From the NCBI GenBank assembly GCA_023137195.1, contig JAGLPV010000005.1, forward strand, positions 1 through 63,711: a stretch of DNA of 63,711 nucleotides, given 5' to 3'. Made by a program: the position numbers and the translations under genes. This DNA is from Candidatus Aenigmatarchaeota archaeon (GTDB lineage: Archaea; EX4484-52). The notes under the pieces were generated by a model. It did not search any database and had not been told where the DNA came from. It worked only from the letters and a program-made list of their open reading frames with translations. How positions within the stretch are numbered: the stretch's first letter is position 1; each line of letters begins with the position of its first letter. This document shows, one piece after another, positions 1-63,711 of the stretch.

Positions 1-2
1 TT

Positions 3-455
3 ATGAAAGATAAAATTAAAGAAAATAAAGTTTTTTTAGTGCAGATTATATGTGGTATTATTTTTATTTTGCTTGGAATCATTCAAATCCTGCACTATAA
101 GACTATTCAATTTTTTAATGCAGGCTATATTTTAATAGGCATAATGTATATTCTCCTCGCCATTAAAACATCAAAATTGCCAAAAACAGAGACTGTACTT
201 GATGAACGATTTATTAGCATAAGAAATAAAGCAGGTTTTTATGCATTTTTCTCAATCATTATAGTCGTAATGATTTTGTCATTTGTGGATATAATATTGT
301 TATATGATGTAATAGATATTAGTTCATCAGTATTTCTTATTGGTGGCTCTGAAAACGCATTTCCTCTAATGCTCAGATACATATTTATTTCTTCCATAGG
401 CGTTATGATTTTTGTCGGACTCATAGCATATTATCGCAAAAGAGGTATTAAATGA
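3..455 (+). CDS. Membrane protein, DUF2178-like
   Basis: Four hydrophobic segments and a DER...I..KAG motif; stop overlaps the HTH start, a common pairing; the start is at the window edge. Confidence 0.6.
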
Positions 456-658
456 AAACAAGGATAAAAGAACTCAGAGCCAGACACAATTTAACCCAGG
501 AAGACCTTGCAAAAAAATCCGGCGTGAGGCGAGAAACAATTGTATTTTTAGAAAAAGGAAAATACAACCCTTCATTAAAATTAGCCCATGACATCTCCAG
601 GATATTAAAGTCAAAAATAGAGGATGTGTTCATTTTTGAAGAAGAAAAAGCCCAATAA
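452..658 (+). CDS. XRE-family helix-turn-helix regulator
   Basis: [29 protein letters not shown] is a typical Cro/C1 HTH. Confidence 0.9.
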
Positions 659-663
659 CATTG

Positions 664-734
664 AAATTTAATGAAGTAACGACAGAATGCTATAATTTGA
701 GAAATCCAAGTGTAACGAGATTTTCGTTAAATTT
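664..734. repeat. Imperfect inverted repeat just after the HTH stop codon
   Basis: AAATTTAATGAAG (664) pairs with TTTCGTTAAATTT (ends 734). Confidence 0.5.
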
Positions 735-843
735 ATGATATAGTTCTTCTCAAAAATAGAAGAGAAAAAGCAATTAGAATTTCAGAAAGTATCTCTATTA
801 TCGCAAGTGAAAATTTTTTATAGTTTGTGTTTTATATAATACT

Positions 844-1068
844 ATGAAGAATTCAAAACAATGCCCTAAATGTTCATCAAAAAAAATAATTAGAATACCC
901 GGACAAATCGGATCGTTTGGTGTTGGGAATAATATTATGATGGGTGCTTTTATTTTCAATGCAATAAAAATTACCAGATATTTATGTAGTGATTGTGGTT
1001 TTTCTGAAGAGTGGATAGATGGAAAAAAAGATATTGAGAAGTTAGAGAAAAAATACAATCTTTTTTAA
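844..1068 (+). CDS. Small zinc-ribbon protein
   Basis: CPKC...CSDCGFSE. Confidence 0.7.
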   Translation: MKNSKQCPKCSSKKIIRIPGQIGSFGVGNNIMMGAFIFNAIKITRYLCSDCGFSEEWIDGKKDIEKLEKKYNLF

Positions 1069-1178
1069 TTTTTATCTAATGGTCGATTGATGGTGATTTC
1101 TGAATTGAATTTAACATAGACGATTACAGAACAAGCCAAACGCAAAGATATAAAATACTTAATTGACAAACACCAAAT

Positions 1179-1556
1179 ATGCATTTATTATTACTGATTG
1201 GACTGGGAGGATTTGTCGGAGCAATATTAAGATACCTAATCAGCGGATGGATTCAGGCAGGTTTTATTTCTTTTCCTATGGGGACAATGGGCGTTAATTT
1301 CGTAGGAAGTTTTCTGCTGAGCGTGGTGATGTACCTTTCTGAATATAGGGGTTTTTTCAATGATGAAACAAGAATATTCCTTACTATTGGTCTTTTAGGG
1401 GCATTTACAACAATGTCAACATTTAGTTTTGAATCATTTAAATTACTAGAGCAAAACAAAATCTTTTTACTGGGGCTAAACATTATCGGAACAGTAACAC
1501 TAACTCTATTCGGAGTTTATCTAGGAAAATTACTTGTAGTAAATTTATGGAGTTGA
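1179..1556 (+). CDS. crcB: Fluoride channel Fluc/CrcB
   Basis: GGFVGAILRY, GTMGVN..GSF and GAFTTMSTFS motifs. Confidence 0.95.
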   Translation: MHLLLLIGLGGFVGAILRYLISGWIQAGFISFPMGTMGVNFVGSFLLSVVMYLSEYRGFFNDETRIFLTIGLLGAFTTMSTFSFESFKLLEQNKIFLLGLNIIGTVTLTLFGVYLGKLLVVNLWS

Positions 1557-1567
1557 TAAATACAAGC

Positions 1568-1598
1568 AAATTTTTTAACGAAAAATACGAAAAAATTT
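1568..1598 (-). repeat. Lone hairpin module, GTA-N6-GTT loop variant
   Basis: Perfect 9-bp stem AAATTTTTT/AAAAAATTT; minus-strand loop CGTATTTTTCGTT. Confidence 0.5.
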
Positions 1599-1644
1599 TC
1601 ATGTTGTGTCTAAACTTTTAAATACAAGATATAATTTATACACA

Positions 1645-1986
1645 ATGAAAAAAGAATCAGAAACAATCTTATTGAGAATATTCATCGGAGAATCAGATGA
1701 ATACGAAGGGAAAAAATTGTACCGCTATATTGTTGAAATGCTAAAAAAAGAAGGCATTGCCGGGGCAACAGTACTGCGTGGAATTGAAGGATATGGAAAA
1801 ACAAGCCACATCCACACAACATCAATACTAAGACTATCGACAGATTTATCAATAATTATCGAGGTGGTTGACCTGAAAGAAAACATAGATAAAATCAAGC
1901 CAATGCTGAACAAAATTATTAAAGGCGGACTGATTACAGAAGAAAAAGTCAAAATATTGTTTTACGACGGGAACAAAAAAAATTGA
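1645..1986 (+). CDS. DUF190 family protein (PII-like, crcB-associated)
   Basis: LRIFIGESD, GIAGATVLRGIEGYG and LRLSTDL motifs; ATG 1645 preferred over the ORF-track start at 1606. Confidence 0.9.
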   Translation: MKKESETILLRIFIGESDEYEGKKLYRYIVEMLKKEGIAGATVLRGIEGYGKTSHIHTTSILRLSTDLSIIIEVVDLKENIDKIKPMLNKIIKGGLITEEKVKILFYDGNKKN

Positions 1987-2024
1987 ACTCATCCATTACA
2001 CAATGTTAAACATCAAATTGCCGC

Positions 2025-2453
2025 TTACACACCATAAACCGAAAGAACAACAGAACCAGCTATTACCAGCAATAATCCAAGTATTTTAATTGATGTTATA
2101 GCTTCTCCTAAAAAGAATCCTATTAATGTTGCGACCGCTATGCTTCCGCCGATGATTATAGGACCTGCTATAGAAATAGAGAGTCCGGAACCATAAGCTT
2201 TGAGAGCAAAATAATCAATCGCCAGAGCGCAGAATCCGGCAATAACGCAAAAAAATATGCCTTTTGGATGAGTGTATAATACAGTAGACTTAATTTTCGG
2301 CAGCAGGAAAAACAACCCGGTAATAACTGCTGTAAGCGAAACAATTATTGCGCCGAACAAATAGTCAATGTCATTTGCTGCCTGTTGGTGAAATACCGTC
2401 CATACTCCAAAGGCAATTGCGGCAATTATTGCAAAAAATACACCAGGATGCAT
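2025..2453 (-). CDS. EamA/DMT-superfamily transporter
   Basis: Five TM segments; C-terminal FFLGEAIT..KILGLLL..G. Confidence 0.8.
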   Translation of the reverse strand: MHPGVFFAIIAAIAFGVWTVFHQQAANDIDYLFGAIIVSLTAVITGLFFLLPKIKSTVLYTHPKGIFFCVIAGFCALAIDYFALKAYGSGLSISIAGPIIIGGSIAVATLIGFFLGEAITSIKILGLLLVIAGSVVLSVYGV

Positions 2454-2505
2454 AGTTAATTATGGTTGAATATATTTTTAAACATTTGTTACTCTTAAAT
2501 ACATT

Positions 2506-3714
2506 ATGTCTCAATTTTCACTAGAGGGTGTATTCAACGATTATCTAGAAAGCAAGCCGATTTTCAAAAATAAACAGGCATTGACAATATCCTATACTCC
2601 GGATACCATCCCTCACAGGGAAAATCAGATAAGACAGTTGGGCATTATTCTTGCAACAGCATTAAGAGAGCAAAGACCATCAAATGTATTCATTTATGGC
2701 TCCACAGGAACCGGAAAAACGCTCATAACACAGCAGGTTTCCAGTGCACTTAAAAAAAAAGCAGGAGAACTTAATATAAATCTCAAGATACTCTATGTCA
2801 ACTGCAAGATGAAGCGGGTTTCAGACACAGAATACCGTCTTCTAGCATATCTTTGTGAACTCAGCGGTGTCAATGTCGCACCGACAGGACTTGCAACCGA
2901 GCAGGTCTACAAAGCATTTTTCGATTACATCTCAAATTATGACGGAGTCCTGATTGTCATCCTTGATGAGATAGACGAACTTGTAGCCAAAGTAGGAGAT
3001 ACAATTCTTTACAATATGACAAGAATAAATCAGGATTTATCCAAATGCAAATTCTCTTTTGTCGGCATATCCAATAACCTATCTTTCAGCAATGAACTGG
3101 ACGCCCGGGTAAAATCATCTTTATACGAGGAAGAACTGATTTTTCCCCCATACAACGCAGTCCAGCTCGCAGATATCCTAAGGAGCAGAACAGATATATC
3201 CGTTAATGAAGGCATGATTGAGGAAGGCGTAATAGAAAAATGCGCCGCTGTCTCTGCGCAGGAACATGGAGATGCAAGAAAAGCCCTTGATTTAATGAGA
3301 GTTGCAGGAGAGTTAGCCGAAAGAAAAAGCATGGAAAAAATAACAGAAAAACTAGTTGATTTGGCACAGTCAAGAATAGACAGGGACAGGGTTTTTGATG
3401 CAGTAAAGACACAGCCCAAACAATCCAAAATGATTCTCTACACTATAATATCCTGCTTTGAAAGAGAAAGCCAGAACATGCTTACTGGCGATGTCTATGA
3501 CAAATATATAGGATTATGCAAAAGAATCAGCATAAAATCCATAACCCAGCGAAGATTAAGCGACATAATTTCCGAGCTCGACATGCTTGGAATCATCAAC
3601 GCAAAAGTGATTTCAAAAGGCAGATACGGACGGACAAAAGAGATAAGTCTGGCCATTCCAATCTCAACAGCATCAAAAATAAAAAATGCAATAGAAGAGG
3701 AATTTTCATTTTGA
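2506..3714 (+). CDS. cdc6: Orc1/Cdc6 replication initiator
   Basis: HRENQI, Walker A GSTGTGKT, Walker B ILDEID, GDARKA, C-terminal wHTH GRYGRT. Confidence 0.97.
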   Translation: MSQFSLEGVFNDYLESKPIFKNKQALTISYTPDTIPHRENQIRQLGIILATALREQRPSNVFIYGSTGTGKTLITQQVSSALKKKAGELNINLKILYVNCKMKRVSDTEYRLLAYLCELSGVNVAPTGLATEQVYKAFFDYISNYDGVLIVILDEIDELVAKVGDTILYNMTRINQDLSKCKFSFVGISNNLSFSNELDARVKSSLYEEELIFPPYNAVQLADILRSRTDISVNEGMIEEGVIEKCAAVSAQEHGDARKALDLMRVAGELAERKSMEKITEKLVDLAQSRIDRDRVFDAVKTQPKQSKMILYTIISCFERESQNMLTGDVYDKYIGLCKRISIKSITQRRLSDIISELDMLGIINAKVISKGRYGRTKEISLAIPISTASKIKNAIEEEFSF

Positions 3715-3719
3715 TTAAT

Positions 3720-5186
3720 ATGGCAAAAAAAACCAAAATAACAAAGACAGGAAATATCAGCGAGTGGTATTCCTACATCATACAACAGGCAGACATGGCA
3801 GATTACTCGCCTGTTGGAGGGTGCATAGTGATGCTCCCTTATGCAACAAAAATATGGGAAAGCATACAAGGGTATCACAACATAAACCTGAAAAAAAGAG
3901 GCGTGGAAAATGCAAATTACCCTCTTCTTATCCCCCAATCTCTACTGGAAAAAGAGCAGGAGCATATTGATGGTTTCAGTGCAGAGGTAGCATGGGTAAC
4001 AGAAGGAGGATCAGAAAAACTATCAGAAAAACTCGCGATAAGACCGACCTCCGAAACAATCATGTATCATTTTTTTGCAAAATTCATACAAAGTCACGCT
4101 GACATGCCATTAAAACACAACCAATGGTGCAGTATTATCCGATGGGAACAGACCCTGACAAAGCCATTCATCAGGGGAAAGGAATTCTGGTGGACAGAAA
4201 CCCACACATGCCATTCGACAAAAAAAGAGGCAGAAGGCGAAGTGTCCGATGGATTGAAAGATTATGTCAATATGTGCGAAAACCTACTCGCAATTCCCGT
4301 AATACCGGGAAGAAAGCCACAACATGACAAATTCCCCGGCGCAGACTATACGACCGCAATAGAAGCAATGATGCCTGACGGGAAAAGCCTTCAGCTGGGA
4401 ACATCCCACTTATTAGGACAGCATTTTTCAAAGATGTTCAATATAGAATTCCAGGACAAAAACGAGAAAAAAGAATTTGCCTACCAGACAAGCTATGGCT
4501 TTTCAACAAGACTCCTCGGCGGACTGGTACTAGTGCACGGTGATGATGATGGTCTGGTTTTACCTCCAAAAGTTGCCCCACTACCGGTTGCAATTATCCC
4601 TATGTGGAAAACAGAGACAAAAGATAAAATCATAACAAAGGCAAAAAAAATAAAGGAACTCCTTGAAAAACAAAACATTGATGTAGTCCTTGATTTAGCC
4701 GAAGACAAAAGCCCGGGCTATAAATTCAGCAGATGGGAGCAAAAAGGCGTACCTCTAAGAATTGAAATAGGAGAAAATGAACTAAATGACAACACCGTCT
4801 GCTGTGTCAGGCGAAACTGGAAAACACGATTAAACAACAATCCCGACCTAAACAAAAAAGAAATTATTGCCACTGCCGATATTCAAAAGCAAATTCCAAA
4901 AATCCTTGAAGAAATACAAAAAGAATTGCTTTGTGATGCAAAAAAAGAACTGGACAAAAGATACTCTGTCGCAAAAACAAGAAAAGACTTTGACAAAGTC
5001 ATAAAAGAAGCTAATGGATACTGCGAAGCAGGATGGTGCGGAGACGAAAAATGCGATGAACAGATAAAAGAAGAAACAGCCGCAAGAATAGTATTGATTC
5101 CGGACAAGCCTAAAGAGAAACATGCAAAATGCATTGTCTGTGGAAAGCCCGCCAAAGAATCGGTGTTGTTTTCGAGGAAGTATTAA
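3720..5186 (+). CDS. proS: Proline--tRNA ligase, archaeal/eukaryotic type
   Basis: IRPTSET, QWCSIIRWE, F.WTE.H, anticodon domain G.P.RIEIG, C-terminal C..CG Zn motif; ATG 3720 lies 5 nt after the cdc6 stop. Confidence 0.96.
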   Translation: MAKKTKITKTGNISEWYSYIIQQADMADYSPVGGCIVMLPYATKIWESIQGYHNINLKKRGVENANYPLLIPQSLLEKEQEHIDGFSAEVAWVTEGGSEKLSEKLAIRPTSETIMYHFFAKFIQSHADMPLKHNQWCSIIRWEQTLTKPFIRGKEFWWTETHTCHSTKKEAEGEVSDGLKDYVNMCENLLAIPVIPGRKPQHDKFPGADYTTAIEAMMPDGKSLQLGTSHLLGQHFSKMFNIEFQDKNEKKEFAYQTSYGFSTRLLGGLVLVHGDDDGLVLPPKVAPLPVAIIPMWKTETKDKIITKAKKIKELLEKQNIDVVLDLAEDKSPGYKFSRWEQKGVPLRIEIGENELNDNTVCCVRRNWKTRLNNNPDLNKKEIIATADIQKQIPKILEEIQKELLCDAKKELDKRYSVAKTRKDFDKVIKEANGYCEAGWCGDEKCDEQIKEETAARIVLIPDKPKEKHAKCIVCGKPAKESVLFSRKY

Positions 5187-5201
5187 TTTGGTAAACTATT
5201 T

Positions 5202-5936
5202 ATGGTAATGCGCTCGGGAAATCCAGTTTTAAAAAATGACGAAGTATTCAGAAGAGAAGGGTCTGTAAATCCAAAATATGCAATGACCATAGAGGGAACA
5301 GTAAATAAAACATATTTTCTCCTTTTCCTTACCATACTTAGTGCTTCGTGGAGCTGGAACAAGCCTGATTTATTTATGCTGCTCATGATTGGAGGAGCAA
5401 TAGGTGGATTTATCACTGCTATAATAACGATTTTTAAGAAACAATGGTCTGGTTATACTGCACCTGTTTATGTGCTTTTTGAAGGATTATTCCTTGGAGC
5501 AGTCTCTGCTTTAATGGAGCAATTCTACCCGGGAATAGTGGTTCAGGCAATATTTTTGACATTTGGCACTCTTTTTTGCCTGCTCATGGCTTACAAGTCA
5601 AAATTAATCAAAGTGACTGAAAACTTTAAACTCGGCGTTGTTGCAGCTACAGGTGCTATTGCAGTAATATATATTCTAAGTTTCGTAATGGGTTTGTTCG
5701 GCATGAACATCCCTTTTATTCATGAAAGCGGTCTTCTGGGTATTGGATTTAGCTTATTTGTAGTTGTCATCGCTTCATTGAATTTAGTTCTTGATTTTGA
5801 CTTTATTGAAAACGGAGCAAAATCAGGAGCACCAAAATATATGGAATGGTACGGAGCTTTTGGTCTGATGGTTACTTTAATATGGTTGTATCTTGAAATT
5901 TTAAGGTTGTTGGCAAAATTAAGAAACAGGAGATAA
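5202..5936 (+). CDS. Bax inhibitor-1/YccA family membrane protein
   Basis: MT..GTVNKT, LVLDFDFIE.G...GAPKYMEWY.AFGL.VTLIWLYLEILRLL. Confidence 0.9.
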   Translation: MVMRSGNPVLKNDEVFRREGSVNPKYAMTIEGTVNKTYFLLFLTILSASWSWNKPDLFMLLMIGGAIGGFITAIITIFKKQWSGYTAPVYVLFEGLFLGAVSALMEQFYPGIVVQAIFLTFGTLFCLLMAYKSKLIKVTENFKLGVVAATGAIAVIYILSFVMGLFGMNIPFIHESGLLGIGFSLFVVVIASLNLVLDFDFIENGAKSGAPKYMEWYGAFGLMVTLIWLYLEILRLLAKLRNRR

Positions 5937-7154
5937 TTACTTATCAGCAATAATCTCAATCATATCCTTGTCTTTTAAGACATAATCCTTTCCTATGACC
6001 TGCTTTGTTTTCACATTGACCGCACGGATAAATTTCTCCCCAAAATCAGTATGAATCTTGAATGCAAAATCAAGGGCTGTAGAGTCTCTCTTCATTAAAA
6101 ATACATCGGGCAGAACATTGCCTTTTTTGTCGCAAAGTGTTTTTGTCCCGGCAGGATAGACACAGATGTAGTCAAGCTTGTCAAATACAGCATAATTCAA
6201 TATATTCAAAACACCTGTTGAGTCAAAGACATTCATTATGTCTTTTATCTTGTCCAGCGCCTGTTTTTGTTCGGAGGACAGTAAAGAGATTTTGTCTTCC
6301 TTTATTTTGAAGTCAGAGTTACCATATAAATAATCAACAATTCCTGCTTTCTGGGCATTCCTTAAAGCAAGTTCTCCTTCTGCAAAAATAGGAACAACCC
6401 TGCTATCGGTTGCAGATTGAAGTTCTTTTAATTTTTCTTTTGTCTTTTCGATGCCGTATTTTCCTATAAGTTTGTCTATCTTATTTGCGCCGATGATTAT
6501 AGGCTTGGTCTTTTTTCTTGCTTCTATTACGAACTGGTCTATCTGATCATCTGTCCATTCAATGAGATTATCGCTAAAACCCAACCGTTCATATATCTCC
6601 ATCGTATCTTCTTCTTTTAGGTTGATATTTGACAATTGCTTAGTCAATGCTTCAATTCCTTTTTCTTTTTGCATATGCGCTGTCCTTACAAATTTTCTCC
6701 AGTTTTTTTTGATAATCCCTATCAACCATAAATCTATTTCCTCTTCCAGAAATTTTATGTCATTTACTGGGTTGTGAGAGCCCATTTCTACGCTGTCTCC
6801 TTTTTCATTTGTGCTTCCTGAGACATCTACTATGTGGATTAGAGCATCGCAGAATATTAAATCATTCAAGAATTGGTTTCCCATCCCTTTGCCCTCGTGA
6901 GCTCCGGGAACTAAACCGGCGACATCTACCAGTTCTATTGGGATATATCTGTAGCCGTCTGTGCAAAAGCCTGTTCTTGGGTTGCATTGTTTTTCCACTT
7001 CTTTGCAGACGCATTTTATTCTGGCATATCCTGCACCGACATTGGCTTTGATTGTGGTGAAAGGGAAATTCTGGATATCTACATCTTTTAGGGTTGATGC
7101 TTTGAAGAATGTGCTTTTGCCTACATTTGGTTTTCCAACTACGCCAATTTTCAT
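5937..7154 (-). CDS. ychF: YchF/OLA1-related archaeal translation-associated GTPase (Obg family, TGS domain)
   Basis: GKPNVGKS, FPFTT, DVAGL, NKID, C-terminal TGS (A..IHTD); start MKIGVVG at 7154. Confidence 0.92.
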   Translation of the reverse strand: MKIGVVGKPNVGKSTFFKASTLKDVDIQNFPFTTIKANVGAGYARIKCVCKEVEKQCNPRTGFCTDGYRYIPIELVDVAGLVPGAHEGKGMGNQFLNDLIFCDALIHIVDVSGSTNEKGDSVEMGSHNPVNDIKFLEEEIDLWLIGIIKKNWRKFVRTAHMQKEKGIEALTKQLSNINLKEEDTMEIYERLGFSDNLIEWTDDQIDQFVIEARKKTKPIIIGANKIDKLIGKYGIEKTKEKLKELQSATDSRVVPIFAEGELALRNAQKAGIVDYLYGNSDFKIKEDKISLLSSEQKQALDKIKDIMNVFDSTGVLNILNYAVFDKLDYICVYPAGTKTLCDKKGNVLPDVFLMKRDSTALDFAFKIHTDFGEKFIRAVNVKTKQVIGKDYVLKDKDMIEIIADK

Positions 7155-7293
7155 AAGGTTATGTGGGGGATAATATTTTAAATTGATGATGGTAGGGTGA
7201 GGTTTTGTGTTCAATTGCTGAGTAAGCAAATTTATTTCATCAACCTATCTTTTTTTAAATACATTTATATATCTTAATGAAGTATTTATCAAT

Positions 7294-8274
7294 ATGTCTA
7301 TAAAAAATGATTCTTTAGCAATCTTAAAACATTTAATTGAAAAAAAGAATTCAAATAGTGTTAATATTATATCTTATTTTGAATTCGAAAAGGCTAGAAC
7401 AGATGAAGCACTAGAATATCTCGAACAAAAAGGTTATATTACGGCAAAAAAAATGTATGATGGCAATTGGCGTTTTATAAAACCAACTAGCCTTGCCATT
7501 GATTATTACGAAGAACTAACGAAGGAGGAAAAGAAAAAACAAGAAAAACATACTCAAGCCAATGAAGATATTATTAAAAAAGAAACATTAGATCAACTAT
7601 CTAGGATTGAAAGAAATATTAATATATTGCATAGTAGAAGATATCGTGAAGTAAATTACAACACCTCCCTTTATCCTCTAATCATCGCCTCTTTTATTGC
7701 AATTGGTTTTACAAGTCTTGTTGAATTCCTAAAAATAATTTTACCTTTAAAATACGAACCAATATTAAGATGGAGTTATTATTCTTTGATGTTTATTTCT
7801 ATTCTTGTTATTAGTAAGATGTCCGAAAAAATGCGAAAAAATTTAGAAGTGGACGACTATGTTGTATTGTTAAAAATCAAAGAAGATAATAAAAACTATG
7901 ATTTACTTAAAAACATAAGAAAGATATTTGAAGATAATGATCACCAGTTATTCAAATTCCGACCTACTTTTGAAGGCATTCTTTTGAATTCAATTATCTT
8001 TAAGATGAAATCAATAGATAAATCTATTGATATTGATAGGAAAGAACAGATATTAAAGGATAAATTCAATAAAGAAACAAAAAAAGTATATTATGAATTT
8101 AAGTATATCAATCGTAGAGGGATATTTTCTTCATTTACTCTAGATTTAAAGAAGTTGAAATTAAAAATTGAAATAGATAAAGGAACCGATTACAAAATTG
8201 CAAATAAAATATATGATACGATAATGAAATTAAATAAATTTGATTTGATTGAAAAATCAGGATGGAATCACTAA
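7294..8274 (+). CDS. Hypothetical protein: N-terminal winged-helix-like segment, coiled coil, two TM helices
   Basis: 326-aa ORF, very AT-rich; EALEYLEQKGYI...KPT resembles a wHTH. Confidence 0.6.
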   Translation: MSIKNDSLAILKHLIEKKNSNSVNIISYFEFEKARTDEALEYLEQKGYITAKKMYDGNWRFIKPTSLAIDYYEELTKEEKKKQEKHTQANEDIIKKETLDQLSRIERNINILHSRRYREVNYNTSLYPLIIASFIAIGFTSLVEFLKIILPLKYEPILRWSYYSLMFISILVISKMSEKMRKNLEVDDYVVLLKIKEDNKNYDLLKNIRKIFEDNDHQLFKFRPTFEGILLNSIIFKMKSIDKSIDIDRKEQILKDKFNKETKKVYYEFKYINRRGIFSSFTLDLKKLKLKIEIDKGTDYKIANKIYDTIMKLNKFDLIEKSGWNH

Positions 8275-8459
8275 TGGAAAAACAAAGTTATGGAATATTA
8301 TTGACGGCAATATCCTATGCAATATTTCTAGCATTCTTAATATCTCTATTTGTAAATTTGGTTGTTCCTAGAGAATTACTCCGTAATTCTACTGTTTTAA
8401 TAATTCTATCAATAATACCTCTACTTCTTATATTTTATATGCATTCTAAGACCGTATAA
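8262..8459 (+). CDS. Small hypothetical membrane protein (2 TM)
   Basis: Two hydrophobic stretches; overlaps the upstream ORF. Confidence 0.5.
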   Translation: MESLMEKQSYGILLTAISYAIFLAFLISLFVNLVVPRELLRNSTVLIILSIIPLLLIFYMHSKTV

Positions 8460-8481
8460 ATTGTATGGATTATCTCAATGC

Positions 8482-8696
8482 GACTTTTCTACATTCTTAC
8501 AAAAAATACGGAAAATTCTGTTCTTTACGCTTACGAGTATTTTCTGCATCCCTACGAAATTTACATGCAGAAAATAACCATGAAAATCGCTGGGCTTACA
8601 AGCAATACCGCGCTTTTCAAGGTGTTTCGGTGCTCACTGCGGAATTTGCTCTCCTTACAGGTTATACGGCAAATTCCTTTGTTCACTACCGAAACA
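8482..8696 (-). repeat. tRNA-trailer structured element, copy A (four GTA-N6-GTA hairpin modules)
   Basis: Starts at the base after the tRNA-Gly discriminator; near-identical to 43608-43772; hairpins at 8641-8677, 8582-8618, 8538-8576 and 8482-8518. Confidence 0.85.
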
Positions 8697-8767
8697 TGCA
8701 CTAGCCGGGAATCGAACCCGGATCGTAAGCTTGGGAAGCTTAAATTCTACCACTATACCACTAATGC
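8697..8767 (-). tRNA. tRNA-Gly(CCC)
   Basis: Acceptor GCATTAG/CTAGTGC+A, anticodon arm TAAGC-TTCCCAA-GCTTA, GGTTCGATTCC T-arm; no intron, CCA not encoded. Confidence 0.96.
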
Positions 8768-8771
8768 ACAA

Positions 8772-9935
8772 TCAAAAAAACTTATCCTTCATCTTCTCGA
8801 AAAATGTCTCATTATGCTTAACATGATCATACTTACTCTCCAACTCCGACAATGCTTTAATATGCTCTTTCTGCTTATCACTCAAATCTGTAGGAACATC
8901 CACAATTATCTTGACCATCTGCTCTCCTTTCCTCCCGGTATGTGGATCTCTTATCCCTTTACTCCTAAGCCTAAATGTCGTGCCGGATTGTGTTCCGGGA
9001 GGTATTTTCAAATCATCAGTCCCTTTAAGTGTTGGAATTTTTGCACTTCCGCCCAACACAGCCGCAGTAAATGGAATATGAACAGTATTGAACACATCAC
9101 ATTCTCTCCTTTCAAACACAGCATCCGTCTTCACAGAAATCAAAATATACAAATCACCGGAAGGACCTCCTTTCCCCCCAGCATTTCCTTTTCCGCTAAG
9201 CCTAATTTTATATCCATTATCAACTCCCTCAGGAATTGTTATGTCCATCTCCTTTTTTTTCAAAACAAAACCGGCTCCGCCACAAACAGAACATTTTGCT
9301 TTACTTGTTTTACCCGTACCATTACATCTGGAACACATAGAAACACTTGAAAAACTCCCGAATATTGTATGCTTCTCTTCTCTTACTTTACCCTTTCCAT
9401 TGCACGCAGAACAGGTCTGCATAACACCATCCTTTGCCCCGGTTCCACGGCATGCAGGACATTTTTCCTTTGCATCAAAAACAACAGTTTTCTTGCATCC
9501 AAAAGCCGCTTCCCTAAATTCCAAATCAATCCTGTACACCAAATCTTCTCCTCTCTCAGGTCCTCTCCTTTGCCTTTGCCCGAATGGAGAAAATCCGCCG
9601 CCAAAACCACTGAACGCATTTTCAAATATATCACTTATATCTTCATAATCAACATTAACTCCTTCAAATCCTCCGCCACCAAAGCCGCCTTGTCCTGCTC
9701 CACCGGCACCGTATTTGAATCCCTCTGAACCAAAGCGGTCATATTGCTCTTTTTTCCCCTTATCTTTTAAAACACCGTAAGCTTCATTTATTTCCTTTAC
9801 TATCTCTTCATTTTCCTTGTTTCCCTTGTTCAAATCAGGATGATGCATCTTTACCTGCTTTCGATATGCTTTTTTTATCTCGCTGGCACTTGCATTCTTG
9901 TCCACACCAAGTGTTTTATAATAATCTTTGCTCAT
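8772..9935 (-). CDS. dnaJ: Chaperone DnaJ
   Basis: J domain with HPD, G/F-rich linker, four CxxCxGxG repeats. Confidence 0.97.
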   Translation of the reverse strand: MSKDYYKTLGVDKNASASEIKKAYRKQVKMHHPDLNKGNKENEEIVKEINEAYGVLKDKGKKEQYDRFGSEGFKYGAGGAGQGGFGGGGFEGVNVDYEDISDIFENAFSGFGGGFSPFGQRQRRGPERGEDLVYRIDLEFREAAFGCKKTVVFDAKEKCPACRGTGAKDGVMQTCSACNGKGKVREEKHTIFGSFSSVSMCSRCNGTGKTSKAKCSVCGGAGFVLKKKEMDITIPEGVDNGYKIRLSGKGNAGGKGGPSGDLYILISVKTDAVFERRECDVFNTVHIPFTAAVLGGSAKIPTLKGTDDLKIPPGTQSGTTFRLRSKGIRDPHTGRKGEQMVKIIVDVPTDLSDKQKEHIKALSELESKYDHVKHNETFFEKMKDKFF

Positions 9936-10024
9936 ATATTTTTGAATCAACAAATCTTAAAAAACTGTTGTAAAATATAATTTATTTTTCGATACATTAA
10001 TAAACTTAATTTATTCTTTCATCT

Positions 10025-10597
10025 ATGTTTGAAATTATAAAATTCAATGAGCACGTAACGGTAAACCAAAAATACCTTACTCTTGACAAAGAGAAAAGAA
10101 TGATGAGAACACTTCAGGAAACCTACGAAAACAAGATTATGACTGATTTGGGCGTTCTTCTTACAATAGACAAAGTAAACAGCATAGAAGGTGGCTATAT
10201 AGAAATAGATGATCCCACAGTGCATTATGATGTAGATTTTAATGCTCTTGTTTTTGTCCCAAAAATTTATGAAGTTGTAGAGGGAGTAGTTGCAGATATT
10301 GTTGATTTTGGAGTATTCATCCGTTTCGGACCAATAGATGCACTTTGCCACATATCCCAGGTAATTGACGGGTATCTTGACATGGACAAAAGCGCAAAGA
10401 CCATCTCTGTAAAAAACACAAACAAAAGTCTAAAGATAGGAGATGTCGTCAGATGCAGGATTATCGCATTGAGCATAAACAAAAAAGAAGTGAACAAGAT
10501 AATAGTAACAATGCGACAAAAAGGTCTTGGAAATATTGACTGGATTGAACAGGACAAAAAAGACAAAGTAAAAAAAGAAAAAACCGTGAAAAAATAA
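10025..10597 (+). CDS. rpoE1: RNA polymerase subunit E' (Rpo7)
   Basis: PKIYEVVEG.V..I.DFG.FIRFGPIDAL.HISQ, S1 domain, TMRQ.GLG. Confidence 0.93.
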   Translation: MFEIIKFNEHVTVNQKYLTLDKEKRMMRTLQETYENKIMTDLGVLLTIDKVNSIEGGYIEIDDPTVHYDVDFNALVFVPKIYEVVEGVVADIVDFGVFIRFGPIDALCHISQVIDGYLDMDKSAKTISVKNTNKSLKIGDVVRCRIIALSINKKEVNKIIVTMRQKGLGNIDWIEQDKKDKVKKEKTVKK

Positions 10598-10694
10598 TTT
10601 AATGAACTAGAACTAGAGAGAGCCACCAATAAGAGTTAATCATTCTCAATCATTGAAATAACGATGAAAAAACAAAAATAAGTAGGAGATTCAT

Positions 10695-11198
10695 ATGACA
10701 TGGGATGTATTTATTTGTCACGCAAGTGAAGATAAAGGTTCTATCGCAAAACCACTTGCAGATAAACTAAAGGATAACGATTTAGAAGTATGGTATGATG
10801 AATTTACTCTTAAATTAGGTGACAAATTAAGAAGGAGTATAGATAATGGTCTCAAAGAATCAAAATATGGTATTGTTATACTGAGTGAATCATTTTTTAC
10901 AAAAGAATGACCACAAACCGAATTAGATGGTTTAGTTTCTCTCGAGAAAAAAATAATACCTATTTGGCATAATCTAGAATATCAAGATATTGTAAATTAT
11001 TCCCCTATGCTTGCAGATAGATTAGCCGTAAAAACTCAAAGCGGATTAGATAATGTAGTTAAAAAAATACTAGAACTATTTGATACAAACCACACAGAAA
11101 GACATAAAAGTTCATCTAATAAAAAAAATGAAAGTAATAATCCAAATCATAATGGGAAATTACTATATGGAAGAAAATTAAAAGGAAGGAAGTTATAA
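10695..11198 (+). pseudogene. TIR-domain protein interrupted by an in-frame TGA (10908-10910)
   Basis: WDVFICHASEDK...VWYDEF; the frame continues after the TGA as PQTELDGL...IIPIWH, so the TGA sits at the W of the usual WPQ.ELD motif. Confidence 0.8.
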
Positions 11199-11199
11199 T

Positions 11200-11391
11200 A
11201 TGGATAATTATCAAGAAACAAAATACGTAAATTGTCCTAATTGCGGAAAGATTATAGAAGTAATCAGTCCTAGAGTGAACAAAAATGTATCAAAAGTAAT
11301 AGCATACACGTCAGACCACGTTGCTCATGAGAATACGCAGACCGTATGTTCAAATTGCCAATATAAGTGCTATATTAGTTGGTATTATTAA
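11200..11391 (+). CDS. Small zinc-ribbon protein
   Basis: CPNCG...CSNC; starts 1 nt after the TIR frame ends. Confidence 0.6.
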   Translation: MDNYQETKYVNCPNCGKIIEVISPRVNKNVSKVIAYTSDHVAHENTQTVCSNCQYKCYISWYY

Positions 11392-11495
11392 TTCATAAAA
11401 TATTTTTCCTGTGGGTTCCGTGCATTCTGTGGATTAATCATGTGGTTTGTCAAAAAGCAAGAATAATTATATAAAATTAAAAATTTAATCACCTC

Positions 11496-12614
11496 ATGAA
11501 ATTAAATATAGAAAACATAAAATCCATGAAAAACAAGGAAAAAATAAGCATGCTTACTGCTTATGATTTTTCAACAGCAGGAGTAATGGACGGCACAGTT
11601 GACATGATTCTTGTAGGAGACAGCTTAGGGATGGTTGTCTATGGCGATGACAACACTTTGAATGTAACCATGCAGGACATGATAAGACCAACACAGGCAG
11701 TAAAAAGAGCTGTCAAAAAATCCATAATAATAGGAGACATGCCAGCCAATAGTTATAATAACAAGACAGAAGCAGTAGAAAATGCAAAATCATTAATCAA
11801 AGCCGGTGCAGATTGTGTCAAGATAGAGAATCAGCATGAAATGGCAGAGGCAATAGTAAACACAGGCATAGAAGTAATAGGACATGTCGGTTTGACCCCC
11901 CAGACAATAACAGACTACCGAATGCAGGGAAAGGATGAAGAAAGCGCAAACAGGATATTTCAGGAAGCAAGAGCTTTGGAAAAAGCAGGTTGTTTTGCCA
12001 TAGTTTTAGAGTGCATCCCTGCTGATTTGGCAAAAAAAATAACAACTGAACTAAAAATAATTACTATTGGAATAGGCGCAGGATTGGACTGCGATGGTCA
12101 GGTTCTAGTAAGCCATGATGTCCTGGGTCTATTCGAAAAAATCAAGCCGGATTTTGCAAAAACCTATGTTAATCTTTCAGAGCAGATGAAAACTGCATTT
12201 ATAGAATACAACCAAAATGTTAAGGAAGGAGTAGTCAAAAGCACAGGCACTAATTTTACTCAAATGCAGAGGCTGATGTTTAAGTCAAAAATACATCGCG
12301 CAACAGCTACAGATGCTAATTTAGATTATGAAGGCAGCATAACTATTGACTCAGAACTGATGAAAAAAGCAAATATTGTCCCGGGAGAACAGGTTCATGT
12401 ACTCAACATAGACAATGGAGAAAGAATCGAGACGTACACAATAGAAGGCGAACCCAACTCAGGTTGTATATGCATTAATGGTGCAGCAGCCCATAAATTC
12501 AAAAAAGGAGAAAAAATCATCATCATCTCTTATGTTCTCGTCGATGAAGACAAAATAAATAAATTTAAACCAAAGGTAGTTCTTGTTGATGAAAACAACA
12601 AAGAAATAATATGA
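11496..12614 (+). CDS. panB-panD: Fusion of ketopantoate hydroxymethyltransferase (PanB) and aspartate 1-decarboxylase (PanD)
   Basis: PanB: [26 protein letters not shown]. In-frame PanD from 12264: [29 protein letters not shown]. Confidence 0.92.
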
Positions 12615-13840
12615 TTCTTAAAAATAAAACAATTGTCCTGGGAATTTCAAGCAGTATTGCCACATACAAATCTCTTGATCTAATAAAGCAATTCAAAAAA
12701 AAAGGCGCAGATGTCATTGTCATTATGACAGACAATGCCACAAAACTGGTCAATCCAGATGAATTTGAACAGGCAAGTGGAAATAAAGTTTTTCTTAAAC
12801 AATTTGCGCCAAATGTCGACTTCAGGGACTACCTGAAAAAAGATGCAAAAATAAACCATATTTCCTTAGCAGATAGGGCAGACTTATTTTTAATCTGCCC
12901 ATGCACCGCCAACACCATCAGTAAACTCGCCTGTGGCATTGCAGACAACCTGCTTTGCACCTCTGTCATGGCAACCAATGCACCTGTGATATTATGTCCT
13001 GCAATGAATGTAAAGATGTGGTATAACCCAACAATACAGGAAAATATAAGGAAACTAACAATAAATGGCTATGAAATTGTCGAACCCGAAGAAGGTATTT
13101 TAGCCTGCGGTTACAAAGGCATGGGAAGACTGGCAGGATTTGAAAAAATAATTGAGCAAACAACTTTGACTTTAACCAGATCCAATGACCTGAAAAACAA
13201 AAAAATCCTTGTAACTGCCGGAGCAACTGTCGAAGACATAGACGCAGTAAGAGTCATAACCAATAAAAGCTCAGGCAAGACAGGTGCCTACATCGCCCGG
13301 GAAGCCGCCAAAAGAGGAGCTAAAGTCACCCTGGTAAGAGGATACAATTCCGTTGAACCCATGTATTTTGGCATAAAAGATATTATCATAAAGGACACAG
13401 ATGACTTATTCAACAAAATAAAAGAAAATATACAAGACACAGACATAATGATTCACACAGCCGCTGTCTCAGACTACACTCTCACCAATAAAAAAGAAGA
13501 AAAAATCAAAAGCACCAACAAACAACTGTCCTTAGAATTAAAACCCACAGTCAAGATTTTAGATAAAATAAAAGAAATAAAAAAAGACATATTCCTTGTC
13601 GGCTTCAAAGCAGAATGCAACATAGACACAGATGTTTTGATAGAAAGAAGTTACAAACGACTAAAAGAGGCAAATGCAGACATAATGGTCGCAAATGACA
13701 TCGGCAAAAAAAACTGCGGTTTCGACGTAGAAACCAATGAAGTCCTAATCATAGATAAAAATAAAAAAATAAAACATGTTAAATTAACACTCAAAAGAAA
13801 CATAGCAAAAGAACTTTTGGATTACATATGCAAATCATAA
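12611..13840 (+). CDS. coaBC: Bifunctional phosphopantothenoylcysteine decarboxylase/synthase
   Basis: [43 protein letters not shown]. Confidence 0.95.
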
Positions 13841-14667
13841 ATACAGTAGAGGAAATGCAAAAATTTTCAGACCTGGCAAGGGAAGAAAAAAAGACAATCG
13901 GTCTTGTTCCAACGATGGGCTATCTGCACGAAGGTCACTTGAGTCTCATCAAAAGAGCAGGAAAAGAATGCGATATTGTTATTGTGAGTATATATGTTAA
14001 TCCCACGCAGTTTGGACCAAATGAGGATTTATCCAAATATCCGCATGATTTCCAAAGAGACAAAACCATTTGCATAGAGAATAACGTTAACGCAATTTTT
14101 TGCCCGACAGACGATTCAATGTATCAACAAGGATACCAGACCTTTGTCAATGTAGAAAACCTGACTAAATCCTTATGCGGAAAATCAAGACCGACCCATT
14201 TTAAAGGAGTTACAACAATAGTCTCCAAACTATTCAATTGCACAAAACCACATAAAGCATATTTTGGACAGAAAGACTACCAGCAGACCAGAGTAATAAA
14301 ACAGATGACAAGAGATCTCAACTACAATGTAGATATCATCGTATGTCCCATAATACGCGAAAAAGATGGTCTGGCAATGAGTTCCAGGAACAGATACTTA
14401 AATGAAGAAGAAAGAAAATCGGCGCTTGTCCTGTCAAGATCATTAGACCTTGCAAAGAAATTGATAGATAAAGGAGAAACAAATCCAGAAAAAATACAGA
14501 GAGAAATGGTAAAGCTGATTGAATCAGAAAACTCGACAAGAATAGATTACATAGAACTGGTCGATGTAGATAATCTAACGCCAAAAGACAGGATAGAAGG
14601 AAAAATACTGATAGCCTTGGCAGTTTTTGTCGGCAAGACGAGACTTATTGATAATTTATTAGTCTAA
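13828..14667 (+). CDS. panC: Pantoate--beta-alanine ligase (bacterial-type pantothenate synthetase)
   Basis: VPTMGYLHEGH, VNPTQF, RPTHF.GV, FGQKD.QQ, GLAMSSRN, RLIDN. Confidence 0.96.
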   Translation: MQIINTVEEMQKFSDLAREEKKTIGLVPTMGYLHEGHLSLIKRAGKECDIVIVSIYVNPTQFGPNEDLSKYPHDFQRDKTICIENNVNAIFCPTDDSMYQQGYQTFVNVENLTKSLCGKSRPTHFKGVTTIVSKLFNCTKPHKAYFGQKDYQQTRVIKQMTRDLNYNVDIIVCPIIREKDGLAMSSRNRYLNEEERKSALVLSRSLDLAKKLIDKGETNPEKIQREMVKLIESENSTRIDYIELVDVDNLTPKDRIEGKILIALAVFVGKTRLIDNLLV

Positions 14668-14688
14668 TTTAATCACATTGCTGATTTT

Positions 14689-15726
14689 TCAGATTGAACC
14701 AAATATCATTCCTACAATCGTTGAAAAAAACACAACCAATATTATATAAACTATTGTTTGCTTATTTCCCAATATTTTTCTTATGACCAAAAGGCTCGGC
14801 AAACTTAAGCTTGGACCTGCCAATAATAATGCCAAAGCCGGACCTTTTCCCATTCCCATTCTCATCAATTCTCCTATAATCGGGACTTCTGTAAGGGTCG
14901 CAAAATACATAAATGCTCCAAAAATCGAAGCAACAAAATTAGATGTTAAACTATTACCTCCAAGATAAGTCCGGACAATTTCCCCGGGAAGTAAAAAACT
15001 AATTATTCCTGCTATAAATACACCTATCAACAAATATGGAGTTATTAACTTTGTAATATTCCAAGTTTCTCTCATCCATTCCATCTCATCTTTCTTCGTA
15101 AATTTTAATTTCAGCAAAACCAGCAATAGACCAATCAATACTCCAAAAAGTAGTATCTTTAACTCAAAAGCAATTTGAAATCCATTGACAATCAATAACC
15201 CTATGAGGAGTGCAAAAAATAATGAAATGGTTGTTTTTGACAGGTGTTGTTCTGCTTTTAAATTCAAGAACATATCTTCGTTTTCCATTTCTTTTTTTCG
15301 GAATAAAAAATGCATTATCAGACCAATGATTATTGATAGAAAAATAGCGGCAACCGCTCTTGCCATACCTATATCAAAACCCAATACTCTTGCTGTATAG
15401 ATGATTGCAAGCAGATTAATTGCAGGTCCTGAAAAAAGGAAAGTTATAGCAGGACCCAAACCCGCACCTCTTTTTTTAATGCCTGCAAACAAGGGCAGGA
15501 TTGTGCATGAACAAACCGCCAGCAGACATCCTGAAACAGCAGCAACAGAGTAAGAAATGTGTTTTTTGGTTTTCGGACCTAAATATTTTAAAACAGAATC
15601 TTTTTTAAGAAAAACTGCAATCGCTCCCGCTATGAAAAATGCCGGAATCAAACACGTTAAGACATGTGCCGATAAATACTCGCTTAAAGCATAAAATCCT
15701 GCAAAAAATAAATCTGTTATAATCAT
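14689..15726 (-). CDS. ArsP/DUF318-family permease
   Basis: LAVCSCTILPLF, FL..GPAIN, YFATLTEVP, L..PSLSLP. Confidence 0.9.
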   Translation of the reverse strand: MIITDLFFAGFYALSEYLSAHVLTCLIPAFFIAGAIAVFLKKDSVLKYLGPKTKKHISYSVAAVSGCLLAVCSCTILPLFAGIKKRGAGLGPAITFLFSGPAINLLAIIYTARVLGFDIGMARAVAAIFLSIIIGLIMHFLFRKKEMENEDMFLNLKAEQHLSKTTISLFFALLIGLLIVNGFQIAFELKILLFGVLIGLLLVLLKLKFTKKDEMEWMRETWNITKLITPYLLIGVFIAGIISFLLPGEIVRTYLGGNSLTSNFVASIFGAFMYFATLTEVPIIGELMRMGMGKGPALALLLAGPSLSLPSLLVIRKILGNKQTIVYIILVVFFSTIVGMIFGSI

Positions 15727-15727
15727 G

Positions 15728-16441
15728 TTAAAACCACCAAATCAGAATCGTATAATAGACACCAACCAAAAGAAAAATTATCGAAACAATATACCTCATG
15801 TATTTTTCAAATGTCTGGACTTTGTTCATTATGGCGCCAAGTTTTGAGACACTATAAACAAGTATGAATGAAAATAAAATCACTGGCAACCCTGTAGCAA
15901 ATGCAAATGCAGACGGAATCAATATACCGTCACTAAATTTCAGGGCAAGAGGGATTAGCATTCCAAAGAACAGGACTGCACTAAAAGGACAAAAAGCCAA
16001 TGCAAAAACAATCCCCAGGCAAAAACTGCCCCAATAACCTTTTTCAGATAATTTTTCTTTCAGGACATCCAGTCTTTTGCTATTTCTGATAAAATTTAAT
16101 TTAATTACATCCAACATAGTCAAACCGATAAATATCAGCAGTGGACCTAAACTTCTTTCACCATATTTTTGCAGGAAGAAAGAAATTGCCTGTACATTCA
16201 GGCCTGCATAAACAATCAAAGACGCAAGACCAACATAAGTTAACATTCTTCCCGCAGTATAACTAAAACCCGTGATTAATGTATGTTTTCCATTGTCTAT
16301 TTTTTTGGAAATATAGGCGATGGCAGTTATATTTGTTGCCATCGGACACGGGCTTATGGCAGTCATTAGACCTATAAAAAAAGCCGCAACTAGGGCAATA
16401 TCATTTGTGCCCATCGTCTCCAGGAAAGCCATTAAATCCAT
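15728..16441 (-). CDS. ArsG-family (DsbD-like) organoarsenical efflux permease
   Basis: AISPCPMATN and ALAFCPFS Cys motifs, six TM segments. Confidence 0.8.
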   Translation of the reverse strand: MDLMAFLETMGTNDIALVAAFFIGLMTAISPCPMATNITAIAYISKKIDNGKHTLITGFSYTAGRMLTYVGLASLIVYAGLNVQAISFFLQKYGERSLGPLLIFIGLTMLDVIKLNFIRNSKRLDVLKEKLSEKGYWGSFCLGIVFALAFCPFSAVLFFGMLIPLALKFSDGILIPSAFAFATGLPVILFSFILVYSVSKLGAIMNKVQTFEKYMRYIVSIIFLLVGVYYTILIWWF

Positions 16442-16442
16442 T

Positions 16443-16961
16443 TTAATTCCCATTAAGCTTTTGCTCAAGAACCTGTTTTAAATAATTCATGTAATCCTGC
16501 TTATCATTTATCTTATACCAAACCTTGACATTTTCCTCTTTTGAAAAACTTCCATCCGCTCTATAAATCCCAATCCATAATGAAGAACCTGTTGCTCCAT
16601 ATTTCGATGCAGTTTCCTTGTTTTCGGGGAGTTCAGCATTAATATGGTCAAAGACAATTTTCCCGGATTTTAATTCATCTGAAAAGTAAGTTTTAATTGT
16701 TTCTTCTGCGTACGCTCCAAGAGTTTTGCAGGAATAACACTGGCGCGTTACATGAAAATGGAATACTTCTATTTTTTGTACATCCGACTCGCCTGTTTTT
16801 TGTACCGGCAAACTTTCTGTATTTGCATCTGAAACTTGATTTGTTTCCTGTAGTGTTGTATTGCCCGCAACATTCGCTTCTGCTTTTTGGGTGCATCCTG
16901 AAATAAAAAGAACTGCTACGATTGCCATCATCACTAATCCAAAAAAATATTTGTTTCTCAT
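16443..16961 (-). CDS. ArsF-family thioredoxin-like lipoprotein
   Basis: Lipobox-like ISGC, HFH...QCYSC motif. Confidence 0.75.
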   Translation of the reverse strand: MRNKYFFGLVMMAIVAVLFISGCTQKAEANVAGNTTLQETNQVSDANTESLPVQKTGESDVQKIEVFHFHVTRQCYSCKTLGAYAEETIKTYFSDELKSGKIVFDHINAELPENKETASKYGATGSSLWIGIYRADGSFSKEENVKVWYKINDKQDYMNYLKQVLEQKLNGN

Positions 16962-17077
16962 ATTATATCACGGCACAAAAGTAATGCAAGTAATGTGGCG
17001 CGATATACTAGCAAAATACATAAATACTATCCAAATACCAATTATATTTTTTGCATATTTATGTGTTTTGCTATAAT
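16962..17077. repeat. Composite palindromic element, short copy (116 bp)
   Basis: Ends ATTATA...TATAAT; two hairpins; shares both ends with 50680-50949. Confidence 0.8.
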
Positions 17078-17303
17078 TCAACCACTTTTTTATTTCTTCA
17101 ACTTCAGGAATTCTGCCCGAAGCCTTTACATCTCCGTCAATTACAATTACCGGAGTCGACATAACACCATAATCAATAATTTTATTGATGTCTGTTACTT
17201 TGACCAACTCTGCTTTTATGCCGGTCTCATCTACCGCTTCTCTTGCATTTTCTTCAAGCTTTTTACATTTCGGACAACCAGTCCCCAATATTTCTATTTT
17301 CAT
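16968..17303 (-). CDS. MTH895/ArsE-family small thioredoxin, with ~35 extra C-terminal residues read through the palindromic element
   Basis: MKIEILG.GCPKC...TP.IVIDG.V...GR.P..EEIKKWL, then element-encoded sequence. Confidence 0.88.
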   Translation of the reverse strand: MKIEILGTGCPKCKKLEENAREAVDETGIKAELVKVTDINKIIDYGVMSTPVIVIDGDVKASGRIPEVEEIKKWLNYSKTHKYAKNIIGIWIVFMYFASISRHITCITFVP

Positions 17304-17602
17304 TATTTTTCACCCACACAGCAACTTTTCTTCAAATTTTTCCCTTTTGTATACTCTAATGCTTTTAAAACATCGCAAACCCTATAATCCTTGATTTTGT
17401 AAAAAATCTTTTTTCCGTCTCTTCTTGATTCCAAAACGCCGGCATCTTCCAGTTTTCCCAACTGGATAGATACTGTTGATTGCGCCCTTTTTGTGTGCGG
17501 AACTATTTTACAGACGCATTTTTCCCCATCCAAAAGAAACTCTACTATTCTTAGTCTCGTCCCATCAGACAGTGCTTTCAAAATTTTCAATCTCTCTTCC
17601 AT
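17303..17602 (-). CDS. arsR: ArsR/SmtB family repressor
   Basis: LKALSD.TRLRI, CVC, QSTVS.QL..L, RRDGK..FY; C-terminal CC pair. Confidence 0.88.
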   Translation of the reverse strand: MEERLKILKALSDGTRLRIVEFLLDGEKCVCKIVPHTKRAQSTVSIQLGKLEDAGVLESRRDGKKIFYKIKDYRVCDVLKALEYTKGKNLKKSCCVGEK

Positions 17603-17619
17603 ATTATATTCCCTAACAG

Positions 17620-18834
17620 TTAACCAAACATCAACAACTCCGGTCTAAGTATCATCAATATCCCGACAATAAGCATAACTATACCTCCAATCAAATGAGA
17701 CGCCCTACTATATTTGCTTGAAATCCCTGTAATCTGCAATGTGGTCATTGCCACGAAAAACACAAACAAATCATCCAGCATAAATACAAAAATATACAAT
17801 ATCAGGTAAGAATAGTACTGCCATGACGGAAGGTTGGTTAAGGTTAATATTTGAGTGTATATTGCAGGAAGACCTGCCGAACATATCAACTCAACTAAAT
17901 TAACTGCAAAAGCCAAAACCACAAGACCAACCAAAGCAATCAAAAAATGTTTTTCCTGGATTATCTCCTTTAGCTTCTCAAACACACGCTGTTTTTTTCC
18001 TCCTCCTGTAATTTTGCACACTCCCGCAGGGTTTGTAATATATTCCTTTAAGTTATGATAACCTGCCCATAGAGCAACTGCTCCAATCACCATCCGGACC
18101 CAGAAAATAAATCCCAAAAAGAGGAATATATTAAGCCACGCAGACAAAAAGAGAAAATACACAAATGCTGAAGCCGCGATAAAAACCGTCCCGAAAATCC
18201 ACATCTTCTTCTTATCCTTCATTCCAAACAACAAAGATATCAGGAAAAGCAAAACCCACATGGCACACGGATTAAATCCATCGAGCGCCGCGATAAGTAT
18301 TGTCAGGACAGGCAGGGAAATATTTTTTGTCTCTATTTCCCCCAGAAGAGGCAAATTTAATTTTTCAGGTATACTGCCTGTCACACCAACAGCTCCCGGG
18401 TTCGGAGTTATTGAAGTCGTCAAACCCCCCACCACATCAGGGCAATATGTCTCTGATGCGCATTGGATTGCTTCTTCCATAGCTTTGCCTGTAGTCTCTT
18501 CACTATACCATCCGATAAAATAGTGCTCTCCTATTACAGTAAAAGGAACTCCCGAAACATCAGCATTCATCTCTTTGCTGACCCTTGCCAGCAACTCAGC
18601 ATTTTCTTTGCTCCTAGTGATTTCAAGACGATGTATTTCCAAATTGCTGTATTTCTGTTCAAGAGAATTTAAAAATACCTTTTCATGAGTGCAATGCGGA
18701 CATCCTTCTGCCCAGAAAAAATAAATATCGACCTTATTTTCACTTTCCTCCGCAAAGACAGGATTAACCGCAAAAGAAAATAAAACCAGGACCAATAATA
18801 AATTACTTATTCTACTTAAATTCAACACTTTCAT
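17620..18834 (-). CDS. Thioredoxin/glutaredoxin domain fused to a DsbD-like membrane domain
   Basis: CPHC; DGFNPCAMWVL and ELICSAGLP membrane Cys motifs. Confidence 0.8.
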   Translation of the reverse strand: MKVLNLSRISNLLLVLVLFSFAVNPVFAEESENKVDIYFFWAEGCPHCTHEKVFLNSLEQKYSNLEIHRLEITRSKENAELLARVSKEMNADVSGVPFTVIGEHYFIGWYSEETTGKAMEEAIQCASETYCPDVVGGLTTSITPNPGAVGVTGSIPEKLNLPLLGEIETKNISLPVLTILIAALDGFNPCAMWVLLFLISLLFGMKDKKKMWIFGTVFIAASAFVYFLFLSAWLNIFLFLGFIFWVRMVIGAVALWAGYHNLKEYITNPAGVCKITGGGKKQRVFEKLKEIIQEKHFLIALVGLVVLAFAVNLVELICSAGLPAIYTQILTLTNLPSWQYYSYLILYIFVFMLDDLFVFFVAMTTLQITGISSKYSRASHLIGGIVMLIVGILMILRPELLMFG

Positions 18835-18932
18835 TTATTTCACCATTAAATAATTCTAATATTTATATATTGATAACTATAAATATGTATCTGTTTTTGA
18901 AAACATTCTATCCTGTACTCCTTGTCAAACTT

Positions 18933-19589
18933 CTACATACCACTCAAATACAGAAGTATCTTCTGACCGAAATGCAGGAACAAAAGATAATTCAAATAAA
19001 CATGAGTGCAATAAAATATGATTCTTTTGAACATATCCATTCTCCCGAGTGTAATCCTGTATATCACATCAAAAATAACATCATACAATGCTGCAAGCAA
19101 AAAGCCGAACATGGCAAGAGACATATATATTTCATAAGGAAAGATACCGGCAACAACAGCAACAACCACAGCAGAGATAATAGAAACAAAAGCCCATCTT
19201 CTCTTGATTTCTTCAGATATCACCAATGTCATCAATATTGAAAAAAAGCCGAATATTGCCCCAAAAACAGGACCGTATGCAATTGAAAAACAGGCATTGA
19301 ACAGGGTGACTAATTCAAACCCGATCTTAAAAGGAATGAATTTCTGGAATAAACGGGATAATGCTACCAGAACCAGCGCAGCAATTACAAATAGCCATTT
19401 TGAAAAAACACACAACAAAATCAGGAATATTAGAACAAACAAAAGCTTAATCTTATTTTCCTTTCCTTTTTTAATCAGGGAAACTATTTTTTCTAATTTA
19501 AAGGATTGTTTCTTTGTTTCAATATGCTCTTCACCCAAAGAACATTTTCTTAAAATAAATTTTATTGCCTTTTTTATTCCTTTTCTCAT
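18933..19589 (-). CDS. Membrane protein, ECF S-component-like
   Basis: Six TM segments, YGPVFGAIFG motif. Confidence 0.5.
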   Translation of the reverse strand: MRKGIKKAIKFILRKCSLGEEHIETKKQSFKLEKIVSLIKKGKENKIKLLFVLIFLILLCVFSKWLFVIAALVLVALSRLFQKFIPFKIGFELVTLFNACFSIAYGPVFGAIFGFFSILMTLVISEEIKRRWAFVSIISAVVVAVVAGIFPYEIYMSLAMFGFLLAALYDVIFDVIYRITLGRMDMFKRIIFYCTHVYLNYLLFLHFGQKILLYLSGM

Positions 19590-19609
19590 AGAAAAAAATA
19601 AAGAATTTA

Positions 19610-19885
19610 TTATTTCTTAATTCCTACAACACTTATAAAAAACTGTTTTTTGCACATTGTTCCAAATTCGCTATTAGATAGTGGTATTGACTCTATATTT
19701 AAGGAAGAAGACAATTTTTTATAATAGTTTAATTCATCAACTGCTTCTTTCGGACAATTACTGCAATAATAAACATCAGACAATCCGCCCAATTTAATCG
19801 ACATCAATACTTTGTTCAATCCAATGATAACCTGATTCTCTGCCAATGCTTGTTTTATTTTGGATGTATATTTTTCGTCAGCCAT
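19610..19885 (-). CDS. rpl30e: 50S ribosomal protein L30e
   Basis: VIIG...V...I, CSNCP, LG..C.K.F.ISVVGI-like C-terminus. Confidence 0.8.
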   Translation of the reverse strand: MADEKYTSKIKQALAENQVIIGLNKVLMSIKLGGLSDVYYCSNCPKEAVDELNYYKKLSSSLNIESIPLSNSEFGTMCKKQFFISVVGIKK

Positions 19886-19968
19886 ACACAATTAAATAAG
19901 AAACTTATTTAAATATAACGGAGAATTAAAAACTAATTAATAATCGATAAATTAAATGTGATGATATT

Positions 19969-21171
19969 ATGGTGGCAAAAAAAACAAAAAAAGCAGTAAA
20001 AAAAACAGATAAAGCTAAAGTTACAAAAAAAACTACAAACAAGGCAGTTAAAAAAGAAGAAATTAACTCAACAGAAAAAACATCCCAAAAAAGTTCTGGA
20101 AAGAAATGTTCTTCAGATTCTTCAAATACAGGCAATATGTGTAAAACAGAGGCAATATATCTTGCAGCAGGTGTTGTTATAGGTATTTTAATAATGTTTG
20201 CATATACGCAAATAAACCCGACTCCTGTTGATAGTCCCAGTAACAATTACTTATCCTTAAGCGAAGCTGAAGCTGTTGTGTTAGATGTCGTAAAGATGGA
20301 TCCCAACCTGGAAATGTTAAATGTAACTCCTTCTATTATCAATTCAAGTGAATCAAACGGGATGTATTCTGTTAATGTAAAACTATCCGGTCCACAGGGA
20401 GACACAACATTCAACTCTTACATAACTAAAGACGGAAAAGTACTTTTCCCCAAGGGAATAAATGTAGAAGAGTACAAGCAGTTGATTGAACAAGTTAAAG
20501 AAGAGGAATTAAAAGAAGCAGTAGAAGATAATACCGACGATTCATCAAATGAAATAACAGGTAATGTAATCAAACAGTCGACTAACCCTCAATTAGAAGC
20601 CTATGTAGTTTCAAGATGCCCTTTCGGCGTACAGATGCAGAGAATCATGGCAGAAATAATCAAGGAAATTCCTGAAGCAGCAGACAGTATGAATGTAAGA
20701 TACATGGGTGCTGTAGTTGATGATAAAATAACAGCTATGCACGGAGATGTAGAAGCACAGGAAAATCTAAGGCAAATCTGCTTGAGAGAAGAACAGGCAG
20801 ACAAATACTGGCTATATGTTTCATGCTACATGAAAGAAGGAAAAACCGACGAATGCCTGACATCAACCAATGTAGATGCAGACAAACTAAACACATGCAT
20901 GACAGACACTTCAAAAGGTCTTGTTTACGCACAGGTTGACTTTGATTTGAATGAGAAGTATGGCGTAACCGGTTCACCAACTCTAATAATGAATGATGAA
21001 CGAGTAAGCGAATTCGACTTCGGTGGCAGGACAGCAGAAGCAGTAAAATCAGTCTTATGTGAAGGATTTACAACCAAACCAAATTACTGTTCCACAACAC
21101 TTACCGAAGAAAGTGCAGCAGCAAGTCTTTCGCCAACATATTCTGGTGCTTCAAGTTCAGGCAGTTGTTAA
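19969..21171 (+). CDS. Membrane-anchored thioredoxin/DsbA-like protein with a Lys-rich N-terminal tail
   Basis: K-rich N-terminus, one TM, SRCPFG, YGVTGSPTLI; several Cys pairs. Confidence 0.6.
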   Translation: MVAKKTKKAVKKTDKAKVTKKTTNKAVKKEEINSTEKTSQKSSGKKCSSDSSNTGNMCKTEAIYLAAGVVIGILIMFAYTQINPTPVDSPSNNYLSLSEAEAVVLDVVKMDPNLEMLNVTPSIINSSESNGMYSVNVKLSGPQGDTTFNSYITKDGKVLFPKGINVEEYKQLIEQVKEEELKEAVEDNTDDSSNEITGNVIKQSTNPQLEAYVVSRCPFGVQMQRIMAEIIKEIPEAADSMNVRYMGAVVDDKITAMHGDVEAQENLRQICLREEQADKYWLYVSCYMKEGKTDECLTSTNVDADKLNTCMTDTSKGLVYAQVDFDLNEKYGVTGSPTLIMNDERVSEFDFGGRTAEAVKSVLCEGFTTKPNYCSTTLTEESAAASLSPTYSGASSSGSC

Positions 21172-21197
21172 ATAAAAGAATTTTCTTTTAATTAAAT

Positions 21198-22358
21198 ATG
21201 GATGAACTCTCCGCAGAATCATTAAAACTGCATGAAGAAAAAAAAGGAAAAATTGCAATATCCAATAAATTTGGCGAATTAAAAACAAAGCACGACTTAA
21301 GCATTGCCTACACCCCTGGTGTTGCACAGGCATGCAGAGAAATACACAAAAACAAGGAAGATTCATGGAAATACACAAGCAGAGGAAACCTTGTTGCAGT
21401 AGTCTCTGATGGCACAGCAGTTCTGGGACTTGGAGATATAGGACCGGAAGCGGCAATGCCTGTAATGGAAGGAAAATGCATTTTATTCAAGGAGTTTGCA
21501 GGAGTAGATGCTTTCCCAATATGTCTTGCAACCAAAGACCCAAAAGAAATAATAAATACTGTCAAATTGCTTGAGCCGACATTCGGAGGAATAAATTTAG
21601 AAGATATTTCTGCTCCAAGATGCTTTGAAATAGAAAACAAGCTGAAAGAGATATGCGATATTCCTATTTTTCATGACGACCAGCACGGGACAGCCGTTGT
21701 TGTAATAGCAGCCCTAATCAATGCATTGAAAATCGTTGATAAAAAAATAGAGGATTTGACGATAGTAATAAGTGGAGCCGGCGCCGCGGGGATGGCAGTT
21801 GCAAAAATGCTAATATCTGCAAACGCAGGAGATTTAATATTGTGCGACCGCATGGGGATTATCCACAAAGACAGGGATGATATGAACTGGGCAAAAAAAG
21901 AGATTTCATTAATTACAAACAAGACAAACAGGAAAGGTTCGCTAAAAGATGCAATGGAAAATTCAGATGTTTTTATCGGCGTCTCTGCACCAGGCATCGT
22001 CAGTGAAGAGATGGTGCAATCAATGAACAAAGATGCTATTTTGTTTGCAATGGCAAACCCAATTCCTGAGATTATGCCTGATTTGGCAAAAAAAGCAGGA
22101 GCAAGAATTGTGGGAACTGGCAGGAGCGACTTTGCGAACCAGATAAACAATGTATTGGCATTTCCCGGGATTTTTAGGGGAGTATTTGATGCAAAAGCAA
22201 AGGAGATAACAGAGGATATGAAACTCGCAGCAGCTCATGCTATAGCAGAAACTATTTCCGACAATGAACTCAATGAAGAAAATATAATCCCTCCTCCTCT
22301 AGACAAGAGTGTTGCAAAAAGAGTTTCTGAGGCAGTGAAGAAAGCAGCGAATAGTTAA
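21198..22358 (+). CDS. NAD(P)-dependent malic enzyme
   Basis: LSIAYTPGVA, GTAVLGLG.IG, INLEDI, FHDDQHGTA, GAGAAG, AMANP.PE, QINN.LAFPG. Confidence 0.96.
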   Translation: MDELSAESLKLHEEKKGKIAISNKFGELKTKHDLSIAYTPGVAQACREIHKNKEDSWKYTSRGNLVAVVSDGTAVLGLGDIGPEAAMPVMEGKCILFKEFAGVDAFPICLATKDPKEIINTVKLLEPTFGGINLEDISAPRCFEIENKLKEICDIPIFHDDQHGTAVVVIAALINALKIVDKKIEDLTIVISGAGAAGMAVAKMLISANAGDLILCDRMGIIHKDRDDMNWAKKEISLITNKTNRKGSLKDAMENSDVFIGVSAPGIVSEEMVQSMNKDAILFAMANPIPEIMPDLAKKAGARIVGTGRSDFANQINNVLAFPGIFRGVFDAKAKEITEDMKLAAAHAIAETISDNELNEENIIPPPLDKSVAKRVSEAVKKAANS

Positions 22359-22473
22359 TTAACATTTAGGGAATTAGATAAATAAGTATATAAGTATTTA
22401 CTACGAATATATAATTGTAAACAAGCAGAAATTATTATACGGTTCTGCTGATTGAATAAAAAAGGAACTCTCT

Positions 22474-25400
22474 ATGAAATACAAAACAGGATTTTTTAGT
22501 CTAAAAAATGCAACTTGTATCTTTGTATTTTTTACTGCTCTTTTTTTTATTAGTAACATTGTCTATGCAGTAATAGAAGTTGTTGAAAGTACAAATAGTC
22601 TGGGTTATTATTCTTCAATTGCAATAGATTCTAATGATAAGGTGCATATAAGTCATCATGATTACTCAAATGGTAATTTGCGATACTGCAACAATACAAA
22701 CGGCGGGTGGTCATGCAATGATATTGAAACAGTAGGTAATGTTGGACTATATACTTCAATTGCAATAGATTCTAATGACAAGGTGCATATAAGTCATCAA
22801 AAATATGTTCATTTGGCGAGTGAGTTGAGATACTGCACCAATGCCGGTGGCTCATGGACTTGTAGCACGGTTGATTCCTTAATTGATGTTGGACGACATT
22901 CTTCAATAGCAATAGACTCCAACGGCAAGGTGCATATAAGCCATAATTCTCATATCGCTCCAAATGCAGGTTTACGATACTGCACCAATGCCGGTGGCTC
23001 ATGGACTTGCAATGAAATAGATGCGGCTTATAGATCAGGGTACTATTCTTCAATAGCAATAGACTCCAATAATAAAGTGCATATAAGTCATCGTTATGAT
23101 GATTCAAGTGAGAAGGATTTGCGATACTGCACCAATGCTGGTGGTGGATGGTCATGCAGTACTATAGATAGTATAGGCGATGTTGGTCATTATTCTTCAA
23201 TTGCAATAGATTCTAATGATAAAGTGCATATAAGTTATTCTGATGGAGGAAACAGGGATTTAAAATACTGCAACAATCTCGGTGGTGGATTTGTATGTAG
23301 TGCTGTTGAAACTATAAATAGTGTTGGACGCTCTTCTTCAATAGCAATAGATTCTGAGAATAATGTGCATATAAGCCATAGTGATTCCACAAATAGTGAT
23401 TTGCGATACTGCAGTACAACGGATTATTCTACGTGGAACTGTGAAATTATACATGATTTGACTAGCTATGATTTTGGTGTTTATGGCGGTCGCGGCATAG
23501 CAATAAAAAAAGGCAGGATTGTTGATTCAACCTCCTTTTCAAACGATATTCACCTTTCGTATATGGATGATGCATCTTGGGATTTATACTACGCCAAACT
23601 CGTAAATTATGCTTATTCTTTTTATGTATCTGACTGTTCTGTCCTGAGTGAATCAGGCACATATTATTTGACTCAAAATATACTTGGTTCCTCAACTGAT
23701 CATTGTATAGACATAACTGCAAATAATGTAATTCTTGATTGCCAGGGACATACAATTGAAGGAGATGATGTAGCAGATTACGGAATTTATATACACAGAA
23801 CTTTCTCAGAAACAACAAACATAACCCTAAAAAATTGTGTGCTTACGCACTGGGATACAGCAAATGTTTATTTATATCATGCAAACGATAATAATTTGGA
23901 AAATCTAAATTCCACTTCATCTCCGGATAATGGCTTCCATATCTACTATTCAAATTCCAACAATCTTACAAACATCACAGCGAATTCTAATGTTCGTGGT
24001 ATATATATGGAGTATTCAGACTCCAATAATATCACCAACTCCACAGCTAATTCCAATAATGTCGGCTTCTATTTTGTCCATTCAAATTTCAATACTGCTA
24101 AAAACAACACAGCGAATTCCTGTTTTGAATCCGGTTTCTATATTTCTGATTCAGACTCCAATATTATTACCCGCTCCACAGCCACTTCCAATACTCAACA
24201 TGGTTTCTCTTTTTTCTCCTCTTCTTCAAATAATCTAATGGATTTTACTGCAAATTCCAATAATGAATATGGAATTCAAATATCCTACGATTCAGACAAC
24301 AATATAATTGCAGATTCATTAATATATAATAATACTGAGGGGGGACTTTTTTTAGACAAATGGGGCTTAAACACACCTGATGAGAATAAGATATACAACA
24401 ACTTATTCAACAACTCATTGAAGAACATTGATGTAGATGGAGGAATGTCAAATGTTAATTATTTAAATACGACAAAACAAACAGGGCTTAATATATTTGA
24501 TTCAAATAACCCTTATATTGGCGGCAATTATTACACAGATTTAACAGGAACTGGGTTTTCTGAGACCTGCGCAGATTTAAATACTGATGGATTCTGTGAC
24601 AACAAGCGTATTTTAACAGCAATAGGGAATTCTGTGGCAGAGGATCATCTTCCTTTAAGCAATAAATATACTACTGCTTTATTCATTATAACTTCAAACA
24701 CTCCGTTAAATGAAACAACATCTTCCGACAATACTCCAAATTTTGATTTTGCGACCACAGGAAGTAAAAATTATTATTCCTGCGAGTTGTTTATTGATAA
24801 TATTGGTTTTGGAATAAATGATTCTGTTTTAAACAACACACCCACAACAATCACAGCAAATCCAACACTTATAGATGGAACTTACGATTGGTACATAAAC
24901 TGCTCTTTTGGAGGTGTTACAAACCAGTCAGAAATCAGGGAAATAACAATAACTGCACCTACTCCGTGCACAGATGAATACGACTGCAATCTTTGCCAGA
25001 AATGCATTTTAAATACTTGCACAGACCAATCAAGCAGCGAAGACCTAAAAAATGAATGCCCTAATTACTGCGATGGTTCAGGTTCATGCACTCCGCTGGG
25101 AGCCGGAGATTGCGGCGTAACGCCAGACGGGAAAAACATCAGCATTGCCAGCAAATACAATATTTCCGGACTTTTCAAATGCGAAAAAATAAACTTAAGC
25201 GAGTATTACTCTGACTGTACGGGCAGTGAAACAACAATATACTGGTGGAACGGAACCAACTGGAAGAAAAAGATACCTATTGGCTGCGAATGCAACTTAA
25301 ACACAGAATGCCAAAGTAGATTCTGTTATTATGGAGTTTGCAATGAGCCAATAAATACTTATCCAACAGTCTTATTTATAAACAGGACAATAACTGCTCC

Positions 25401-25824
25401 AAAAGATTTCACAATCAAAAACATAATCGAAATAAACAATACATTAAACATAGATGATGTCTTCGACATTGAAATCGGCTACGACGGCACAAATGAAGCG
25501 CATACAATATGGCAGTTCTCCTACATAGAAGGAGAACAAAACGACAACGAGGATAAATCCGCCCAATACAATATAAAGGCGAATAGTGTAAAAAGAATCA
25601 TGCTTGTTTCAAAAGGCATTGATGATATGACTGAAGGGAATCTTACTGTGATTGTTACATCGCATACAACAGGATTTTCTGCGGAAGATACTGCAAAATA
25701 TACTATTACTACCTTCGATGAAATGGCGTATTATCTCGAGAAAAACACACCAGATATTAGTTCTATTGGTTTTGTATTGATTGCCTTGTTTGCATCGACA
25801 TTAAATAAAAAGAAAAAGAAGTAA
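22474..25824 (+). CDS. Large cell-surface protein: beta-propeller repeats, NosD/CASH beta-helix, Ig-like and Cys-rich regions, C-terminal TM plus poly-Lys
   Basis: Signal peptide; six SSIAIDSN.KVHISH...LRYC...W.C repeats; N..TAN.N..G repeats; ends TPDISSIGFVLIALFASTLNKKKKK. Confidence 0.85.
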   Translation: MKYKTGFFSLKNATCIFVFFTALFFISNIVYAVIEVVESTNSLGYYSSIAIDSNDKVHISHHDYSNGNLRYCNNTNGGWSCNDIETVGNVGLYTSIAIDSNDKVHISHQKYVHLASELRYCTNAGGSWTCSTVDSLIDVGRHSSIAIDSNGKVHISHNSHIAPNAGLRYCTNAGGSWTCNEIDAAYRSGYYSSIAIDSNNKVHISHRYDDSSEKDLRYCTNAGGGWSCSTIDSIGDVGHYSSIAIDSNDKVHISYSDGGNRDLKYCNNLGGGFVCSAVETINSVGRSSSIAIDSENNVHISHSDSTNSDLRYCSTTDYSTWNCEIIHDLTSYDFGVYGGRGIAIKKGRIVDSTSFSNDIHLSYMDDASWDLYYAKLVNYAYSFYVSDCSVLSESGTYYLTQNILGSSTDHCIDITANNVILDCQGHTIEGDDVADYGIYIHRTFSETTNITLKNCVLTHWDTANVYLYHANDNNLENLNSTSSPDNGFHIYYSNSNNLTNITANSNVRGIYMEYSDSNNITNSTANSNNVGFYFVHSNFNTAKNNTANSCFESGFYISDSDSNIITRSTATSNTQHGFSFFSSSSNNLMDFTANSNNEYGIQISYDSDNNIIADSLIYNNTEGGLFLDKWGLNTPDENKIYNNLFNNSLKNIDVDGGMSNVNYLNTTKQTGLNIFDSNNPYIGGNYYTDLTGTGFSETCADLNTDGFCDNKRILTAIGNSVAEDHLPLSNKYTTALFIITSNTPLNETTSSDNTPNFDFATTGSKNYYSCELFIDNIGFGINDSVLNNTPTTITANPTLIDGTYDWYINCSFGGVTNQSEIREITITAPTPCTDEYDCNLCQKCILNTCTDQSSSEDLKNECPNYCDGSGSCTPLGAGDCGVTPDGKNISIASKYNISGLFKCEKINLSEYYSDCTGSETTIYWWNGTNWKKKIPIGCECNLNTECQSRFCYYGVCNEPINTYPTVLFINRTITAPKDFTIKNIIEINNTLNIDDVFDIEIGYDGTNEAHTIWQFSYIEGEQNDNEDKSAQYNIKANSVKRIMLVSKGIDDMTEGNLTVIVTSHTTGFSAEDTAKYTITTFDEMAYYLEKNTPDISSIGFVLIALFASTLNKKKKK

Positions 25825-25843
25825 AGTATTACAAAAACTTAAC

Positions 25844-26458
25844 TTATATTTTCATCCACTCTGTTTTACCTTTTGTAATCTTTAAAATATCAAATCCCGC
25901 TCCACCACTAAAAACATCTCTTTCACGAGCAGCAGTTAGTGCTTTCTTTGCCAGAGCTACGCCTTCCTCAATGCTCATGTTCTCTTTATAGTCTCCTTCA
26001 AGGACACCGACTGCAATGAGAGAGCCAGACCCACTGAATGTGTACTTGTTTTCTTCTGAAACCCCCCCCGCAATATCTATAGAAAATAATTGCGGTCCTC
26101 TAAAATCATATCCTCCTAAAATCAACTGCACCATTTCCGGCATATAACTCTTGTACGATGAGCGCAGGAGATTTGCAAGAAGAGTTGTAGCTGCCTTTAC
26201 GCTTGCCTTTGGCTGGTTGTATTCGTATAATTTCATTTCTGCCTTTAATAATCTTACTACTGCCTGTGCATCACCTACAGTACCTGCAATAGTCATTGCC
26301 ATATTATCAAGAACCTTGTATATTTTTATTGTCTCCTTGTTAACGATAAGATTTCCTGCAGTTGCCTTGTTGTCTGCCGCAAGAAGAAGTCCGTCTTTAC
26401 AGATAATACCCATTGTTGTAGTGCCTGTCTGTTTTTTATTCATATTATTTGAATCCAT
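25844..26458 (-). CDS. psmB: Proteasome subunit beta
   Basis: Propeptide then G|TTT, AADNKAT, GTVGDAQ, SGSGS, RD..SG. Confidence 0.95.
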   Translation of the reverse strand: MDSNNMNKKQTGTTTMGIICKDGLLLAADNKATAGNLIVNKETIKIYKVLDNMAMTIAGTVGDAQAVVRLLKAEMKLYEYNQPKASVKAATTLLANLLRSSYKSYMPEMVQLILGGYDFRGPQLFSIDIAGGVSEENKYTFSGSGSLIAVGVLEGDYKENMSIEEGVALAKKALTAARERDVFSGGAGFDILKITKGKTEWMKI

Positions 26459-26508
26459 GTATATAGAATATAATTTAATTTTATAAGATTTATCTATATA
26501 TAATTCAC

Positions 26509-26871
26509 ATGCAATTGAAAATAAAACTTCTTCCACACAAAAAAATATTAGAATTAAAAAGAGGTCACGTTGACTGGAAAATAATAAGAGATTTAAAAAA
26601 CGAGAATATTTTAATTATTGATGAAGAAATAACTCCCTCAGAGCAAAGCATCCTCATAAATGAAATAATGACCAATATTTCTGATGATTTTTCCGGCATA
26701 GAAATTGCATGCTTGGATATTAACAAAGACAAGACCCTTCTTAAAAAACTGCAAAAACTCCTTGTCAGGATAATAAGCGGTAAAAGAAGCGGTATGACAA
26801 TAATAGGACCGGCCAATATCGTCAAAAAAATCAAAAAAAACCCGGAATATTTAGTCGTTTATGTTGAATAA
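26509..26871 (+). CDS. DUF2073/OapB-like protein
   Basis: ILIIDEEITP.E...LI...M..I...FSGIEI...TIIGPAN matches the recalled DUF2073 pattern. Confidence 0.6.
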   Translation: MQLKIKLLPHKKILELKRGHVDWKIIRDLKNENILIIDEEITPSEQSILINEIMTNISDDFSGIEIACLDINKDKTLLKKLQKLLVRIISGKRSGMTIIGPANIVKKIKKNPEYLVVYVE

Positions 26872-26872
26872 A

Positions 26873-28069
26873 CTAAATCAAACTTCTAAATATCGCCTTT
26901 GCAAAAACAGACCATAATTGCGGCTTTTTTAGAAGCGAAACAACTGCAGGAGTTATGCTATCCATATCCCCGTTTTCTTTTATGAATTCAATGATTTTTT
27001 TATTGTTCAGACTTTTTAATACTAAATTCATCTGCCTGTCAGATCGGGAATTTAGAAATGTCCTTGCCAGTTTAAGACGCTTCAACTCAGGTTTTGCTTT
27101 TTTGTTGAATTCGCAAACATAAGTCCCTAAATATTTACTATTGTCCTGTTCAATTGTTTTGTTCAATGCCTTAGCAGCAATTCCGGCACATTTCATCCCC
27201 CATATAACACCACCGCCAGTAGTAGCTTTTACCTGTCCTGCAGCATCACCAACAAGAACAACCCCTTCTTTTACTATTTTACTTCTCAATTCAAAAGGTA
27301 TTAATCCCCCCATTTTTGCGGAAATATTGCTCTTATTGATTTTTTCCTCCCTAATGAATTTGTCCATTAAAAAAACAGGATTTTTTTTTGATGCAAGACC
27401 TATTTCAATTGTATTTTCTCCTGCCCTGGGAATTTTCCATAAAAAGAAGTCAGGAGCTGTTTTTTTGCCGACATAGAGTGCCACATTATTGTTTTTGATG
27501 AATTCTTTATCTTTTGTCGTTTTTGCATCTACAAATATTGCATAACTGTAAAGAGACTCCATTTTTGGGAAAGAAAATGTTTTTGCAACAGTAGATGTCG
27601 CCCCATCACACCCGGCAATGTATTTAGCAACAATAGTTTTTGTCTTGTTTTGTTTTTTGTCAAGAATCTTTATTCTATAGACATCATCAATTTTTTTCGC
27701 ACCCAAAAACGCAGTATTAATCATCATTTTCGCACCAAGAGACTCTGCCTCCTTTGCCAGACGATAATCAAAAAGCGTCCTGTCCACAACATATGCCTGT
27801 ATTTGTTTTGTCTTTATTTCCAGGGGACTTCGCAAGGGCGAATAAAAATCAGCCCCTTTTATTTCCGCAATAATTTCTTTTTTTTGCAGGGTTGCAACAT
27901 CATTTATATTTTTAGAAAATAACCCTGAACATTGCTGGGGCGTACCGGCTTTCGCGTGCTCTTCCAAAATACAAATACGAACATTTTCATTTAATTTCAA
28001 CAATTGGGTTGCCAGAGTCGAACCAACAGGTCCCGCCCCGACTATCACCAAATCATAACTGGTTTTCAT
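26873..28069 (-). CDS. Geranylgeranyl reductase-family flavoprotein
   Basis: GAGPVG, CSGL, DR..FD..LA..A...GA, GDAAG.V...TGGG. Confidence 0.9.
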   Translation of the reverse strand: MKTSYDLVIVGAGPVGSTLATQLLKLNENVRICILEEHAKAGTPQQCSGLFSKNINDVATLQKKEIIAEIKGADFYSPLRSPLEIKTKQIQAYVVDRTLFDYRLAKEAESLGAKMMINTAFLGAKKIDDVYRIKILDKKQNKTKTIVAKYIAGCDGATSTVAKTFSFPKMESLYSYAIFVDAKTTKDKEFIKNNNVALYVGKKTAPDFFLWKIPRAGENTIEIGLASKKNPVFLMDKFIREEKINKSNISAKMGGLIPFELRSKIVKEGVVLVGDAAGQVKATTGGGVIWGMKCAGIAAKALNKTIEQDNSKYLGTYVCEFNKKAKPELKRLKLARTFLNSRSDRQMNLVLKSLNNKKIIEFIKENGDMDSITPAVVSLLKKPQLWSVFAKAIFRSLI

Positions 28070-28118
28070 AGACACAAATACCAAAAGAACTTTAAAAGAT
28101 ATTCTCATATTAAATTAT

Positions 28119-29306
28119 ATGCTAAAAGAAAAACTCCAGTCTATATTTGATCATGCCCTCATTTGCGATGCATGTCTCGGACGTCAGTTTGCAAAGCTGC
28201 TTACACAGACAACAAATGAAGAACGAGGAAAAGCGCTCAGAATGAGCTATGCCCTGTGGCTGGATTCCAATGAAGACTCAAAGAAGGAAAAACCATCCGA
28301 ACACATACTTACTCAAAACATGTCTAATTACACATTCAAAAACAATAAACATCTTTCCTGCCCGACAAACAACAAAGCAAAAGAAACTCCAAAATGCCTT
28401 ATTTGCAATGGTCTGTTTGAAAAAGAGAGCATGGAAAAACTAATAGAACAGGTAAAATATTACATTAATGGAATTGATTTCGACACATTCTCTATGGGCG
28501 CACACTTAAGCGACGAACTATTCAAACAAGAAGAATCTTTATGGGAAGAGACAGGAATAGATTATTGCGAGGCAATTAAAACGCACCTAAACAGAAACAT
28601 TGGAACGCTTCTAAGAAGAGAATTAAACAAACAAGTTAATTTGAAAGATCCTGATTTAAGCATCTTGGTGGATTTCTCGACAAAGCAGATAAAGACAAAG
28701 ACAAAAGCCCTCTATGTCAAAGGATATTGCTCTAAATTCCGGAAAATGGCTCTTCTAAAACAAGTCTGTTATCTTTGCTATGGTCTGGGATGCAGAAAAT
28801 GCGATTACATTGGAAAACCAGAAAAAAGTGTACACGAATTCATTGAACGCCACTTGCTGGTAAAAACACTCGGCATAGAAAGCAAATTTCACACAATCGG
28901 CTTTGAGTCTGCTGACTTTTTATTCAGTGGCAAAAGACCATTTGTAATAGAGATAAAAAACCCCAAAAAAAGAGTATTTGACCTGAAAAAAATAGAAGAA
29001 AAAATCAATAAAAATAAGGAACTATCTGTCTGTAAACTTGAATTTACGACAAGAGAGGATATGATAAAACTAAAATCTAGGGGATATGAAAGAGTCTACG
29101 ACATCAAAATAACCCTGAAAGACAAAAAAAATATCGATAAAATAAAAAGCATTTTGGAGAAAAATAAAATCCATGTACTCAAAGAAAAATCAAGCGCAAA
29201 TAAGCTAGAATTAAAGACAACAGGATATTCACGACAATTAAATGATGGAGAATTAATAGATGACATTATGGTCAATATCACTGAATTTAAGCCAAAAAGA
29301 GCATAA
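28119..29306 (+). CDS. Pus10-like protein (tRNA pseudouridine 54/55 synthase homolog), catalytic motif degenerate
   Basis: CD.CLGRQF, C.IC.G, THUMP-like region, RPFVIEIKNPKKR; GRED.D reads GFESAD. Confidence 0.8.
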   Translation: MLKEKLQSIFDHALICDACLGRQFAKLLTQTTNEERGKALRMSYALWLDSNEDSKKEKPSEHILTQNMSNYTFKNNKHLSCPTNNKAKETPKCLICNGLFEKESMEKLIEQVKYYINGIDFDTFSMGAHLSDELFKQEESLWEETGIDYCEAIKTHLNRNIGTLLRRELNKQVNLKDPDLSILVDFSTKQIKTKTKALYVKGYCSKFRKMALLKQVCYLCYGLGCRKCDYIGKPEKSVHEFIERHLLVKTLGIESKFHTIGFESADFLFSGKRPFVIEIKNPKKRVFDLKKIEEKINKNKELSVCKLEFTTREDMIKLKSRGYERVYDIKITLKDKKNIDKIKSILEKNKIHVLKEKSSANKLELKTTGYSRQLNDGELIDDIMVNITEFKPKRA

Positions 29307-29333
29307 TAAAATTTTCAAATATAATTAGTTACA

Positions 29334-29963
29334 ATGGATAAAATAGATTTAATCGAAAAAATAAAAGAAACAAAAAGCACCCCAATTGCACAAAAAATAA
29401 AAGAAAGAACAAATGCATTCGATAATCTTAACCAACAATCCAATGACAAATGGTTTTCCGAGCTGTGTTTTTGCATTTTAACCGCCAATTTCAACGCAAA
29501 AGGCGCCATCAAAATACAGGAAAACTTATTCTTCAACTTTGCAGTACTGCCCCAAAACGAACTGGAAAAACAATTAAGACAATTCGGGCACAGATTCCCG
29601 AACAAAAGAGCAGAATTCATCTTTGAAGCGCAAAAATACTCCCATAATATTAAGACAATAATTACGTTCCTTAATGAGCAGGATGCACGTACGTGGCTTG
29701 TAAAAAACATAAAGGGAATTGGAATGAAAGAAGCAAGCCATTTCCTGAGAAATGTCGGCTATTGCAACAGCGCAATAATAGATTTTCACATCATTGATAT
29801 ATTGATAAAACACAATATAATCCAAAGACCAAAGACGCTCAACCAAAAAACATATGAAAAAATCGAGGAAGAATTAAGGAAAATAGCTTCTGAATGTGAT
29901 TTAAACCTCTCTCAACTGGATTTGTATCTGTGGTATCTGGAAACAGAAACCGTCCTGAAGTAA
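29334..29963 (+). CDS. ogg: 8-oxoguanine DNA glycosylase/AP lyase (archaeal OGG2 type)
   Basis: ELCFCILTAN, HRFPN.RA, KGIGMKEASHFLRNVG, AIIDFH. Confidence 0.93.
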   Translation: MDKIDLIEKIKETKSTPIAQKIKERTNAFDNLNQQSNDKWFSELCFCILTANFNAKGAIKIQENLFFNFAVLPQNELEKQLRQFGHRFPNKRAEFIFEAQKYSHNIKTIITFLNEQDARTWLVKNIKGIGMKEASHFLRNVGYCNSAIIDFHIIDILIKHNIIQRPKTLNQKTYEKIEEELRKIASECDLNLSQLDLYLWYLETETVLK

Positions 29964-30051
29964 AAATCTCTCACAATATTGCCAGTTTTATCTCATCATT
30001 TTGCCAATTGTTTAAATTATTGTTTACTACTTTTTAGTAAATAATATTAAC

Positions 30052-30085
30052 TCTCACAAAACCATATGTTTTTTTAGTTACTACT
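30052..30085 (+). repeat. 34-bp inverted repeat, left copy
   Basis: TCTCACAAAACCATATGTTTTTTTAGTTACTACT; 29/34 identical to the reverse complement of 32026-32059. Confidence 0.75.
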
Positions 30086-30169
30086 TTTCAGTAAATAAAA
30101 TAAAACTCACAAAAATAGAAAATTTTATCAAATAGATATCTTTTTATATAGTAAAGTCCATATATCCGT

Positions 30170-30442
30170 ATGTGGTCTATGTTTGAGGCAGACGAGGATA
30201 AAAACATCAAATCCCGGAAGAAAAAAGAAAAAAAGATGAAACTGGAAATTCTTTTATTGATTGTATTGCTTATAGGCATAGCATACCTGGCAATAAACAT
30301 GGTAGAACCCAATAAAACCAAGAGCATAACAACGAGCATATTGATTGTTTTTTTCTTTGTACTATTCTTAATTGAAAGCCATTACTTTCATGTGCATTCA
30401 AAACACACAAAACACCTCACCAAAAAAGATAAATTTGATTAA
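30170..30442 (+). CDS. Small hypothetical membrane protein
   Basis: Two TM segments and a His-rich tail; the start may be ATG 30236. Confidence 0.45.
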   Translation: MWSMFEADEDKNIKSRKKKEKKMKLEILLLIVLLIGIAYLAINMVEPNKTKSITTSILIVFFFVLFLIESHYFHVHSKHTKHLTKKDKFD

Positions 30443-30504
30443 ATTGTAATGTTCTTTTTTACTACTAAAAAATAGAAAAAATAAGTCTCACAAAAGTAGG
30501 AAAA

Positions 30505-31014
30505 TTATTTTTCAAATAATGGTATTTTTTCAACTATTTCTACTAAAACATCCTTAAAATCGGCTTTTTCAGGCAATTTTACCGCAAAATCTGCATATTT
30601 TTCATAAAGTGCGCTTCTTTCTTCAAAAAGAACCCTTATACTATTGTCTTTAAACCCCACAATACCCCTTACAGAAGCATTTTCAAGCCTCTTTTCAATA
30701 TTCTCAAATAAATCATCCAAATAAACAACAACTGATTTTTCTTTCAGGAAATCCATTGCCTTTTCCGAATACACCACACTCCCCCCGGTAGAAAATATAG
30801 AGTCCTCTGTGTGATTTAATCCCAGGATTATTTCTTCCTCAATTTTTATAAAATGTTCATCTCCCTTGTCGTCTACTATCTGTTGTAACTTTAACTGAGT
30901 TTTGTCCTCAATCAATCGATCTGTATCTATAAACAAATAATCCAGATGATCTGCTAATTTTTTTCCTATATAAGATTTACCAACACCAGCCATTCCAATT
31001 AATGTTATATTCAT
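30505..31014 (-). CDS. aroK: Shikimate kinase, bacterial P-loop (AroK) type
   Basis: GMAGVGKS, DTD..IE, STGGSVV, R..LYEKYAD. Confidence 0.92.
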   Translation of the reverse strand: MNITLIGMAGVGKSYIGKKLADHLDYLFIDTDRLIEDKTQLKLQQIVDDKGDEHFIKIEEEIILGLNHTEDSIFSTGGSVVYSEKAMDFLKEKSVVVYLDDLFENIEKRLENASVRGIVGFKDNSIRVLFEERSALYEKYADFAVKLPEKADFKDVLVEIVEKIPLFEK

Positions 31015-31120
31015 GCAATTATGAGATAAAATACTTTAAATATCTTCTATTTTTGCTCCATTGCGTATAATATACATTATACGCAAAACTTTATATAGTT
31101 TTAGTGCCTATTTAAGCCCT

Positions 31121-31969
31121 ATGGGTGGGGTACAGAGAGTAAATAGACCAAAAAACGAGCTTTTGGCAAAAATGCTCACTGAAATGAAACTCAGGGGCTT
31201 TACCGGCGAGACTTACAAGACATATCTTTTCAACACACAAAAATTTATTCTATGGTATAAAAAAGATCCAAAAACAGCAGAACTCGATGACATAAAAGAA
31301 TATCTTGCAGAATTAATTGATGATGGAAAATCATTCAAATCAATTGCTCTCATAAAGTCGGCAATTTTATTTTTGTACAATGAAGTCCTGGGAAAAGCAT
31401 ACAAAATAAAGACACCAAAAACAACAAAGTCTATTCCTGTAGTCCTGACCAAAACAGAAATAAAAAAAATCCTTGACTTTGAGAGCAACCACAGGAACAA
31501 AACAATAATCTGCTTTTTTTATTCTACAGGAATCCGTCTAAGCGAATTAATAAACATGAAATGGGACGATCTGGACATGAATGACAAAATTGCATGGGTT
31601 AGAGAAGGAAAAGGGAAAAAACACAGGATGATAATATTATCAGAAATATTAATTTCATACCTAAGAACCAGTTTAAGGGATAACAGAACACCAAAAGGAT
31701 ATGTCTTCAACGGAAAAACAAAAGATACAATCGCCCCCAGAACAGTGGAGTATATCATCACCAACGCAGCATTAAGGGCAGGAATCAGGAAAAGAGTGCA
31801 TGTACACACCATGAGGCACTCTTTTGCCACTCACTTGCTCGAAAACGGCACAGACATACGTAAAATACAGGAGCTTTTAGGGCATTCTAACCTTGCAACG
31901 ACCCAGATATACACAAGTGTCTCTAAATCCCAGTTAAAGGCAATTTCCAGTCCTATGGACGCATTATAG
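31121..31969 (+). CDS. Tyrosine recombinase, XerA/XerC-like
   Basis: SAM-like N-domain; catalytic set TGIR.SE, GKG.K, HT.RHSFATH, LGH, TTQIY; start uncertain (31061/31121/31172). Confidence 0.93.
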   Translation: MGGVQRVNRPKNELLAKMLTEMKLRGFTGETYKTYLFNTQKFILWYKKDPKTAELDDIKEYLAELIDDGKSFKSIALIKSAILFLYNEVLGKAYKIKTPKTTKSIPVVLTKTEIKKILDFESNHRNKTIICFFYSTGIRLSELINMKWDDLDMNDKIAWVREGKGKKHRMIILSEILISYLRTSLRDNRTPKGYVFNGKTKDTIAPRTVEYIITNAALRAGIRKRVHVHTMRHSFATHLLENGTDIRKIQELLGHSNLATTQIYTSVSKSQLKAISSPMDAL

Positions 31970-32025
31970 CCAAAAAAACAAGCAAAAAAACAGCAATTTG
32001 TGAGACATTTAATTATTCACTTTTT

Positions 32026-32059
32026 AGTAGTAACAAAAAAAACAGTATGTTTTGTGAGA
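32026..32059 (-). repeat. 34-bp inverted repeat, right copy
   Basis: Reverse complement TCTCACAAAACATACTGTTTTTTTTGTTACTACT. Confidence 0.75.
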
Positions 32060-32122
32060 TTTACAACTAAAAAGTAAAAAATAAGTATTTAATATTTATT
32101 GTCTATTTTTGAGTGTGATAAT

Positions 32123-33475
32123 ATGAGAGATTCTATAGGGACTCCACTTTCTTCAAACGCCTTAAAAATAATGCTCCTTGGTTGTGGAGAGATAGGAAAA
32201 GAAATAATAATAGAAGCACAGAAATTCGGCATCGAGACCATAGGTGTTGACAGGTACGCCAACGCACCAGGTCATCAGGTAGCGCATAAATCCTATGTTG
32301 TAGACATGAAAGACGCAGGCGCCCTGCGTTCGATTATAAATAAGGAAAAACCGGATGTAATAATACCTGAAATTGAAGCAATAAACTTAGACGTTCTGGC
32401 AGAATTTGAAAAAGAAGGATTCCTTGTAATCCCTAATGCAAAAGCAACCTGGACAGCAATGGAGCGAGAAAGGATAAGAGAATTAATTATAAAAGCAGGC
32501 GTCCCAACATCAAAATACGCCTATGCAAATACAGACAACATGCAGGAAGTAAAAAAAGCCGTCCAAAAGACAGGATTCCCCTGCTGGATTAAAGCAATCA
32601 TGAGTTCAAGCGGACAGGGATCTTCATTTGTAAAAAATTCCGATGATGTTGACAGAGCCATAATAGATGCAAAACAAAATGCAAGGGGTTCTGGAGAAAA
32701 AGTTATAATTGAAGAGCATGTCCCTTTTGATATAGAAATAACAGAACTAACCGTCAGGCATTTATCTAACTCCGGCAAAACACTGACCAGCTTTTGCAGA
32801 CCTGTCGGTCACTACCAGATAGACGGCGATTATCATTCCAGCTGGCAGCCATGGGTTGAACCCAACACAGTCGTAAATGGAAAAAAGATTACAGCCGAAC
32901 TCATTGAACTGGCAGAAAAAAGAATATACAAAGCCGCCGGGAAAATCACAGATGCTCTTGGCGGTCTTGGACTATTCGGTTGCGAGTTGTTTGTTGTTTT
33001 TGATGTAGAAAATAATGATGTAAAGGTTTACGGGAATGAATGTTCTCCAAGACCGCATGATACAGGTATGGTAACATTCATAACCCACCTGCAAGGTCTC
33101 TCACAAGCGGGCTTGCATGTCAGAGCCACATGCGGACTACCTGTCCCCACCAGAGAATGGAAGGGCTTTCGTGTAATAGACAACATAGTTTCAGGAGCAT
33201 CTCATGTCATCCTTTCCCCCACTGTCGGATGGGATACAACATTTAAGAATATCTCAAAAGCACTGGAAAAACCAGGCACATCTGTGAGACTTTTCGGCAA
33301 ACCGATTGCGCATGTTGAGAGAAGAATGGGTGTTGCGCTGGTAATTGCAGATACTGTTGAGGAAGCAAAAATAAAAGCAGAGAAAGTAGCGCATATTGTA
33401 GAGATGAAGACATTGGAAAAACCGGAATGGAAAAAGCAGGATATATTTGAGAAGCATTTGGTGTACAAAGGTTGA
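32123..33475 (+). CDS. purT: Formate-dependent GAR transformylase
   Basis: LLG.GE.GKE, DRY.NAP.HQVA, PEIEAI, MSSSG.G, FGCELF, SPRPHDTG.VT, RRMGVA. Confidence 0.96.
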   Translation: MRDSIGTPLSSNALKIMLLGCGEIGKEIIIEAQKFGIETIGVDRYANAPGHQVAHKSYVVDMKDAGALRSIINKEKPDVIIPEIEAINLDVLAEFEKEGFLVIPNAKATWTAMERERIRELIIKAGVPTSKYAYANTDNMQEVKKAVQKTGFPCWIKAIMSSSGQGSSFVKNSDDVDRAIIDAKQNARGSGEKVIIEEHVPFDIEITELTVRHLSNSGKTLTSFCRPVGHYQIDGDYHSSWQPWVEPNTVVNGKKITAELIELAEKRIYKAAGKITDALGGLGLFGCELFVVFDVENNDVKVYGNECSPRPHDTGMVTFITHLQGLSQAGLHVRATCGLPVPTREWKGFRVIDNIVSGASHVILSPTVGWDTTFKNISKALEKPGTSVRLFGKPIAHVERRMGVALVIADTVEEAKIKAEKVAHIVEMKTLEKPEWKKQDIFEKHLVYKG

Positions 33476-33563
33476 GTAATGTATTGAGTAGGTATAATAT
33501 GCCATATTAGCATGGTATCATTACTTTAGTCATGATACCATTATGCGTAGTTCAATATTACTC
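33474..33563. repeat. Nested palindrome overlapping the purT stop codon
   Basis: GAGTAAT..ATTGA pairs with TCAATATTACTC; inner perfect stem ATGGTATCAT/ATGATACCAT; side hairpin ATGC/GCAT. Confidence 0.7.
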
Positions 33564-33613
33564 GAATTTTCAGTAATATTTATCTCTTATTTTTGTTGAA
33601 AATCCTGCGTCAT

Positions 33614-33940
33614 ACTCTTCGGAATTTTTGCTTCGCAAAACCGCTTGCATCTATTCCTTGTCCTCACTACCGTTCGGAGAACCACACAACGAATATACAG
33701 CAAAATTTCCTGCTGAAATTTTTCCCAAATTTTCCTGATGGAAAACTTCGCATATTCGCATATTTTATACGCAATTGAGTTCTCGCTAAAAAACGGGAAG
33801 GGGGCGTGTCCTTCGGACATATTGTCTCGGCTTCGCCTCGGAGAAAAACTTCTCTTAACCGACCAACGGGGACGGGAAAATGCTTCGCACTTTCTATAAC
33901 AAAGGTTAAGAGGTTCGCTTCGCTCTCCCAAATTTTTCTA
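33614..33940 (+). repeat. TTCG-hairpin cluster with a degenerate attC-like site (33684-33770); left boundary of the defence island
   Basis: 33614-33690 is a direct repeat of 40490-40566; C-TTCG-G/C loops at several positions; CTCTTAACC/GGTTAAGAG stem. Confidence 0.65.
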
Positions 33941-34022
33941 TATTATATGAAGTCTTTTATGAAGGTATATTCCCTTTTACTTTGCAAAATATATTCATCG
34001 TAGAAAGAGCACACAATAGACT

Positions 34023-37000
34023 TTATATTTTATTCAAATAATCTCCTAATTCATCGATAAGAATAAAATCAACTTCATTTTTTACATAATGAAAAGAAGG
34101 AATATGGGTATTTACCACGAATCCTTTTTTTGTAATCCAGTTTTCCTTATCCTCAATCTTAAAATGATTCAAAATACTTTCTTTATACTTTTCAACAAAT
34201 GATAATTTTTTGTCTAATTTAGATAAATAAGATTTCTTACTTAGAAAAAATTTTTTGAATTCCTTAAAATTCCCATGTGGTTTTAGGTCTTTAATAGTAT
34301 GTTTAGCATCCAAAACAAAAATAATTTTTTTTGGTTTATTGATTGCTAAAATATCAATCTCCCCTCCTTCATTATCAAGATTCCCTGATTTGTTAATTCC
34401 GATTGTTTTATATTTATTTAGATTCGGGATTACTCTTTCTTCACCTAAAATTTCTTTAGATTTTTCTATTGCTTTATTTTCTAAAAAATTGTCTATCTTG
34501 CCATAATATTTTTTTAATGTATTTTCAATTTCAGAATTATCATCATTATATGGAAGGATCCCATTTGAGATTTTAGTTGTCCAGAACAATGCAGATTTAA
34601 TACAAAGTTCATTGCCAAATAAAATTTTATTATCAATTAACACCAAAGGACATAAAGTTGTTCGTTTTAGGTGATTAGATAATGTCAAAGGCATTAAGTT
34701 TATATCCTTTAAATCATCATAAGATAACGATAAAAAATTTATTAATTTATCTGTTTTCTCAGTAGTTAGTTCTTTATCCTTATCATAAACATATTTTACA
34801 AAGTCATCAGAATTAATTAAAGTCATAGGAAAATATTTATTTGGAATATTGGAATTTCCTAAAATCATTAAAAAATTTAAGATATCATCAAATGAAAATC
34901 CTAACAATTTAAAAAATGCTTCATTTATTGAATCAATATTACTTTCAAAAATATTTTTTAAATTAAATTCATCACTTGAATCACTTATTCTTCTCTCTGA
35001 TTCATTTTCTAAAAAAGATTGTATACGGAAAGAACAATCTCCCTTAATATCCTTTAACTCAAATAAATCTGTAATTTCTATCTTATTTTCCTGAATGTTA
35101 TGTTTAATATAATCAATAATCAAACTGCTGTCTTGATGAACAACAATTAAAGCAACTAAATAAGTCCAATCAGTCAAGGTCAATCTTTTTTCCCCTTTTG
35201 GATTTAATTTCAAGAAATGCGATAAAATTAACTTTGATGACATGGAAACAGTACCAATCTCATTTGTTTTTTTCATATCCTGTTCTTTTAAATCATATTC
35301 AATATATTTTTTAGAATCTATTTTTAATCTTAAATTATGCCTTGTTCTTTCACCCTCGCACAATTCTATTTGATTATAAATAAAAAAGATATTTTCAAAA
35401 CTCAAATTAGAAATATATTCTTCAATTCTACTTTTCAAGTAATCAAAGATTTTACCATTTATTTTATTAGCATCTTCATTTTCATAAATCCCCGGCTTTA
35501 TTTCTTCTTTCTTAATAAATTGTGTCAACTCTCTATTAACTCTCATTATATCCGATTTTATATCTTTTATTGAATAAGAATAATCGTTTAATTTTTTATT
35601 AATTACTGGTATACTATTATAAGAAAACCCCTTTTTAGAAAAAGGAATAAATTTATCAATTAATGAAATAATAGTATTATTTGAATTAGGAATATTAAAA
35701 TAATGAAATAAATTATCCAAATATAATTTTATAATCACCCTTTCACCTTCATTGTTATCGGAAGTAAATAATTTAGGAAAGTAATTAAAATCATAAATAA
35801 TACAAGTTTTTAGAACATTTCCGGATATAATTCCAGTTTTTAAAAAAATAGGGTTATTTTCATCAATTTTATCCAAATAGTCTTTTAAGAATCTAAATTT
35901 TTGATTTTTTTTAATTAATTCCACAGGGTATAATGATATAATATATTTATCATTACAATAATTTTGAGTTATAACCTCTTTTATTTCTTTACTCATTTTT
36001 TCTAAATTAGTATAAATCAAAGGACCTAAAAAATTAGAAAATGACTCGATAGACTCTGAAGAAAGATTCTTAATTTCAGAAGGATACTGAATAATTATAT
36101 CATCAAAAAACGAATTCTCAATTAGAGCCCCCCCGCTATAAGAAAATGTATCTATAAATTCATATATATTTTTGGAAACTTTTTTTATTTTATTAAAATT
36201 TTTCCCATATAACAATTCTATTTTTGCTTTCCTATTGGTAACATAGGTTTCATAAAGTTTATCATAGTAATAATCTAACCATTCATGAGGAGGAATTATA
36301 AGGGAATTTATTTGATCACTCGAAATTGGATAAGATAGATTATTTTTCAAATAATAAGGGATTCTATCTAAAAAATCAGCCGTGTGAATTTTATCTCTTA
36401 ACTCAGTATCATCCCTCACAAATCTAAATAAATCTAAGCTGGATTTAAATGTGTCTAACAATGCAAGATAATCAGAAAAAGAAATAATTAAATTATTTCC
36501 CTTGATATCCGGGATTGATGCATAATATTCACCAAGAGTATTTTCATGGACTATTATTTTGATAATTTCTAAGTCTAATTCTTTTAAGGGAATCAAACCT
36601 TTATTAATCAACAAAAATTCACCATGTTCATTAATGTCTCTCTCTAATAGTTCTAAAGAATTTGTTGCATTCTTTATCTCACTACTTAAATCTCTATCTT
36701 TAAGCACATTTGTAGTTTTAATCAAAAAAAGTTTATTGTAATCCACACAAGCACAAAAATCAATATTTCTCAGTAAAGGCTTTTTTTCATTATCTAATAT
36801 ATTAATTTCAAACTCAGATTTTGAGAAAAATTCTGGTGATTTAAATAATAATTGTTTCTTAAAAATTTTGGTTATTTCAACTAAATCCTTATGGGTTATC
36901 GTTTTATTTATTAATTCATAAAACGAAGTTAAGTGTTCCTGTGGGAATATCCAATAATATTTTTCATTTAATTTTATTTTTGCTTTTGTATGTAATTTAG

Positions 37001-37622
37001 ATTCAACTATCTGGTTCTTAACTTCCTCAATATTTTCATTAAAATCATCAATCGATAAGAAAACATCATCCTCTTCTGTAATAAATAATTGTTTTATATC
37101 ATCAAAAAAGTCATTGGATGGGATATATATGTAATCTTTTTCTTTTTTAGATTCTTCTTTTGCTGATATTTTTTTTATGAGTTTAGTTTGTAATGATAAT
37201 GAATCCATGAATTTAGAGTTTATTTGTTTAAGTTCCTCTTTCAAACTACTTTCTAAAAAATATTTAATGTATTTCTGATATTGTTCATAGCTATTCTCAA
37301 ATGGTCCTGCAAAAAAATAATATTCCTTTTTGTCAATAATTAAAGGAATTGACTTAAAAATAGGATAAGGACTCCAATCTTCTAACATTATAAAGTCTTT
37401 TTCATATTTTTGATTAAATATATTAATTATCTCTTGAAAAGAATCTCTGGAAATAGTTTTATTCTTGAAAGTATCAGATTTAATTGATAAAATAATAGTA
37501 CATAATAATTCAAATCTATACTGATATAACTGATTATTTGGATGGATTGATACTACTTGAGTCCACAAAAATAATTCATCTTGGTCATATTCTTTTAATT
37601 TTAAAATTAAATCATTTTTCAT
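34023..37622 (-). CDS. 1199-aa hypothetical protein with a C-terminal PD-(D/E)xK-like nuclease motif
   Basis: Uninterrupted, extremely AT-rich ORF; GEIDILAINKPKKIIFVLDAKH. Confidence 0.7.
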   Translation of the reverse strand: MKNDLILKLKEYDQDELFLWTQVVSIHPNNQLYQYRFELLCTIILSIKSDTFKNKTISRDSFQEIINIFNQKYEKDFIMLEDWSPYPIFKSIPLIIDKKEYYFFAGPFENSYEQYQKYIKYFLESSLKEELKQINSKFMDSLSLQTKLIKKISAKEESKKEKDYIYIPSNDFFDDIKQLFITEEDDVFLSIDDFNENIEEVKNQIVESKLHTKAKIKLNEKYYWIFPQEHLTSFYELINKTITHKDLVEITKIFKKQLLFKSPEFFSKSEFEINILDNEKKPLLRNIDFCACVDYNKLFLIKTTNVLKDRDLSSEIKNATNSLELLERDINEHGEFLLINKGLIPLKELDLEIIKIIVHENTLGEYYASIPDIKGNNLIISFSDYLALLDTFKSSLDLFRFVRDDTELRDKIHTADFLDRIPYYLKNNLSYPISSDQINSLIIPPHEWLDYYYDKLYETYVTNRKAKIELLYGKNFNKIKKVSKNIYEFIDTFSYSGGALIENSFFDDIIIQYPSEIKNLSSESIESFSNFLGPLIYTNLEKMSKEIKEVITQNYCNDKYIISLYPVELIKKNQKFRFLKDYLDKIDENNPIFLKTGIISGNVLKTCIIYDFNYFPKLFTSDNNEGERVIIKLYLDNLFHYFNIPNSNNTIISLIDKFIPFSKKGFSYNSIPVINKKLNDYSYSIKDIKSDIMRVNRELTQFIKKEEIKPGIYENEDANKINGKIFDYLKSRIEEYISNLSFENIFFIYNQIELCEGERTRHNLRLKIDSKKYIEYDLKEQDMKKTNEIGTVSMSSKLILSHFLKLNPKGEKRLTLTDWTYLVALIVVHQDSSLIIDYIKHNIQENKIEITDLFELKDIKGDCSFRIQSFLENESERRISDSSDEFNLKNIFESNIDSINEAFFKLLGFSFDDILNFLMILGNSNIPNKYFPMTLINSDDFVKYVYDKDKELTTEKTDKLINFLSLSYDDLKDINLMPLTLSNHLKRTTLCPLVLIDNKILFGNELCIKSALFWTTKISNGILPYNDDNSEIENTLKKYYGKIDNFLENKAIEKSKEILGEERVIPNLNKYKTIGINKSGNLDNEGGEIDILAINKPKKIIFVLDAKHTIKDLKPHGNFKEFKKFFLSKKSYLSKLDKKLSFVEKYKESILNHFKIEDKENWITKKGFVVNTHIPSFHYVKNEVDFILIDELGDYLNKI

Positions 37623-37818
37623 ATTAGCATACTTAGGATAAGGAGATTTTTATATATTTCCATAATAGACTTTAAATAACAAAATACCTTTTATTCTTTG
37701 TCCTAAGGCATCACAGAACTCTTTTAATAAATGAAACTGACTCTTAATCCTACAACCTATTGATCAGTTCACTCAAAACAACAAACTTTTTATTAACCAA
37801 CTCCAAACAAATAGATAT

Positions 37819-38604
37819 ATGGTCAAACCCTACTTCAACTCAGAAAATATACAGTTATTCCATGATGATTGTTTAAATGTTCTTAATTCACTACCTGCAA
37901 ATTCAGTTAATATGATTTTTGCAGATCCGCCTTATTTTCTCTCTAATGGCGGAATTTCCTGTAGAGCGGGAAAAATTGTTTCTGTAAATAAAGCAGATTG
38001 GGATAAATCACAAGGCACTGAAAAAGATTTTGAATTTACTCAAAATTGGATTAAAGCCTGTCGCAGGGTTCTAAAAGATAATGGCACTATTTGGATTTCC
38101 GGAACTATGCACAGTATTTATCAGGTTGGTTTTGCTTTGCAAAAACATAATTTCAAAATTCTAAATGAAATCAGCTGGTTTAAACCAAATGCACCGCCTA
38201 ATTTAACCTGCAAATATTTTGCCCATGCTCACGAAACGGTTTTATGGGCAAGAAAGCATCTAAAAATACCCCACCAATTCAATTATGAAGAAATGAAAAA
38301 CTGGAATGACAAATTAAGTCCAAACGGGAAACAAATGCGTAGTGTTTGGACTATTCCTTTAACGCCTCAATCTGAAAAAATCCATGGGAAACACCCGACT
38401 CAAAAACCAATAGAACTACTAAAAAGAATAATCTCTTCTTCAACAAAAGAAAATGCAGTTATTTTAGATCCATTTAACGGTTCCGGCACAACGGGCGTAG
38501 TCGCCTCTATGTTAAACAGAAAATATATAGGCATTGATAAAGAAGAAGATTTTTTGAAACTCACCTTAAAAAGACTGAATTTATTGAATAAAACGAATAC
38601 TTAA
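37819..38604 (+). CDS. Beta-class N6-adenine DNA methyltransferase (DpnA-like)
   Basis: FADPPY before LDPFNGSGTTG; HPTQKP. Confidence 0.93.
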   Translation: MVKPYFNSENIQLFHDDCLNVLNSLPANSVNMIFADPPYFLSNGGISCRAGKIVSVNKADWDKSQGTEKDFEFTQNWIKACRRVLKDNGTIWISGTMHSIYQVGFALQKHNFKILNEISWFKPNAPPNLTCKYFAHAHETVLWARKHLKIPHQFNYEEMKNWNDKLSPNGKQMRSVWTIPLTPQSEKIHGKHPTQKPIELLKRIISSSTKENAVILDPFNGSGTTGVVASMLNRKYIGIDKEEDFLKLTLKRLNLLNKTNT

Positions 38605-38629
38605 ATAGTACTAAGTGTTATATTATTAT

Positions 38630-39475
38630 ATGTGTGTCCAGATACCGAAATTCGTAAAATGGGCTGGTGGAAAAACCCAACTCATTGAGCAATTTATCCC
38701 ATTATTCCCAAAAAAATTTAATTGTTATTTGGAACCATTTGTCGGAAGCGGAGCAGTTTTTTTTCATCTAATCCAAAATTTCAAACCAAAAAAGATTATT
38801 CTTTCTGATATTAATGAAGAATTAATCAACGCATACCTGATAATTCGTGATGATGTTGAAAGATTAATCGTTGAATTAAAACAACATAAAGAATATCACC
38901 AATCAGAAGGCAAAAAATATTATTTGACAATTCGTGCAACTAATCCAAATGATTTGCCTCCTTTAGAAAGAGCCGCAAGATTTATTTATCTAAACAAAAC
39001 CTGTTTTAATGGTCTTTATAGAGTAAATTCAAAAGGTAAATTTAATGTGCCTATGGGTTCTTACAAAAACCCCGATATTATTCAGGAAGAGAAATTAAAA
39101 TTAATTTCTAAATTACTTCAAAATGTAATTATCAAAGTAATGTCTTTTGAAAAAATTATCAATTTAGCAAAAAAAGGAGATTTTGTTTATTTAGATCCGC
39201 CTTATTATCCGTTGCAAAAAGGGAAAAGTTTTACAACATATAGTAAAAACAATTTCTTGGAAAAAGAACAAGAACTTTTAACAAAAGTCTTTGAAACTTT
39301 AGATAAAAAAGGTTGTTATGTTATGGAAAGCAACAGCGAAACAAAATTTATCAAAAACCTTTATACCAACTTTAAAATTCACATGGTTACAGCAAGACGG
39401 ATGATTAACTGTGATGGTTCTAAACGAGGAGCCATAAACGAATATGTTATAACTAATTATGAGGTGCTAAAATGA
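38630..39475 (+). CDS. Dam-family (DpnM-like, alpha-class) DNA adenine methyltransferase
   Basis: KWAGGK, EPFVGSGAV, FNGLYRVN..G.FNVP.G, YLDPPY. Confidence 0.95.
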   Translation: MCVQIPKFVKWAGGKTQLIEQFIPLFPKKFNCYLEPFVGSGAVFFHLIQNFKPKKIILSDINEELINAYLIIRDDVERLIVELKQHKEYHQSEGKKYYLTIRATNPNDLPPLERAARFIYLNKTCFNGLYRVNSKGKFNVPMGSYKNPDIIQEEKLKLISKLLQNVIIKVMSFEKIINLAKKGDFVYLDPPYYPLQKGKSFTTYSKNNFLEKEQELLTKVFETLDKKGCYVMESNSETKFIKNLYTNFKIHMVTARRMINCDGSKRGAINEYVITNYEVLK

Positions 39476-40404
39476 AATATTTACAAACTTACAAAAAACT
39501 AAATCTGAAAGATGACGATAAAGAGATTTTTGAATATCTAATAAAAACGCTAAAAGATTCAATTTTCACATGGGACTATTTTGTTGAATTCCAAAAAGTA
39601 AAGAAAAATATAACAAAAATTGAGAAAGAACTCAATCTACTAAATGTGCTTATAGGAAAAGAAGATATTGAAACCGAATTTATAAATTTGGTTGCGGAAT
39701 ATCCAAAAGTAAGAACGGTTTTACCGATACTAATAGCAATCAGAAATAACAAAATGAAAGAAACAAAAATAATTGATGATTTCGATGAATTAATCTCAGA
39801 AAATAAAGATAACCTGTTTAATCCTTCTGAAGAATTGACAAATGAAGTTAAAGAGGATTTACTGGCATTTTTCAATAATTCAGGTTTAAAGGCAATTTTT
39901 GAAGATAAAAATATCAAAAATGTGGTTGATTATTGTTTTGGTGTAGAAGTGGGAATGGATACAAATGCCCGAAAAAACAGAACCGGAAAATCAATGGAAA
40001 GCATAGTTGAAAAAATAATTCAAAAATTTTCCAAAGAAAACAACCTTGAATATATTCCACAGGCAACACAAACAAAAATTAAAGCTCGATGGGGCGTTGA
40101 GATGGAATTGGATAAAACAAACAGAATTTTTGATTTTGCAATATTTAACAAATCCAAAAACAAGATCTATATTATAGAAACTAATTTTTATGGCGGAGGC
40201 GGTTCAAAATTAAAATCAACAGCCGGAGAATATCAATATCTTTATGATTTATTGTCTAAACAAGGAATTGATTTAATTTGGGTAACTGACGGTTTAGGTT
40301 GGAGGACAACAAAAAAATCATTATCTGAAACATTTATCCACAATGATTATGTCTTTAATATAGAACTCATTAAACAGGATATTCTTAAAGATGTAATATT
40401 TTGA
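39472..40404 (+). CDS. DpnII-family type II restriction endonuclease (GATC expected)
   Basis: G.EVG.DTNARKNRTG, FDF, IETNFY.GGGSKL, WVTDG.GW. Confidence 0.92.
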   Translation: MKYLQTYKKLNLKDDDKEIFEYLIKTLKDSIFTWDYFVEFQKVKKNITKIEKELNLLNVLIGKEDIETEFINLVAEYPKVRTVLPILIAIRNNKMKETKIIDDFDELISENKDNLFNPSEELTNEVKEDLLAFFNNSGLKAIFEDKNIKNVVDYCFGVEVGMDTNARKNRTGKSMESIVEKIIQKFSKENNLEYIPQATQTKIKARWGVEMELDKTNRIFDFAIFNKSKNKIYIIETNFYGGGGSKLKSTAGEYQYLYDLLSKQGIDLIWVTDGLGWRTTKKSLSETFIHNDYVFNIELIKQDILKDVIF

Positions 40405-40424
40405 TCTTATCCATTTCATAAAAA

Positions 40425-40650
40425 GGAATTCCCCCGTCCTTCGGACAGACAGTCTGCTTCGCAGAATATATACGGAAAACTTAAACTTAACTCTGCGGGA
40501 TTTTTTGCTTCGCAAAAACCGCCTGCGGCTATCCCTTGGTCTCCGCTTCGCTCCGACAGACATAACAAGCAAGAGACTACGAAACCTTGCAGGTTTCTCC
40601 GTCCAAATTTTTGGCTACGCCAAAAACTTCTCTTAATGCTGATGTTATAT
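40425..40650 (+). repeat. TTCG-hairpin cluster plus attC-like site (40560-40650); right boundary of the defence island
   Basis: ACATAAC...GTTATAT ends; AGC/GCT and AAGAGA/TCTCTT pairing; GAAACC/GGTTTC and TTTTTGG/CCAAAAA inner stems. Confidence 0.7.
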
Positions 40651-40731
40651 CCATAAAGTATTGTATCTCTTTATTACTCCCACAAAATTCAAAGCCGAAA
40701 CCCATATAATAGAAAATCAATCAACAAACAT

Positions 40732-41055
40732 TTAGCCATACAAAAAAATTCCACCTATCACAAATATATAGACTATAATCCACGCCATATTGCATAGTAT
40801 GATGACTTTTTCCTTGTGGGCAAATCCATAAAGAATCCATGCAAATGCAGGAATCATAAAGAGACTCCAGGAAAGCAGAGATAATCCCGATGCTGTCTGT
40901 TGCGTGTATATCTTTAATATCTGTGGAAGTGTCATAAGGGGACCTATCAAGACCAAAGGATAAATCACCTTATCTATTGACATTTTCAATTTATCCGGCT
41001 CATATTCATTCATTCTCTGATGGAGGTGTCGAAAACCATGATGTGTTTGTACCAT
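40732..41055 (-). CDS. SemiSWEET/PQ-loop family transporter
   Basis: TLPQ..KI, GLSLLSW, W..YG, N; three TM segments; His-rich leader. Confidence 0.85.
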   Translation of the reverse strand: MVQTHHGFRHLHQRMNEYEPDKLKMSIDKVIYPLVLIGPLMTLPQILKIYTQQTASGLSLLSWSLFMIPAFAWILYGFAHKEKVIILCNMAWIIVYIFVIGGIFLYG

Positions 41056-41099
41056 ATCTATATTTGTCAGAACTTATTTATAAATATTTTGAATTTCTA

Positions 41100-41182
41100 T
41101 TAAATAGTTCGGAACTCAACTCGTCCATCTCCCCAAATTCCTCGCTATCAATAGAAAACTTCGTTTAAGACCAATGTTAAGT
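41100..41182 (+). repeat. Degenerate attC-like site
   Basis: CGTCC..AAATT..GCTA..AAAACTTC..TTAA..ATGTTA shared with 40560-40650; ends in a perfect GTTRRRY (GTTAAGT). Confidence 0.55.
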
Positions 41183-41210
41183 GAAATTTCCATTAGACCC
41201 ACAAGAGAAT

Positions 41211-41945
41211 TTATTGAACATTAAACGTTTTCTCTTCTGATTTTACTAAATTACCGGTTATATCTTTTACTACAATCTTATATGTAATTTGAGTACCGCT
41301 CAAAAATTTAGGTCGATCTATTCTACCATACGGATTACTCGAATATTCGCCATTTTCTGTGATTTGCATTGAACCAGACCCACTACTCCGGGTACTTCCT
41401 TTTATAGTTTCATAAGCGTACGTCACAAGTAAGAGTTCAGTATTATTTTGTATTGTCGCCTGGAATTTAACCATATCATTCACTGTAGGATTTTCAGGCA
41501 TATGGTAAAAATTTGTTACAGATAATAAACTTGCTCCTATATCTTCTTTGCTGGATATCCTAAAAGAATATTCATCAGATTCTATTTTTTTTCCAAAACC
41601 AAATAAACCATCTATAACTACCTTAAAATCTACATCTGTACCATCTCGGAGTACATGATTAAGGAAACTATAGGTATATTCGCCTGATTCAGAATCAAAT
41701 TCCATACTTTGACTTCCTCCTCCACTTCCAATTCCTTCTCCTGTATAATAGCTATTGTAATATAATTTAACTATATCCAAATAAGATATTTGAAGCTTTG
41801 TATGGACAGTAACCATATCTCCAACCTGTGGATTCTCAGGAGTTATATAAACTTCAAATATCTTTGGTTCTGTTGAAAAAACAAGAAGAAATAAAGTTCC
41901 CAGCATAACAACAATTGTAATTAATATGATAAATTTCATTCTCAT
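41211..41945 (-). CDS. Exported protein with two Ig-like repeats
   Basis: N-terminal TM; PENP..GD.V / PENP..ND.V duplicated motifs. Confidence 0.6.
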   Translation of the reverse strand: MRMKFIILITIVVMLGTLFLLVFSTEPKIFEVYITPENPQVGDMVTVHTKLQISYLDIVKLYYNSYYTGEGIGSGGGSQSMEFDSESGEYTYSFLNHVLRDGTDVDFKVVIDGLFGFGKKIESDEYSFRISSKEDIGASLLSVTNFYHMPENPTVNDMVKFQATIQNNTELLLVTYAYETIKGSTRSSGSGSMQITENGEYSSNPYGRIDRPKFLSGTQITYKIVVKDITGNLVKSEEKTFNVQ

Positions 41946-41966
41946 ATATTTTTCAAGCAGAGAATG

Positions 41967-43289
41967 TTATCTCCCTCTAACCGCTTCCATATGCTTCATT
42001 CTTTTTTCAATCAACGGTTTTGTAGCAACATCACTCCTATGCCTTACTTCCCCAACAACAGCCTTTAACGCCTTTTCTACCTTTTCTTCAGCCCTGTAAA
42101 TATCCTCATCACTCGAAACAAAAGCAAGAGCACGACTCGAAAGTGTCATCAATTTACCTTCTCTTTCTTCCACATTAGCATAATAAAGCCTGCTATCTTC
42201 AAACGGCATTATCTTAACCTCTCCTGACTCAGACTTACTTGGATATTTCTCCGGCACAATATACTTACACACAGTTGCCTGATTCAGGAATTCAACATTC
42301 AATCCCTCAAGCTTCTCATTTTTTATTGCCTCAAAAATATCAATAATATCTGTCTTCAAAACAGACAAAACATTCATAATCTCTGGATCCCCGAAACGAG
42401 TATTGTATTCTATCACCTTTATGCCACTCTTAGTTGCCATAAATCCACCATACAAAATCCCTTTAAACAAAATACCATACTCCTCTTTTATCGACTTAAT
42501 CGTATCTCTCATTATTTGCTTCGCCTTATCAATCTCCTCTTGAGTCAAAAAAGGCAGAGAATGATTTCCGAAACTATAACTTCCCATACCGCCTGTATTG
42601 GGACCAGTATCTCCATTAAACGCCCTTTTATGGTCCTGGACAACAGGCATAAATTCCAAGGTAATCCCGTCACTGAATGCCTGGAGACTAAACTCCTCTC
42701 CATCCAGCTTTTCTTCAATTATCACGCCGTCTCCTCCTTCAATAACCTCACGGCAATAATCAATCCCGTTCTCTATTGTCTGAAGATGATCTCCCTGTAC
42801 TTTCACTCCCTTTCCCCCGGTAAGTCCTTCTGGTTTAATCACAAATCCTAATCCTTCCTGTTCCAGCTCATTCAAAAACTCTTCCGCTTTATTAATCTCT
42901 TCAATCTTATTTAGCGTAATAAACTTAACATTCCCTTCAATATTGTATTTAGTAAACAATTCCCGTGTAACTATCTTGCTTCTCTCTATTGCCGCATCCT
43001 TCTTAGGCGCAATTGCCGTAATGCCGACCTTTTCCAGTTCATCCGCAAGTCCAATACAAATTGGCGCCTCCGGTCCAATCATACAATACTCAACATCGTT
43101 TTGCCTCGCAAACTCAACTATAGCATCTTTATCATCCCAAGAAATCACAACAAACTTTTTGCATAATTTTTCAATCCCCGGATTAATTGTACCACTGCAA
43201 CAAAACAAATCAGGCTTGTATTTACTCTCGCATATTTTTTCACTCAAGATATGTTCTCTTGCTCCACTTCCAACAATAAGAATATTCAT
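41967..43289 (-). CDS. purD: Phosphoribosylamine--glycine ligase
   Basis: GSGAREH, IGPEAP, GL.GGKGV, QDHKR...GDTGPNTGGMG, EYNTRFGDPE. Confidence 0.97.
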   Translation of the reverse strand: MNILIVGSGAREHILSEKICESKYKPDLFCCSGTINPGIEKLCKKFVVISWDDKDAIVEFARQNDVEYCMIGPEAPICIGLADELEKVGITAIAPKKDAAIERSKIVTRELFTKYNIEGNVKFITLNKIEEINKAEEFLNELEQEGLGFVIKPEGLTGGKGVKVQGDHLQTIENGIDYCREVIEGGDGVIIEEKLDGEEFSLQAFSDGITLEFMPVVQDHKRAFNGDTGPNTGGMGSYSFGNHSLPFLTQEEIDKAKQIMRDTIKSIKEEYGILFKGILYGGFMATKSGIKVIEYNTRFGDPEIMNVLSVLKTDIIDIFEAIKNEKLEGLNVEFLNQATVCKYIVPEKYPSKSESGEVKIMPFEDSRLYYANVEEREGKLMTLSSRALAFVSSDEDIYRAEEKVEKALKAVVGEVRHRSDVATKPLIEKRMKHMEAVRGR

Positions 43290-43356
43290 AATAATTAATC
43301 AAAGAAATCTTTATAAATTTTCGATAGATTTAATAAGATTTCAATTTTAAAGAAAT

Positions 43357-43527
43357 ATGGCAGGCAAATTTTTAAAAATAAAATGCACAAAATGCAAAAA
43401 CGAACAGACTATCTTTGAGGAAGCCACAGAAACAGTAAATTGTCTCGTATGTGGAGCTTTATTGGCATCTCCTACGGGCGGAAAGGCAAAATTGGAGAAT
43501 GTAAAGATACTTTCTGTATTGGATTAA
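43357..43527 (+). CDS. rps27e: 30S ribosomal protein S27e (56 aa, not in the ORF track)
   Basis: [20 protein letters not shown]...VNCLVCG..LA.PTGGKAK. Confidence 0.93.
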
Positions 43528-43534
43528 TTTAAGG

Positions 43535-43607
43535 GGGATGGTAGCTCAGTTGGCAGAGCGCTGGACTGAAGATCCAGGTGTCGCGTGTTCAAGTCACGCC
43601 CATCCCA
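43535..43607 (+). tRNA. tRNA-Phe(GAA)
   Basis: Acceptor GGGATGG/CCATCCC+A, anticodon arm CTGGA-CTGAAGA-TCCAG, TTCAAGT T-loop; no intron. Confidence 0.96.
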
Positions 43608-43772
43608 TGTTTCGGTAGTGAACAAAGGAATTTGCCCCTTAAGAGCAAATTCCGCAGTGAGCACCGAAACACCTTGAAAAGCGCGGTATTTAGCGTAAGC
43701 CCAGCGATTTTCATGGTGTTTTTCTGCACGTAATTTTCGTAAGACTGCAGAAAAATGTCGTAAGCGTAAGAA
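43608..43772 (+). repeat. tRNA-trailer structured element, copy B
   Basis: Starts at the base after the discriminator; same sequence as copy A apart from loop indel/substitutions and compensatory stem changes. Confidence 0.85.
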
Positions 43773-43795
43773 AACGAATCCTCGATATTTATTAT

Positions 43796-44407
43796 TCAAT
43801 CTACATCCATTCCCTTCAAATCAGAAATTAATAATTCAATATTATTCTCTTTATCATCATAATAAATTGTATTTATTCCCATTTTAGAAGGAATCTCTAA
43901 ATTTTTTTTGGAATTATCAATAAACACAATCTCCGATGGATTAAGATTAAATGAATTTAAAGCTGTCTCGAAAATAATAAATTCTGTTTTTAAACTATGA
44001 ACTTTTGAGGAAATAATTATTGAATCAAAAATTAAATCCAGGTTAAACTCTTTTTCTAAAACATTAAATCTTTCTATAGGATTATCCGTTATAATTCCAG
44101 TTTTATATCCTCTACTTCTCAAATATTTAACCAAATCAAACATCGGACTATTTTTTGGTGTACTTAGAAAAGCTTCTTCCAATAACTTATTATCAATATT
44201 ATTATTAATTAAATTATTAATTTTAGGTAGAACATCTGAATATTTCTTATATCCTAATAATAAATCTAATTTATGGTTTTTAAAAGAGTCAATAAGTAAA
44301 TTGTAATCAATACTTGTATTTTCACTTATATACTCACATGTTTGAGCAGTACCACTATTATTTAATGTTAAGACTCCATCAAAATCAAAAAAAATTGCTT
44401 TAATCAT
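43796..44407 (-). CDS. HAD-superfamily hydrolase
   Basis: FDFDGVL, ITDN, K, FIDN...N motifs; very AT-rich. Confidence 0.88.
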   Translation of the reverse strand: MIKAIFFDFDGVLTLNNSGTAQTCEYISENTSIDYNLLIDSFKNHKLDLLLGYKKYSDVLPKINNLINNNIDNKLLEEAFLSTPKNSPMFDLVKYLRSRGYKTGIITDNPIERFNVLEKEFNLDLIFDSIIISSKVHSLKTEFIIFETALNSFNLNPSEIVFIDNSKKNLEIPSKMGINTIYYDDKENNIELLISDLKGMDVD

Positions 44408-44585
44408 ATTCTTATAAATAAAAGAATAATATAAATAACTTTCTAAGGTAAAATTAGACCGAGTAATATTGCACATAATGACCATTAAACAAATTATTTT
44501 TCACTTAACGTTATATTATGACACAAAAAGCAAACCCACAAAAAAATCAATCAATTATAAAAATCTCACCCAACATATATCTTAC

Positions 44586-45719
44586 ATGGACTACTCAAAA
44601 CTCCTCAACCTAACCCGCGAAAACAAAGACTACATAAACCTAAACCCCCTACAAACCGCAGGAAAACTAACAGCCCCTGCCAAAAAAGCCCTAATAGAAT
44701 TCGGCGACGGATACGCAATATGTGACTTCTGCAACGGCATTTTAGACGAAATAGAAAAACCCCCCATAAAAACATTCACAAAAGAAATTCTCCCAACCTT
44801 CCTAAACTGCGACACAGTAAGAATAACAAACGGAGCAAGAGAAGGCATGTTCATGATAATGCACGCCCTGACAAACCCAAATGACACCATCCTCCTAGAC
44901 GACAACGCCCACTACTCGTGCATAGTCGCCGCAGAACGCTGCAAACTCAACATAATCAAAGTCCCAAACAACAAATGCCCCATAGACGCAATAGACACAG
45001 CATTATACGAACCCTTAATCAAAAAACACAACCCCAAACTAATCTTCCTAACCTACCCCGAAGGAAATTACGGAAACCTCCCCGACGCAAAAAAACTGGG
45101 AAAAATAGCAAAAAAACACAATGTCCCCTACGCCATCAACTGCGCATACTCAATAGGCAGAATGCCGGTAAACATGAAAGACTTAGGTGCAGACTTTGTA
45201 GTAGCCTCAGGACACAAATCCATGAGCGCATCAGGACCAATCGGACTAATTGGTATGAACAAAAAATACGAAAATATAGTTCTTAAAAAATCAAAAGATA
45301 ACCCAAATAAAGTAATAGAATGCCTAGGTTGCACATCAAGAGGAGCAACAATCGTAACCTTGATGGCATCATTCCCCGAAGTAGAAAAAAGAGTAAAAAA
45401 CTGGAATGAAGAACTAAAAAAAGCCCATTGGTTCGCAGGAGAACTAGAAAAACTAGGATTTGTTCTAATCGGACAAAAACCACACAAACACGATTTAATG
45501 TTCTTCAAAACAGACATTTTATATGAAATATCAAAAAAGCATAAAAGGAAAGGATATTTTCTGTACCGCGAACTAAAAAAAAGAGGCATCATCGGCATAA
45601 AGCCAGGGCATACAAAATCATTTAAATTATCTACTTTTGGCATATCAAAAAAAGAGTTAACTCTGGTTATAACCGCTTTCAAGGAAATTATAGAAGAAAA
45701 CAAAAAATTATTGGCTTAA
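44586..45719 (+). CDS. pscS: Sep-tRNA:Cys-tRNA synthase (SepCysS)
   Basis: NLNPLQTAG.L, DGY..CDFC, TNGAREG, HYS, SGHKSM (PLP Lys), LGCT.RG, GIKPG.T. Confidence 0.93.
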   Translation: MDYSKLLNLTRENKDYINLNPLQTAGKLTAPAKKALIEFGDGYAICDFCNGILDEIEKPPIKTFTKEILPTFLNCDTVRITNGAREGMFMIMHALTNPNDTILLDDNAHYSCIVAAERCKLNIIKVPNNKCPIDAIDTALYEPLIKKHNPKLIFLTYPEGNYGNLPDAKKLGKIAKKHNVPYAINCAYSIGRMPVNMKDLGADFVVASGHKSMSASGPIGLIGMNKKYENIVLKKSKDNPNKVIECLGCTSRGATIVTLMASFPEVEKRVKNWNEELKKAHWFAGELEKLGFVLIGQKPHKHDLMFFKTDILYEISKKHKRKGYFLYRELKKRGIIGIKPGHTKSFKLSTFGISKKELTLVITAFKEIIEENKKLLA

Positions 45720-45761
45720 AAGGCACATGAAGTTTTATTAATTTATTCGTATTTCTATAAT

Positions 45762-46406
45762 ATGATACATGGAATACTTTTTGACATGGATGGCATTCTT
45801 GTAGACACAGAACCTCTTCATTGCAGGGGTTTTATAGAAGCACTGAAAAAATACAACATAACCCTGACCGAAGAAAAATTCTATGACTTATGGACAAGAA
45901 GGGGCGGAGGAATTGCTGACTTTGTCAAAGAAAAAAACATATCTGCTGACCCAAATATAATAAGAGAAGAAAAAAGGAAAATCTATCGCAAACTACTGGA
46001 AAAAGAATTAAAGATGTACGACGGTGTTGATAAAACACTTTGTCAACTGTCTGAAAAATATCCTCTTGCATTGGTCACAGCTTCTCGCAGGAAAGATGCT
46101 GATTTGATATTAAATATGACACAGATAAAAAAATACTTTAACTGGACTGTAACAAATGACGATGTCAAACACCGCAAACCAGACCCGGAAGGATTTTTGC
46201 TTGCAGGAAAGAAACTAAATATAAATCCGGAAAATCTTCTTGTAATTGAAGATGCTCAGAAGGGAATTATTGCAGCTCATAAGGCAGGAATGAAGAGCGT
46301 TGCTATACCCAATAAGTATACTACCCAAAATGATTTTTCACTAGCCGGTAAAATAATAAACAGCATCAATGATTTGACTTTTGATTTGATAGAAAATTTT
46401 AGTTAA
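45762..46406 (+). CDS. HAD-family phosphatase (beta-PGM/CbbY-like)
   Basis: FDMDG.LVDTE, VTAS, KPDPE, IED..KG..AA..AGM. Confidence 0.9.
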   Translation: MIHGILFDMDGILVDTEPLHCRGFIEALKKYNITLTEEKFYDLWTRRGGGIADFVKEKNISADPNIIREEKRKIYRKLLEKELKMYDGVDKTLCQLSEKYPLALVTASRRKDADLILNMTQIKKYFNWTVTNDDVKHRKPDPEGFLLAGKKLNINPENLLVIEDAQKGIIAAHKAGMKSVAIPNKYTTQNDFSLAGKIINSINDLTFDLIENFS

Positions 46407-46443
46407 TTGAATACATTTTTATAATTTCCTTCAAATAATAATA

Positions 46444-48072
46444 ATGCAAACGAAATATATCTTTGTTGTTGGCGGCGTGATGTCGTCTGTTGGCAAAGGT
46501 ATCGCCACTGCTTCTATTGCCAAGATTCTACAGAGCAGAGGTTTCCCTGTTTCTACCATAAAATGCGACATGTACGTAAATATCGATGCAGGGACAATAA
46601 GACCAACAGAGCATGGCGAAGTATTTGTCGGACAGGATGGAATTGAAGCAGACCAGGACCTTGGAAACTATGAAAGATTTACAGGCATTCCTTCCACAAG
46701 AGAAAACTACATCACCACAGGACAGGTTTACCAGACAGTCATCCGGAAAGAAAGAAATATGGAATACAAGGGAGAAGATGTAGAAGTCGTCCCGGACATT
46801 CCAAATGAAATCATACGAAGGATAAAACAAGCATCTGCAAAAGACAAAGCACAAATTACAATCGTAGAGTTGGGAGGAACAGTAGGAGAATACCAGAACC
46901 TCCTATTTTTAGAAGCAGCAAGAATGATGCGCCTGAAAAATCCACAGGATGTACTCTTCGTTATGGTAAGTTATCTCCCGGTACCATCCAAGGTAGGAGA
47001 AATGAAAACAAAACCAACCCAGCACGCAGTAAGATGCTTAAATTCAGCAGGAATTCAGGCAGATTTTATCCTGGGACGTTCAGACAAGCCATTAGACAAA
47101 AAAAGAAAAGAAAAATTATCCATGTTTTGCGGGATGCCAATAGAAAATGTAATATCTGCACCTGATGTCGATTCCATTTATGAAGTTCCAATAAATTTCG
47201 AAAAAGAAAAACTCTCTGAAAAAATATTGAGTAAATTCAACCTGGAGCCAAAAAAAGCCAATTTAGAGGATTGGGGCGAACTGGTTGACAAGATAAAAAA
47301 CATAAAAAAAGAAGTCAAGATTGCAGTTGTGGGAAAATATTTTGCAACAGGCAGTTTCATTTTGGCTGACTCTTATATTTCTGTAATTGAAGCAATAAAA
47401 CACGCCTGTTGGGCAAATGATGTCAAACCAACTTTGACATGGGTTGACTCTGAGAAGTTCGAGGAAGACCCGTCCTCTGTTGAGACATTAAACCAATATG
47501 ATGCAATAATTGTCCCTGGTGGTTTTGGCTCCCGTGGAATCGAGGGAATAATCACTTCAATAAAATACGCCCGCCAGAACAACATACCTTTCCTTGGTCT
47601 ATGCTATGGAATGCAATTAGCAGTAATTGAATTTTCAAGAAATATGGCAGGAATGAGCGACGCAAATTCAGTTGAAATAAACCAGGACACAAAACATCCT
47701 GTAATTGACCTCATGGAAGAGCAGAAAAAAAACATGCAGGAATCAAATTACGGGGCTACAATGCGTCTTGGAAATTACCCATGCTCTTTTGTCAAAGGCA
47801 CGCTTGCACAAAAATGTTATGATAAAGAACATGTCCTGGAACGTCACAGGCACAGGTATGAATTCAACAACAAATATCTTGACCTGTTAAAATCAAAAGG
47901 TCTTGTCATTGCAGGAATAAATAAAAAACAAAATCTGGTAGAAATAGTAGAACTAAAAGAACATCCATTTTTTGTAGGAGTACAGTTCCATCCAGAATTC
48001 AACTCCCGTCCTCTAGAACCACATCCGTTGTTTTTTAATCTAATCAAGAGTGCTGTCAACAGACAAAAATAA
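46444..48072 (+). CDS. pyrG: CTP synthase
   Basis: GGV.SSVGKG, E.DQDLGNYERF, ELGGTVG, KTKPTQH, GLCYG, ERHRHRYE, QFHPEF. Confidence 0.97.
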   Translation: MQTKYIFVVGGVMSSVGKGIATASIAKILQSRGFPVSTIKCDMYVNIDAGTIRPTEHGEVFVGQDGIEADQDLGNYERFTGIPSTRENYITTGQVYQTVIRKERNMEYKGEDVEVVPDIPNEIIRRIKQASAKDKAQITIVELGGTVGEYQNLLFLEAARMMRLKNPQDVLFVMVSYLPVPSKVGEMKTKPTQHAVRCLNSAGIQADFILGRSDKPLDKKRKEKLSMFCGMPIENVISAPDVDSIYEVPINFEKEKLSEKILSKFNLEPKKANLEDWGELVDKIKNIKKEVKIAVVGKYFATGSFILADSYISVIEAIKHACWANDVKPTLTWVDSEKFEEDPSSVETLNQYDAIIVPGGFGSRGIEGIITSIKYARQNNIPFLGLCYGMQLAVIEFSRNMAGMSDANSVEINQDTKHPVIDLMEEQKKNMQESNYGATMRLGNYPCSFVKGTLAQKCYDKEHVLERHRHRYEFNNKYLDLLKSKGLVIAGINKKQNLVEIVELKEHPFFVGVQFHPEFNSRPLEPHPLFFNLIKSAVNRQK

Positions 48073-48103
48073 TCTTTTTTAATAACTCTTATACAATATT
48101 CTA

Positions 48104-49339
48104 ATGGAACTTGGATTAATACTAATGTATTGCGTAGCGATATTTGGTCTGTTCAGTTCTTTTTTTTTCCTGCTTGTATTATTAGAATCAAAAAATAAAT
48201 TGTCAAACCCGAAAGTAAAAAAATTCAAAAAAGTCTCTGTCGTTGTTCCTGCCTACAATGAAGAGAAGACAATAAAAAAAACCCTTGACTCTCTTCTAAA
48301 CCTCAACTGGCCAAAAAGCAAAATCCAGATTATTGTAGTAGACGACGGCTCAACAGACAACACTTCTAAAATTGTAAAAGAATATGCCAAAAAAGGAATT
48401 ACATTAATCCAACAAAAAAACAAGGGAAAAGGATGCGCAATGAATGCCGGTCTTGCAAAAGCAGAAGGAGAATTCTTTGTATGCCTTGACGCAGATTCAG
48501 TAGTAGATAAAAATGCGCTTGAAAGTATGATAGGCTTTTTTGAAGATGAATCTGTCATGGCAGTGACGCCAACATTGAAATTAAACAACCCTAAAACATG
48601 GCTCGACAAAATCCAGAATGTCGAATACATAATAGGAATATACTTAAGAAAAACTTTTTCCATCATAAACGCCCTTAATGTAACCCCCGGACCTTTTACA
48701 GTATACAGAAAGTGGTTCTTTGATAAATTCGGCGGATACGATGAAGCAAATCTAACCGAGGATATGGAAATTGCCATGAGGATACAAAAACACCATTATA
48801 AAATAGAAAATTCCCTTGCCGCCTATGTATTTACAAAACCCGCATCAACATTTTCTGCCCTTATGAAACAAAGGGTTCGATGGTATAAAGGAGCACTGGA
48901 CAACTTCATAAATTATCGCGCCCTGTTCGGCAAAGACTACGGTGACTTCGGCGTAATCCTACTTCCAAGCTGCATCATCAGTATTGCTCTTGTAGAGTTC
49001 GTCTGCGCATACCTTGTAATCAAGAACATAATTGAATATTCAAAAGACATAATAAACTGGTATTATATTGGATTTGATTTCCATAATCTATTTGTCTTCC
49101 GCTTTGACTGGTTTATGTTTACCTTCAGACCGTTGATTATTCTTGCCACCGCCGGATTCATTTGCGGGATTATAATAATCCTAATTGCAAAGAAAATTTC
49201 AAATGAAAAAGAACCAATTAAGTTCGGTTATCTTTTGTACCTAATATTTTACCTGTTCTTATTTGGTCTGTGGTGGGCAGTTGCTATATATTACAAAATA
49301 ACCGGCAAAAAAATAAAATGGGGCGATAATGAAATATGA
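48104..49339 (+). CDS. Family 2 glycosyltransferase (processive, PgaC/cellulose-synthase-like)
   Basis: PAYNEE, DDGSTD, GKG, DADS, TED, QRVRW; flanking TM segments. Confidence 0.92.
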   Translation: MELGLILMYCVAIFGLFSSFFFLLVLLESKNKLSNPKVKKFKKVSVVVPAYNEEKTIKKTLDSLLNLNWPKSKIQIIVVDDGSTDNTSKIVKEYAKKGITLIQQKNKGKGCAMNAGLAKAEGEFFVCLDADSVVDKNALESMIGFFEDESVMAVTPTLKLNNPKTWLDKIQNVEYIIGIYLRKTFSIINALNVTPGPFTVYRKWFFDKFGGYDEANLTEDMEIAMRIQKHHYKIENSLAAYVFTKPASTFSALMKQRVRWYKGALDNFINYRALFGKDYGDFGVILLPSCIISIALVEFVCAYLVIKNIIEYSKDIINWYYIGFDFHNLFVFRFDWFMFTFRPLIILATAGFICGIIIILIAKKISNEKEPIKFGYLLYLIFYLFLFGLWWAVAIYYKITGKKIKWGDNEI

Positions 49340-50298
49340 CTGCTCTTCATATCGGGAATGTAAAAATAAAAAATCCTTTTATATTAGCCCCTCTTGCTAA
49401 TTTCACTGATTTACCCTTTCGGATACTTTGCAGGAAGTATGGTGTTGCTTTGGCAGTTACAGAAATGATTGATGCAGAAGGGATTTTCCACGATAAATAC
49501 AAAATCAAAGAAGAATTTACAAATGTAAAAGAAGACCGCCCTATATCCGCACAGATTGTCGGCTCAAACCCCGATGCTATGGTATACAGCGCAAAAGCGC
49601 TTCAAAAAGAAGGCGCAGACATAATTGACATAAACATGGGCTGTCCTTCATTCAAGCTTTCAAAAAAAGGAGCAGGAGCAAAAATCCTTGACAACATAGA
49701 ACTTATTCATAAAATAGTTACATTGACAGTAAAATCTGTAAAGATACCTGTAACTGTCAAGATAAGGGCTGGCTGGAATGATGACAAAAATGCAGTAAAA
49801 ATAGCAAAAACAATAGAGAAAGCAGGCGCCAGCGCAATAACAATACACGCAAGAACCGGCAAAATGAAATTTAGAGGAAAAGCAGACTGGACTATAATAA
49901 AAAAAATAAAAAAAGCCGTCAAAATACCTGTTATCGGAAACGGGGATGTCCGGTCAGCCGAAGATGCAATAGATATGCTCAAAAAGACAGGATGTGATTT
50001 TGTAATGATTGGTCGTGCATCAGTAGGAAATCCTTTTATCTTCAGGGAATGCCTGCATTATTTCAAATCTAATAAATTACTAAAACCAGCCACTCCTGGA
50101 GAAAGAAGAGATGCTTTCTTAGAGTTATGGAATATTTCAAAAAAATATTATGAACCGGAATTTTCGCGGTTTAAATTGTATTCTTATGGATTTACCAAAA
50201 CCCTGAAAGGAGGCAAGTTCTTCAGGGAGAAAATAAGCAATACAAAAACTTTAGATGAACTAAAGGAACTGATAGAGAATTCATTTGTCGGGATGTAA
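49336..50298 (+). CDS. dus: tRNA-dihydrouridine synthase
   Basis: LAPLA, QIVG, DINMGCP, VKIR, IHAR, GNGD, MIGRA. Confidence 0.94.
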   Translation: MTALHIGNVKIKNPFILAPLANFTDLPFRILCRKYGVALAVTEMIDAEGIFHDKYKIKEEFTNVKEDRPISAQIVGSNPDAMVYSAKALQKEGADIIDINMGCPSFKLSKKGAGAKILDNIELIHKIVTLTVKSVKIPVTVKIRAGWNDDKNAVKIAKTIEKAGASAITIHARTGKMKFRGKADWTIIKKIKKAVKIPVIGNGDVRSAEDAIDMLKKTGCDFVMIGRASVGNPFIFRECLHYFKSNKLLKPATPGERRDAFLELWNISKKYYEPEFSRFKLYSYGFTKTLKGGKFFREKISNTKTLDELKELIENSFVGM

Positions 50299-50330
50299 CG
50301 TTTAAATGATTTTAATGCATTAATCCAAGT

Positions 50331-50702
50331 ATGAAAATAACAATCAACAACAAGGAAATAGACAATATTATTTCAATGAAGAGTATATTTCAACTTACAA
50401 AAGGACTGATGTTCAAAAAAAGCGGCAGAGCTCTACTTGTATTTCCACTTAATGCAAAGCACTCCATCTGGATGGCTTGCATGAAATATTCACTGGATTT
50501 GATTTTCATTGATGAAAACTATAAAATTGTTGATATTTTTGAAGATGTCAAACCATTGACATTAAATCCAAAAACATGGAAAACATATATCCCTAAACAA
50601 AAATGCAGGTATGTACTTGAAGTTGAATCCGGTTTAATCAAAAAATATGATTTGAAAACAGGAATTTTAGTTAAGTTCAATTATATCACGGCACAAAAGT
50701 AA
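50331..50702 (+). CDS. DUF192 family protein; last six codons and stop supplied by the palindromic element
   Basis: KGLMF, IWM..M...LD.IFID, YVLEV..G. Confidence 0.88.
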   Translation: MKITINNKEIDNIISMKSIFQLTKGLMFKKSGRALLVFPLNAKHSIWMACMKYSLDLIFIDENYKIVDIFEDVKPLTLNPKTWKTYIPKQKCRYVLEVESGLIKKYDLKTGILVKFNYITAQK

Positions 50703-50949
50703 GGCAAGTAATGTGGCGTGATATAATCTCAAACGCAATTATATTACCCGTTATGCTAATTGCGTCTTCGAATATATTCACCCGCTCTTTGCGGTCGAAT
50801 ATACTAGCAAAATACATAAATGCTATCTAAATACCGATTATATTTTTGTATTATTTTCTGCTGTGAATAAAGTATAAGCAGAAAATAAGCTTAAAAGTAG
50901 TATTTTGCGTAGGGAAACTTTTATGATTATTTATGTGTTTTGCTATAAA
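50680..50949. repeat. Composite palindromic element, long copy (270 bp) with two nested inserts
   Basis: Same outer modules as 16962-17077, plus a 78-bp and a 76-bp two-hairpin insert. Confidence 0.8.
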
Positions 50950-50954
50950 AATAA

Positions 50955-51569
50955 TTATTTCTTAACTACTTTTTTCTCAGGTTTCTTTACAACTTTCTCG
51001 ACTGCTTTTGGCTTTTTTGCCTCTGTTTTTGGCTTTTCTTCTTTTTTAACAGGTTTTTTTACTACTGTTGTTTTTTCTTCTGCTTTCACAACTTTAGTTT
51101 CCGGCTTTTTGGCTTCTGTTTTTTTCGCTTTTTCCTTTTTGACCTTTTCTTCGAGTGCCTTCTGTTTTTTTGCACCAATTTTTTTTACTCTCGTTGGTGT
51201 ATTTACAACACCAATTCCAAGTTCTTTTGCCTTTTCTACAATCTGGTATTTTTTCTTTAGACCCGTGCTTTTTGAAATCAATACAACATCTTCTGCTTTG
51301 TTTAATTTTTCCACATCAGAGACATTGTGAACTAAAACTTCATATTTTGAATCTGCATTCTTTCCGAAATCTAATTTAGAATTTCCATATCCTACTCTTA
51401 CGAGAGGACCTTTATTGAATTTACCCAATCTTAATTTGTTGTGCCTTCCTCTTGGCTTTCTCCATGTATCTTTCAAACCCTTTTTTCTCCATGAATCTGT
51501 TCTTTTAAAAGATGGCTTAATTCTTTTGGCTACCTGACCTTTATCTGATGATGTTTTTGTATCTGTCAT
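50955..51569 (-). CDS. rpl32e: 50S ribosomal protein L32e with a long K/E/P/V-rich C-terminal tail
   Basis: F.R...WR....L...WRKPRG..NK, VGYG, LVHN..D.E. Confidence 0.9.
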   Translation of the reverse strand: MTDTKTSSDKGQVAKRIKPSFKRTDSWRKKGLKDTWRKPRGRHNKLRLGKFNKGPLVRVGYGNSKLDFGKNADSKYEVLVHNVSDVEKLNKAEDVVLISKSTGLKKKYQIVEKAKELGIGVVNTPTRVKKIGAKKQKALEEKVKKEKAKKTEAKKPETKVVKAEEKTTVVKKPVKKEEKPKTEAKKPKAVEKVVKKPEKKVVKK

Positions 51570-51573
51570 TTAA

Positions 51574-52116
51574 TCACAATTTGTGTGGTTTTTCAACAAT
51601 ATAGATGCCATCCTGAAATACACGACGATCTTTTTTCTTTGCTACGCATAACCTTTCAATCTGGGCAGCGCACAATCCTGCCTGCTCTTTGTTTATGCCT
51701 TCTACACTGAGGTATTCTTTATTATTTTCTTTATTAATAGTTATCTTGATATCTTCCGGAATGTCGAGTTCATGAACTCCCTTTCCCCCTAAAAAATTAG
51801 AAACAACAATCTTGCTATTCTCTGACTTCACTTTCATTGGAAAGTGAGAAAAAACAACTTTTAGTTTGTAGACATATGGCTCGTTTACTCCTTTCATCAT
51901 ATTCTTTATTCTCGCATACCATGCACCGACTATTGCTTTTTGCTTTTTCCTGTCTTTTGGAGAACTTACTATAAACGTATTGTCCTTAAATTCCAGATTT
52001 ATAAGCGGGTAAGAAAACCGTCTTTCTATCTGACCCAATTTTCCTTTAATTGTCAAAACATCATCTTCCAATACTGCTTCTGTCTCATCAAATAATGCAA
52101 TTTTTCTTTCTACCAT
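51574..52116 (-). CDS. rpl6: 50S ribosomal protein L6
   Basis: KG.LG...R, NMMKGV..PY.YKLK.V.SHFP, NFLG, D.RVFQDGIYI. Confidence 0.95.
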   Translation of the reverse strand: MVERKIALFDETEAVLEDDVLTIKGKLGQIERRFSYPLINLEFKDNTFIVSSPKDRKKQKAIVGAWYARIKNMMKGVNEPYVYKLKVVFSHFPMKVKSENSKIVVSNFLGGKGVHELDIPEDIKITINKENNKEYLSVEGINKEQAGLCAAQIERLCVAKKKDRRVFQDGIYIVEKPHKL

Positions 52117-52122
52117 ATTCCT

Positions 52123-52509
52123 TTAATATATAAATCCCATCAAAACGCCGCCTTCTTTGCCCAATACGGTCTTATGGGAAACTATGCCCTTTGGCGTTGA
52201 AACAATCAAATGACCAACATCAACTGCCGGAAGGTATTGTTTTTCATACTTAATGTATTCATTCTTCTTAACCGGCATACGTGGTTTTATTATCCTGCAC
52301 TTATTTATGTTTCCTTTTAGTGTCAGGTGAAAAACAACATCATTGTATGTCTTCTCTTCTTTAAAATCAGCTAAATAGTCATTTTCTTTCATGATTTTTA
52401 GGATATTTCTTATTGAATTAGAGCCATGTCTAATCACAATGTCTTTTTTCCCTGCTTTTTCTGCATTGTTTATTGCTGAAAAGCAGTCTGCTATAGGATC
52501 ATGCATCAT
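52123..52509 (-). CDS. rps8: 30S ribosomal protein S8
   Basis: DPIAD....INNAE, INKC..IKPR, IVST.KG, GG.L. Confidence 0.95.
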   Translation of the reverse strand: MMHDPIADCFSAINNAEKAGKKDIVIRHGSNSIRNILKIMKENDYLADFKEEKTYNDVVFHLTLKGNINKCRIIKPRMPVKKNEYIKYEKQYLPAVDVGHLIVSTPKGIVSHKTVLGKEGGVLMGFIY

Positions 52510-52550
52510 AGTGTATCATAAAAAAGATATAATACTTCTTTTTAAATCTT

Positions 52551-53075
52551 TCATTTGCGTCTTAATGTAAATTCGCGTTCTATCAAATAATTTTTTATCA
52601 TGTTGTTGAGTTCAAGAATCATTTGTTTTTGGTTATCCCCCATACACCAGAGATTTACTTTCAATATCATGTAATCCGGGTTTGTAAGTTCAACAGTCCC
52701 GTGTCTTGCCTTATTTTTAAGCACAGTATACTTTCCCAGCATGGTTCTTGGAACATGAAAATAGCCCGGTTTTTCCTCAATTACAATCTCTTTTACCGCT
52801 CCTTTTCTTTCATGCCCTTCTTCTTTTGCAGGAATACCCTTATATTTTCTATCTGGTGTATTGTAGGTAGCATGGCGCTTTTTTACCACACCAAAAATAT
52901 CTGTTGAAGAGAGTTTTTTTTTCTGCTCCTTTACATAAAGGGAGTAACTGTAACTCGACATCTTGGTATCTTTGATTTTAAGCCTTCTCCGGCACCCGGG
53001 ACACAATTCTATATCTTTTCCCAGATCCCACATAAATTTTACATTACAGAAATTACACATCACTTTTATTTTCAT
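52551..53075 (-). CDS. Hypothetical protein with an N-terminal zinc ribbon
   Basis: CNFC...CPGC; lies directly upstream of rps8. Confidence 0.6.
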   Translation of the reverse strand: MKIKVMCNFCNVKFMWDLGKDIELCPGCRRRLKIKDTKMSSYSYSLYVKEQKKKLSSTDIFGVVKKRHATYNTPDRKYKGIPAKEEGHERKGAVKEIVIEEKPGYFHVPRTMLGKYTVLKNKARHGTVELTNPDYMILKVNLWCMGDNQKQMILELNNMIKNYLIEREFTLRRK

Positions 53076-53124
53076 ATTAAATAATCGTGATTAAATATAT
53101 AAATATGTATTTATTTTCCACTTA

Positions 53125-53353
53125 TATAGAAATTATGTAATTGGCGTATAATGATTTCTATACATTAAAAGTGATATTAATTGTAAGGCTCTTTTATTGT
53201 ATAGAAATTATGTAATTTGCGTATAATGATTTCTATACATTAAAAGTAGTATTAATTGTAAGGCTCTTTTATTGTTTTTTAATTGTTGTGCAAATTGAAG
53301 GGAAACGATTACAAAACATTAAAAGTAGTATTAATTGTAAGGCTCTTTTATTG
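53125..53353. repeat. Tandem array of palindromic modules X-Y-X-Y-Z-Y overlapping the trpS 3' end
   Basis: X 38 bp (53125, 53200); Y 37 bp (53163, 53238, 53317); Z 42 bp (53275). Confidence 0.9.
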
Positions 53354-54464
53354 AAATAAATTCATCTAATCTTGCCTTTGCCGATTGTCTTTTTTTCTGG
53401 TGCTCCTGGAGGAAATTATTGAGCTTTTCAATAAGTATTGCCTTTAACTCCCCCGAGAGCATCTTGCCTGATTTATAATCCTCATATATTGTTTTTAGTT
53501 TCTCATCATCCTCTTCAAGGAATGTAAGCCACTGGTAAGACACATCAATATCTGGGTTTCCTCCAAGATGGCGATGTTCCTCAAGCGTAGGCTGTCCTCC
53601 TGAAAAAGCATACTTATTAACTTTCTTCTTTACTGTTTTAGGGTCATCTGTAAGTGCAATATAAGAAGAGGGATCAGAAGAAGACATCTTGCCGCCCGAA
53701 AGCCCCGGGACAAATAAATGATAAGTTGAACTCAACTGGACAAATTTATATGATTTAAATCTCTTTGAAATATCACGGGCAAGCCTAAGGTGAGGATCCT
53801 GATCAATGCCTACTGGCACAACCACCGGCACAGCTCTACCTTCAAACTCCGGCAACTGTGCATGAAGCATGTCCGATGCCTGTAAAAGAGAAGAAACCAT
53901 CTTTCCGGGAGATATCTCTCCATACACTGCCTTAAACTCATTAAATGTAGCATGTCTTGCCAACAGATTCTGGAGTCTGTAATAAGCATTTGCTTTTGCA
54001 GGATTCTGCGAACGATTGCTCTGGAAATATATTTCGCAGTTTTTCGGCTTTAGCCCAAGCGCAATATAATTAGTAATGTATTCCTCTATAGCAATTTTTC
54101 TGCCTTCCTCAAGAGACTGCCCTCTTGCATTATAAGCTTCAATATCCGCAACAGCAATATATATTTTAGCTCCGAGACCCTGGTAGAAAATCATCTGTTT
54201 TGCAAGAATCATGTGCCCTATATGGAAATTTCCACTAGGCATAAGACCTGTCATCATTACAAAAGGCTTTTTATTCAAATATGCCTGTGTAATCCTCTCA
54301 AAATCCCTGTGGGCAAAAATTTTATTTCTCCTGAACAGTAAGTTTTTCATGAAGACCTCCGGCAGATTGGTTAGAGGAGTAAGACCAAATTTCTTTATCA
54401 TCTTGTCATAATCAATGTCTCCTTTAACATCCCACGGAGTTACTGTAAAATTGTCTTTTTTCAT
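53331..54464 (-). CDS. trpS: Tryptophan--tRNA ligase
   Basis: TPWDV, PSG.FHIGH, GIDQDPH.RLARD, KMSSS, AFSGG. Confidence 0.96.
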   Translation of the reverse strand: MKKDNFTVTPWDVKGDIDYDKMIKKFGLTPLTNLPEVFMKNLLFRRNKIFAHRDFERITQAYLNKKPFVMMTGLMPSGNFHIGHMILAKQMIFYQGLGAKIYIAVADIEAYNARGQSLEEGRKIAIEEYITNYIALGLKPKNCEIYFQSNRSQNPAKANAYYRLQNLLARHATFNEFKAVYGEISPGKMVSSLLQASDMLHAQLPEFEGRAVPVVVPVGIDQDPHLRLARDISKRFKSYKFVQLSSTYHLFVPGLSGGKMSSSDPSSYIALTDDPKTVKKKVNKYAFSGGQPTLEEHRHLGGNPDIDVSYQWLTFLEEDDEKLKTIYEDYKSGKMLSGELKAILIEKLNNFLQEHQKKRQSAKARLDEFISIKEPYN

Positions 54465-54533
54465 ATACAGAAATTACCAAAAACTTTAAATATGATAAAA
54501 ACAAATATATGATAAATAATAGATAGTATTACT

Positions 54534-55163
54534 ATGGTAAATTATGAAGAAGCAATAAAAAGACCTTTTCAGGACATCAAGAAACTCCTGATAGGAAGTA
54601 TTTTGGCACTTATCCCAATTGTTAACTTTATGCTTAGCGGATATGCTCTTAAGTGTGCAAAAGGCACACTGAATAAAGACAACAGTTTGCCTGAATGGGA
54701 AGACTGGGGAAATTTGTTTATCAAGGGTATTGTAGTTGCAATTATAGGATTCATATATTTCATTCCTGCAGGAATTGTACTTATTGGCGGGATGGGAACA
54801 ATTATTCTTGGTGCTGTAGTCAAAGGAACTATGGATTCAGCAACCATTATGGCAGCAATTGGTAGCGGTGGAATCGTATTACTGATTGTAGGAATATTAT
54901 ACCTCATCGCCTCTTTAATCGTCCCCATAGCAATTATGAGATATGTTGACAAGGAAGATTTTGGAGCAGCTTTTTCTTTGGGAACCATACTAAAAAAAGT
55001 ATTTACCGGCAACTATCTTGTTTCGTGGATTATAGTAGTGGTCTGTTCAATTGTAATATCTATGTTCTCTTTTATCATCCCTGTTGTCGGCTCTGCAATA
55101 GCTATTTTTATCATAAGTATAATGTCTATGACGATATTCGCAGAAGCATATCTAGAAGAGTAA
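54534..55163 (+). CDS. DUF4013 family membrane protein
   Basis: IPIVN...GY, LPEWEDWG.LF.KG, AAFS motifs. Confidence 0.85.
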   Translation: MVNYEEAIKRPFQDIKKLLIGSILALIPIVNFMLSGYALKCAKGTLNKDNSLPEWEDWGNLFIKGIVVAIIGFIYFIPAGIVLIGGMGTIILGAVVKGTMDSATIMAAIGSGGIVLLIVGILYLIASLIVPIAIMRYVDKEDFGAAFSLGTILKKVFTGNYLVSWIIVVVCSIVISMFSFIIPVVGSAIAIFIISIMSMTIFAEAYLEE

Positions 55164-55308
55164 TTTTTTCGGATTTTTCTTTTTTTAATCCTCAAAAATG
55201 CGTAGAAAACAGAGGTATCTGCCTTCTTTTATTTGATGAATACAATACAATTATACTAATATAAATTAAAATGAATCTAAAATAAAAATAAAAAGAAAAT
55301 TACGCGCT

Positions 55309-55485
55309 TTAAATGTCTCTTGCTTTAATGGTTTTTCTGGAGTTTCCTTCTGCTCTAGCAACTGCTTTTTCCATTAATTCTTCAACTGCAGTGTTTAATG
55401 CTTCATCTGCCTCTGCAGATACATTCATGTCTTTACTTTTTGCGTATTCTCTTACTTTGCTTTTTACTATATAACTGTCTGCCAT
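55309..55485 (-). CDS. Short histone-fold protein (58 aa, not in the ORF track)
   Basis: MADSYIVKSKVREYAKSKDMNVSAEADEALNTAVEELMEKAVARAEGNSRKTIKARDI; R.T....D motif. Confidence 0.85.
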   Translation of the reverse strand: MADSYIVKSKVREYAKSKDMNVSAEADEALNTAVEELMEKAVARAEGNSRKTIKARDI

Positions 55486-55573
55486 AATATATCACTTTTT
55501 TTATAAGAGGCTTTATAAGCCCTTAGAATGTATTAAACCAATAAATATATAAATATTTGCTTTTTTAACTCTT

Positions 55574-56134
55574 ATGAAGCCCATAGAAGCGATAATTTTG
55601 GACAAAGGCGTATTTATTTTTAAAGAAAAAGACGCTATACAGATACACGATGAAAAATATTTCGGCAAATTTATAGAATTCGATAATAAGAATGTCCTAC
55701 AGCTGTCTGTTGAAGAAGCCCTGTTTTTAATTGAAGCCGAAAAAATAACCCTAAAACAGAAAAATACCAAAAAAAATGCAAGTTTCGAGGAAGTTTACGC
55801 TCTTTGTTCAGAAAAAAACAGTGAACTCTATCAAAAATACAACGTATACAAAGACTTAAGGAAAAGAGGATATATTGTAAAATCAGGATTTAAATTCGGT
55901 ACGCATTTCAGAGTATATGACAAGGGAGTGAACCCATACAAAAGTGGAGATAAAGCAAAAAAAGAGCATACTAAATTTAATGTTCATGCTGTTTTAGAAA
56001 ACGACAGTTTTGTTTATCATGAAATTTCCCGCTATGTAAGATTATCCCATAATATCCGCTCAATTGCATTGATGGGTGTAGTTGATTCAGAAGGAGATGT
56101 GACTTACTACACAATCCAGAGAATCAAACCTTGA
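55574..56134 (+). CDS. endA: tRNA splicing endonuclease subunit
   Basis: LS.EEAL.L, YKDLR.RGY.VK.G.KFG..FRVY, KEH, VD.EGD.TYY. Confidence 0.92.
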   Translation: MKPIEAIILDKGVFIFKEKDAIQIHDEKYFGKFIEFDNKNVLQLSVEEALFLIEAEKITLKQKNTKKNASFEEVYALCSEKNSELYQKYNVYKDLRKRGYIVKSGFKFGTHFRVYDKGVNPYKSGDKAKKEHTKFNVHAVLENDSFVYHEISRYVRLSHNIRSIALMGVVDSEGDVTYYTIQRIKP

Positions 56135-57755
56135 TGCTCACAGGTTCATATTTATTATAGTATTCCTCTATTTTTTCATAGACATACTGGAATGATGATA
56201 TTTTTTTCTTCAACAGCCAGAAGATGTATTTTTCTCTCCTGTTTATTTCTTTCATGGCTTCTGCCTGATCTATTCCATATTCAGAGGTTAGTTTATCCAG
56301 GCATGAAAGAAGATCTTTTTTCTTTTCAACATAGCTGTCTGTCTTTGGATCCCAAAAATAAGGTGTTTTGTAAGAAAGTTCCCCTTTATTGCCTATTTTT
56401 TCAATAAAATCAATTTCCTTTATTCTTCGCGAAGATTTCCCGTATTTTGTTGCCCGTGTAATCAAAATCATGTAATCCAGTGTCTGGATGATGCTATTAG
56501 ATAGGTTTATTGGTGGTGTGTTAAGCCTTTGGATTATATCATCCACAGAACCCCCATGCATTGTTCCAAATGATGGATGTCCTGATGCCATTCCCTGGAA
56601 AAGGACAGATGCCTCTTCCCCACGCACCTCTCCAACAATGATATAATCCGGGTTCTGCCTGAAAGATTCTTTCAACAGGCTGAACAGCGAAACTTCCCCG
56701 TATCTTCGCCCATAAGCGTCCATTGTTCCAAACCCGGCCCGGGAAACAGAAGGAATCCAATTCGTGTGCAAAAGATTCAATTCTCTTGTATCCTCGATAG
56801 ATATTATTTTATTCTCGGGAGGTATAAATAAGACCAATGAATTCAACAGCGACGTCTTCCCCGAACTGGTACCACCACAGATCAATATATTCTGCTTATG
56901 CTCCACAAGAAACCATAGAAAGGCAACTAATTTTGGCGAAATGGTCCTGTTCTGAATGAGATTAACTACACTAAAAGGAATTTCCCTGAATTTTCTTATA
57001 GTAAATGTCGGTCCACGGGTAGAGATGTCCTTAGAAACATTTGCATTAACACGGGAGCCATCCGGCAAAGTTGCATCTAACAGTGGCTCTGCATATGAAA
57101 TATACCGGGCGCATCTTTCCGAAAGCTTTATGACAAATGACCTTAATTCTTCCATTACAGGAAAGGACACATTTGTTACCAGATTCCCATATTTCTTGTG
57201 GGATACATACAGGTTTATATCTGCACCATCACAGCTTATGTCTTCAATATAAGGATCATTCATTAAAGGCTCAATTTTTCCAAGACCAACAAAATTAACA
57301 TAAACCACATACAATAATCTAATGTATTGCCCTGGTCTCAAAACAACTCCGAATTCAACCAGAATATTGTTTATCTTTTCTTTGATATATGTTATTTTTT
57401 TTTCATTTGTAGTCAGTGTATATAGATTAATATCTATTGTCTTTATGAGAGCACTTTGAACCAGATCATATATCTTTAACTCTTCTTCACTCAATATCGG
57501 CTGTTCAACGCAGTATTGTACCTCTTTTAAGACAGGATTCCATTCAATCCTTGCATAAGCATAAGGAGGGATAAGAGAATAATACACATCGATATCTTCC
57601 CTCTTGTCGAATGTTTTCAAAAGAGTGACTTTTTTTTTCCTGCCAATCTTAAACTTTTCAATCTCTTCTTTTCTTTTGAAGTCTTCTTCTTTTATTTTAT
57701 TCAATCTTCGCCTAAGAAGACCCCTTAATTTTACATCGCCTAACATATTTTTCAA
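56124..57755 (-). CDS. Type IV pilus/secretion ATPase (FlaI/TadA/VirB11 family)
   Basis: D..IEDISCDG, LPDGSR.N, TIRKF, GGTSSGKT, IEDT.E, RQNPDY..VGEVRG.EA. Confidence 0.93.
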   Translation of the reverse strand: MKNMLGDVKLRGLLRRRLNKIKEEDFKRKEEIEKFKIGRKKKVTLLKTFDKREDIDVYYSLIPPYAYARIEWNPVLKEVQYCVEQPILSEEELKIYDLVQSALIKTIDINLYTLTTNEKKITYIKEKINNILVEFGVVLRPGQYIRLLYVVYVNFVGLGKIEPLMNDPYIEDISCDGADINLYVSHKKYGNLVTNVSFPVMEELRSFVIKLSERCARYISYAEPLLDATLPDGSRVNANVSKDISTRGPTFTIRKFREIPFSVVNLIQNRTISPKLVAFLWFLVEHKQNILICGGTSSGKTSLLNSLVLFIPPENKIISIEDTRELNLLHTNWIPSVSRAGFGTMDAYGRRYGEVSLFSLLKESFRQNPDYIIVGEVRGEEASVLFQGMASGHPSFGTMHGGSVDDIIQRLNTPPINLSNSIIQTLDYMILITRATKYGKSSRRIKEIDFIEKIGNKGELSYKTPYFWDPKTDSYVEKKKDLLSCLDKLTSEYGIDQAEAMKEINRREKYIFWLLKKKISSFQYVYEKIEEYYNKYEPVSIKV

Positions 57756-57872
57756 AGACCTGCTGATTTTAACATATAGCCGGATATATATTTTATTAAA
57801 ATGAAATTATTTATACTTAAGGTTATTGAAATTCAGGATTCAACAACAGACATAAAATTTTATCATAAATTA

Positions 57873-58994
57873 TTAGACGGGATAATATTTCCAGTCCAGC
57901 TTATAGTCATCTATTCCTTCTGCTGTTGGGTTCTTCATGGGATCAGGAAAATACATGAGATTTATGAAAGAACCAATCCCTCTGTCACCAGGCAGGTACT
58001 TTGAACTAAAAGTGCTTATGTTCTCTATCCGTTCAAAAAAGCATGGGGCACCCTTTGCCTCAAAAAAACAGGAATGATTGGTCTCTGTTATAAGATTTGT
58101 CATCCACGTCTTATTTCCGTCCATTACAATAATAGAATCATCCAAAATAAAGTCTGTTGCATTGCTGACACTTGCAATATAATCTATTGCTACCGTAGTA
58201 TCCTTTGTCTCTCCAATCACCCCAACAAATAATCCCACACCAAAGTTATCTACTTCAGATATGTTTTTTGTAATAAGAATAGTATCCACAGGAAAGGGAG
58301 GAAATAAAGAAAAATCAGTAGTTGCAAAATCCACATAACTTCTTCCATACTTCCAGTCAACAGAAGAAGAATCCCCCTCCAGATAATCACATGGCATATA
58401 GGGCTGGTAAATATAGCCCTTGCTTGATATTGTATTGAACGGATCCTCAAGCCGGTTTATCTCGATGATTTTTGAAATTGTCTTGTTCCTGTCCAACAAG
58501 GCATTTAGAATCGGATCAATAATTAAAAAATTGGAAAAAGAAGTTATATTTAAGTGAAAATTATCTTCCTGTTTTATCTCGAGGTCATAAACGTGAATGT
58601 TGAAATCAAAATTCAGATTCTCAGCCATTTTTTTCACTGAATTGTGCCAGTCATCCAGCGTCGCATTCTCGATAAAAGGAAGCTGTGTACTATTATACGT
58701 ACCATTGCGCATTGCAGTAACCAGGGAAATATTGCTGTTGTTTATGAATGTCCCATTAGCCAGCTCATAATTTGTAATTGCTATAACTGCCAGTTTTCCG
58801 CTAATCTCAAAACTCCTTTCTACATCATTAAAGACCCCTTCTACAAAATAAGACATTTCATTACCCCTCATCATGTTAAAAGCTTCATCATTCTTAAAAG
58901 AAAATTCGCGGTTTAACGACATATTAGACATTATCAAAGAAAAAATGATAACTGTAAATAATGTATAGAAAAATCCTTTCCTCCTGCGTTTCAT
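57873..58994 (-). CDS. Pilin-like exported protein with a class III signal peptide
   Basis: MKRRRKG|FFYTLFTVIIF; adjacent to the pilus ATPase. Confidence 0.65.
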   Translation of the reverse strand: MKRRRKGFFYTLFTVIIFSLIMSNMSLNREFSFKNDEAFNMMRGNEMSYFVEGVFNDVERSFEISGKLAVIAITNYELANGTFINNSNISLVTAMRNGTYNSTQLPFIENATLDDWHNSVKKMAENLNFDFNIHVYDLEIKQEDNFHLNITSFSNFLIIDPILNALLDRNKTISKIIEINRLEDPFNTISSKGYIYQPYMPCDYLEGDSSSVDWKYGRSYVDFATTDFSLFPPFPVDTILITKNISEVDNFGVGLFVGVIGETKDTTVAIDYIASVSNATDFILDDSIIVMDGNKTWMTNLITETNHSCFFEAKGAPCFFERIENISTFSSKYLPGDRGIGSFINLMYFPDPMKNPTAEGIDDYKLDWKYYPV

Positions 58995-59101
58995 TTCGAA
59001 TAAATAAGGCATATTGATATATTCTTTTTAAGTTTTTAAAAACATTGGTTAATCTTCTATTGCATATAATAATGCATATAATAATATAAATAATGATTAA
59101 A

Positions 59102-61276
59102 ATGGCAAAGGCAGACTTAATTGTAGAACAAATCAAAAACACAGTAAACGACCAGACGAAAATAAGAAATATTGCTATTGCAGCACATATTGACCACGGT
59201 AAAACAACGCTTACCGACAACCTGCTTGCTTCATCCGGACTGATAAGCGAAGACACAGCAGGAAAGCAGTGCTTTATGGATTTCGATAAGCAGGAGCAGG
59301 AAAGAGGAATAACAATTTATTCTGCTAATGTTTCCATGATTCACAATTTTGAAAATGACGATTACCTAATTAATTTAATAGACACACCCGGGCACGTTGA
59401 TTTTGGTGGAGATGTAACCAGAGCTATGCGTGCAGTGGACGGCTGTGTAATTCTAGTAGATTCTGTTGACGGCGTCATGCCTCAGACAGAGACAGTAGTA
59501 AGGCAGGCGTTAAAGGAAAGAGTAAAACCAACCTTGTTCATAAACAAGATGGACAGGTTAATAAAAGAACTTGACCTGACTCCTGAAAAAATACAGGAAA
59601 GAGTGACAAAAATAATTGCTGATGTAAATATATTAATAGAAAAAGCAGCACCCGAAGAATACAAAAAGAAATGGAGAGTAAATGTAATGGAAGGAAGCGT
59701 TGCTTTCGGTTCTGCTTACAGGAACTGGGCATTGTCTGTTGCTCTCATGAAAAAGACAGGCATTACATTCAAAGACATAATCCAATACACAAAAGAAGGC
59801 AAGGAAAAAGAACTGGCAAACAAGGCAAACATAAGTGAGGTTCTTCTTGACATGGTTATAAAACACCTGCCTAACCCAAGGGAGTCCCAGGACTACAGGA
59901 TTAAAAAAATATGGGGAGGTAATATTGAATCTGATCTCGGGAAATCTCTGGCACAGTCCAACAAGGACGGACCATTTGTAGGCATGATTACCAACACGAT
60001 GCAGGATCCACAGGCAGGAACAATTTCCACCATAAGAGTTTTCAGTGGGACAATAACAGAAGGTATGGAGATATGGAATGCAAGCCAGGAAGGAATTCAA
60101 AGAATACAGCAGTTGGGTGTTTATGCAGGACCAAGAAGAGTACCGATTGAGTCAATTGTATGTGGGAATATTGTCGCAGTTACCGGTCTTTCCGGTTCAT
60201 CTACAGGAGACACAATCTGCACAACTCAAAATAAGGATATTGAATTGTTTGAGTCAATAAAACACCTCTTTGAACCAGTTGTTACAAAGGCAATAGAAGT
60301 AAAGAATATCAAGGACTTGCCAAAACTAATTGATGTTTTAAAGCAAAGAGGAAGAGAAGACCCGACAATAAAAGTTTCTATTTCAGAAGACACCGGCGAG
60401 ACATTGGTCGCAGGACTCGGAGAACTGCACATTGAAGCAAAGGTTGAAAGATTCATAAAAGACAAGGGTATAGATATAAATGTTTCTAAGCCGATTGTCA
60501 TCTACAAGGAAGGAGTCATGAAAGAATCTGTTGAAGTTGAAGGGAAAACTCCAAACAAGCACAACAAATTTATGATTAAAGTAGAACCTCTTCCTGAAAA
60601 GATTATAAACTTGCTAAAAAGCGGGGAAGTAAAACAGGGAAAGATAAGAAAGCAGGATTTAAATGAAGTTTCTGCGGCTTTAAGGGAAGCAGGAATGGAG
60701 ACTCCAAAGGCAAAAAAAGCAGTCGCAATACATGACCAGAATTTATTTTTGAATCTTACAAAAGGTATTGTCCAGCTAAATGAAGTTATTGAATTGCTTA
60801 TACAGTCCTTTAAGGAAGTATGTTCAGAAGGACCTCTTGCCCACGAACCACTTATGGGTGTGAGCATAGAATTAATGGATGCAAAGCTTCACGAAGATGC
60901 AATCCACAGGGGTCCGGCACAGGTTCTTCCTGCTGTAAAAACAGCCATAAGAGAGGCAATAAACAATGGTGTAGCTGTTCTATACGAGCCAAAACAAATA
61001 TTGAGAATCGATGCTCCTATAGACTACATGGGAAGTATTGTAAAGGAAGTCCAGAACAGGAGAGGACAAATCCTTGAAATGGAAGAAGAAGGAGATATGA
61101 ATTCCATCAAGGTAAAGCTTCCTGTAGCAGAGATGTTTGGCTTCGAGGCAGGAGTAAAATCAGCAACAGCAGGCAGAGGATTCCAGTCTCTTATTGATAT
61201 CACATACGAAAAAGTGCAAAGAGATATCATGGACAAGATTGTAAAAGAAATCAAGACAAGAAAAGGAATGAAGTAA
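59102..61276 (+). CDS. fusA: Translation elongation factor aEF-2
   Basis: AHIDHGKTT, EQERGITI, DTPGHVDF, NKMD, KLHEDAIHRGPAQ. Confidence 0.97.
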   Translation: MAKADLIVEQIKNTVNDQTKIRNIAIAAHIDHGKTTLTDNLLASSGLISEDTAGKQCFMDFDKQEQERGITIYSANVSMIHNFENDDYLINLIDTPGHVDFGGDVTRAMRAVDGCVILVDSVDGVMPQTETVVRQALKERVKPTLFINKMDRLIKELDLTPEKIQERVTKIIADVNILIEKAAPEEYKKKWRVNVMEGSVAFGSAYRNWALSVALMKKTGITFKDIIQYTKEGKEKELANKANISEVLLDMVIKHLPNPRESQDYRIKKIWGGNIESDLGKSLAQSNKDGPFVGMITNTMQDPQAGTISTIRVFSGTITEGMEIWNASQEGIQRIQQLGVYAGPRRVPIESIVCGNIVAVTGLSGSSTGDTICTTQNKDIELFESIKHLFEPVVTKAIEVKNIKDLPKLIDVLKQRGREDPTIKVSISEDTGETLVAGLGELHIEAKVERFIKDKGIDINVSKPIVIYKEGVMKESVEVEGKTPNKHNKFMIKVEPLPEKIINLLKSGEVKQGKIRKQDLNEVSAALREAGMETPKAKKAVAIHDQNLFLNLTKGIVQLNEVIELLIQSFKEVCSEGPLAHEPLMGVSIELMDAKLHEDAIHRGPAQVLPAVKTAIREAINNGVAVLYEPKQILRIDAPIDYMGSIVKEVQNRRGQILEMEEEGDMNSIKVKLPVAEMFGFEAGVKSATAGRGFQSLIDITYEKVQRDIMDKIVKEIKTRKGMK

Positions 61277-61302
61277 TTCAACCTTTTTTTGTTGCGAAAT
61301 AT

Positions 61303-62049
61303 CTAAAAATCAATCCCTTTGATTTCACATGATTTAAAAAAGGATTTTATGTTCTTTTTCATTTCCTTTAAATCGCCAATCGAGAAAGATTTTCCATGTT
61401 CTAAAGCAGGATCAAGTGTATTTATGCCCCTGAACTGCTGGATGCAGAATTTTTTTGCACCATCCAGCCATTCTGCAATTTTAGTTATATCTTCTTTAGT
61501 GTGGTATTTTGGAATGACTGTTGTCCTAAACTCATAGTCCACACCACTTCCTTTAATGATATGAATTGATTTTTCAATTTTATCCATCGGTGGCTTTTCT
61601 ATGCCGCAAAGAAGAGCATACTTTTCCTTTGGTGCCTTTATATCCATCGCGATGTAATCAATAAGCTTTTCATCTATTAACTCCTTAACGACATCAGGCA
61701 TAGTCCCATTTGTATCCAGCTTTACCTTCAGGTTCATTTCTTTTATGTGTTTTATAAAATCCACAAGCCATGGACATAATGTCGGTTCGCCTCCTGTTAT
61801 GCAGACGCCCCCTATAATCTTACTTCTCTCCTTTATCTCACTTAAAACTTCACGGGTGTTCAGATATAGCGTCTTATCATCTTTAATGACTAATTCTTTG
61901 TTATGGCAGAAAGGACACCTGAAATTGCATCCACTAAAAAAAACAACAGACACTATTTTTTCAGGATAATCTATCAGGGAAATTGACTGGAACCCTTTTA
62001 TGCCTTTACTCATCTCCTTTGCAACAACGCATTTATCTTCATTTATCAT
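61303..62049 (-). CDS. Radical SAM protein, anaerobic ribonucleotide reductase activase family
   Basis: CNFRCPFCHN, TGGEPT, KLDTNG, AMDIK, EFRTT. Confidence 0.9.
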   Translation of the reverse strand: MINEDKCVVAKEMSKGIKGFQSISLIDYPEKIVSVVFFSGCNFRCPFCHNKELVIKDDKTLYLNTREVLSEIKERSKIIGGVCITGGEPTLCPWLVDFIKHIKEMNLKVKLDTNGTMPDVVKELIDEKLIDYIAMDIKAPKEKYALLCGIEKPPMDKIEKSIHIIKGSGVDYEFRTTVIPKYHTKEDITKIAEWLDGAKKFCIQQFRGINTLDPALEHGKSFSIGDLKEMKKNIKSFFKSCEIKGIDF

Positions 62050-62732
62050 TTTTCAATCTTTTTAAAATCTTTTTTTAGTTCCTCTATCACTTCTTTTCCA
62101 TTTTCCTTCAGTGCAAACCCGAGTCCTATTCCAATTGCAAGAGCCAACGTAAATACCATGCCACCCAACAATATAAGGAATGTATTTTCAATTAAAGTGA
62201 TATTTAGCCCAATTTCAACCAAAGCAACATCTGCAAAGAAAAACAAGACAATCATTTTTACCACCAATGCCATCTGGTTTTTAAACCGGAATGTTAAGTT
62301 CCTTATTTTTTTTGCTAAAAATTCACTGACAATTAAACCGCCAATCACTATTACTGAGCCAATAAGCAGTGAAGGAATCCATCTTACAAAATCAAGCAAA
62401 ATAGCAGACATTTCTCCTAACTGCAGGATTGTTATTGAAGGAATCAGGAACAGTGCCCACACATACCATTTTACTATTTCTCCTACTATGCCGCTTACGC
62501 TCGCCCTGCCCACAGCATGATCAAGACCATTGTCAATAAAATATTTGTCCAGACCTATTTTATACAATAATTTTTTTGTAGTCATGCCCAATATCTTTGC
62601 AATGATATAACCGATTATTATTATAATCATAGCCACAGTTATATTTTTTAGTGCCTCCATAATACTCGCATACAAAAGAGGACTTGTTATTGTTTCCTTA
62701 AACGAAGTTATTAAATCTACCATACGAATCAT
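62046..62732 (-). CDS. MscS-associated TM-helix/CmpX-like membrane protein
   Basis: Repeated IIGYIIAK / IGG..VS segments and ALAIGIGLG. Confidence 0.7.
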   Translation of the reverse strand: MIRMVDLITSFKETITSPLLYASIMEALKNITVAMIIIIIGYIIAKILGMTTKKLLYKIGLDKYFIDNGLDHAVGRASVSGIVGEIVKWYVWALFLIPSITILQLGEMSAILLDFVRWIPSLLIGSVIVIGGLIVSEFLAKKIRNLTFRFKNQMALVVKMIVLFFFADVALVEIGLNITLIENTFLILLGGMVFTLALAIGIGLGFALKENGKEVIEELKKDFKKIEK

Positions 62733-62799
62733 TTTTTATATAATTAATATATTATTCTCATTAAACATTTATATAATTTTCCATCTATTATTTAATTTT

Positions 62800-63711
62800 T
62801 TACTGATGTTTTCCAATCAAAGGCATAAAAACAGGAATCCTGTCAATTGCAATATGCCTGTTTGAAAATAATTTTGCAGATGAAAAAAAAGCACCAATAT
62901 CATCCGGCTTGACACCAACACAAATCGCTTTTGCTCTGGTATCTTCTATTCTTTTTTTTAATTTCTCACGGAACTGATTAGACTTTAAAGCAGAACAACT
63001 TATTTTATCGATACGGTTCTCTACCCGGGCATCGTATTTTTTCAGTACATCCCTGGTATATTCAAAATCCTCTTCTGTAGGATCTTTTCCGAAAATAACA
63101 GGGTACAACTCCCCACCACGTCGAATCATCATTATCGTCGCCATAAGATCATCATCAATATTTTTATCATTCCGGATTAATGATATTATCTTTCCCTCGA
63201 CACCTGCCGGAATCCCGTCCATTCCAAGGTATTGCTTTGTATATATCCACGCAATCCTGTCTTTCATCTCAACAAAGAATGTTTTGTCCGGTCTGCTGAG
63301 ATTGACCCTGTTTCCAAAAGTTTCACAGATAAATGAACCAAGACTGATCTCAACATCCCTGCTTTTAAAAGGGTGTTTTCCTTCCCGCCTCACCCTTATA
63401 GCAAATGTGTGTTTCAGCATGAGTTCTTCTCTTGCAATTTCATTTAGTCTCTTTTTTATACTTTTAAATTCCTTGTCTGTGTCTTCAAACTCAACTTTGT
63501 CTGCAAAACAAAAACCATGTATTCCTGCAATCCTTGTAATACACTCCTGTAATTTTTTGCTATATTTTTCTTCAAATTCAAATATTATGTATGTCCTATT
63601 GAATACAACCTTGCATCTTATATCCTGGCTTTTCAAAAGATCATCCACATTACTCTTTAGTTTCCTGATAAAACTTCTTCTGACTGGCTCTGACTTAAGC
63701 CATAGTTCTGC
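62800..63711 (-). CDS. ThiI-like THUMP protein, 5'-partial, with degenerate PP-loop and truncated C-terminus
   Basis: Frame is open to the window edge (AELWLKS..VRR); TFA..VRR.GKH.F.S, VNLSRPD, G.PAG..GK; the SGGxDS position reads RNDKNIDD. Confidence 0.75.
   Translation of the reverse strand, partial: AELWLKSEPVRRSFIRKLKSNVDDLLKSQDIRCKVVFNRTYIIFEFEEKYSKKLQECITRIAGIHGFCFADKVEFEDTDKEFKSIKKRLNEIAREELMLKHTFAIRVRREGKHPFKSRDVEISLGSFICETFGNRVNLSRPDKTFFVEMKDRIAWIYTKQYLGMDGIPAGVEGKIISLIRNDKNIDDDLMATIMMIRRGGELYPVIFGKDPTEEDFEYTRDVLKKYDARVENRIDKISCSALKSNQFREKLKKRIEDTRAKAICVGVKPDDIGAFFSSAKLFSNRHIAIDRIPVFMPLIGKHQ

Follow-up and report, generated by a model that had tools for sequence, protein, structure and literature searches.

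What is the sequence that begins at the very base after the tRNA-Phe(GAA) gene and recurs, in slightly altered form, behind tRNA-Gly(CCC)? Both loci lie in a 63,711-nt stretch of Candidatus Aenigmatarchaeota DNA that was analyzed as a whole (hereafter the window), and an earlier note, made from the letters of this stretch, had proposed that the differences between the two copies preserve a structure and not a reading frame. The genes, copies and modules concerned are as follows.

43535-43607, forward strand: tRNA-Phe(GAA) gene, found by ARAGORN and by Rfam (RF00005, 70.3 bits), with discriminator A43607.
43608-43773, forward strand: element copy B, 166 nt (U1, P1, P2, P3 and tail), identified from sequence and by covariance model R1 (197.9 bits), with a fold z-score of -5.4.
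43609-43670, forward strand: P1 of copy B, a long irregular hairpin with outer stem GTTTCGGT/ACCGAAAC, inner stem GGAATTTGC/GCAAATTCC and a 9-nt loop.
Within P1 of copy B, forward strand: internal region AGTGAAC-AAA / GC-AGTGAGC, with a possible tandem G.A/A.G.
43671-43717, forward strand: P2 of copy B, ACCTTGAAAAGCGCGG...CCAGCGATTTTCATGGT, near-invariant in sequence, with conserved U.U and G.A mismatches.
43718-43756, forward strand: P3 of copy B, GTTTTTCTGCA / TGCAGAAAAAT, with the 17-nt loop CGTAATTTTCGTAAGAC.
43757-43773, forward strand: conserved tail of copy B, GTCGTAAGCGTAAGAAA; in alignments, homology between copies stops about here.
8697-8767, reverse strand: tRNA-Gly(CCC) gene as delimited by Rfam (8696-8768 by ARAGORN).
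8521-8696, reverse strand: element copy A, 176 nt, directly after tRNA-Gly(CCC) (R1, 207 bits).
8624-8695, reverse strand: P1 of copy A, with a 19-nt loop.
8577-8623, reverse strand: P2 of copy A.
8538-8576, reverse strand: P3 of copy A.
8521-8537, reverse strand: tail of copy A.
8482-8518, reverse strand: a decayed module beyond the downstream end of copy A, recognized from sequence and alignment as an additional, degenerate P3-like hairpin.

Copy B starts at the base right after A43607, and the two copies are 86% identical, their similarity beginning one base past each tRNA discriminator. At tRNA-Gly(CCC), the ends given by ARAGORN lie one base further out on each side than those given by Rfam; the Rfam ends agree with the acceptor stem GCATTAG/CTAGTGC plus A, and U1 of copy A is therefore position 8696. 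Each copy consists of three consecutive hairpins with no linker between them, followed by the tail: P1 is long and irregular, P2 is nearly invariant, and P3 is a palindrome of a T-run and an A-run. The predicted folding energies of the two copies were -57.8 and -59.1 kcal/mol, and against dinucleotide shuffles the folds scored z = -5.4 for copy B and -3.6 for copy A. Neither a K-turn nor a bulge-helix-bulge (BHB) motif was accepted in P1, where the bulge geometry is unsuitable: the tandem G.A is possible, but there is no 3-nt bulge. Upstream of tRNA-Phe, a 56-aa zinc-ribbon ORF (CxxC...CxxC; 43357-43527, forward strand) that resembles ribosomal protein S27e ends 7 nt before the tRNA, with which it may be co-transcribed.

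Comparison of copies A and B over 176 aligned columns identified 21 substitutions and one 10-nt loop indel. As had been described in the earlier note, both P1 stems (GTTTCGGT/ACCGAAAC and GGAATTTGC/GCAAATTCC) are the same in the two copies, the apical loop of P1 has 19 nt in A (CGTATAACCTGTAAGGAGA) and 9 nt in B (CCCTTAAGA), leaving a gap of 10 columns, and P3 changes from TATTTTCTGCA/TGCAGAAAATA in A to GTTTTTCTGCA/TGCAGAAAAAT in B, that is, from T-A to G.T and from A-T to T-A. Substitutions are depleted in the stems: 17 of 84 unpaired columns had changed compared with 4 of 92 paired columns (Fisher p = 6.5e-4). The four paired-column substitutions are exactly those in the two P3 pairs, which remain paired; the 10 indel columns all fall in unpaired sequence, and not a single pair is broken in either copy.

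The window's genome (G000; 1.42 Mb in 57 contigs, about 85% complete) contains about 19 full copies plus fragments, as found with BLAST and nhmmer from sequence only. An intact copy beginning at the base after the discriminator is carried by 17 of its 37 tRNA genes, with decayed remnants at two or three further tRNAs (Ser-TGA, Cys and perhaps Lys); six of the 17 copy-bearing genes, namely five with introns and tRNA-Gly(GCC) on contig C7, were missed or called short by ARAGORN at its default settings. Several contigs end within a copy, and the repeat thus breaks the assembly. Covariance model R1 was then searched in congeners and in 50 other archaeal genomes. There were 11 matches in congener G001 and 21 in G003, these too directly abutting tRNA 3′ ends, and none in a third congener, G002; the 50 other genomes yielded two weak single hits and, in another genus belonging to the same class (hereafter the second genus), a divergent version with 6–12 matches in each of four genomes, and nothing else. 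Of the 13 genera in the class, 11 lack the family. A pattern scan of public genome contigs returned mostly single chance hits in bacteria together with true hits in Aenigmatarchaeota-type MAGs; the true copies in the public scans lay in MAGs of this lineage only, one of them labelled Candidatus Aenigmatarchaeota. Public viral contigs gave chance hits only, and public metagenome contigs added one true copy, which came from the sample that had also yielded G003.

These additional copies allowed the proposed selection on a folded strand to be assessed by covariation, and the support was strong. For the 16 copies of the window's genome that had been found by sequence, a MAFFT alignment gave an RNAalifold consensus of 46 pairs, in which 97.7% of the cells were standard pairs and 23 of the 46 pairs had changed on both sides. 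Across a set of 37 copies, drawn from three genomes of the genus, in an alignment fitted to the covariance model and hence biased towards structure, 95.8% of the pair cells were paired and 28 of the 46 pairs displayed compensatory changes, values reached in none of 500 shuffles. When the partners were slid by 1–3 columns as a control, 37–51% of the cells paired among the 16 copies, and 37–53% across the 16- and 37-copy sets. The 26 copies of the second genus were 92.3% paired, with 32 pairs changed on both sides. By module, both-sided changes were present in 10 of the 12 outer-helix pairs and 4 of the 9 inner-helix pairs of P1 (37 copies), while P2, the best-conserved module between the two genera, displayed compensatory changes in divergent copies only. 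The outer stem of P1 exists in at least 13 distinct versions, all of them complementary (for example GTTTCGGT/ACCGAAAC, TAAAGGC/GACCTTTA, TAAAAAG/CTTTTTA, AATTGGAT/ATCCAATT and TATTAAC/GTTAATA), and each of the P3 variants CTGCA/TGCAG, CGTT/AACG and CTGTA/TACAG is complementary as well. The further copies thus clearly do not break stems as often as loops, and evolution preserves the three-hairpin fold of one strand of the element, its top strand. An all-against-all scan of column covariation, aimed at pseudoknots, was dominated by noise. An identical GTTTCGGT at six different tRNAs led us to reject an IBS/EBS-like scheme in which the 5′ strand of P1 would be the host's original trailer, paired with an internal guide.

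The two window copies overlap antisense ORFs of 91 aa (43524-43799) and 79 aa (8465-8704), and the antisense strand is poor in stops, with some open frame in 23 of the 37 copies. That these ORFs encode a small protein can nonetheless be dismissed almost entirely. As the earlier note had pointed out, the 10-nt indel in the P1 loop puts the antisense ORFs of A and B out of frame with each other, and its wider claim that no reading frame is conserved was borne out over the 37 copies: element lengths modulo 3 are split 14/12/11, the open frame is not the same one from copy to copy, and in 14 copies both strands lack an open frame. The ORFs moreover extend into the antisense of the tRNAs. With no frame conserved between copies, a protein-coding gene was rejected. 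The element is an undescribed, non-coding repeat family of about 170 bases that stands behind about half of the tRNA genes of this small DPANN archaeon; we found no published description of it in the literature.

Which strand folds could be judged from wobble pairs and from folding energies. In predicted pairs of the top strand, G.U/U.G outnumbered A.C/C.A by 49 to 21 in this genus and by 50 to 7 in the second genus, and in comparisons that require no alignment, the top strand had the lower minimum free energy in 29 of 37 copies of this genus (mean difference -3.3 kcal/mol) and in 24 of 26 copies of the second. For this genome, the earlier proposal that the tRNA-sense strand is the one that folds was therefore upheld. 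Copies of the second genus that lie antisense to the adjacent tRNA still favor their own top strand (G.U:A.C 19:1; 10 of 10 more stable on top), from which we concluded that the folding strand belongs to the element and not to tRNA transcription: the general rule is that the element's top strand folds, and "tRNA-sense" is a local coincidence of orientation. These figures are consistent with the folded molecule being RNA. G.T wobbles form in single-stranded DNA too, and RNA is for this reason not proven to be the folding molecule.

Alternatively, the fold might matter in single-stranded DNA, the element being a non-autonomous relative of the hairpin-dependent ssDNA transposons (PATEs derived from IS200/IS605, or REP/RAYT-like elements) that is cut and pasted as a single strand beside tRNA genes in cloverleaf DNA form. 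In keeping with such an origin, the strand preference persists when a copy is antisense to its tRNA, and under DNA energy parameters the top strand is still favored in 23 of 26 copies of the second genus; copies sit 0–1 nt past the acceptor stem on either DNA strand and also right after other helix ends; and the strand-specific, structurally constrained hairpins are accompanied, as in IS200/IS605 and its PATEs, by neither target-site duplications (TSD) nor terminal inverted repeats (TIR). At the element flanks, no duplication was visible between the tRNA N73 on one side and the variable sequence on the other, and TGTTTCGGTAG... at one end is no inverted repeat of ...GTAAGCGTAAGAAA at the other, which does not agree with a DDE-type MITE. 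We nevertheless hold this origin to be rather doubtful. The Y1/HUH transposase family PF01797, which includes RAYT, had no match in six of the seven carriers (G000, G001, G014, G019, G022 and G040, as incomplete MAGs), and the seventh, G003, has only a 56-residue fragment with a stop; with no full Y1 transposase and no correlation between such genes and the presence of the element, a Y1/RAYT enzyme was rejected as the mobilizer. P1 and P3 are also unlike each other, whereas the two ends of IS200/IS605 elements resemble each other, and no conserved target tetranucleotide precedes the element, its flank being the variable N73. Finally, 5S rRNA genes also end in a helix, yet their flanks in six genomes carried no copy, a result that likewise led us to reject a generic target of the kind "any RNA gene ending in a helix."

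The copies are anchored base-exactly to tRNA acceptor-stem ends and to helix ends of their own. In this genus, every tRNA-linked copy runs in the sense of its tRNA and directly abuts the discriminator. The second genus has about eight copies that abut tRNA 3′ ends in sense and about ten that abut tRNA 5′ ends on the opposite strand, the order at the 5′ ends being the complement of N1, then 0–1 nt, then the element; one tRNA of that genus (locus L093) has the element on both sides. The layout can be written tRNA-(P1-P2)n-P3-tail. Most G000 copies have a single P1-P2 unit (n = 1), G003 and G001 have copies with two, and the second genus, with its arrays of units of about 105 nt, reaches three or more. 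Second units in G003 and G001 begin directly after ...GATTTTCATGGTA, the 3′ end of the preceding P2 helix, and other small hairpin modules have been inserted into copies precisely at helix ends. In three G003 copies (L064, L065 and L070), a two-hairpin module of about 85 nt (TCTGCAAATATTTCC...GACGCAAAATAC) sits at the exact P1/P2 junction, again a helix end. In the copy after tRNA-Val in G000 (C26:206-296, L013), the internal loop of P1 has received a 78-nt foreign hairpin module with a 5-bp AACAA duplication on its flanks, a small repeat of another kind for which the element was the landing site.

The family is patchy among close relatives, its copies decay, and orthologous tRNA loci carry different sub-types. 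The tRNA-Phe site of G002 is empty, the tRNA being followed by TTAATATATATTTTT... and by tRNA-Asn 41 nt on, while the G003 tRNA-Phe copy has a P1 (TTAAAAGTGG...) and a P3 (of the CGTT type) unlike those of the window copy; at tRNA-Gly(CCC) of G003, just P3 and the tail are left. Some sub-types are specific to a genome, such as CTGTA/TACAG in three G001 copies and P1 stems of the TTATTAAC type in four G003 copies plus one variant. After tRNA-Ser(GGA) in G000 (C2:74144-74173), an older copy survives as its first 24 nt (TTAAAAAGGAGTGAACAAAGGAAT), behind which lies a complete copy belonging to another sub-type; this is a nested or replaced copy. No pair of filled and empty loci close enough to fix both boundaries of the element was found.

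Some further sequence features touch on the family or on repeats in the window. In the second genus (L081-L100), the apical loop of P1 has a conserved GCUCGC/GCUCAC motif that is not present in this genus; it is complementary to GYGARC of the 5′ (often also the 3′) strand of the internal loop, with six of six pairs in 15 of 26 copies, and could form a pseudoknot or other alternative pairing, or else the three stretches could be repeats of a single protein site. On contig C43 of G000, an ORF truncated by the contig end (3-548, reverse strand) has a ...GYSRDHRPDKKQ... motif, which we take to recall DDE transposases of the IS1634/IS4 type; it lies 45 nt from a 5′-truncated copy at 594-694 (L017). 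The window itself contains tandem repeats of 141–147 nt (22581-23413) and of 66–69 nt (23932-24265), 60–80% identical, which are probably repeated domains of a large coding gene. It also contains a non-coding 75-nt tandem triplet (53122-53350) and a dispersed non-coding repeat pair of 88–91% identity (16962-17060 with 50680-50856), both unrelated in sequence to the tRNA-linked element.

We next consider what the element does behind the tRNA genes of this genome. All tRNA-linked copies here are in tRNA sense with no intervening terminator, and they are therefore probably transcribed as tRNA 3′ trailers, in which case a cut by RNase Z exactly at the junction would leave a structured RNA starting at U1. 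An intact RNase Z gene is present in all seven element-bearing genomes (and was found in 41 of the 42 genomes searched); in G000 (C9:534-1427) and in congener G001 (C56:719-1615), it adjoins tRNA-Leu(TAG) and its element copy. Half of the second-genus copies run antisense to the adjacent tRNA, so the top strand cannot in general become single-stranded through co-transcription with the tRNA.

Were the element mainly a transcription terminator, or an RNA-stabilizing module, for tRNA genes and their convergent neighbors, the T-run of P3 would be its working part. P3 takes the form T5-8 CTGCA ... TGCAG A5, giving oligo-T on both strands, and copy B separates tRNA-Phe from a convergent gene whose end is at 43796. 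This explanation is improbable. The first run of five or more Ts lies at most 11 nt from the P2/P3 boundary in 10 of 17 copies, in P1 in three and in the P3 loop in one, and three copies, copy A among them, have none; an oligo-T terminator at P3 is thus not a consistent feature, and this inconsistency means that the 3′ end of the transcript is not predictable. P1, P2 and the base-exact junction would also be left unexplained, and a scan for bacterial-type promoters and terminators was uninformative, with no relevant terminator.

The trailer could instead belong to a host gene family of dicistronic tRNA-sRNA units, in which tRNA promoters would express a functional small RNA, made up of P1-P2 and optionally P3, that is released by RNase Z and used in protein binding or as a scaffold, its genes being non-mobile and homogenized by gene conversion. 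A precedent exists in Nanoarchaeum equitans, where a tRNA and a C/D box sRNA are co-transcribed as a dicistron and processed by RNase Z (PMC3491384). Here too, a predicted structured RNA lies directly 3′ of the tRNA on the same strand, flush with the discriminator at which RNase Z would release it; the G.U excess is on the sense strand; and sequence conservation is very strong in P2 and in the loop motifs (CGTAA-N4-CGTAAG), as would be expected of an RNA that binds protein. Still, we judge a host gene family unlikely. The element has no match to the C box (RUGAUGA) or D box (CUGA) and none in Rfam, C/D box families included (snR58 reached 15.9 bits against a cut-off of 70). It stands, unlike the known dicistrons, after about 17 different tRNAs, is missing from congener G002 and from most genera of the class, and in the related genus occurs at tRNA 5′ ends on the other strand, half of the copies there pointing away from the tRNA. 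Decayed copies and remnants are common, and the nested and tandem copies and the foreign inserted modules resemble selfish dynamics.

An RNA that cleaves itself to make the tRNA 3′ end, like the HDV-like theta ribozymes found 3′ of phage tRNAs (PMC10879173), would occupy the same position as this conserved structured element, that is, flush with the tRNA 3′ end. The likeness is one of position only, and we consider a ribozyme very improbable. In the window, only the two tRNAs reached the Rfam 15 gathering score; in E-value mode on 43590-43810, the best matches were miRNA models (14–22 bits against cut-offs of 45–176), and no ribozyme family appeared up to E = 10. The element is 166–176 nt long and made of three hairpins in a row, unlike the nested double pseudoknot of the HDV-like fold; half of the tRNAs do without it; and in the second genus, copies lie at tRNA 5′ ends on the other strand. 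With RNase Z intact in every carrier, cleavage by the RNA itself is not required, and a ribozyme that replaces RNase Z was rejected as unnecessary.

On balance, we lean towards the reading that the sequence behind tRNA-Phe belongs to a modular, non-coding hairpin-array repeat, present in many copies, that resides at tRNA acceptor-stem ends, spreads in a manner directed to helix ends, and forms here a tRNA trailer cut by RNase Z. Its spread or re-copying within genomes would depend on a process that recognizes a folded helix end, either a tRNA acceptor stem or the element's own P2, and that would need the element's own hairpins; no enzyme for it was found, and this, with PF01797 missing from six of the seven carriers and neither TSD nor TIR visible, speaks against spreading; the MAGs are 57–86% complete. 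Transposition could also be mimicked by concerted evolution, through gene conversion between tRNA flanks. A more specific version, which we put forward tentatively and as less probable, is that a gene-less element finds tRNA genes by shape: the element or its enzyme would recognize the folded acceptor-stem end on either strand and set the hairpin array 0–1 nt beyond it, with the element's own hairpins, and not sequence alone, being required. Recognition by shape would differ from the sequence-specific integration of archaeal viruses and plasmids at tRNA genes and from all described families of prokaryotic repeats.

Among bacterial structured intergenic repeats, BOX of the pneumococcus, built as boxA-(boxB)n-boxC, and REP/BIME offer the closest parallels in organization. 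Like them, the element is gene-less, multi-copy, strongly folded, and modular with variable internal units, can be transcribed with neighboring genes, and has a mobilizing enzyme that is trans-acting or not known; its (P1-P2)n-P3-tail resembles BOX in layout, with a folded head, variable internal units and a tail, without being homologous. It has no sequence relation to either, is archaeal, and is placed base-exactly at tRNA acceptor-stem ends and not scattered between genes; unlike REP/BIME, it was accompanied by no RAYT or Y1 gene in the PF01797 search of carriers. Transposition has also been discussed for tRNA introns of Thermoproteales (PMC4090602, PMC4033280), another case of a short related sequence spreading over many archaeal tRNA genes by a mechanism tied to tRNA structure. 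Those introns lie inside the tRNA and are bounded by a bulge-helix-bulge, whereas the position of the element is external to the mature tRNA, with no BHB motif seen at its junction. The element thus belongs to none of these groups: not to the tRNA-sRNA dicistrons, BOX/REP, theta ribozymes or Thermoproteales tRNA introns.

Whether the element acts as RNA or as DNA, about 60 copies from two genera provide a ready covariance model for a family absent from Rfam, and the repeat explains many contig breaks in these MAGs. Its natural base-exact junctions with tRNA ends are usable with RNase Z, RNase P and candidate nucleases. If the folded molecule is RNA, about half of the tRNA transcription units of these DPANN archaea would yield a structured RNA that is highly expressed and undescribed; if the family is a DNA element, it would represent structure-guided targeting of tRNA genes without any described enzyme.

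Follow-up and report, generated by a model that had tools for sequence, protein, structure and literature searches.

Why does the spacer between a DUF192 gene and the convergent gene for ribosomal protein L32e hold a 270-nt, hairpin-rich element, when a 116-bp version of it lies elsewhere on the same contig? We addressed this question in a window of 63,711 nt (the whole stretch of DNA analysed, contig JAGLPV010000005.1 of a Candidatus Aenigmatarchaeota archaeon), in the 1.4-Mb DPANN genome to which the window belongs (G000, 85% complete), and in sister genomes including G001 and G003 (the latter QMVB01, Guaymas Basin). Positions outside the window are given as contig:position. A preliminary description, made from the sequence alone, had read the long copy as the short element with two nested inserts, and had proposed hairpin pairs of about 75 bp as the mobile unit. 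Our reading is that the locus is probably a composite, non-coding hairpin repeat, belonging to a genus-specific and transposase-free population of repeats whose hairpin doublets are copied as DNA.

Anatomy of the composite element

Alignment with the insert-free copy at 16962-17077 reproduced the proposed construction, in which the long copy equals the 116-bp element with two added blocks, one of 78 bp at ATATA and one of 76 bp at TATTT. Positions 50680-50725 match 16962-17007 at 44 of 46 positions, 50799-50847 match 17003-17051 at 46 of 49, and 50928-50948 match 17056-17076 at all 21. ATATA at 50721 and 50799 brackets insert 1, and TATTT at 50852 and 50928 brackets insert 2; judged against the usual backbone sequence, GTATTATTTATG, the latter junction repeat is really 7 bp long (ATTATTT). 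The locus has the following parts.

50680-50949, forward strand: composite element, filling the DUF192-L32e spacer and made of the backbone (hairpins H1 and H2) with both inserts
50682-50725, forward strand: backbone hairpin H1 (TATATCACGGCAC / GTGGCGTGATATA), with the loop AAAA-GTA-AGGCAA-GTA-AT, from fold and covariation
50726-50803, forward strand: insert 1, 78 bp, hairpin a followed by hairpin b
about 50733-50741 / 50757-50765, forward strand: stem of insert 1 hairpin a, from the fold
50773-50803, forward strand: insert 1 hairpin b, whose 3′ arm is the right-hand ATATA
50804-50851, forward strand: 5′ arm of backbone hairpin H2 (CTAGCAAAATACATAAATG) and the native H2 loop
50852-50927 (or 50857-50932), forward strand: insert 2, 76 bp, with a boundary that can be rotated by up to 7 nt
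50928-50949, forward strand: 3′ arm of H2 (TATTTATGTGTTTTGCTATA) and the right end of the backbone
50331-50702, forward strand: DUF192 gene, whose last 7 codons and stop codon TAA lie within H1
50955-51569, reverse strand: ribosomal protein L32e gene, convergent with DUF192 and separated by 5 nt from the element's right end

When the 270 nt are folded as single-stranded DNA, they form H1, then the hairpin pair of insert 1, and lastly a long H2 stem that surrounds the pair of insert 2 (−50.8 kcal/mol, z = −8.1; equalled or bettered by none of 200 shuffled sequences), and the claim that each block is a pair of hairpins agrees with this fold. Insert 2 consists of a variable hairpin V (TATTTTCTGCT / AGCAGAAAATA), a conserved hairpin C (TAAAAGT-AGTATTTTGCGTAGGGAA-ACTTTTA) and a final TGAT. 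Its second hairpin is of the same type as the module of the 53.1-kb array to which it had been likened, and the stem said to be common with a tRNA trailer proved to be that of its first hairpin, which matches the third hairpin of the trailers at 9 of 10 stem positions. In the H1 stem, a G.G mismatch is invariant in all 27 copies compared, and pair 7/38 covaries between A-T and G-C.

The element also supplies the end of the DUF192 gene, as had been suggested. The DUF192 Pfam domain stops at residue 115 of 123, and the tail beyond it is partly encoded by the element (7 codons, followed by TAA). The orthologue in G003, where the element is absent, ends in ...AEFKI*.

Family, network and distribution

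The H1+H2 backbone (about 113 bp) occurs at about 34 loci in G000, with 38 matches in G003 and 2 in G001; no match was found in other families of the order. V+C modules were likewise absent beyond the genus among the 42 genomes of the order, the H1 pattern matched only G003 among public genome and metagenome contigs, and the C-hairpin pattern matched nothing in viral contigs. The backbone was thus seen in one DPANN genus only. Its own mobility is supported by empty orthologous sites: the 50680 site lacks the element in G003, G001 has nothing at the 16962 site, and a site on contig C54 is empty in G003, where a similar composite lies one spacer off.

Related hairpin repeats occur at five further places in the window.

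16962-17077, forward strand: insert-free 116-bp backbone copy, used for comparison; at the orthologous site in G001 two genes abut
53122-53350, forward strand: tandem array of V+C hairpin pairs with a period of 75-79 bp, of the same module class as insert 2
43608-43793, forward strand: tRNA-Phe trailer of three hairpins of the GTA-N6-GTA superfamily, the stem of hairpin 3 resembling the V stem of insert 2
8501-8695, reverse strand: tRNA-Gly trailer, a second copy of the tRNA-Phe trailer family
1559-1663, forward strand: copy of family Q (hairpins AAAATCTTTCA.. / TTGTGTCTAAACT..), part of the same hairpin network

Across the genome, 120 mosaic hairpin-repeat loci with more than 100 hairpins form one BLAST-connected network of 20.6 kb (1.45% of the genome), and 82% of its bases lie outside called ORFs. 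The hairpins share a loop motif, GTA-N6-G[TC]A, found in hairpin loops 55 times (at least 9 of 10 stem pairs) compared to 1 to 12 times for six control motifs, and it rides on about 25 different stems. The earlier proposal that all these loci belong to one system is borne out by these connections. A plain count of hairpin patterns did not discriminate (75 matches, with 58 in shuffled sequence), and a superfamily covariance model was abandoned when MAFFT failed to register the 3′ arms, the loop tails varying in length. By direct reading, loops hold C-GUAA-G-like GNRA motifs.

The stems covary. Five stem pairs have double-sided changes, a number reached in none of 500 shuffles, and 95% of cells are paired compared to 24-57% after a shift of the partner by 1-3 columns. 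This covariation reads as selection for folding. We also considered an asymmetry between G.T and A.C mismatches as a sign of the folding strand and rejected it; the counts were 14 and 24, with no general excess, and the excess within the backbone was due to two inherited columns.

Nesting, order of insertion and rival explanations

Inserts occupy three fixed sites on the backbone: consensus positions 19-22 in the H1 loop, positions 39-44 at the H1|H2 junction, and positions 92-99 where the H2 loop ends on its 3′ side. They occur in all combinations but the triple. The nested composite is not peculiar to this locus: nesting recurs up to about four deep, with deeper cases at C54:10721, C1:87984 and C20:15567-16106, and both inserts are found together at C26:30170 and C43:11134. 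The insert 2 module occupies the equal backbone site on C39, C43, C16, C26 and G003:C41 and also forms tandem arrays, while in G003 the third backbone site holds another, species-specific two-hairpin module.

The order of events can be read from the copies. The nearest paralogue, C39:14681-14873, matches the backbone at 109 of 112 positions and insert 2 at 76 of 77, and it lacks insert 1. Insert 1 is identical (78/78) at C54:10902-10979 and C15:20170-20247, in three carriers whose backbones differ at 8 of 111, 5 of 92 and 4 of 91 positions; therefore, insert 1 arrived late. Similarly, the H1-loop insert is identical at 78-79 of 79 positions among copies with backbones that are 92-97% identical. 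On the backbone tree, insert state differs within four supported sister pairs, and at least 8, 7 and 6 state changes are needed for 8, 9 and 10 carriers, on a tree in which 17 of the 26 inner branches are open. Overall, insert identity correlates with backbone identity, indicating that much of the spread was of whole composites rather than single modules.

These data support only part of the claim that a hairpin pair of about 75 bp is the mobile unit. It holds for the V+C class, to which insert 2, the H1-loop insert and the 53.1-kb array belong and which has at least four unrelated host contexts (for example, the loop of a family Q hairpin, as seen at other loci of that family, the loop of another C hairpin, and gene-side arrays) and forms tandem arrays. 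This support does not extend to insert 1, of which we found no occurrence outside the H1|H2 junction of the H1+H2 backbone. Within the population, contigs of other assemblies were picked by exact protein match and compared with the window; no filled/empty polymorphism was demonstrated, the spanning contigs being identical to the window. Two contig tails without insert 1 (L066 and L067) differ from each other and from all genome copies, end inside the repeat and are probably chimeric.

The 5-bp target duplications proposed in the preliminary description did not stand. Junction repeats at six insertion sites measure 7, 5, 3, 3, 1 and 0 bp (ATTATTT, ATATA, AAT, AGA, T and none), and at each junction one repeat copy belongs to the insert stem and the other to the host stem. 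Since the repeat copies lie in stems, they are not the footprints of staggered cuts; their ownership points to intrinsic ends that met a similar target, or to microhomology. Comparing module ends with their targets, the summed longest shared word over seven events was 35 with a null mean of 26.7 (P = 0.006, post hoc). The host sequences just before V+C inserts, read with the C hairpin first, end in TAAT, TAAT, ATTT and AGTT; no common 4-5-nt target precedes the inserts, and these sequences are AT-rich without being one motif.

Homologous recombination or gene conversion between the roughly 34 backbones, whose arms are 90-97% identical, could instead have carried the modules from copy to copy, each module having entered the family once and not transposing itself. 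The confinement of insert 1 to one site of one backbone family fits such shuffling, which would also scatter insert states on the backbone tree, and one public contig joins the C54 and C15 flanks through a common element, a sign that the length and similarity of the copies suffice to permit recombination or to mislead an assembler. However, V+C modules sit in unrelated hosts (the family Q loop, the C-hairpin loop, gene-side arrays) without flanking homology, and G003 holds a different module at the equal site. Moreover, identity stops 7 nt to the left of insert 1, at a T/C difference in the H1 arm, so that a conversion tract must end near the junction in all three copies. We regard recombination as rather unlikely.

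A second possibility is that nothing was inserted and that the short forms descend from a long ancestor which lost blocks through short direct repeats or hairpin slippage. Both blocks are bracketed by direct repeats able to mediate precise loss (ATATA and ATTATTT), and irregular deletions are known in the family: H2 is incomplete at C15:20120 and reduced to a minimum in C47 and C3. Yet a copy with all three inserts is missing, the same module class appears in four unrelated hosts and in arrays, some junction repeats are only 0-1 bp long, and different species have different modules at the same site. For insert 1, identical in backbones that diverged at 4-8 positions, deletion between chance microhomologies is an unlikely origin of the short form, and we judge loss to be improbable as an account of the short forms altogether.

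We give about the same low weight to a reading of the repeats as structured-RNA genes or cis-elements (terminators, stabilisers or protein-binding GUA-N6-GUA hairpins), with the extra hairpin pairs as expansion segments that the RNA tolerates or that are selected in it. Covarying stems, conserved loops and the GNRA-like motifs agree with this reading, as do hairpins of the same type placed flush after tRNA genes in sense orientation and an element identity of 80-95% between species that share only 68-79% identity in coding DNA. But no Rfam family matched: at gathering scores only the two tRNAs in the window score, and the best match in 50500-51100 at E ≤ 10 has E = 0.29, far under the cut-off. 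Copies lie at non-orthologous places in sister species and overwrite gene ends. They show no orientation preference relative to flanking genes (6 vs 6 for backbone copies in tandem-gene contexts; 16 sense and 30 antisense hairpins), and modules occur in both orientations within one element, so that one transcript would bear both GUA-type and UAC-type loops. Convergent spacers hold repeats more often than divergent ones (24 vs 10, from genome totals of 204 and 205). This lack of orientation bias, together with the convergent enrichment, the mixed orientations and the negative search for a reverse transcriptase in the four genomes of the genus, argues for copying at the DNA level rather than for one RNA.

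Finally, the nested structure can hardly be an assembler chimera of several repeat copies. Population assemblies do break and mis-join at these repeats, and for 21 of the 120 loci a contig end is no more than 300 bp away. Nevertheless, the filled 50680 structure is spanned, with unique flanks on both sides, by two contigs assembled from different metagenome samples (801/801 and 800/801 identity), and the composites with both inserts on C26 and C43 repeat the arrangement.

Mobilisation and known relatives

We searched for an enzyme that could move the doublets. PF01797 (Y1_Tnp) had no match in G000 at its 85% completeness, a TnpB zinc-ribbon search gave a single TnpB-type match below the cut-off, and neither a transposase nor a reverse transcriptase was found in this genome. 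Searches for Y1_Tnp, IS110 DEDD and RVT_1 across the genus gave no usable match in G000. G001:C73 carries a TnpA N-terminus cut by the contig end, and G003:C64 a decayed C-terminal TnpA fragment (32.3 bits, above the cut-off); no family hairpins lie beside either. The region upstream of the G001 tnpA shares 48 nt with G000 repeats, which resemble a tRNA-type T-arm fragment rather than an IS end, and a 1.7-kb triple repeat on C4, considered as an insertion sequence, belongs to a giant protein with internal repetition. The window showed a single tyrosine recombinase, a Xer/phage-integrase-type protein at 31061-31969, the V+C arrays have no ORFs between their hairpins, and no parent IS was found for the hairpin modules. 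Readings of the loops as hammerhead, K-turn, BHB-intron or CRESS-type nonamer gave no consistent sequence match.

The repeats depart from classical MITEs, having neither terminal inverted repeats (the backbone ends share only TATA..TATA, and the ends of each insert are not mutual inverted copies, each hairpin being palindromic by itself) nor a target-site duplication of fixed length. Their modules, hairpin plus hairpin with 0-5 nt outside the stems, have a palindrome near each end without terminal inverted repeats or target duplication, like PATEs and IS200/IS605 elements, but do not insert 3′ of one specific tetra- or pentanucleotide. With REP, BIME and REPIN sequences they share imperfect palindromes of about 35 bp that are high-copy, extragenic and mosaic, but not a conserved stem with 5′ GTAG or a REP-flanked RAYT gene.

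On our best reading, the closest systems are the Haloquadratum PATE and SMR-A repeats and the bacterial REP, BIME and BOX elements. In Haloquadratum walsbyi, PATEs are IS605-derived, with near-terminal palindromes and no target duplication; SMR-A repeats insert into them, 192 element-in-element events being counted, and mobilisation is called 'enigmatic', intact tnpA genes being rare or absent (Dyall-Smith et al. 2011, PMC3119063). The G000 modules are alike in being archaeal, non-coding, too short for a transposase, palindromic, free of target duplication and inserted element in element. They differ in having no sequence relation, a 37-bp hairpin brick whose loop is conserved and whose stem varies, fixed doublets, arrays, about four nesting levels within 0.5 kb and no IS605-type parent with matching ends. 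The hosts also contrast, a 1.4-Mb DPANN genome with a haloarchaeon rich in insertion sequences.

In bacteria, REP, BIME and REPIN repeats occur with RAYT (Y1 HUH) transposases (PMC2817692, PMC3116915). The likenesses are multi-copy, imperfect palindromes some 35 bp long, placement in gene-end spacers, mosaic arrays, a doublet as the replicating unit and a single-strand hairpin as the presumed substrate. REPs have a conserved stem, 5′ GTAG and a RAYT gene flanked by REPs, whereas in G000 conservation lies in the loop and variation in the stems, the search gave no RAYT, the doublet hairpins are dissimilar, and modules enter each other's loops.

The BOX elements of pneumococcus, boxA-boxB(n)-boxC, are reportedly modular intergenic hairpin repeats, and enterobacterial ERIC elements are said to carry insertions of roughly 70 bp at fixed internal sites. 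Like them, the G000 repeats are modular, hairpin-forming and intergenic, with an internal module that is optional or repeated at a fixed position; they differ in being archaeal and unrelated in sequence, and in their nesting at several levels and a loop motif shared across families, neither of which is known from BOX or ERIC elements. IS200/IS605 elements are said to move by single-strand, 'peel and paste' transposition. Like them, the G000 modules have neither inverted terminal repeats nor a target duplication, carry subterminal hairpins at both ends, and show at their junctions a short sequence of which one copy is owned by the flank and one by the element. The G000 modules have no constant 4-5-nt target and dissimilar end hairpins, and no TnpA was found in the genome.

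The mechanism that we favour may be summarised as follows. The basic brick is a hairpin of about 37 bp with a stem free to vary and a conserved GTA-N6-GTA loop, used in fixed doublets (backbone H1+H2, about 113 bp; V+C, about 75 bp). These doublets would be copied as DNA into new places, the backbone into gene-end spacers and the smaller doublets preferentially into unpaired places of a resident repeat (a loop, the 3′ edge of a loop, or a hairpin|hairpin junction). At 50680, the backbone gained insert 2, the composite was copied (its near-twin is C39:14681), and insert 1 then entered the H1|H2 junction. No fixed duplication is left by insertion; junction repeats would arise where the end or start of a module resembles its landing sequence, the target presumably being picked by similarity to the module end or through microhomology.

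The order of events, and junction repeats that are not transposon footprints, point away from DDE transposases and towards a single-strand mechanism that reads hairpins. A catalyst may act in trans on a single-stranded intermediate; the likeliest candidates would be a structure-specific HUH/Y1-type ssDNA enzyme, acting by 'peel and paste' as with PATEs of IS200/IS605 descent, and replication template switching at hairpins. More speculatively, the V+C doublet (about 75 nt) could be a minimal archaeal ssDNA mobile element. A structure-specific enzyme would read its GTA-N6-GTA loop, it would land in unpaired loops and junctions, and the leading arm of the V stem, matching the sequence after the target, would serve as a re-programmable address; the flush tRNA trailers would also be explained. 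We hold this bolder version to be rather doubtful.

DPANN archaea have very small, streamlined genomes. The small G000 genome still gives about 1.5% of its length to hairpin repeats without genes, and between species these repeats are more strongly conserved than the genes are. They alter the ends of genes, adding 7 codons to DUF192 and 36 to the thioredoxin-like protein whose ORF in G000 reads into the 16962-17077 element. They also break metagenome assemblies, with at least one join of two separate loci, which matters for binning and genome comparison. The question of mechanism is common to them and the 'enigmatic' SMR and PATE repeats of Haloquadratum, and the combination of conserved loop and variable stem offers a practical way to look for the protein.

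Anatomy and nesting of the element

The element at window 50680-50949 and the insert-free copy at window 16962-17077 have in common a backbone, some 113 bp long, that comprises hairpins H1 and H2. Their alignment confirms the two extra blocks reported for the long copy in the preliminary description:

Window 50726-50803: insert 1, 78 bp, at the junction of H1 and H2, bracketed by two ATATA
Window 50857-50932: insert 2, 76 bp, in the H2 loop, bracketed by two TATTT

Folded as single-stranded DNA, the long copy forms five hairpin units (H1, two from insert 1, and a long H2 stem around insert 2's two hairpins), so that each insert is two hairpins, as had been proposed. The fold reaches -50.8 kcal/mol (z = -8.1), which was equalled by 0 of 200 shuffles; the short copy forms H1 and H2 and no other hairpin. 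The element also supplies the end of the DUF192 gene (50331-50702), whose last seven codons and stop come from H1, as previously described; the orthologue in the sister genome G003 ends earlier and lacks the element. Because two contigs from different metagenome samples span the whole structure (identity 801/801 and 800/801), an artefact of a single assembly is excluded.

These repeats cause mis-joins in assemblies of this population, so that contig-level alleles are not trustworthy. One contig from the same population (L077; ena:ERZ23498510 scaffold_4778) joins the gene left of the element on contig C54 to the gene beside the element on contig C15, running through the backbone and insert 1 common to both (compared with C54:10066-11049 and C15:18725-20292); the join reflects genuine recombination or a chimeric assembly. 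In the tails of two others, L066 (SAMN18200497) and L067 (SAMN18200490), the unique L32e flank leads into insert 2 and then into an H2 loop and H1 unlike the window's. Both tails lack insert 1, and their H1 sequences differ. They are possibly an empty allele and more likely repeat-induced chimeras.

Aligning every backbone copy to a consensus, we found that large inserts are confined to three places:

Consensus 19-22: H1 loop; a 79-bp module, in eight copies in this genome (G000)
Consensus 39-44: junction of H1 and H2; insert 1 and its variants
Consensus 92-99: 3' edge of the H2 loop; insert 2

All combinations of inserts but the triple were seen. At five G003 loci (L027, L029, L030, L033 and L037), the 3' edge of the H2 loop holds a species-specific two-hairpin module (AACTAAACT..AGTTTAGTT and AGAAATTTGCT..AGCAAAATTCT) with a junction repeat of only 1 nt. 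The nesting first described at 50680 is recurrent, and deeper at other loci of G000. The H1-loop module at C54:10721 itself holds a 58-bp two-hairpin block, while at C1:87984, C20:15567-16106 and C7:25592-25940 the conserved hairpin of insert 2 contains further modules of the same type, with smaller hairpins inside those.

Mobile units and their junctions

Insert 2, the H1-loop module (inverted) and the tandem array at window 53122-53350 have a common design of about 75 bp: a variable-stem hairpin (V) and, immediately after it, a conserved one (C; ..AAGTAGTA..GTAAGG..). There are about 29 C hairpins in total, nearly all preceded by a V hairpin, and at least 10 distinct V stems. Besides tandem arrays, the V+C doublet occupies four unrelated hosts, namely the loops of H1, of H2, of another C hairpin and of a Q-family hairpin. 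The proposal that a hairpin pair of about 75 bp is the mobile unit thus holds for the V+C class. Insert 1 differs in being seen solely at the H1/H2 junction of this backbone.

A fixed 5-bp target duplication, also proposed, is contradicted by the junctions. Six sites gave the repeats ATTATTT, ATATA, AAT, AGA and T and, in one case, no repeat, a range of 0 to 7 bp; the 7-bp repeat is that of insert 2, once the usual backbone sequence is considered in the alignment to the consensus. In the fold, one copy of each repeat is paired in the insert stem and the other in the host stem. For ATATA, the right copy is the 3' arm of the second hairpin (b) of insert 1 and the left copy is the foot of H1; for TATTT, the V stem of insert 2 starts with the left copy and the 3' arm of H2 with the right. 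The same bases head the V stem in arrays, where such a host is absent. Because this start is unchanged and the repeats sit within stems, they are intrinsic module ends beside similar host sequence, and not footprints of staggered cuts. A post hoc test supports this reading: when the module's first 16 nt were compared with the 16 nt of host after the module, the shared words summed over seven events to 35, versus 26.7 for random intergenic 16-mers (P = 0.006), with the signal carried by the V+C events.

Related copies give the order of events at 50680. The nearest paralogue (C39:14681-14873; backbone 109/112, insert 2 76/77) lacks insert 1, and its two BLAST segments against the 50680 copy overlap by exactly one ATATA. 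Insert 1 is identical (78/78) at 50680, C54:10721 and C15:20120, where the backbones differ at 8/111, 5/92 and 4/91 positions; had insert and backbone diverged jointly by about 6%, the probability of seeing no difference in either of two independent 78-bp comparisons would be about 1e-4. From the paralogue and the identity of insert 1 in diverged backbones, the backbone first received insert 2, the composite was then copied, and insert 1 entered last. When a tree was built from the backbone alone, insert state differed within each of its four supported sister pairs, and at least 8, 7 or 6 state changes were needed for 8, 9 or 10 carriers, respectively; since the tree is poorly resolved, it shows no more than that insert states are not clade-bound.

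Comparisons between genomes show that the backbone moves as well. The sister genome G001 has no element at the 16962 site, and the two genes abut there: the thioredoxin-like gene ends ..EWLNEK*, overlapping the next gene's start. The G000 ORF (16968-17303, minus strand) has 36 extra codons through the whole backbone element, ending at a TGA in H1 and lying beyond the Thioredoxin_3 (Pfam) domain at residues 1-75. In G003, the 50680 site has no element, and the spacer of C54:10721 is empty, a similar composite lying in the next spacer along. Between species, the elements share 80-95% identity and coding DNA 68-79%.

A common hairpin brick

The shared brick is a roughly 37-bp hairpin whose stem measures 10-13 bp and whose loop carries GTA-N6-G[TC]A; H1, the tRNA trailers, the array and both insert 2 hairpins are of this type. 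The loop motif lies between flanks complementary at 9/10 or more positions 55 times, versus 1-12 times for six control motifs, and is carried by about 25 unrelated stems. In the backbone alignment the stems covary: double-sided changes occur in five stem pairs (reached by 0 of 500 shuffles), and sliding the partner by 1-3 columns lowers the paired share of stem cells from 95% to 24-57%. The H1 stem also carries a G.G mismatch (alignment columns 10 and 35; window 50691 and 50716) without exception (27/27 copies, three species), next to a pair that alternates between A-T and G-C. The mismatch looks like a recognition feature.

Two other families were observed. Three-hairpin trailers of about 170-200 nt, with GTA-N6-GTA loops and an extra hairpin in some copies, lie flush 3' of many tRNA genes in sense orientation. 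A further modular family has ends ATCCACAGGAAC.. and ..GTTCCTGTGGAT and contains a TTCAACAAAGTTGAA hairpin; its CATCGGTCTTTGACCGATG / TGCGGAAAATC units vary in number. Repeats of this family also lie directly after an ORF at C4:54391-55250, whose beginning (MDSNNALVVFEDKKIRRIWHNDEWYFSVVDMIAIL) appears similar to a Bro-N/KilA-N-type domain.

tRNA trailers: window 8501-8720 and 43584-43793; C2:4205, C2:24818, C2:69743, C2:74116, C9:265, C15:6612, C7:73664
ATCCACAGGAAC/GTTCCTGTGGAT family: C3:517-761, C3:5213-5404, C12:2473-2598, C14:36320-36463, C17:31392-31607, C21:4373-4778

Several observations argue against a single functional transcript. The repeats have no preferred orientation relative to genes (backbone copies, 6 versus 6; hairpins, 16 sense versus 30 antisense), and modules occur in both orientations within one element. 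They favour convergent over divergent spacers (24 versus 10), which are equally numerous in the genome. No Rfam family matches the elements, and reverse transcriptase is absent from all four genomes searched.

Candidate mechanisms and relation to known repeats

Two mechanisms could move these modules. A Y1-type 'peel and paste' would fit modules with a hairpin at each end, without inverted terminal repeats or duplication, and would also fit one flank-owned and one element-owned copy of the junction word. It requires a constant 4-5-nt target, and none was found at the inserts. Our search of G000 (85% complete) yielded no Y1 TnpA, no convincing TnpB and no IS110-type transposase. In G001, the contig end truncates an IS200/IS605 tnpA of which the start remains (C73:5432-5513; ..YRIRYHMVFVVKYRKD..), and G003 has a decayed TnpA C-terminal fragment of the same type with an internal stop codon (C64:4904-5074; L093 1501-1671), adjoined by a DUF772-like piece of an IS5/IS1182-type transposase gene (L093 1799-2008, minus strand); family hairpins flank neither tnpA fragment. 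Alternatively, template switching at stalled hairpins would equally yield microhomologies of variable length. The window also encodes a tyrosine recombinase of Xer/phage-integrase type (31061-31969; PF00589, E = 2e-45), with no link seen to the hairpin repeats; it is probably the chromosomal dimer resolvase.

The G000 assembly (1.42 Mb, 57 contigs, 35% G+C) is assigned to the archaea from its encoded ribosomal protein L32e, and belongs to an order with small genomes. The backbone occurs at about 34 loci in G000, in 38 matches in G003 (QMVB01, a Guaymas Basin MAG labelled 'Candidatus Nanohalarchaeota archaeon B49_G9') and in 2 in G001, with 0 matches across the order's other families. The earlier suggestion that all these loci form one system is borne out by genome self-comparison: 120 short repeat loci make up a single connected network of 20.6 kb (1.45% of the genome), with 82% of its bases outside ORFs (simple longest-ORF calls) and 21 of the 120 loci within 300 bp of a contig end.

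Among described systems, the PATE/SMR-A repeats of Haloquadratum walsbyi come nearest. PATEs have palindromes near their ends and make no duplication, SMR-A repeats of about 110 bp enter them by an unknown route, and 192 element-in-element events are reported (PMC3119063). Functional analogues in bacteria are the REP/BIME/REPIN, BOX and ERIC repeats. Our literature searches turned up no account of repeats of this kind from DPANN archaea.

Follow-up and report, generated by a model that had tools for sequence, protein, structure and literature searches.

A palindromic module array at the 3′ end of an archaeal trpS gene, read as a probable stack of small mobile hairpin units

The array at the end of trpS

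The window analyzed here is a stretch of 63,711 nucleotides from a Candidatus Aenigmatarchaeota archaeon. At the 3′ end of trpS, it carries palindromic modules in the order X-Y-X-Y-Z-Y (positions 53125 to 53353; Table 1), a geometry whose coordinates and module lengths had been given correctly by a sequence-only reading of the same DNA. Tandem Repeats Finder reported a period of 75 with 3.0 copies and 85% matches, in agreement with the repetition of X and the 75-bp period proposed by that reading. Y2 and Y3 are identical in sequence, while Y1 departs from them at two adjacent bases (GA instead of AG at positions 11 and 12), which leaves its inner stem weakened and its fold energy at −2.0 kcal/mol versus −5.2 for Y2. 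Allowing three or fewer mismatches, we found Y three times and X twice in the window, compared with an expectation of 0.00 from 100 shuffles, and a chance origin of the repeats is excluded. X, Y, and Z are each predicted to fold as a hairpin. The earlier suggestion that all of these hairpins carry a family loop held for X and Y, which contain GTA-N6-GTA, but Z has it in degenerate form only (GTG-N6-GAA).

Table 1. Positions of the array modules and of neighboring features in the window
Feature	Position	Strand	Description
Downstream gene	52551..53075	-	174 aa, no recorded Pfam match; synteny kept in the sister lineage
TATA-like box of downstream gene	53091..53103	-	TTTATATATTTAA; conserved in the sister lineage and intact after the insertion
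Ancestral trpS stop	53122..53124	-	TAA (plus strand TTA); directly behind the array
X1	53125..53162	+	38-nt hairpin with a 12-bp stem and loop GTAATTGGCGTA; in unit 1, the variable 5′ hairpin
Y1	53163..53199	+	37-nt constant hairpin, degenerate copy
X2	53200..53237	+	38 nt; differs from X1 at one loop base
Y2	53238..53274	+	37-nt constant hairpin, CATTAAAAG-TAGTATTAATTGTAAGGCT-CTTTTATTG
Z	53275..53316	+	42-nt hairpin
Y3	53317..53353	+	37 nt; reverse complement codes for (S)IKEPYN and the TAA stop of trpS
trpS	53331..54464	-	Archaeal-type tryptophanyl-tRNA synthetase, 377 aa, PF00579

The trpS product ends in DEFISIKEPYN, and its last seven codons and stop codon fall within Y3, as had been noticed beforehand (SIKEPYN-stop). 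Because the array sits immediately upstream of the ancestral TAA in the direction of trpS, translation of the gene runs on into Y3, in reverse complement, and ends seven new codons later. Independent gene calls in other assemblies gave the same 377-residue product. Homology to the TrpRS proteins of relatives breaks off at about residue 370. When we compared C termini, as the sequence-only reading had proposed, the tails of 76 relatives consisted of F[ILV] followed by 0 to about 14 residues (mostly 0 to 4); SIKEPYN was absent from all 76, and no Y was found near any of them. We considered one similar tail (P0007; 79% identical, DEFISISVQ) as true kin of DEFISI, but the resemblance is probably a coincidence, the codons being TCT ATT rather than the TCA ATA found here and GTA ACG in the much closer sister.

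That sister lineage provides an empty site. On its contig L141, TrpRS is 94% identical to ours in protein and 87.5% identical in DNA, the downstream gene is the same, and trpS ends in EFIVTD-TAA, with the array absent from this orthologous position. The spacer from trpS to the downstream gene measures 255 nt here versus 49 nt in the sister; homology between the window and L141 ends at 53355 and picks up again at 53105. At the ancestral stop, the sister has TAATAGTGCAAAA where this genome has TAAGTGGAAAA, and 9 nt of the sister is replaced by 1 nt at the array site, implying that the insertion was not entirely clean or that the ancestor was different. As judged from this comparison, the array is the product of module addition and no ancient fixed structure, in line with the growth that had been postulated for it. 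Copy-number variation, which had been put forward as a check, was not seen: the array is identical in five independent assemblies, among them strains differing by nearby single nucleotide polymorphisms, a comparison of shallow population depth. Of the features that had been listed as marks of a static array, invariance was thus found at that shallow depth only; Y is dispersed, and the trpS tails differ.

Dispersed copies and insertion as N+Y pairs

Counted by nhmmer, there are about 20 full copies of Y on 14 contigs of this genome, mostly singletons (a loose regular expression gave 472 matches, mostly spurious). They occupy about 15 loci besides the array, and four are located at contig ends. 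X occurs outside the array at C39:63277 and C7:55001, its family comprising 4 copies here and 7 in the congener G001. A second copy of Z, 95% identical, lies at C28:7652-7692 and has a homologue in a G001 array; in both places Z is flanked by Y-type ends on both sides, the 5′ one being a truncated Y. Clusters of short repeats number 164 and cover 1.5% of the genome, and some are mosaics (e.g., C54:14378-14726, C15:15636-15771, and C14:19936-20194). A further array is at C7:6840-7036. A search of 41 relatives and 185,579 species genomes found a strict Y pattern only in this genome and in one congener, G001, which also has the order X-Y-Z-Y, at a nonorthologous locus.

A variable hairpin, N, stands immediately before every Y, and the resulting pair is 63 to 79 nt long and polar, with N on the 5′ side and Y on the 3′ side. 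A Y-type hairpin follows each of the 11 copies of X in the two species, which bears out the claim that the 75-nt X+Y is a real unit. X is paired with at least five Y variants, and N and Y assort independently. Paralogous filled and empty sites differ by exactly one N+Y pair, with a junction ambiguity of at most 1 nt. Thus, a 76-nt V′+Y pair sits in the loop of a U hairpin at C15:944 and C15:15636, whereas the corresponding sites C2:41301-41386 and C45:1561-1614 are empty; a 63-nt pair is present at C2:79296 and missing from C8:12840-12907; and a 76-nt W+Y pair is present at C54:14576 and missing from C8:22177-22261. No target duplication was found at these paralogous sites, and the two ends of the pair (N start and Y end) do not form an inverted repeat, so the units lack both hallmarks of a MITE. 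These comparisons of sequences show that N+Y units were inserted whole, at hairpin boundaries or within hairpin loops. The proposal that modules were inserted by duplicating a resident Y found no support, since insertions elsewhere bring their own N+Y pair. X+Y had also been said to match 76- to 78-nt inserts at 50.7 to 50.9 kb; the size and the two-hairpin layout agree and nothing further does, one insert (R plus a Y-like hairpin, about 50853 to 50928) being the same type of unit and the other unrelated in sequence.

Flanking sequences differ between units. In both species, all 11 X units are preceded by a TTR triplet, and at least 6 of these flanks are not Y; at X1, the triplet is the plus-strand TTA of the ancestral trpS stop. 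Every Y ends in TTG (...TTATTG), and TTR stands before all 14 X and Z units taken together, some of which owe it to the Y in front of them. Where N is another hairpin, the 5′ flank of the unit is GTA(T), GACA, or ATAT, so that a single target rule fails unless N sets the target.

The stems keep their pairing. In X, 97.5% of stem positions are paired; 2 pairs are compensatory, and each of the 14 one-sided changes leads to G·U. In Y, the figures are 93.7%, 3 compensatory pairs, and 12 G·U cells, and a bulged base at position 10 and a T·T mismatch are conserved. GTA-N6-GTA stood at a hairpin apex in 38 of its 624 occurrences, compared with 0 to 9 for seven control motifs, and most N-type and Y hairpins carry it at the apex on the same strand; the stems and the loop center vary, and the GTA triplets are conserved. 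A strict genome-wide count showed no G·T excess (3 G·T versus 4 A·C), so the strand asymmetry belongs to the X and Y families only. The kept pairing, compensatory or by G·U on one strand, and the common loop point to a putative single-stranded intermediate.

Comparison with known elements and searches for a mover

By analogy, the closest known elements are REP/BIME and terminal-only PATEs derived from IS605. Terminal-only PATEs of IS605-type derivation, together with SMR-A repeats, have been described in Haloquadratum walsbyi (PMC3119063). PATEs are archaeal, too short to code, and without terminal inverted repeats or target duplication, with a palindrome near each end; by definition they insert 3′ of a fixed 4- to 6-nt target oligonucleotide, and the minimal PATE consists of two fused terminal palindromes in 52 bp (PMC3119063). 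They prefer the palindromes of other elements as insertion sites and form conglomerates, and their mobility in H. walsbyi was seen although intact IS200-type transposases are nearly absent (PMC3119063). The N+Y units are likewise noncoding, with a palindrome near each end and neither inverted repeats nor target duplication. Unlike PATEs, they combine a freely exchangeable 5′ hairpin with a constant 3′ one, share the GTA-N6-GTA loop between hairpins, and stack head to tail into regular arrays; their sequences are AT-rich and unrelated to those of the haloarchaeal elements.

REPs are imperfect extragenic palindromes of 20 to 40 nt, present in many copies as singles, pairs, or mosaics, with a GTAG/CGTC tag at one end; they are recognized as single-stranded hairpins, often lie near gene 3′ ends, and, with BIMEs, are mobilized in enterobacteria and pseudomonads by RAYT Y1 transposases (PMC3733652, citing PMC3333891). 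Our modules resemble them as imperfect extragenic palindromes, in size (37 to 42 nt), in copy number, and in occurring as singles and mosaics, but the host is archaeal, the stems are AT-rich rather than GC-rich, and GTAG lies inside the Y stem (positions 9 to 12; AAAAGTAGTA) rather than at an end and is missing from X and Z. BIME-2 is a tandem amplification of a two-palindrome unit; here, the units are direct (head to tail) and not inverted pairs. The BOX elements of Streptococcus pneumoniae are built as boxA-boxB(n)-boxC, with tandem internal modules that vary in number. They too are modular and noncoding, with stable predicted hairpins and no known transposase, but their A-B-C order is fixed, whereas here one N module can stand in for another and the sole constant part is Y. 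Rickettsia palindromic elements insert in frame in protein-coding genes and are read through. Here as well, a palindromic repeat has become coding sequence in an essential gene and is tolerated, but in contrast to these elements (RPEs, an abbreviation given in PMC3733652), the array parts trpS from its old stop and supplies seven codons and a new one. As in CRISPR, a palindromic constant unit alternates with others at a regular period; unlike in CRISPR, the spacers recur, the repeat is scattered as single copies, a leader is absent, and no cas gene was found. A diversity-generating retroelement, with variable and template repeats at a gene end, was set aside: the repeat is 37 nt, the differences between Y1 and Y2 are not adenine specific, and the gene is a housekeeping synthetase.

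Searches for an enzyme that might move the units covered this genome and G001, both incomplete. No Y1/IS200 transposase (PF01797) was found in this genome, and neither PF01797 nor TnpB (PF07282) gave a match above the cutoff in either one; in this respect, with no RAYT, TnpA, TnpB, or IS605-type transposon detected in the two Y-bearing genomes, the system departs from both PATEs and REP/BIME, and we rejected RAYT, IS200, and TnpB as movers. A weak Y1 match in G001 was a chance match inside a membrane transporter protein, and within the genus a single real Y1 fragment turned up, in G003, a likewise incomplete genome that lacks Y.

Origin of the array

We lean toward reading the array as a head-to-tail stack (X+Y, X+Y, and Z+Y) of lineage-restricted, small, mobile, noncoding, polar hairpin units that moved via a predicted single-stranded intermediate, and we regard this as probable rather than firm. 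Movement would proceed through a strand-specific single-stranded hairpin, as in the "peel-and-paste" elements of the IS200/IS605 type and their transposase-less derivatives. The end of Y would recreate the TTR target, so that the next units would land right behind a resident Y, and stacking there would give the alternating N-Y-N-Y order its "repeat-spacer" look. A loop variant (TTAATT, GG) is common to the three Y copies of the array but missing from the X+Y copies at C39 and C7, so local copying or conversion is needed and the independent arrival of ready-made units is inadequate. The near-identity of these Y copies may stem from local duplication or gene conversion, and unequal recombination or local conversion is a live option both for the doubling of X+Y and for the Y copies that are identical. 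We regard the array as probably selfish or neutral DNA; what it visibly does is to replace the variable tail of TrpRS by seven other residues, a change that is tolerated. A bolder proposal, which we offer tentatively and would not lean on, is that X, Y, Z, and their relatives are undescribed archaeal single-strand mobile modules that would be recognized by shape and by the GTA-N6-GTA loop rather than by the stem, moved as polar pairs by an enzyme unrelated to Y1 or TnpB, and self-assembled via the recreated target. If this were true, the system might offer a view of how a regular repeat-spacer architecture arises from selfish hairpins.

The usual view of small, reduced DPANN genomes is that they contain little mobile DNA. 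About 1.5% of this one consists of tiny hairpin modules that nest in one another, that have moved since the split from the sister, and that can rewrite the ends of essential genes and create lineage-specific protein tails. The trpS site makes a clean before-and-after pair, with the old stop still visible behind the insert. Arrays of this kind are open to confusion with CRISPR and also break assemblies. With polar units, a common loop, strand-specific pairing, and no recognizable transposase found, the system is tractable for the study of a new hairpin-specific DNA enzyme or of transposase-free template switching.

Spread of the modules and array growth without a dedicated transposase, through host replication and repair (template switching, ectopic gene conversion, or unequal crossing-over), with homology supplied by the conserved arms of Y, CATTAAAAG and CTCTTTTATTG, which travel with it, are an appreciable though unlikely alternative. 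In this scheme, when N is copied out of a Y-N-Y donor, the resident Y would come to flank it on both sides. This would suit the array-specific loop of the (near-)identical Y copies, since the same X elsewhere has other Y loops, as well as the independent assortment of N and Y, the existence of Y-Z-Y donors (at C28 and in G001, with the 5′ Y truncated), a phase-shifted 1.5-copy N-Y-N duplication at C14:19936-20061, junctions at hairpin boundaries without target duplication, and the lack of a detected transposase in the Y-bearing genomes. However, first arrivals at sites without Y (the trpS stop, the U loop, and the W/U junction) are hard to explain by homology alone, and the constant TTR flank of X units, at least six of them not behind a Y, and the near-identical X+Y pairs at two unrelated G001 loci (L038 and L042) also count against it.

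The remaining readings give the modules a function or a different machinery. It is improbable that the locus produces a functional noncoding RNA from the plus strand, antisense to trpS and perhaps started from the nearby TATA box, with the hairpins as processing or protein-binding sites in a cas-less analogue of pre-crRNA. The predicted fold of each of the three modules is indeed more stable on the plus strand (plus/minus energies, −8.6/−3.6, −5.2/−2.2, and −5.0/−1.0 kcal/mol), the one-sided stem changes are G·U on that strand, the TATA-like box lies about 20 to 30 nt upstream of X1, and related hairpins (8534-8677 and 43713-43761) immediately follow tRNA genes in sense orientation. Yet single-stranded DNA hairpins tolerate G·T wobble pairs too, the modules behave as insertions, and neither most congeners nor the sister, at its orthologous site, have them. 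Furthermore, Rfam at the gathering score returned two tRNAs in the window and nothing over the array, where a permissive scan gave far-subthreshold matches (E, 1.8 to 3.8), and the orientation of the hairpins relative to transcription units is unbiased (22 sense and 26 antisense at gene 3′ ends), which also led us to reject an mRNA 3′ untranslated element or terminator. A genuine, if degenerate, CRISPR array is effectively refuted. The alternating geometry and the palindromic repeat speak for it and nothing more does: Cas1 (PF01867) had no match in this genome, which is 85% complete, whereas control genomes do match; the period is 75 to 79 nt; the 38- to 42-nt "spacers" are duplicated in the array and recur elsewhere (X at C39 and C7, Z at C28); Y occurs singly at many loci; and the array overlaps a housekeeping gene. 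On the same grounds, the analogy to spacer acquisition, with which the cas1 search had been suggested, found no support. Very improbable, too, are integron-like, gene-less minicassettes in which N would be the content and Y an attC-like folded single-strand site for a tyrosine recombinase. The content-site-content-site layout, insertion without target duplication, the strand-specific hairpin with its bulge and mismatch, and variable stems around conserved GTA triplets would fit, and this genome has two tyrosine recombinase genes (C1:6913 and 31061-31969 in the window). attC sites, though, are 57 to 141 nt long and Y has 37 nt; the RYYYAAC and GTTRRRY cores are missing from Y, whose ends are CATTAAAAG and CTTTTATTG; and no attI-like platform or long array was found. 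Recombinase counts do not track Y either (the Y-less G002 and G003 have one and two full-length copies, G003 with an additional fragment), and we rejected the link. The recombinase in the window looks like an ordinary Xer type and adjoins no array; its gene is flanked by TTACTAC-type boxes, whose likeness to part of Y is superficial only.

The array and the trpS terminus

The array at 53125-53353 has the order X1(38)-Y1(37)-X2(38)-Y2(37)-Z(42)-Y3(37) (lengths in nucleotides), a hairpin fold was obtained for each of X, Y, and Z, and Tandem Repeats Finder describes the whole as 3.0 copies of period 75 with 85% matches. Reading of the sequence and Tandem Repeats Finder thus both bore out the X-Y-X-Y-Z-Y layout and coordinates put forward in the sequence-only reading, and the last Y does encode the end of trpS (SIKEPYN-stop), as that reading proposed. 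It had also assigned the family loop to the 38- and 42-bp units; we found GTA-N6-GTA in X and Y but only a degenerate form in Z. Y2 and Y3 are identical in sequence, Y1 has two neighbouring bases changed, and X1 and X2 have a single difference, in the loop. When up to 3 mismatches were allowed, the window contained 3 matches to Y and 2 to X, compared with 0.00 expected from 100 shuffles.

The TrpRS proteins of relatives terminate shortly past a conserved ...F[ILV] motif, with a tail of 0 to about 14 residues, mostly 0-4 (14 same-order genomes and 76 metagenomic relatives, 66-82% identical). The idea that the trpS terminus came with the array was supported by this comparison, in which none of the 14 same-order genomes or 76 metagenomic relatives had the SIKEPYN tail. 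The strict Y pattern was absent from the same-order genomes whose tails were compared, and nhmmer found no Y near trpS in the fetched loci of 80 metagenomic relatives.

A protein search identified a much closer relative, P0057 of a sister lineage (GCA_023139425.1), whose TrpRS is 94% identical and on whose contig, L141, the gene downstream of trpS is conserved. There, trpS ends in ...SEFIVTD-TAA and the next gene follows after 49 nt, versus a 255-nt spacer in the present genome. Nucleotide homology between the window and L141 extends to 53355 and begins again from 53105, with 87.5% identity across trpS. Just behind X1, in the trpS reading direction, TAAGTGGAAAA of the window aligns with TAATAGTGCAAAA of the sister, the TAA of which is the trpS stop, implying that 53122-53124 is the surviving ancestral stop codon. 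All 229 nt of the array fall between this old stop and I370, the last conserved codon, and the downstream gene has kept its TATA-like box (53091-53103) unaltered. Against 9 nt in the sister (GTAACGGAT), the present genome has a single nucleotide and the array; insertion may have cost a few bases, or the ancestral tail may have been different. At this essential gene, the history of the insertion can be read cleanly, and its visible effect is a 7-residue tail replacing the naturally variable TrpRS tail. As a separate observation, the TrpRS of G003, a congener without Y, is 82% identical to that of the present genome, and the best match in G001, a Y-bearing member of the same genus (isolate CSMAG_1689), is only 43% identical; the G001 orthologue may be missing from a 57%-complete bin, or trpS may have a discordant history.

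Array-related features and filled/empty site pairs (C-numbers are contigs of the present genome, C45 being the window; T is our own label for a hairpin)
Feature	Site	Position or filled copies	Strand	Empty copies	Remarks
trpS		53331..54464	-		ends ...LDEFISIKEPYN-stop; last seven codons and stop in reverse complement of Y3
Second CRISPR-like array, Y'-N'-Y'-N'-Y'		C7:6840-7036			period 75, 2.2 copies
V'+Y, 76 nt	apex of U hairpin	C15:944, C15:15636		C2:41301-41386, C45:1561-1614, and two variants	
26-nt hairpin + Y, 63 nt	between W and U	C2:79296		C8:12840-12907	
W+Y, 76 nt	between hairpin T and U	C54:14576, C15:15735		C8:22177-22261	

A two-hairpin unit and its possible target

A hairpin of 26-42 nt (N) lies directly 5' of Y in 20 of 20 cases, its identity being X, Z, or one of several other families (labelled V, V', W, etc.). 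Y has many different N partners; X is directly followed by a Y-type hairpin in all 11 of its copies (4 in the present genome and 7 in G001) and never occurs without it. Most hairpin families, X and Y among them, have in common the loop GTA-N6-GTA on one strand, which sits at the apex of a hairpin with a stem of at least 9 bp in 38 of 624 occurrences; seven control motifs did so in 0-9 of 327-1422. In X stems, 97.5% of cells are paired, two pairs are changed on both sides, and the 14 one-sided changes all lead to G.U on the array (plus) strand. The Y super-family has 93.7% of its cells paired, 12 G.U cells, and three compensatory pairs, including AAAA/UUUU to GGAA/UUCC. Because G.U cells are C.A mismatches on the opposite strand, the conserved form is a one-strand hairpin (single-stranded DNA or RNA), a claim confined to the X and Y families, since a strict genome-wide count revealed no general G.T excess (3 versus 4). 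GTA-N6-GTA hairpins are also found in the sense orientation just 3' of tRNA genes, at 8534-8677 (gene at 8697-8767, minus strand) and at 43713-43761 (gene at 43535-43607, plus strand).

Split alignments among paralogous copies yielded pairs of filled and empty sites, evidence that N+Y is inserted as a unit; the N+Y junctions fall at hairpin boundaries or within a loop with an ambiguity of at most 1 nt. No target duplication was found at these sites and there are no terminal inverted repeats, the ends of the N+Y unit not being inverted copies of one another. In G001, a near-identical X+Y pair occurs at two unrelated loci (L038 and L042). At both, X+Y lies 2-3 nt from the neighbouring gene's start codon (CAT on the element strand), so that the promoters of those genes would be inside the element, and the reverse complement of X has TATA-like runs ~25-30 nt upstream of the ATG.

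On the element strand, TTR precedes X in 11 of 11 units (CTTA, ATTG five times, GTTA, ATTA, and GTTG three times), TTG precedes Z in 3 of 3, and the 3' end of Y is always ...TTATTG. At trpS, the triplet TTA is the complement of the pre-existing stop and thus belongs to the flanking DNA, outside the element. Each landed unit would offer a fresh TTR at its 3' end, on which further units could stack head to tail. Re-creation of TTR by Y would account for the position of X2 behind Y1 and of Z behind Y2, for a (partial Y)-X-Y-Z-Y array in G001, and for the second array in the table, and TTR targeting would explain why an antisense insertion at a TAA stop makes the gene run on into the repeat. Where N is of another family, the unit follows GTA(T), GACA, or ATAT; judging from these flanks, the target rule, if any, would be set by N. 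An N-dependent rule would have a parallel in IS200/IS605 elements, whose target is specified by their left end, as established for IS608.

Stacking of units that arrived ready-made and independently does not predict one feature of the array. All three of its Y copies have the same loop variant (TTAATT, then GG), whereas the Y loops of the X+Y copies at C39 and C7 differ from it, and the Y at C26 alone comes within 1 nt of the array version. This shared loop could reflect local duplication of X+Y, gene conversion among Y copies 75-79 nt apart, or template switching via the conserved Y arms. The two X+Y copies of the array are 96% identical. That period-sized local duplication does occur is shown by the N-Y-N arrangement at C14:19936-20061, in which the same 42-nt hairpin lies on either side of Y as a 1.5-copy, period-79 duplication in a phase unlike that of the trpS array. 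Duplication of Y or unequal recombination, as raised in the sequence-only reading, may have contributed here.

Spread of the family and the search for its mover

The genome (1.42 Mb, 57 contigs, 35% G+C, 85% complete), assigned to the Aenigmarchaeota (DPANN archaea) from the database names of close TrpRS relatives, contains ~20 full copies of Y on 14 contigs, as detected by nhmmer, together with a related sub-family, establishing Y as a dispersed element rather than a peculiarity of the trpS locus. Further X copies lie at C39:63277 and C7:55001 and a further Z copy at C28:7652. Four Y copies are at contig ends (C2, C37, C39, and C49), implying that the family breaks assemblies and that its copy number is underestimated. 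Self-comparison of the genome gave 164 short-repeat clusters of at least 3 copies each (21.3 kb, 1.5% of the genome), 7 of them inside the window. Among 41 related genomes, two have the strict Y pattern, namely the present genome with 16 copies and G001 with 6; a scan of 185,579 species genomes found it in G001 alone, four single chance matches aside. X has the same distribution. Copies within the genome are 95-100% identical and the sister lineage has no array, so that the family has been active since that split. The G001 array occupies a non-orthologous locus, with a U32-peptidase-like gene on one side and a TsaA-like gene on the other. In the second array of the present genome, the repeats are three Y-like hairpins (GATTAAAAGTAGAA...CCCTTTTATGA), and the two hairpins that alternate with them differ from each other, being alike at their ends only (TTATTTT...AAAATCA). 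Other short tandem repeats include a 37-nt unit, ATGTGCGGAAAATCTGAGAGTCATCGGTCTCGAACAG, in 2.3-3.5 copies at C14:36348-36438, C17:31439-31523, and C3:5251-5382, two of these loci being intergenic, and a 107-nt unit with a tRNA-like start (CTCTTGTAGCTCAGTAGGTCGAG...) in 2.2 copies, 99% identical, at C26:33238-33474.

The genomes searched for mover genes are 57-85% complete, so that absence is not proof. The analogy with spacer acquisition, as first suggested, found no counterpart in an adaptation gene: the 85%-complete genome yielded no Cas1, nor any Y1/IS200 transposase (PF01797). A weak PF01797 match in G001 lies within a membrane transporter; the TnpB zinc-ribbon domain had no match above threshold, only a weaker one within a 3026-residue open frame. 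The only real Y1 fragment is in G003, which has neither X nor Y; this degraded IS200-type piece (G003:C64:4904-5074, locus L133) covers Pfam model positions 65-120 and has one in-frame TAG. Tyrosine recombinases number one or two full-length genes per genome (plus weak fragments), with or without Y, and that of the window has an ordinary Xer look. Around this Xer-type gene (31061-31969) and a shikimate-kinase-like gene are repeated boxes, TTACTACTTTTTAGTAAA and TCTCACAAAA, at 29969-30500 and 31990-32075; GTAGTAA, the complement of the TTACTAC box, is present within Y as well, and no further similarity between the boxes and Y was found.

Known systems and stability among strains

We do not favour an RNA role for the array, which has no match in Rfam. 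Hairpins at gene 3' ends are 22 sense versus 26 antisense (5 versus 4 at Y loci), and this unbiased orientation argues against a role as part of an mRNA. Modules adjoin gene 3' ends in 48 cases and 5' ends in 23, a preference usual in selfish repeats that survive where they are harmless. The best match is to the transposase-free repeats of Haloquadratum walsbyi, PATEs and SMR-A, which make no target duplication and insert into one another's palindromes; PATEs include 52-bp terminal-only forms consisting of two fused palindromes (PMC3119063). REP/BIME sequences resemble the array in their mosaic clusters and single-strand hairpin recognition but depend on a RAYT and on a GTAG or CGTC tag at the end of the palindrome (PMC3733652); no RAYT was found here, and the modules have no such terminal tag. 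We accordingly liken the way the array works to that of a PATE or BIME and assign it to neither.

The array is stable over the shortest timescale: five further assemblies, drawn from four samples and one Logan run, encode an identical 377-aa TrpRS and have zero differences over the array and its flanks. Two of them (L140, and L138/L155) have single-nucleotide polymorphisms relative to the window, located in unique sequence no more than a few hundred bases away (~0.2% divergence). The copy-number variation anticipated in the sequence-only reading was thus not seen across these five assemblies, including strains with nearby polymorphisms. In a near-identical strain (L154, SAMN18200497), the copy of the 50.7-kb element at the contig end is without the first 78-nt two-hairpin insert (window 50734-50811; junction GATATA|CTAGCAAAA), with differences concentrated in the repeat. 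This terminal copy is also similar to paralogues at C43 and C39, and the difference may come from presence or absence of the insert among strains or from a mis-join in the assembly.
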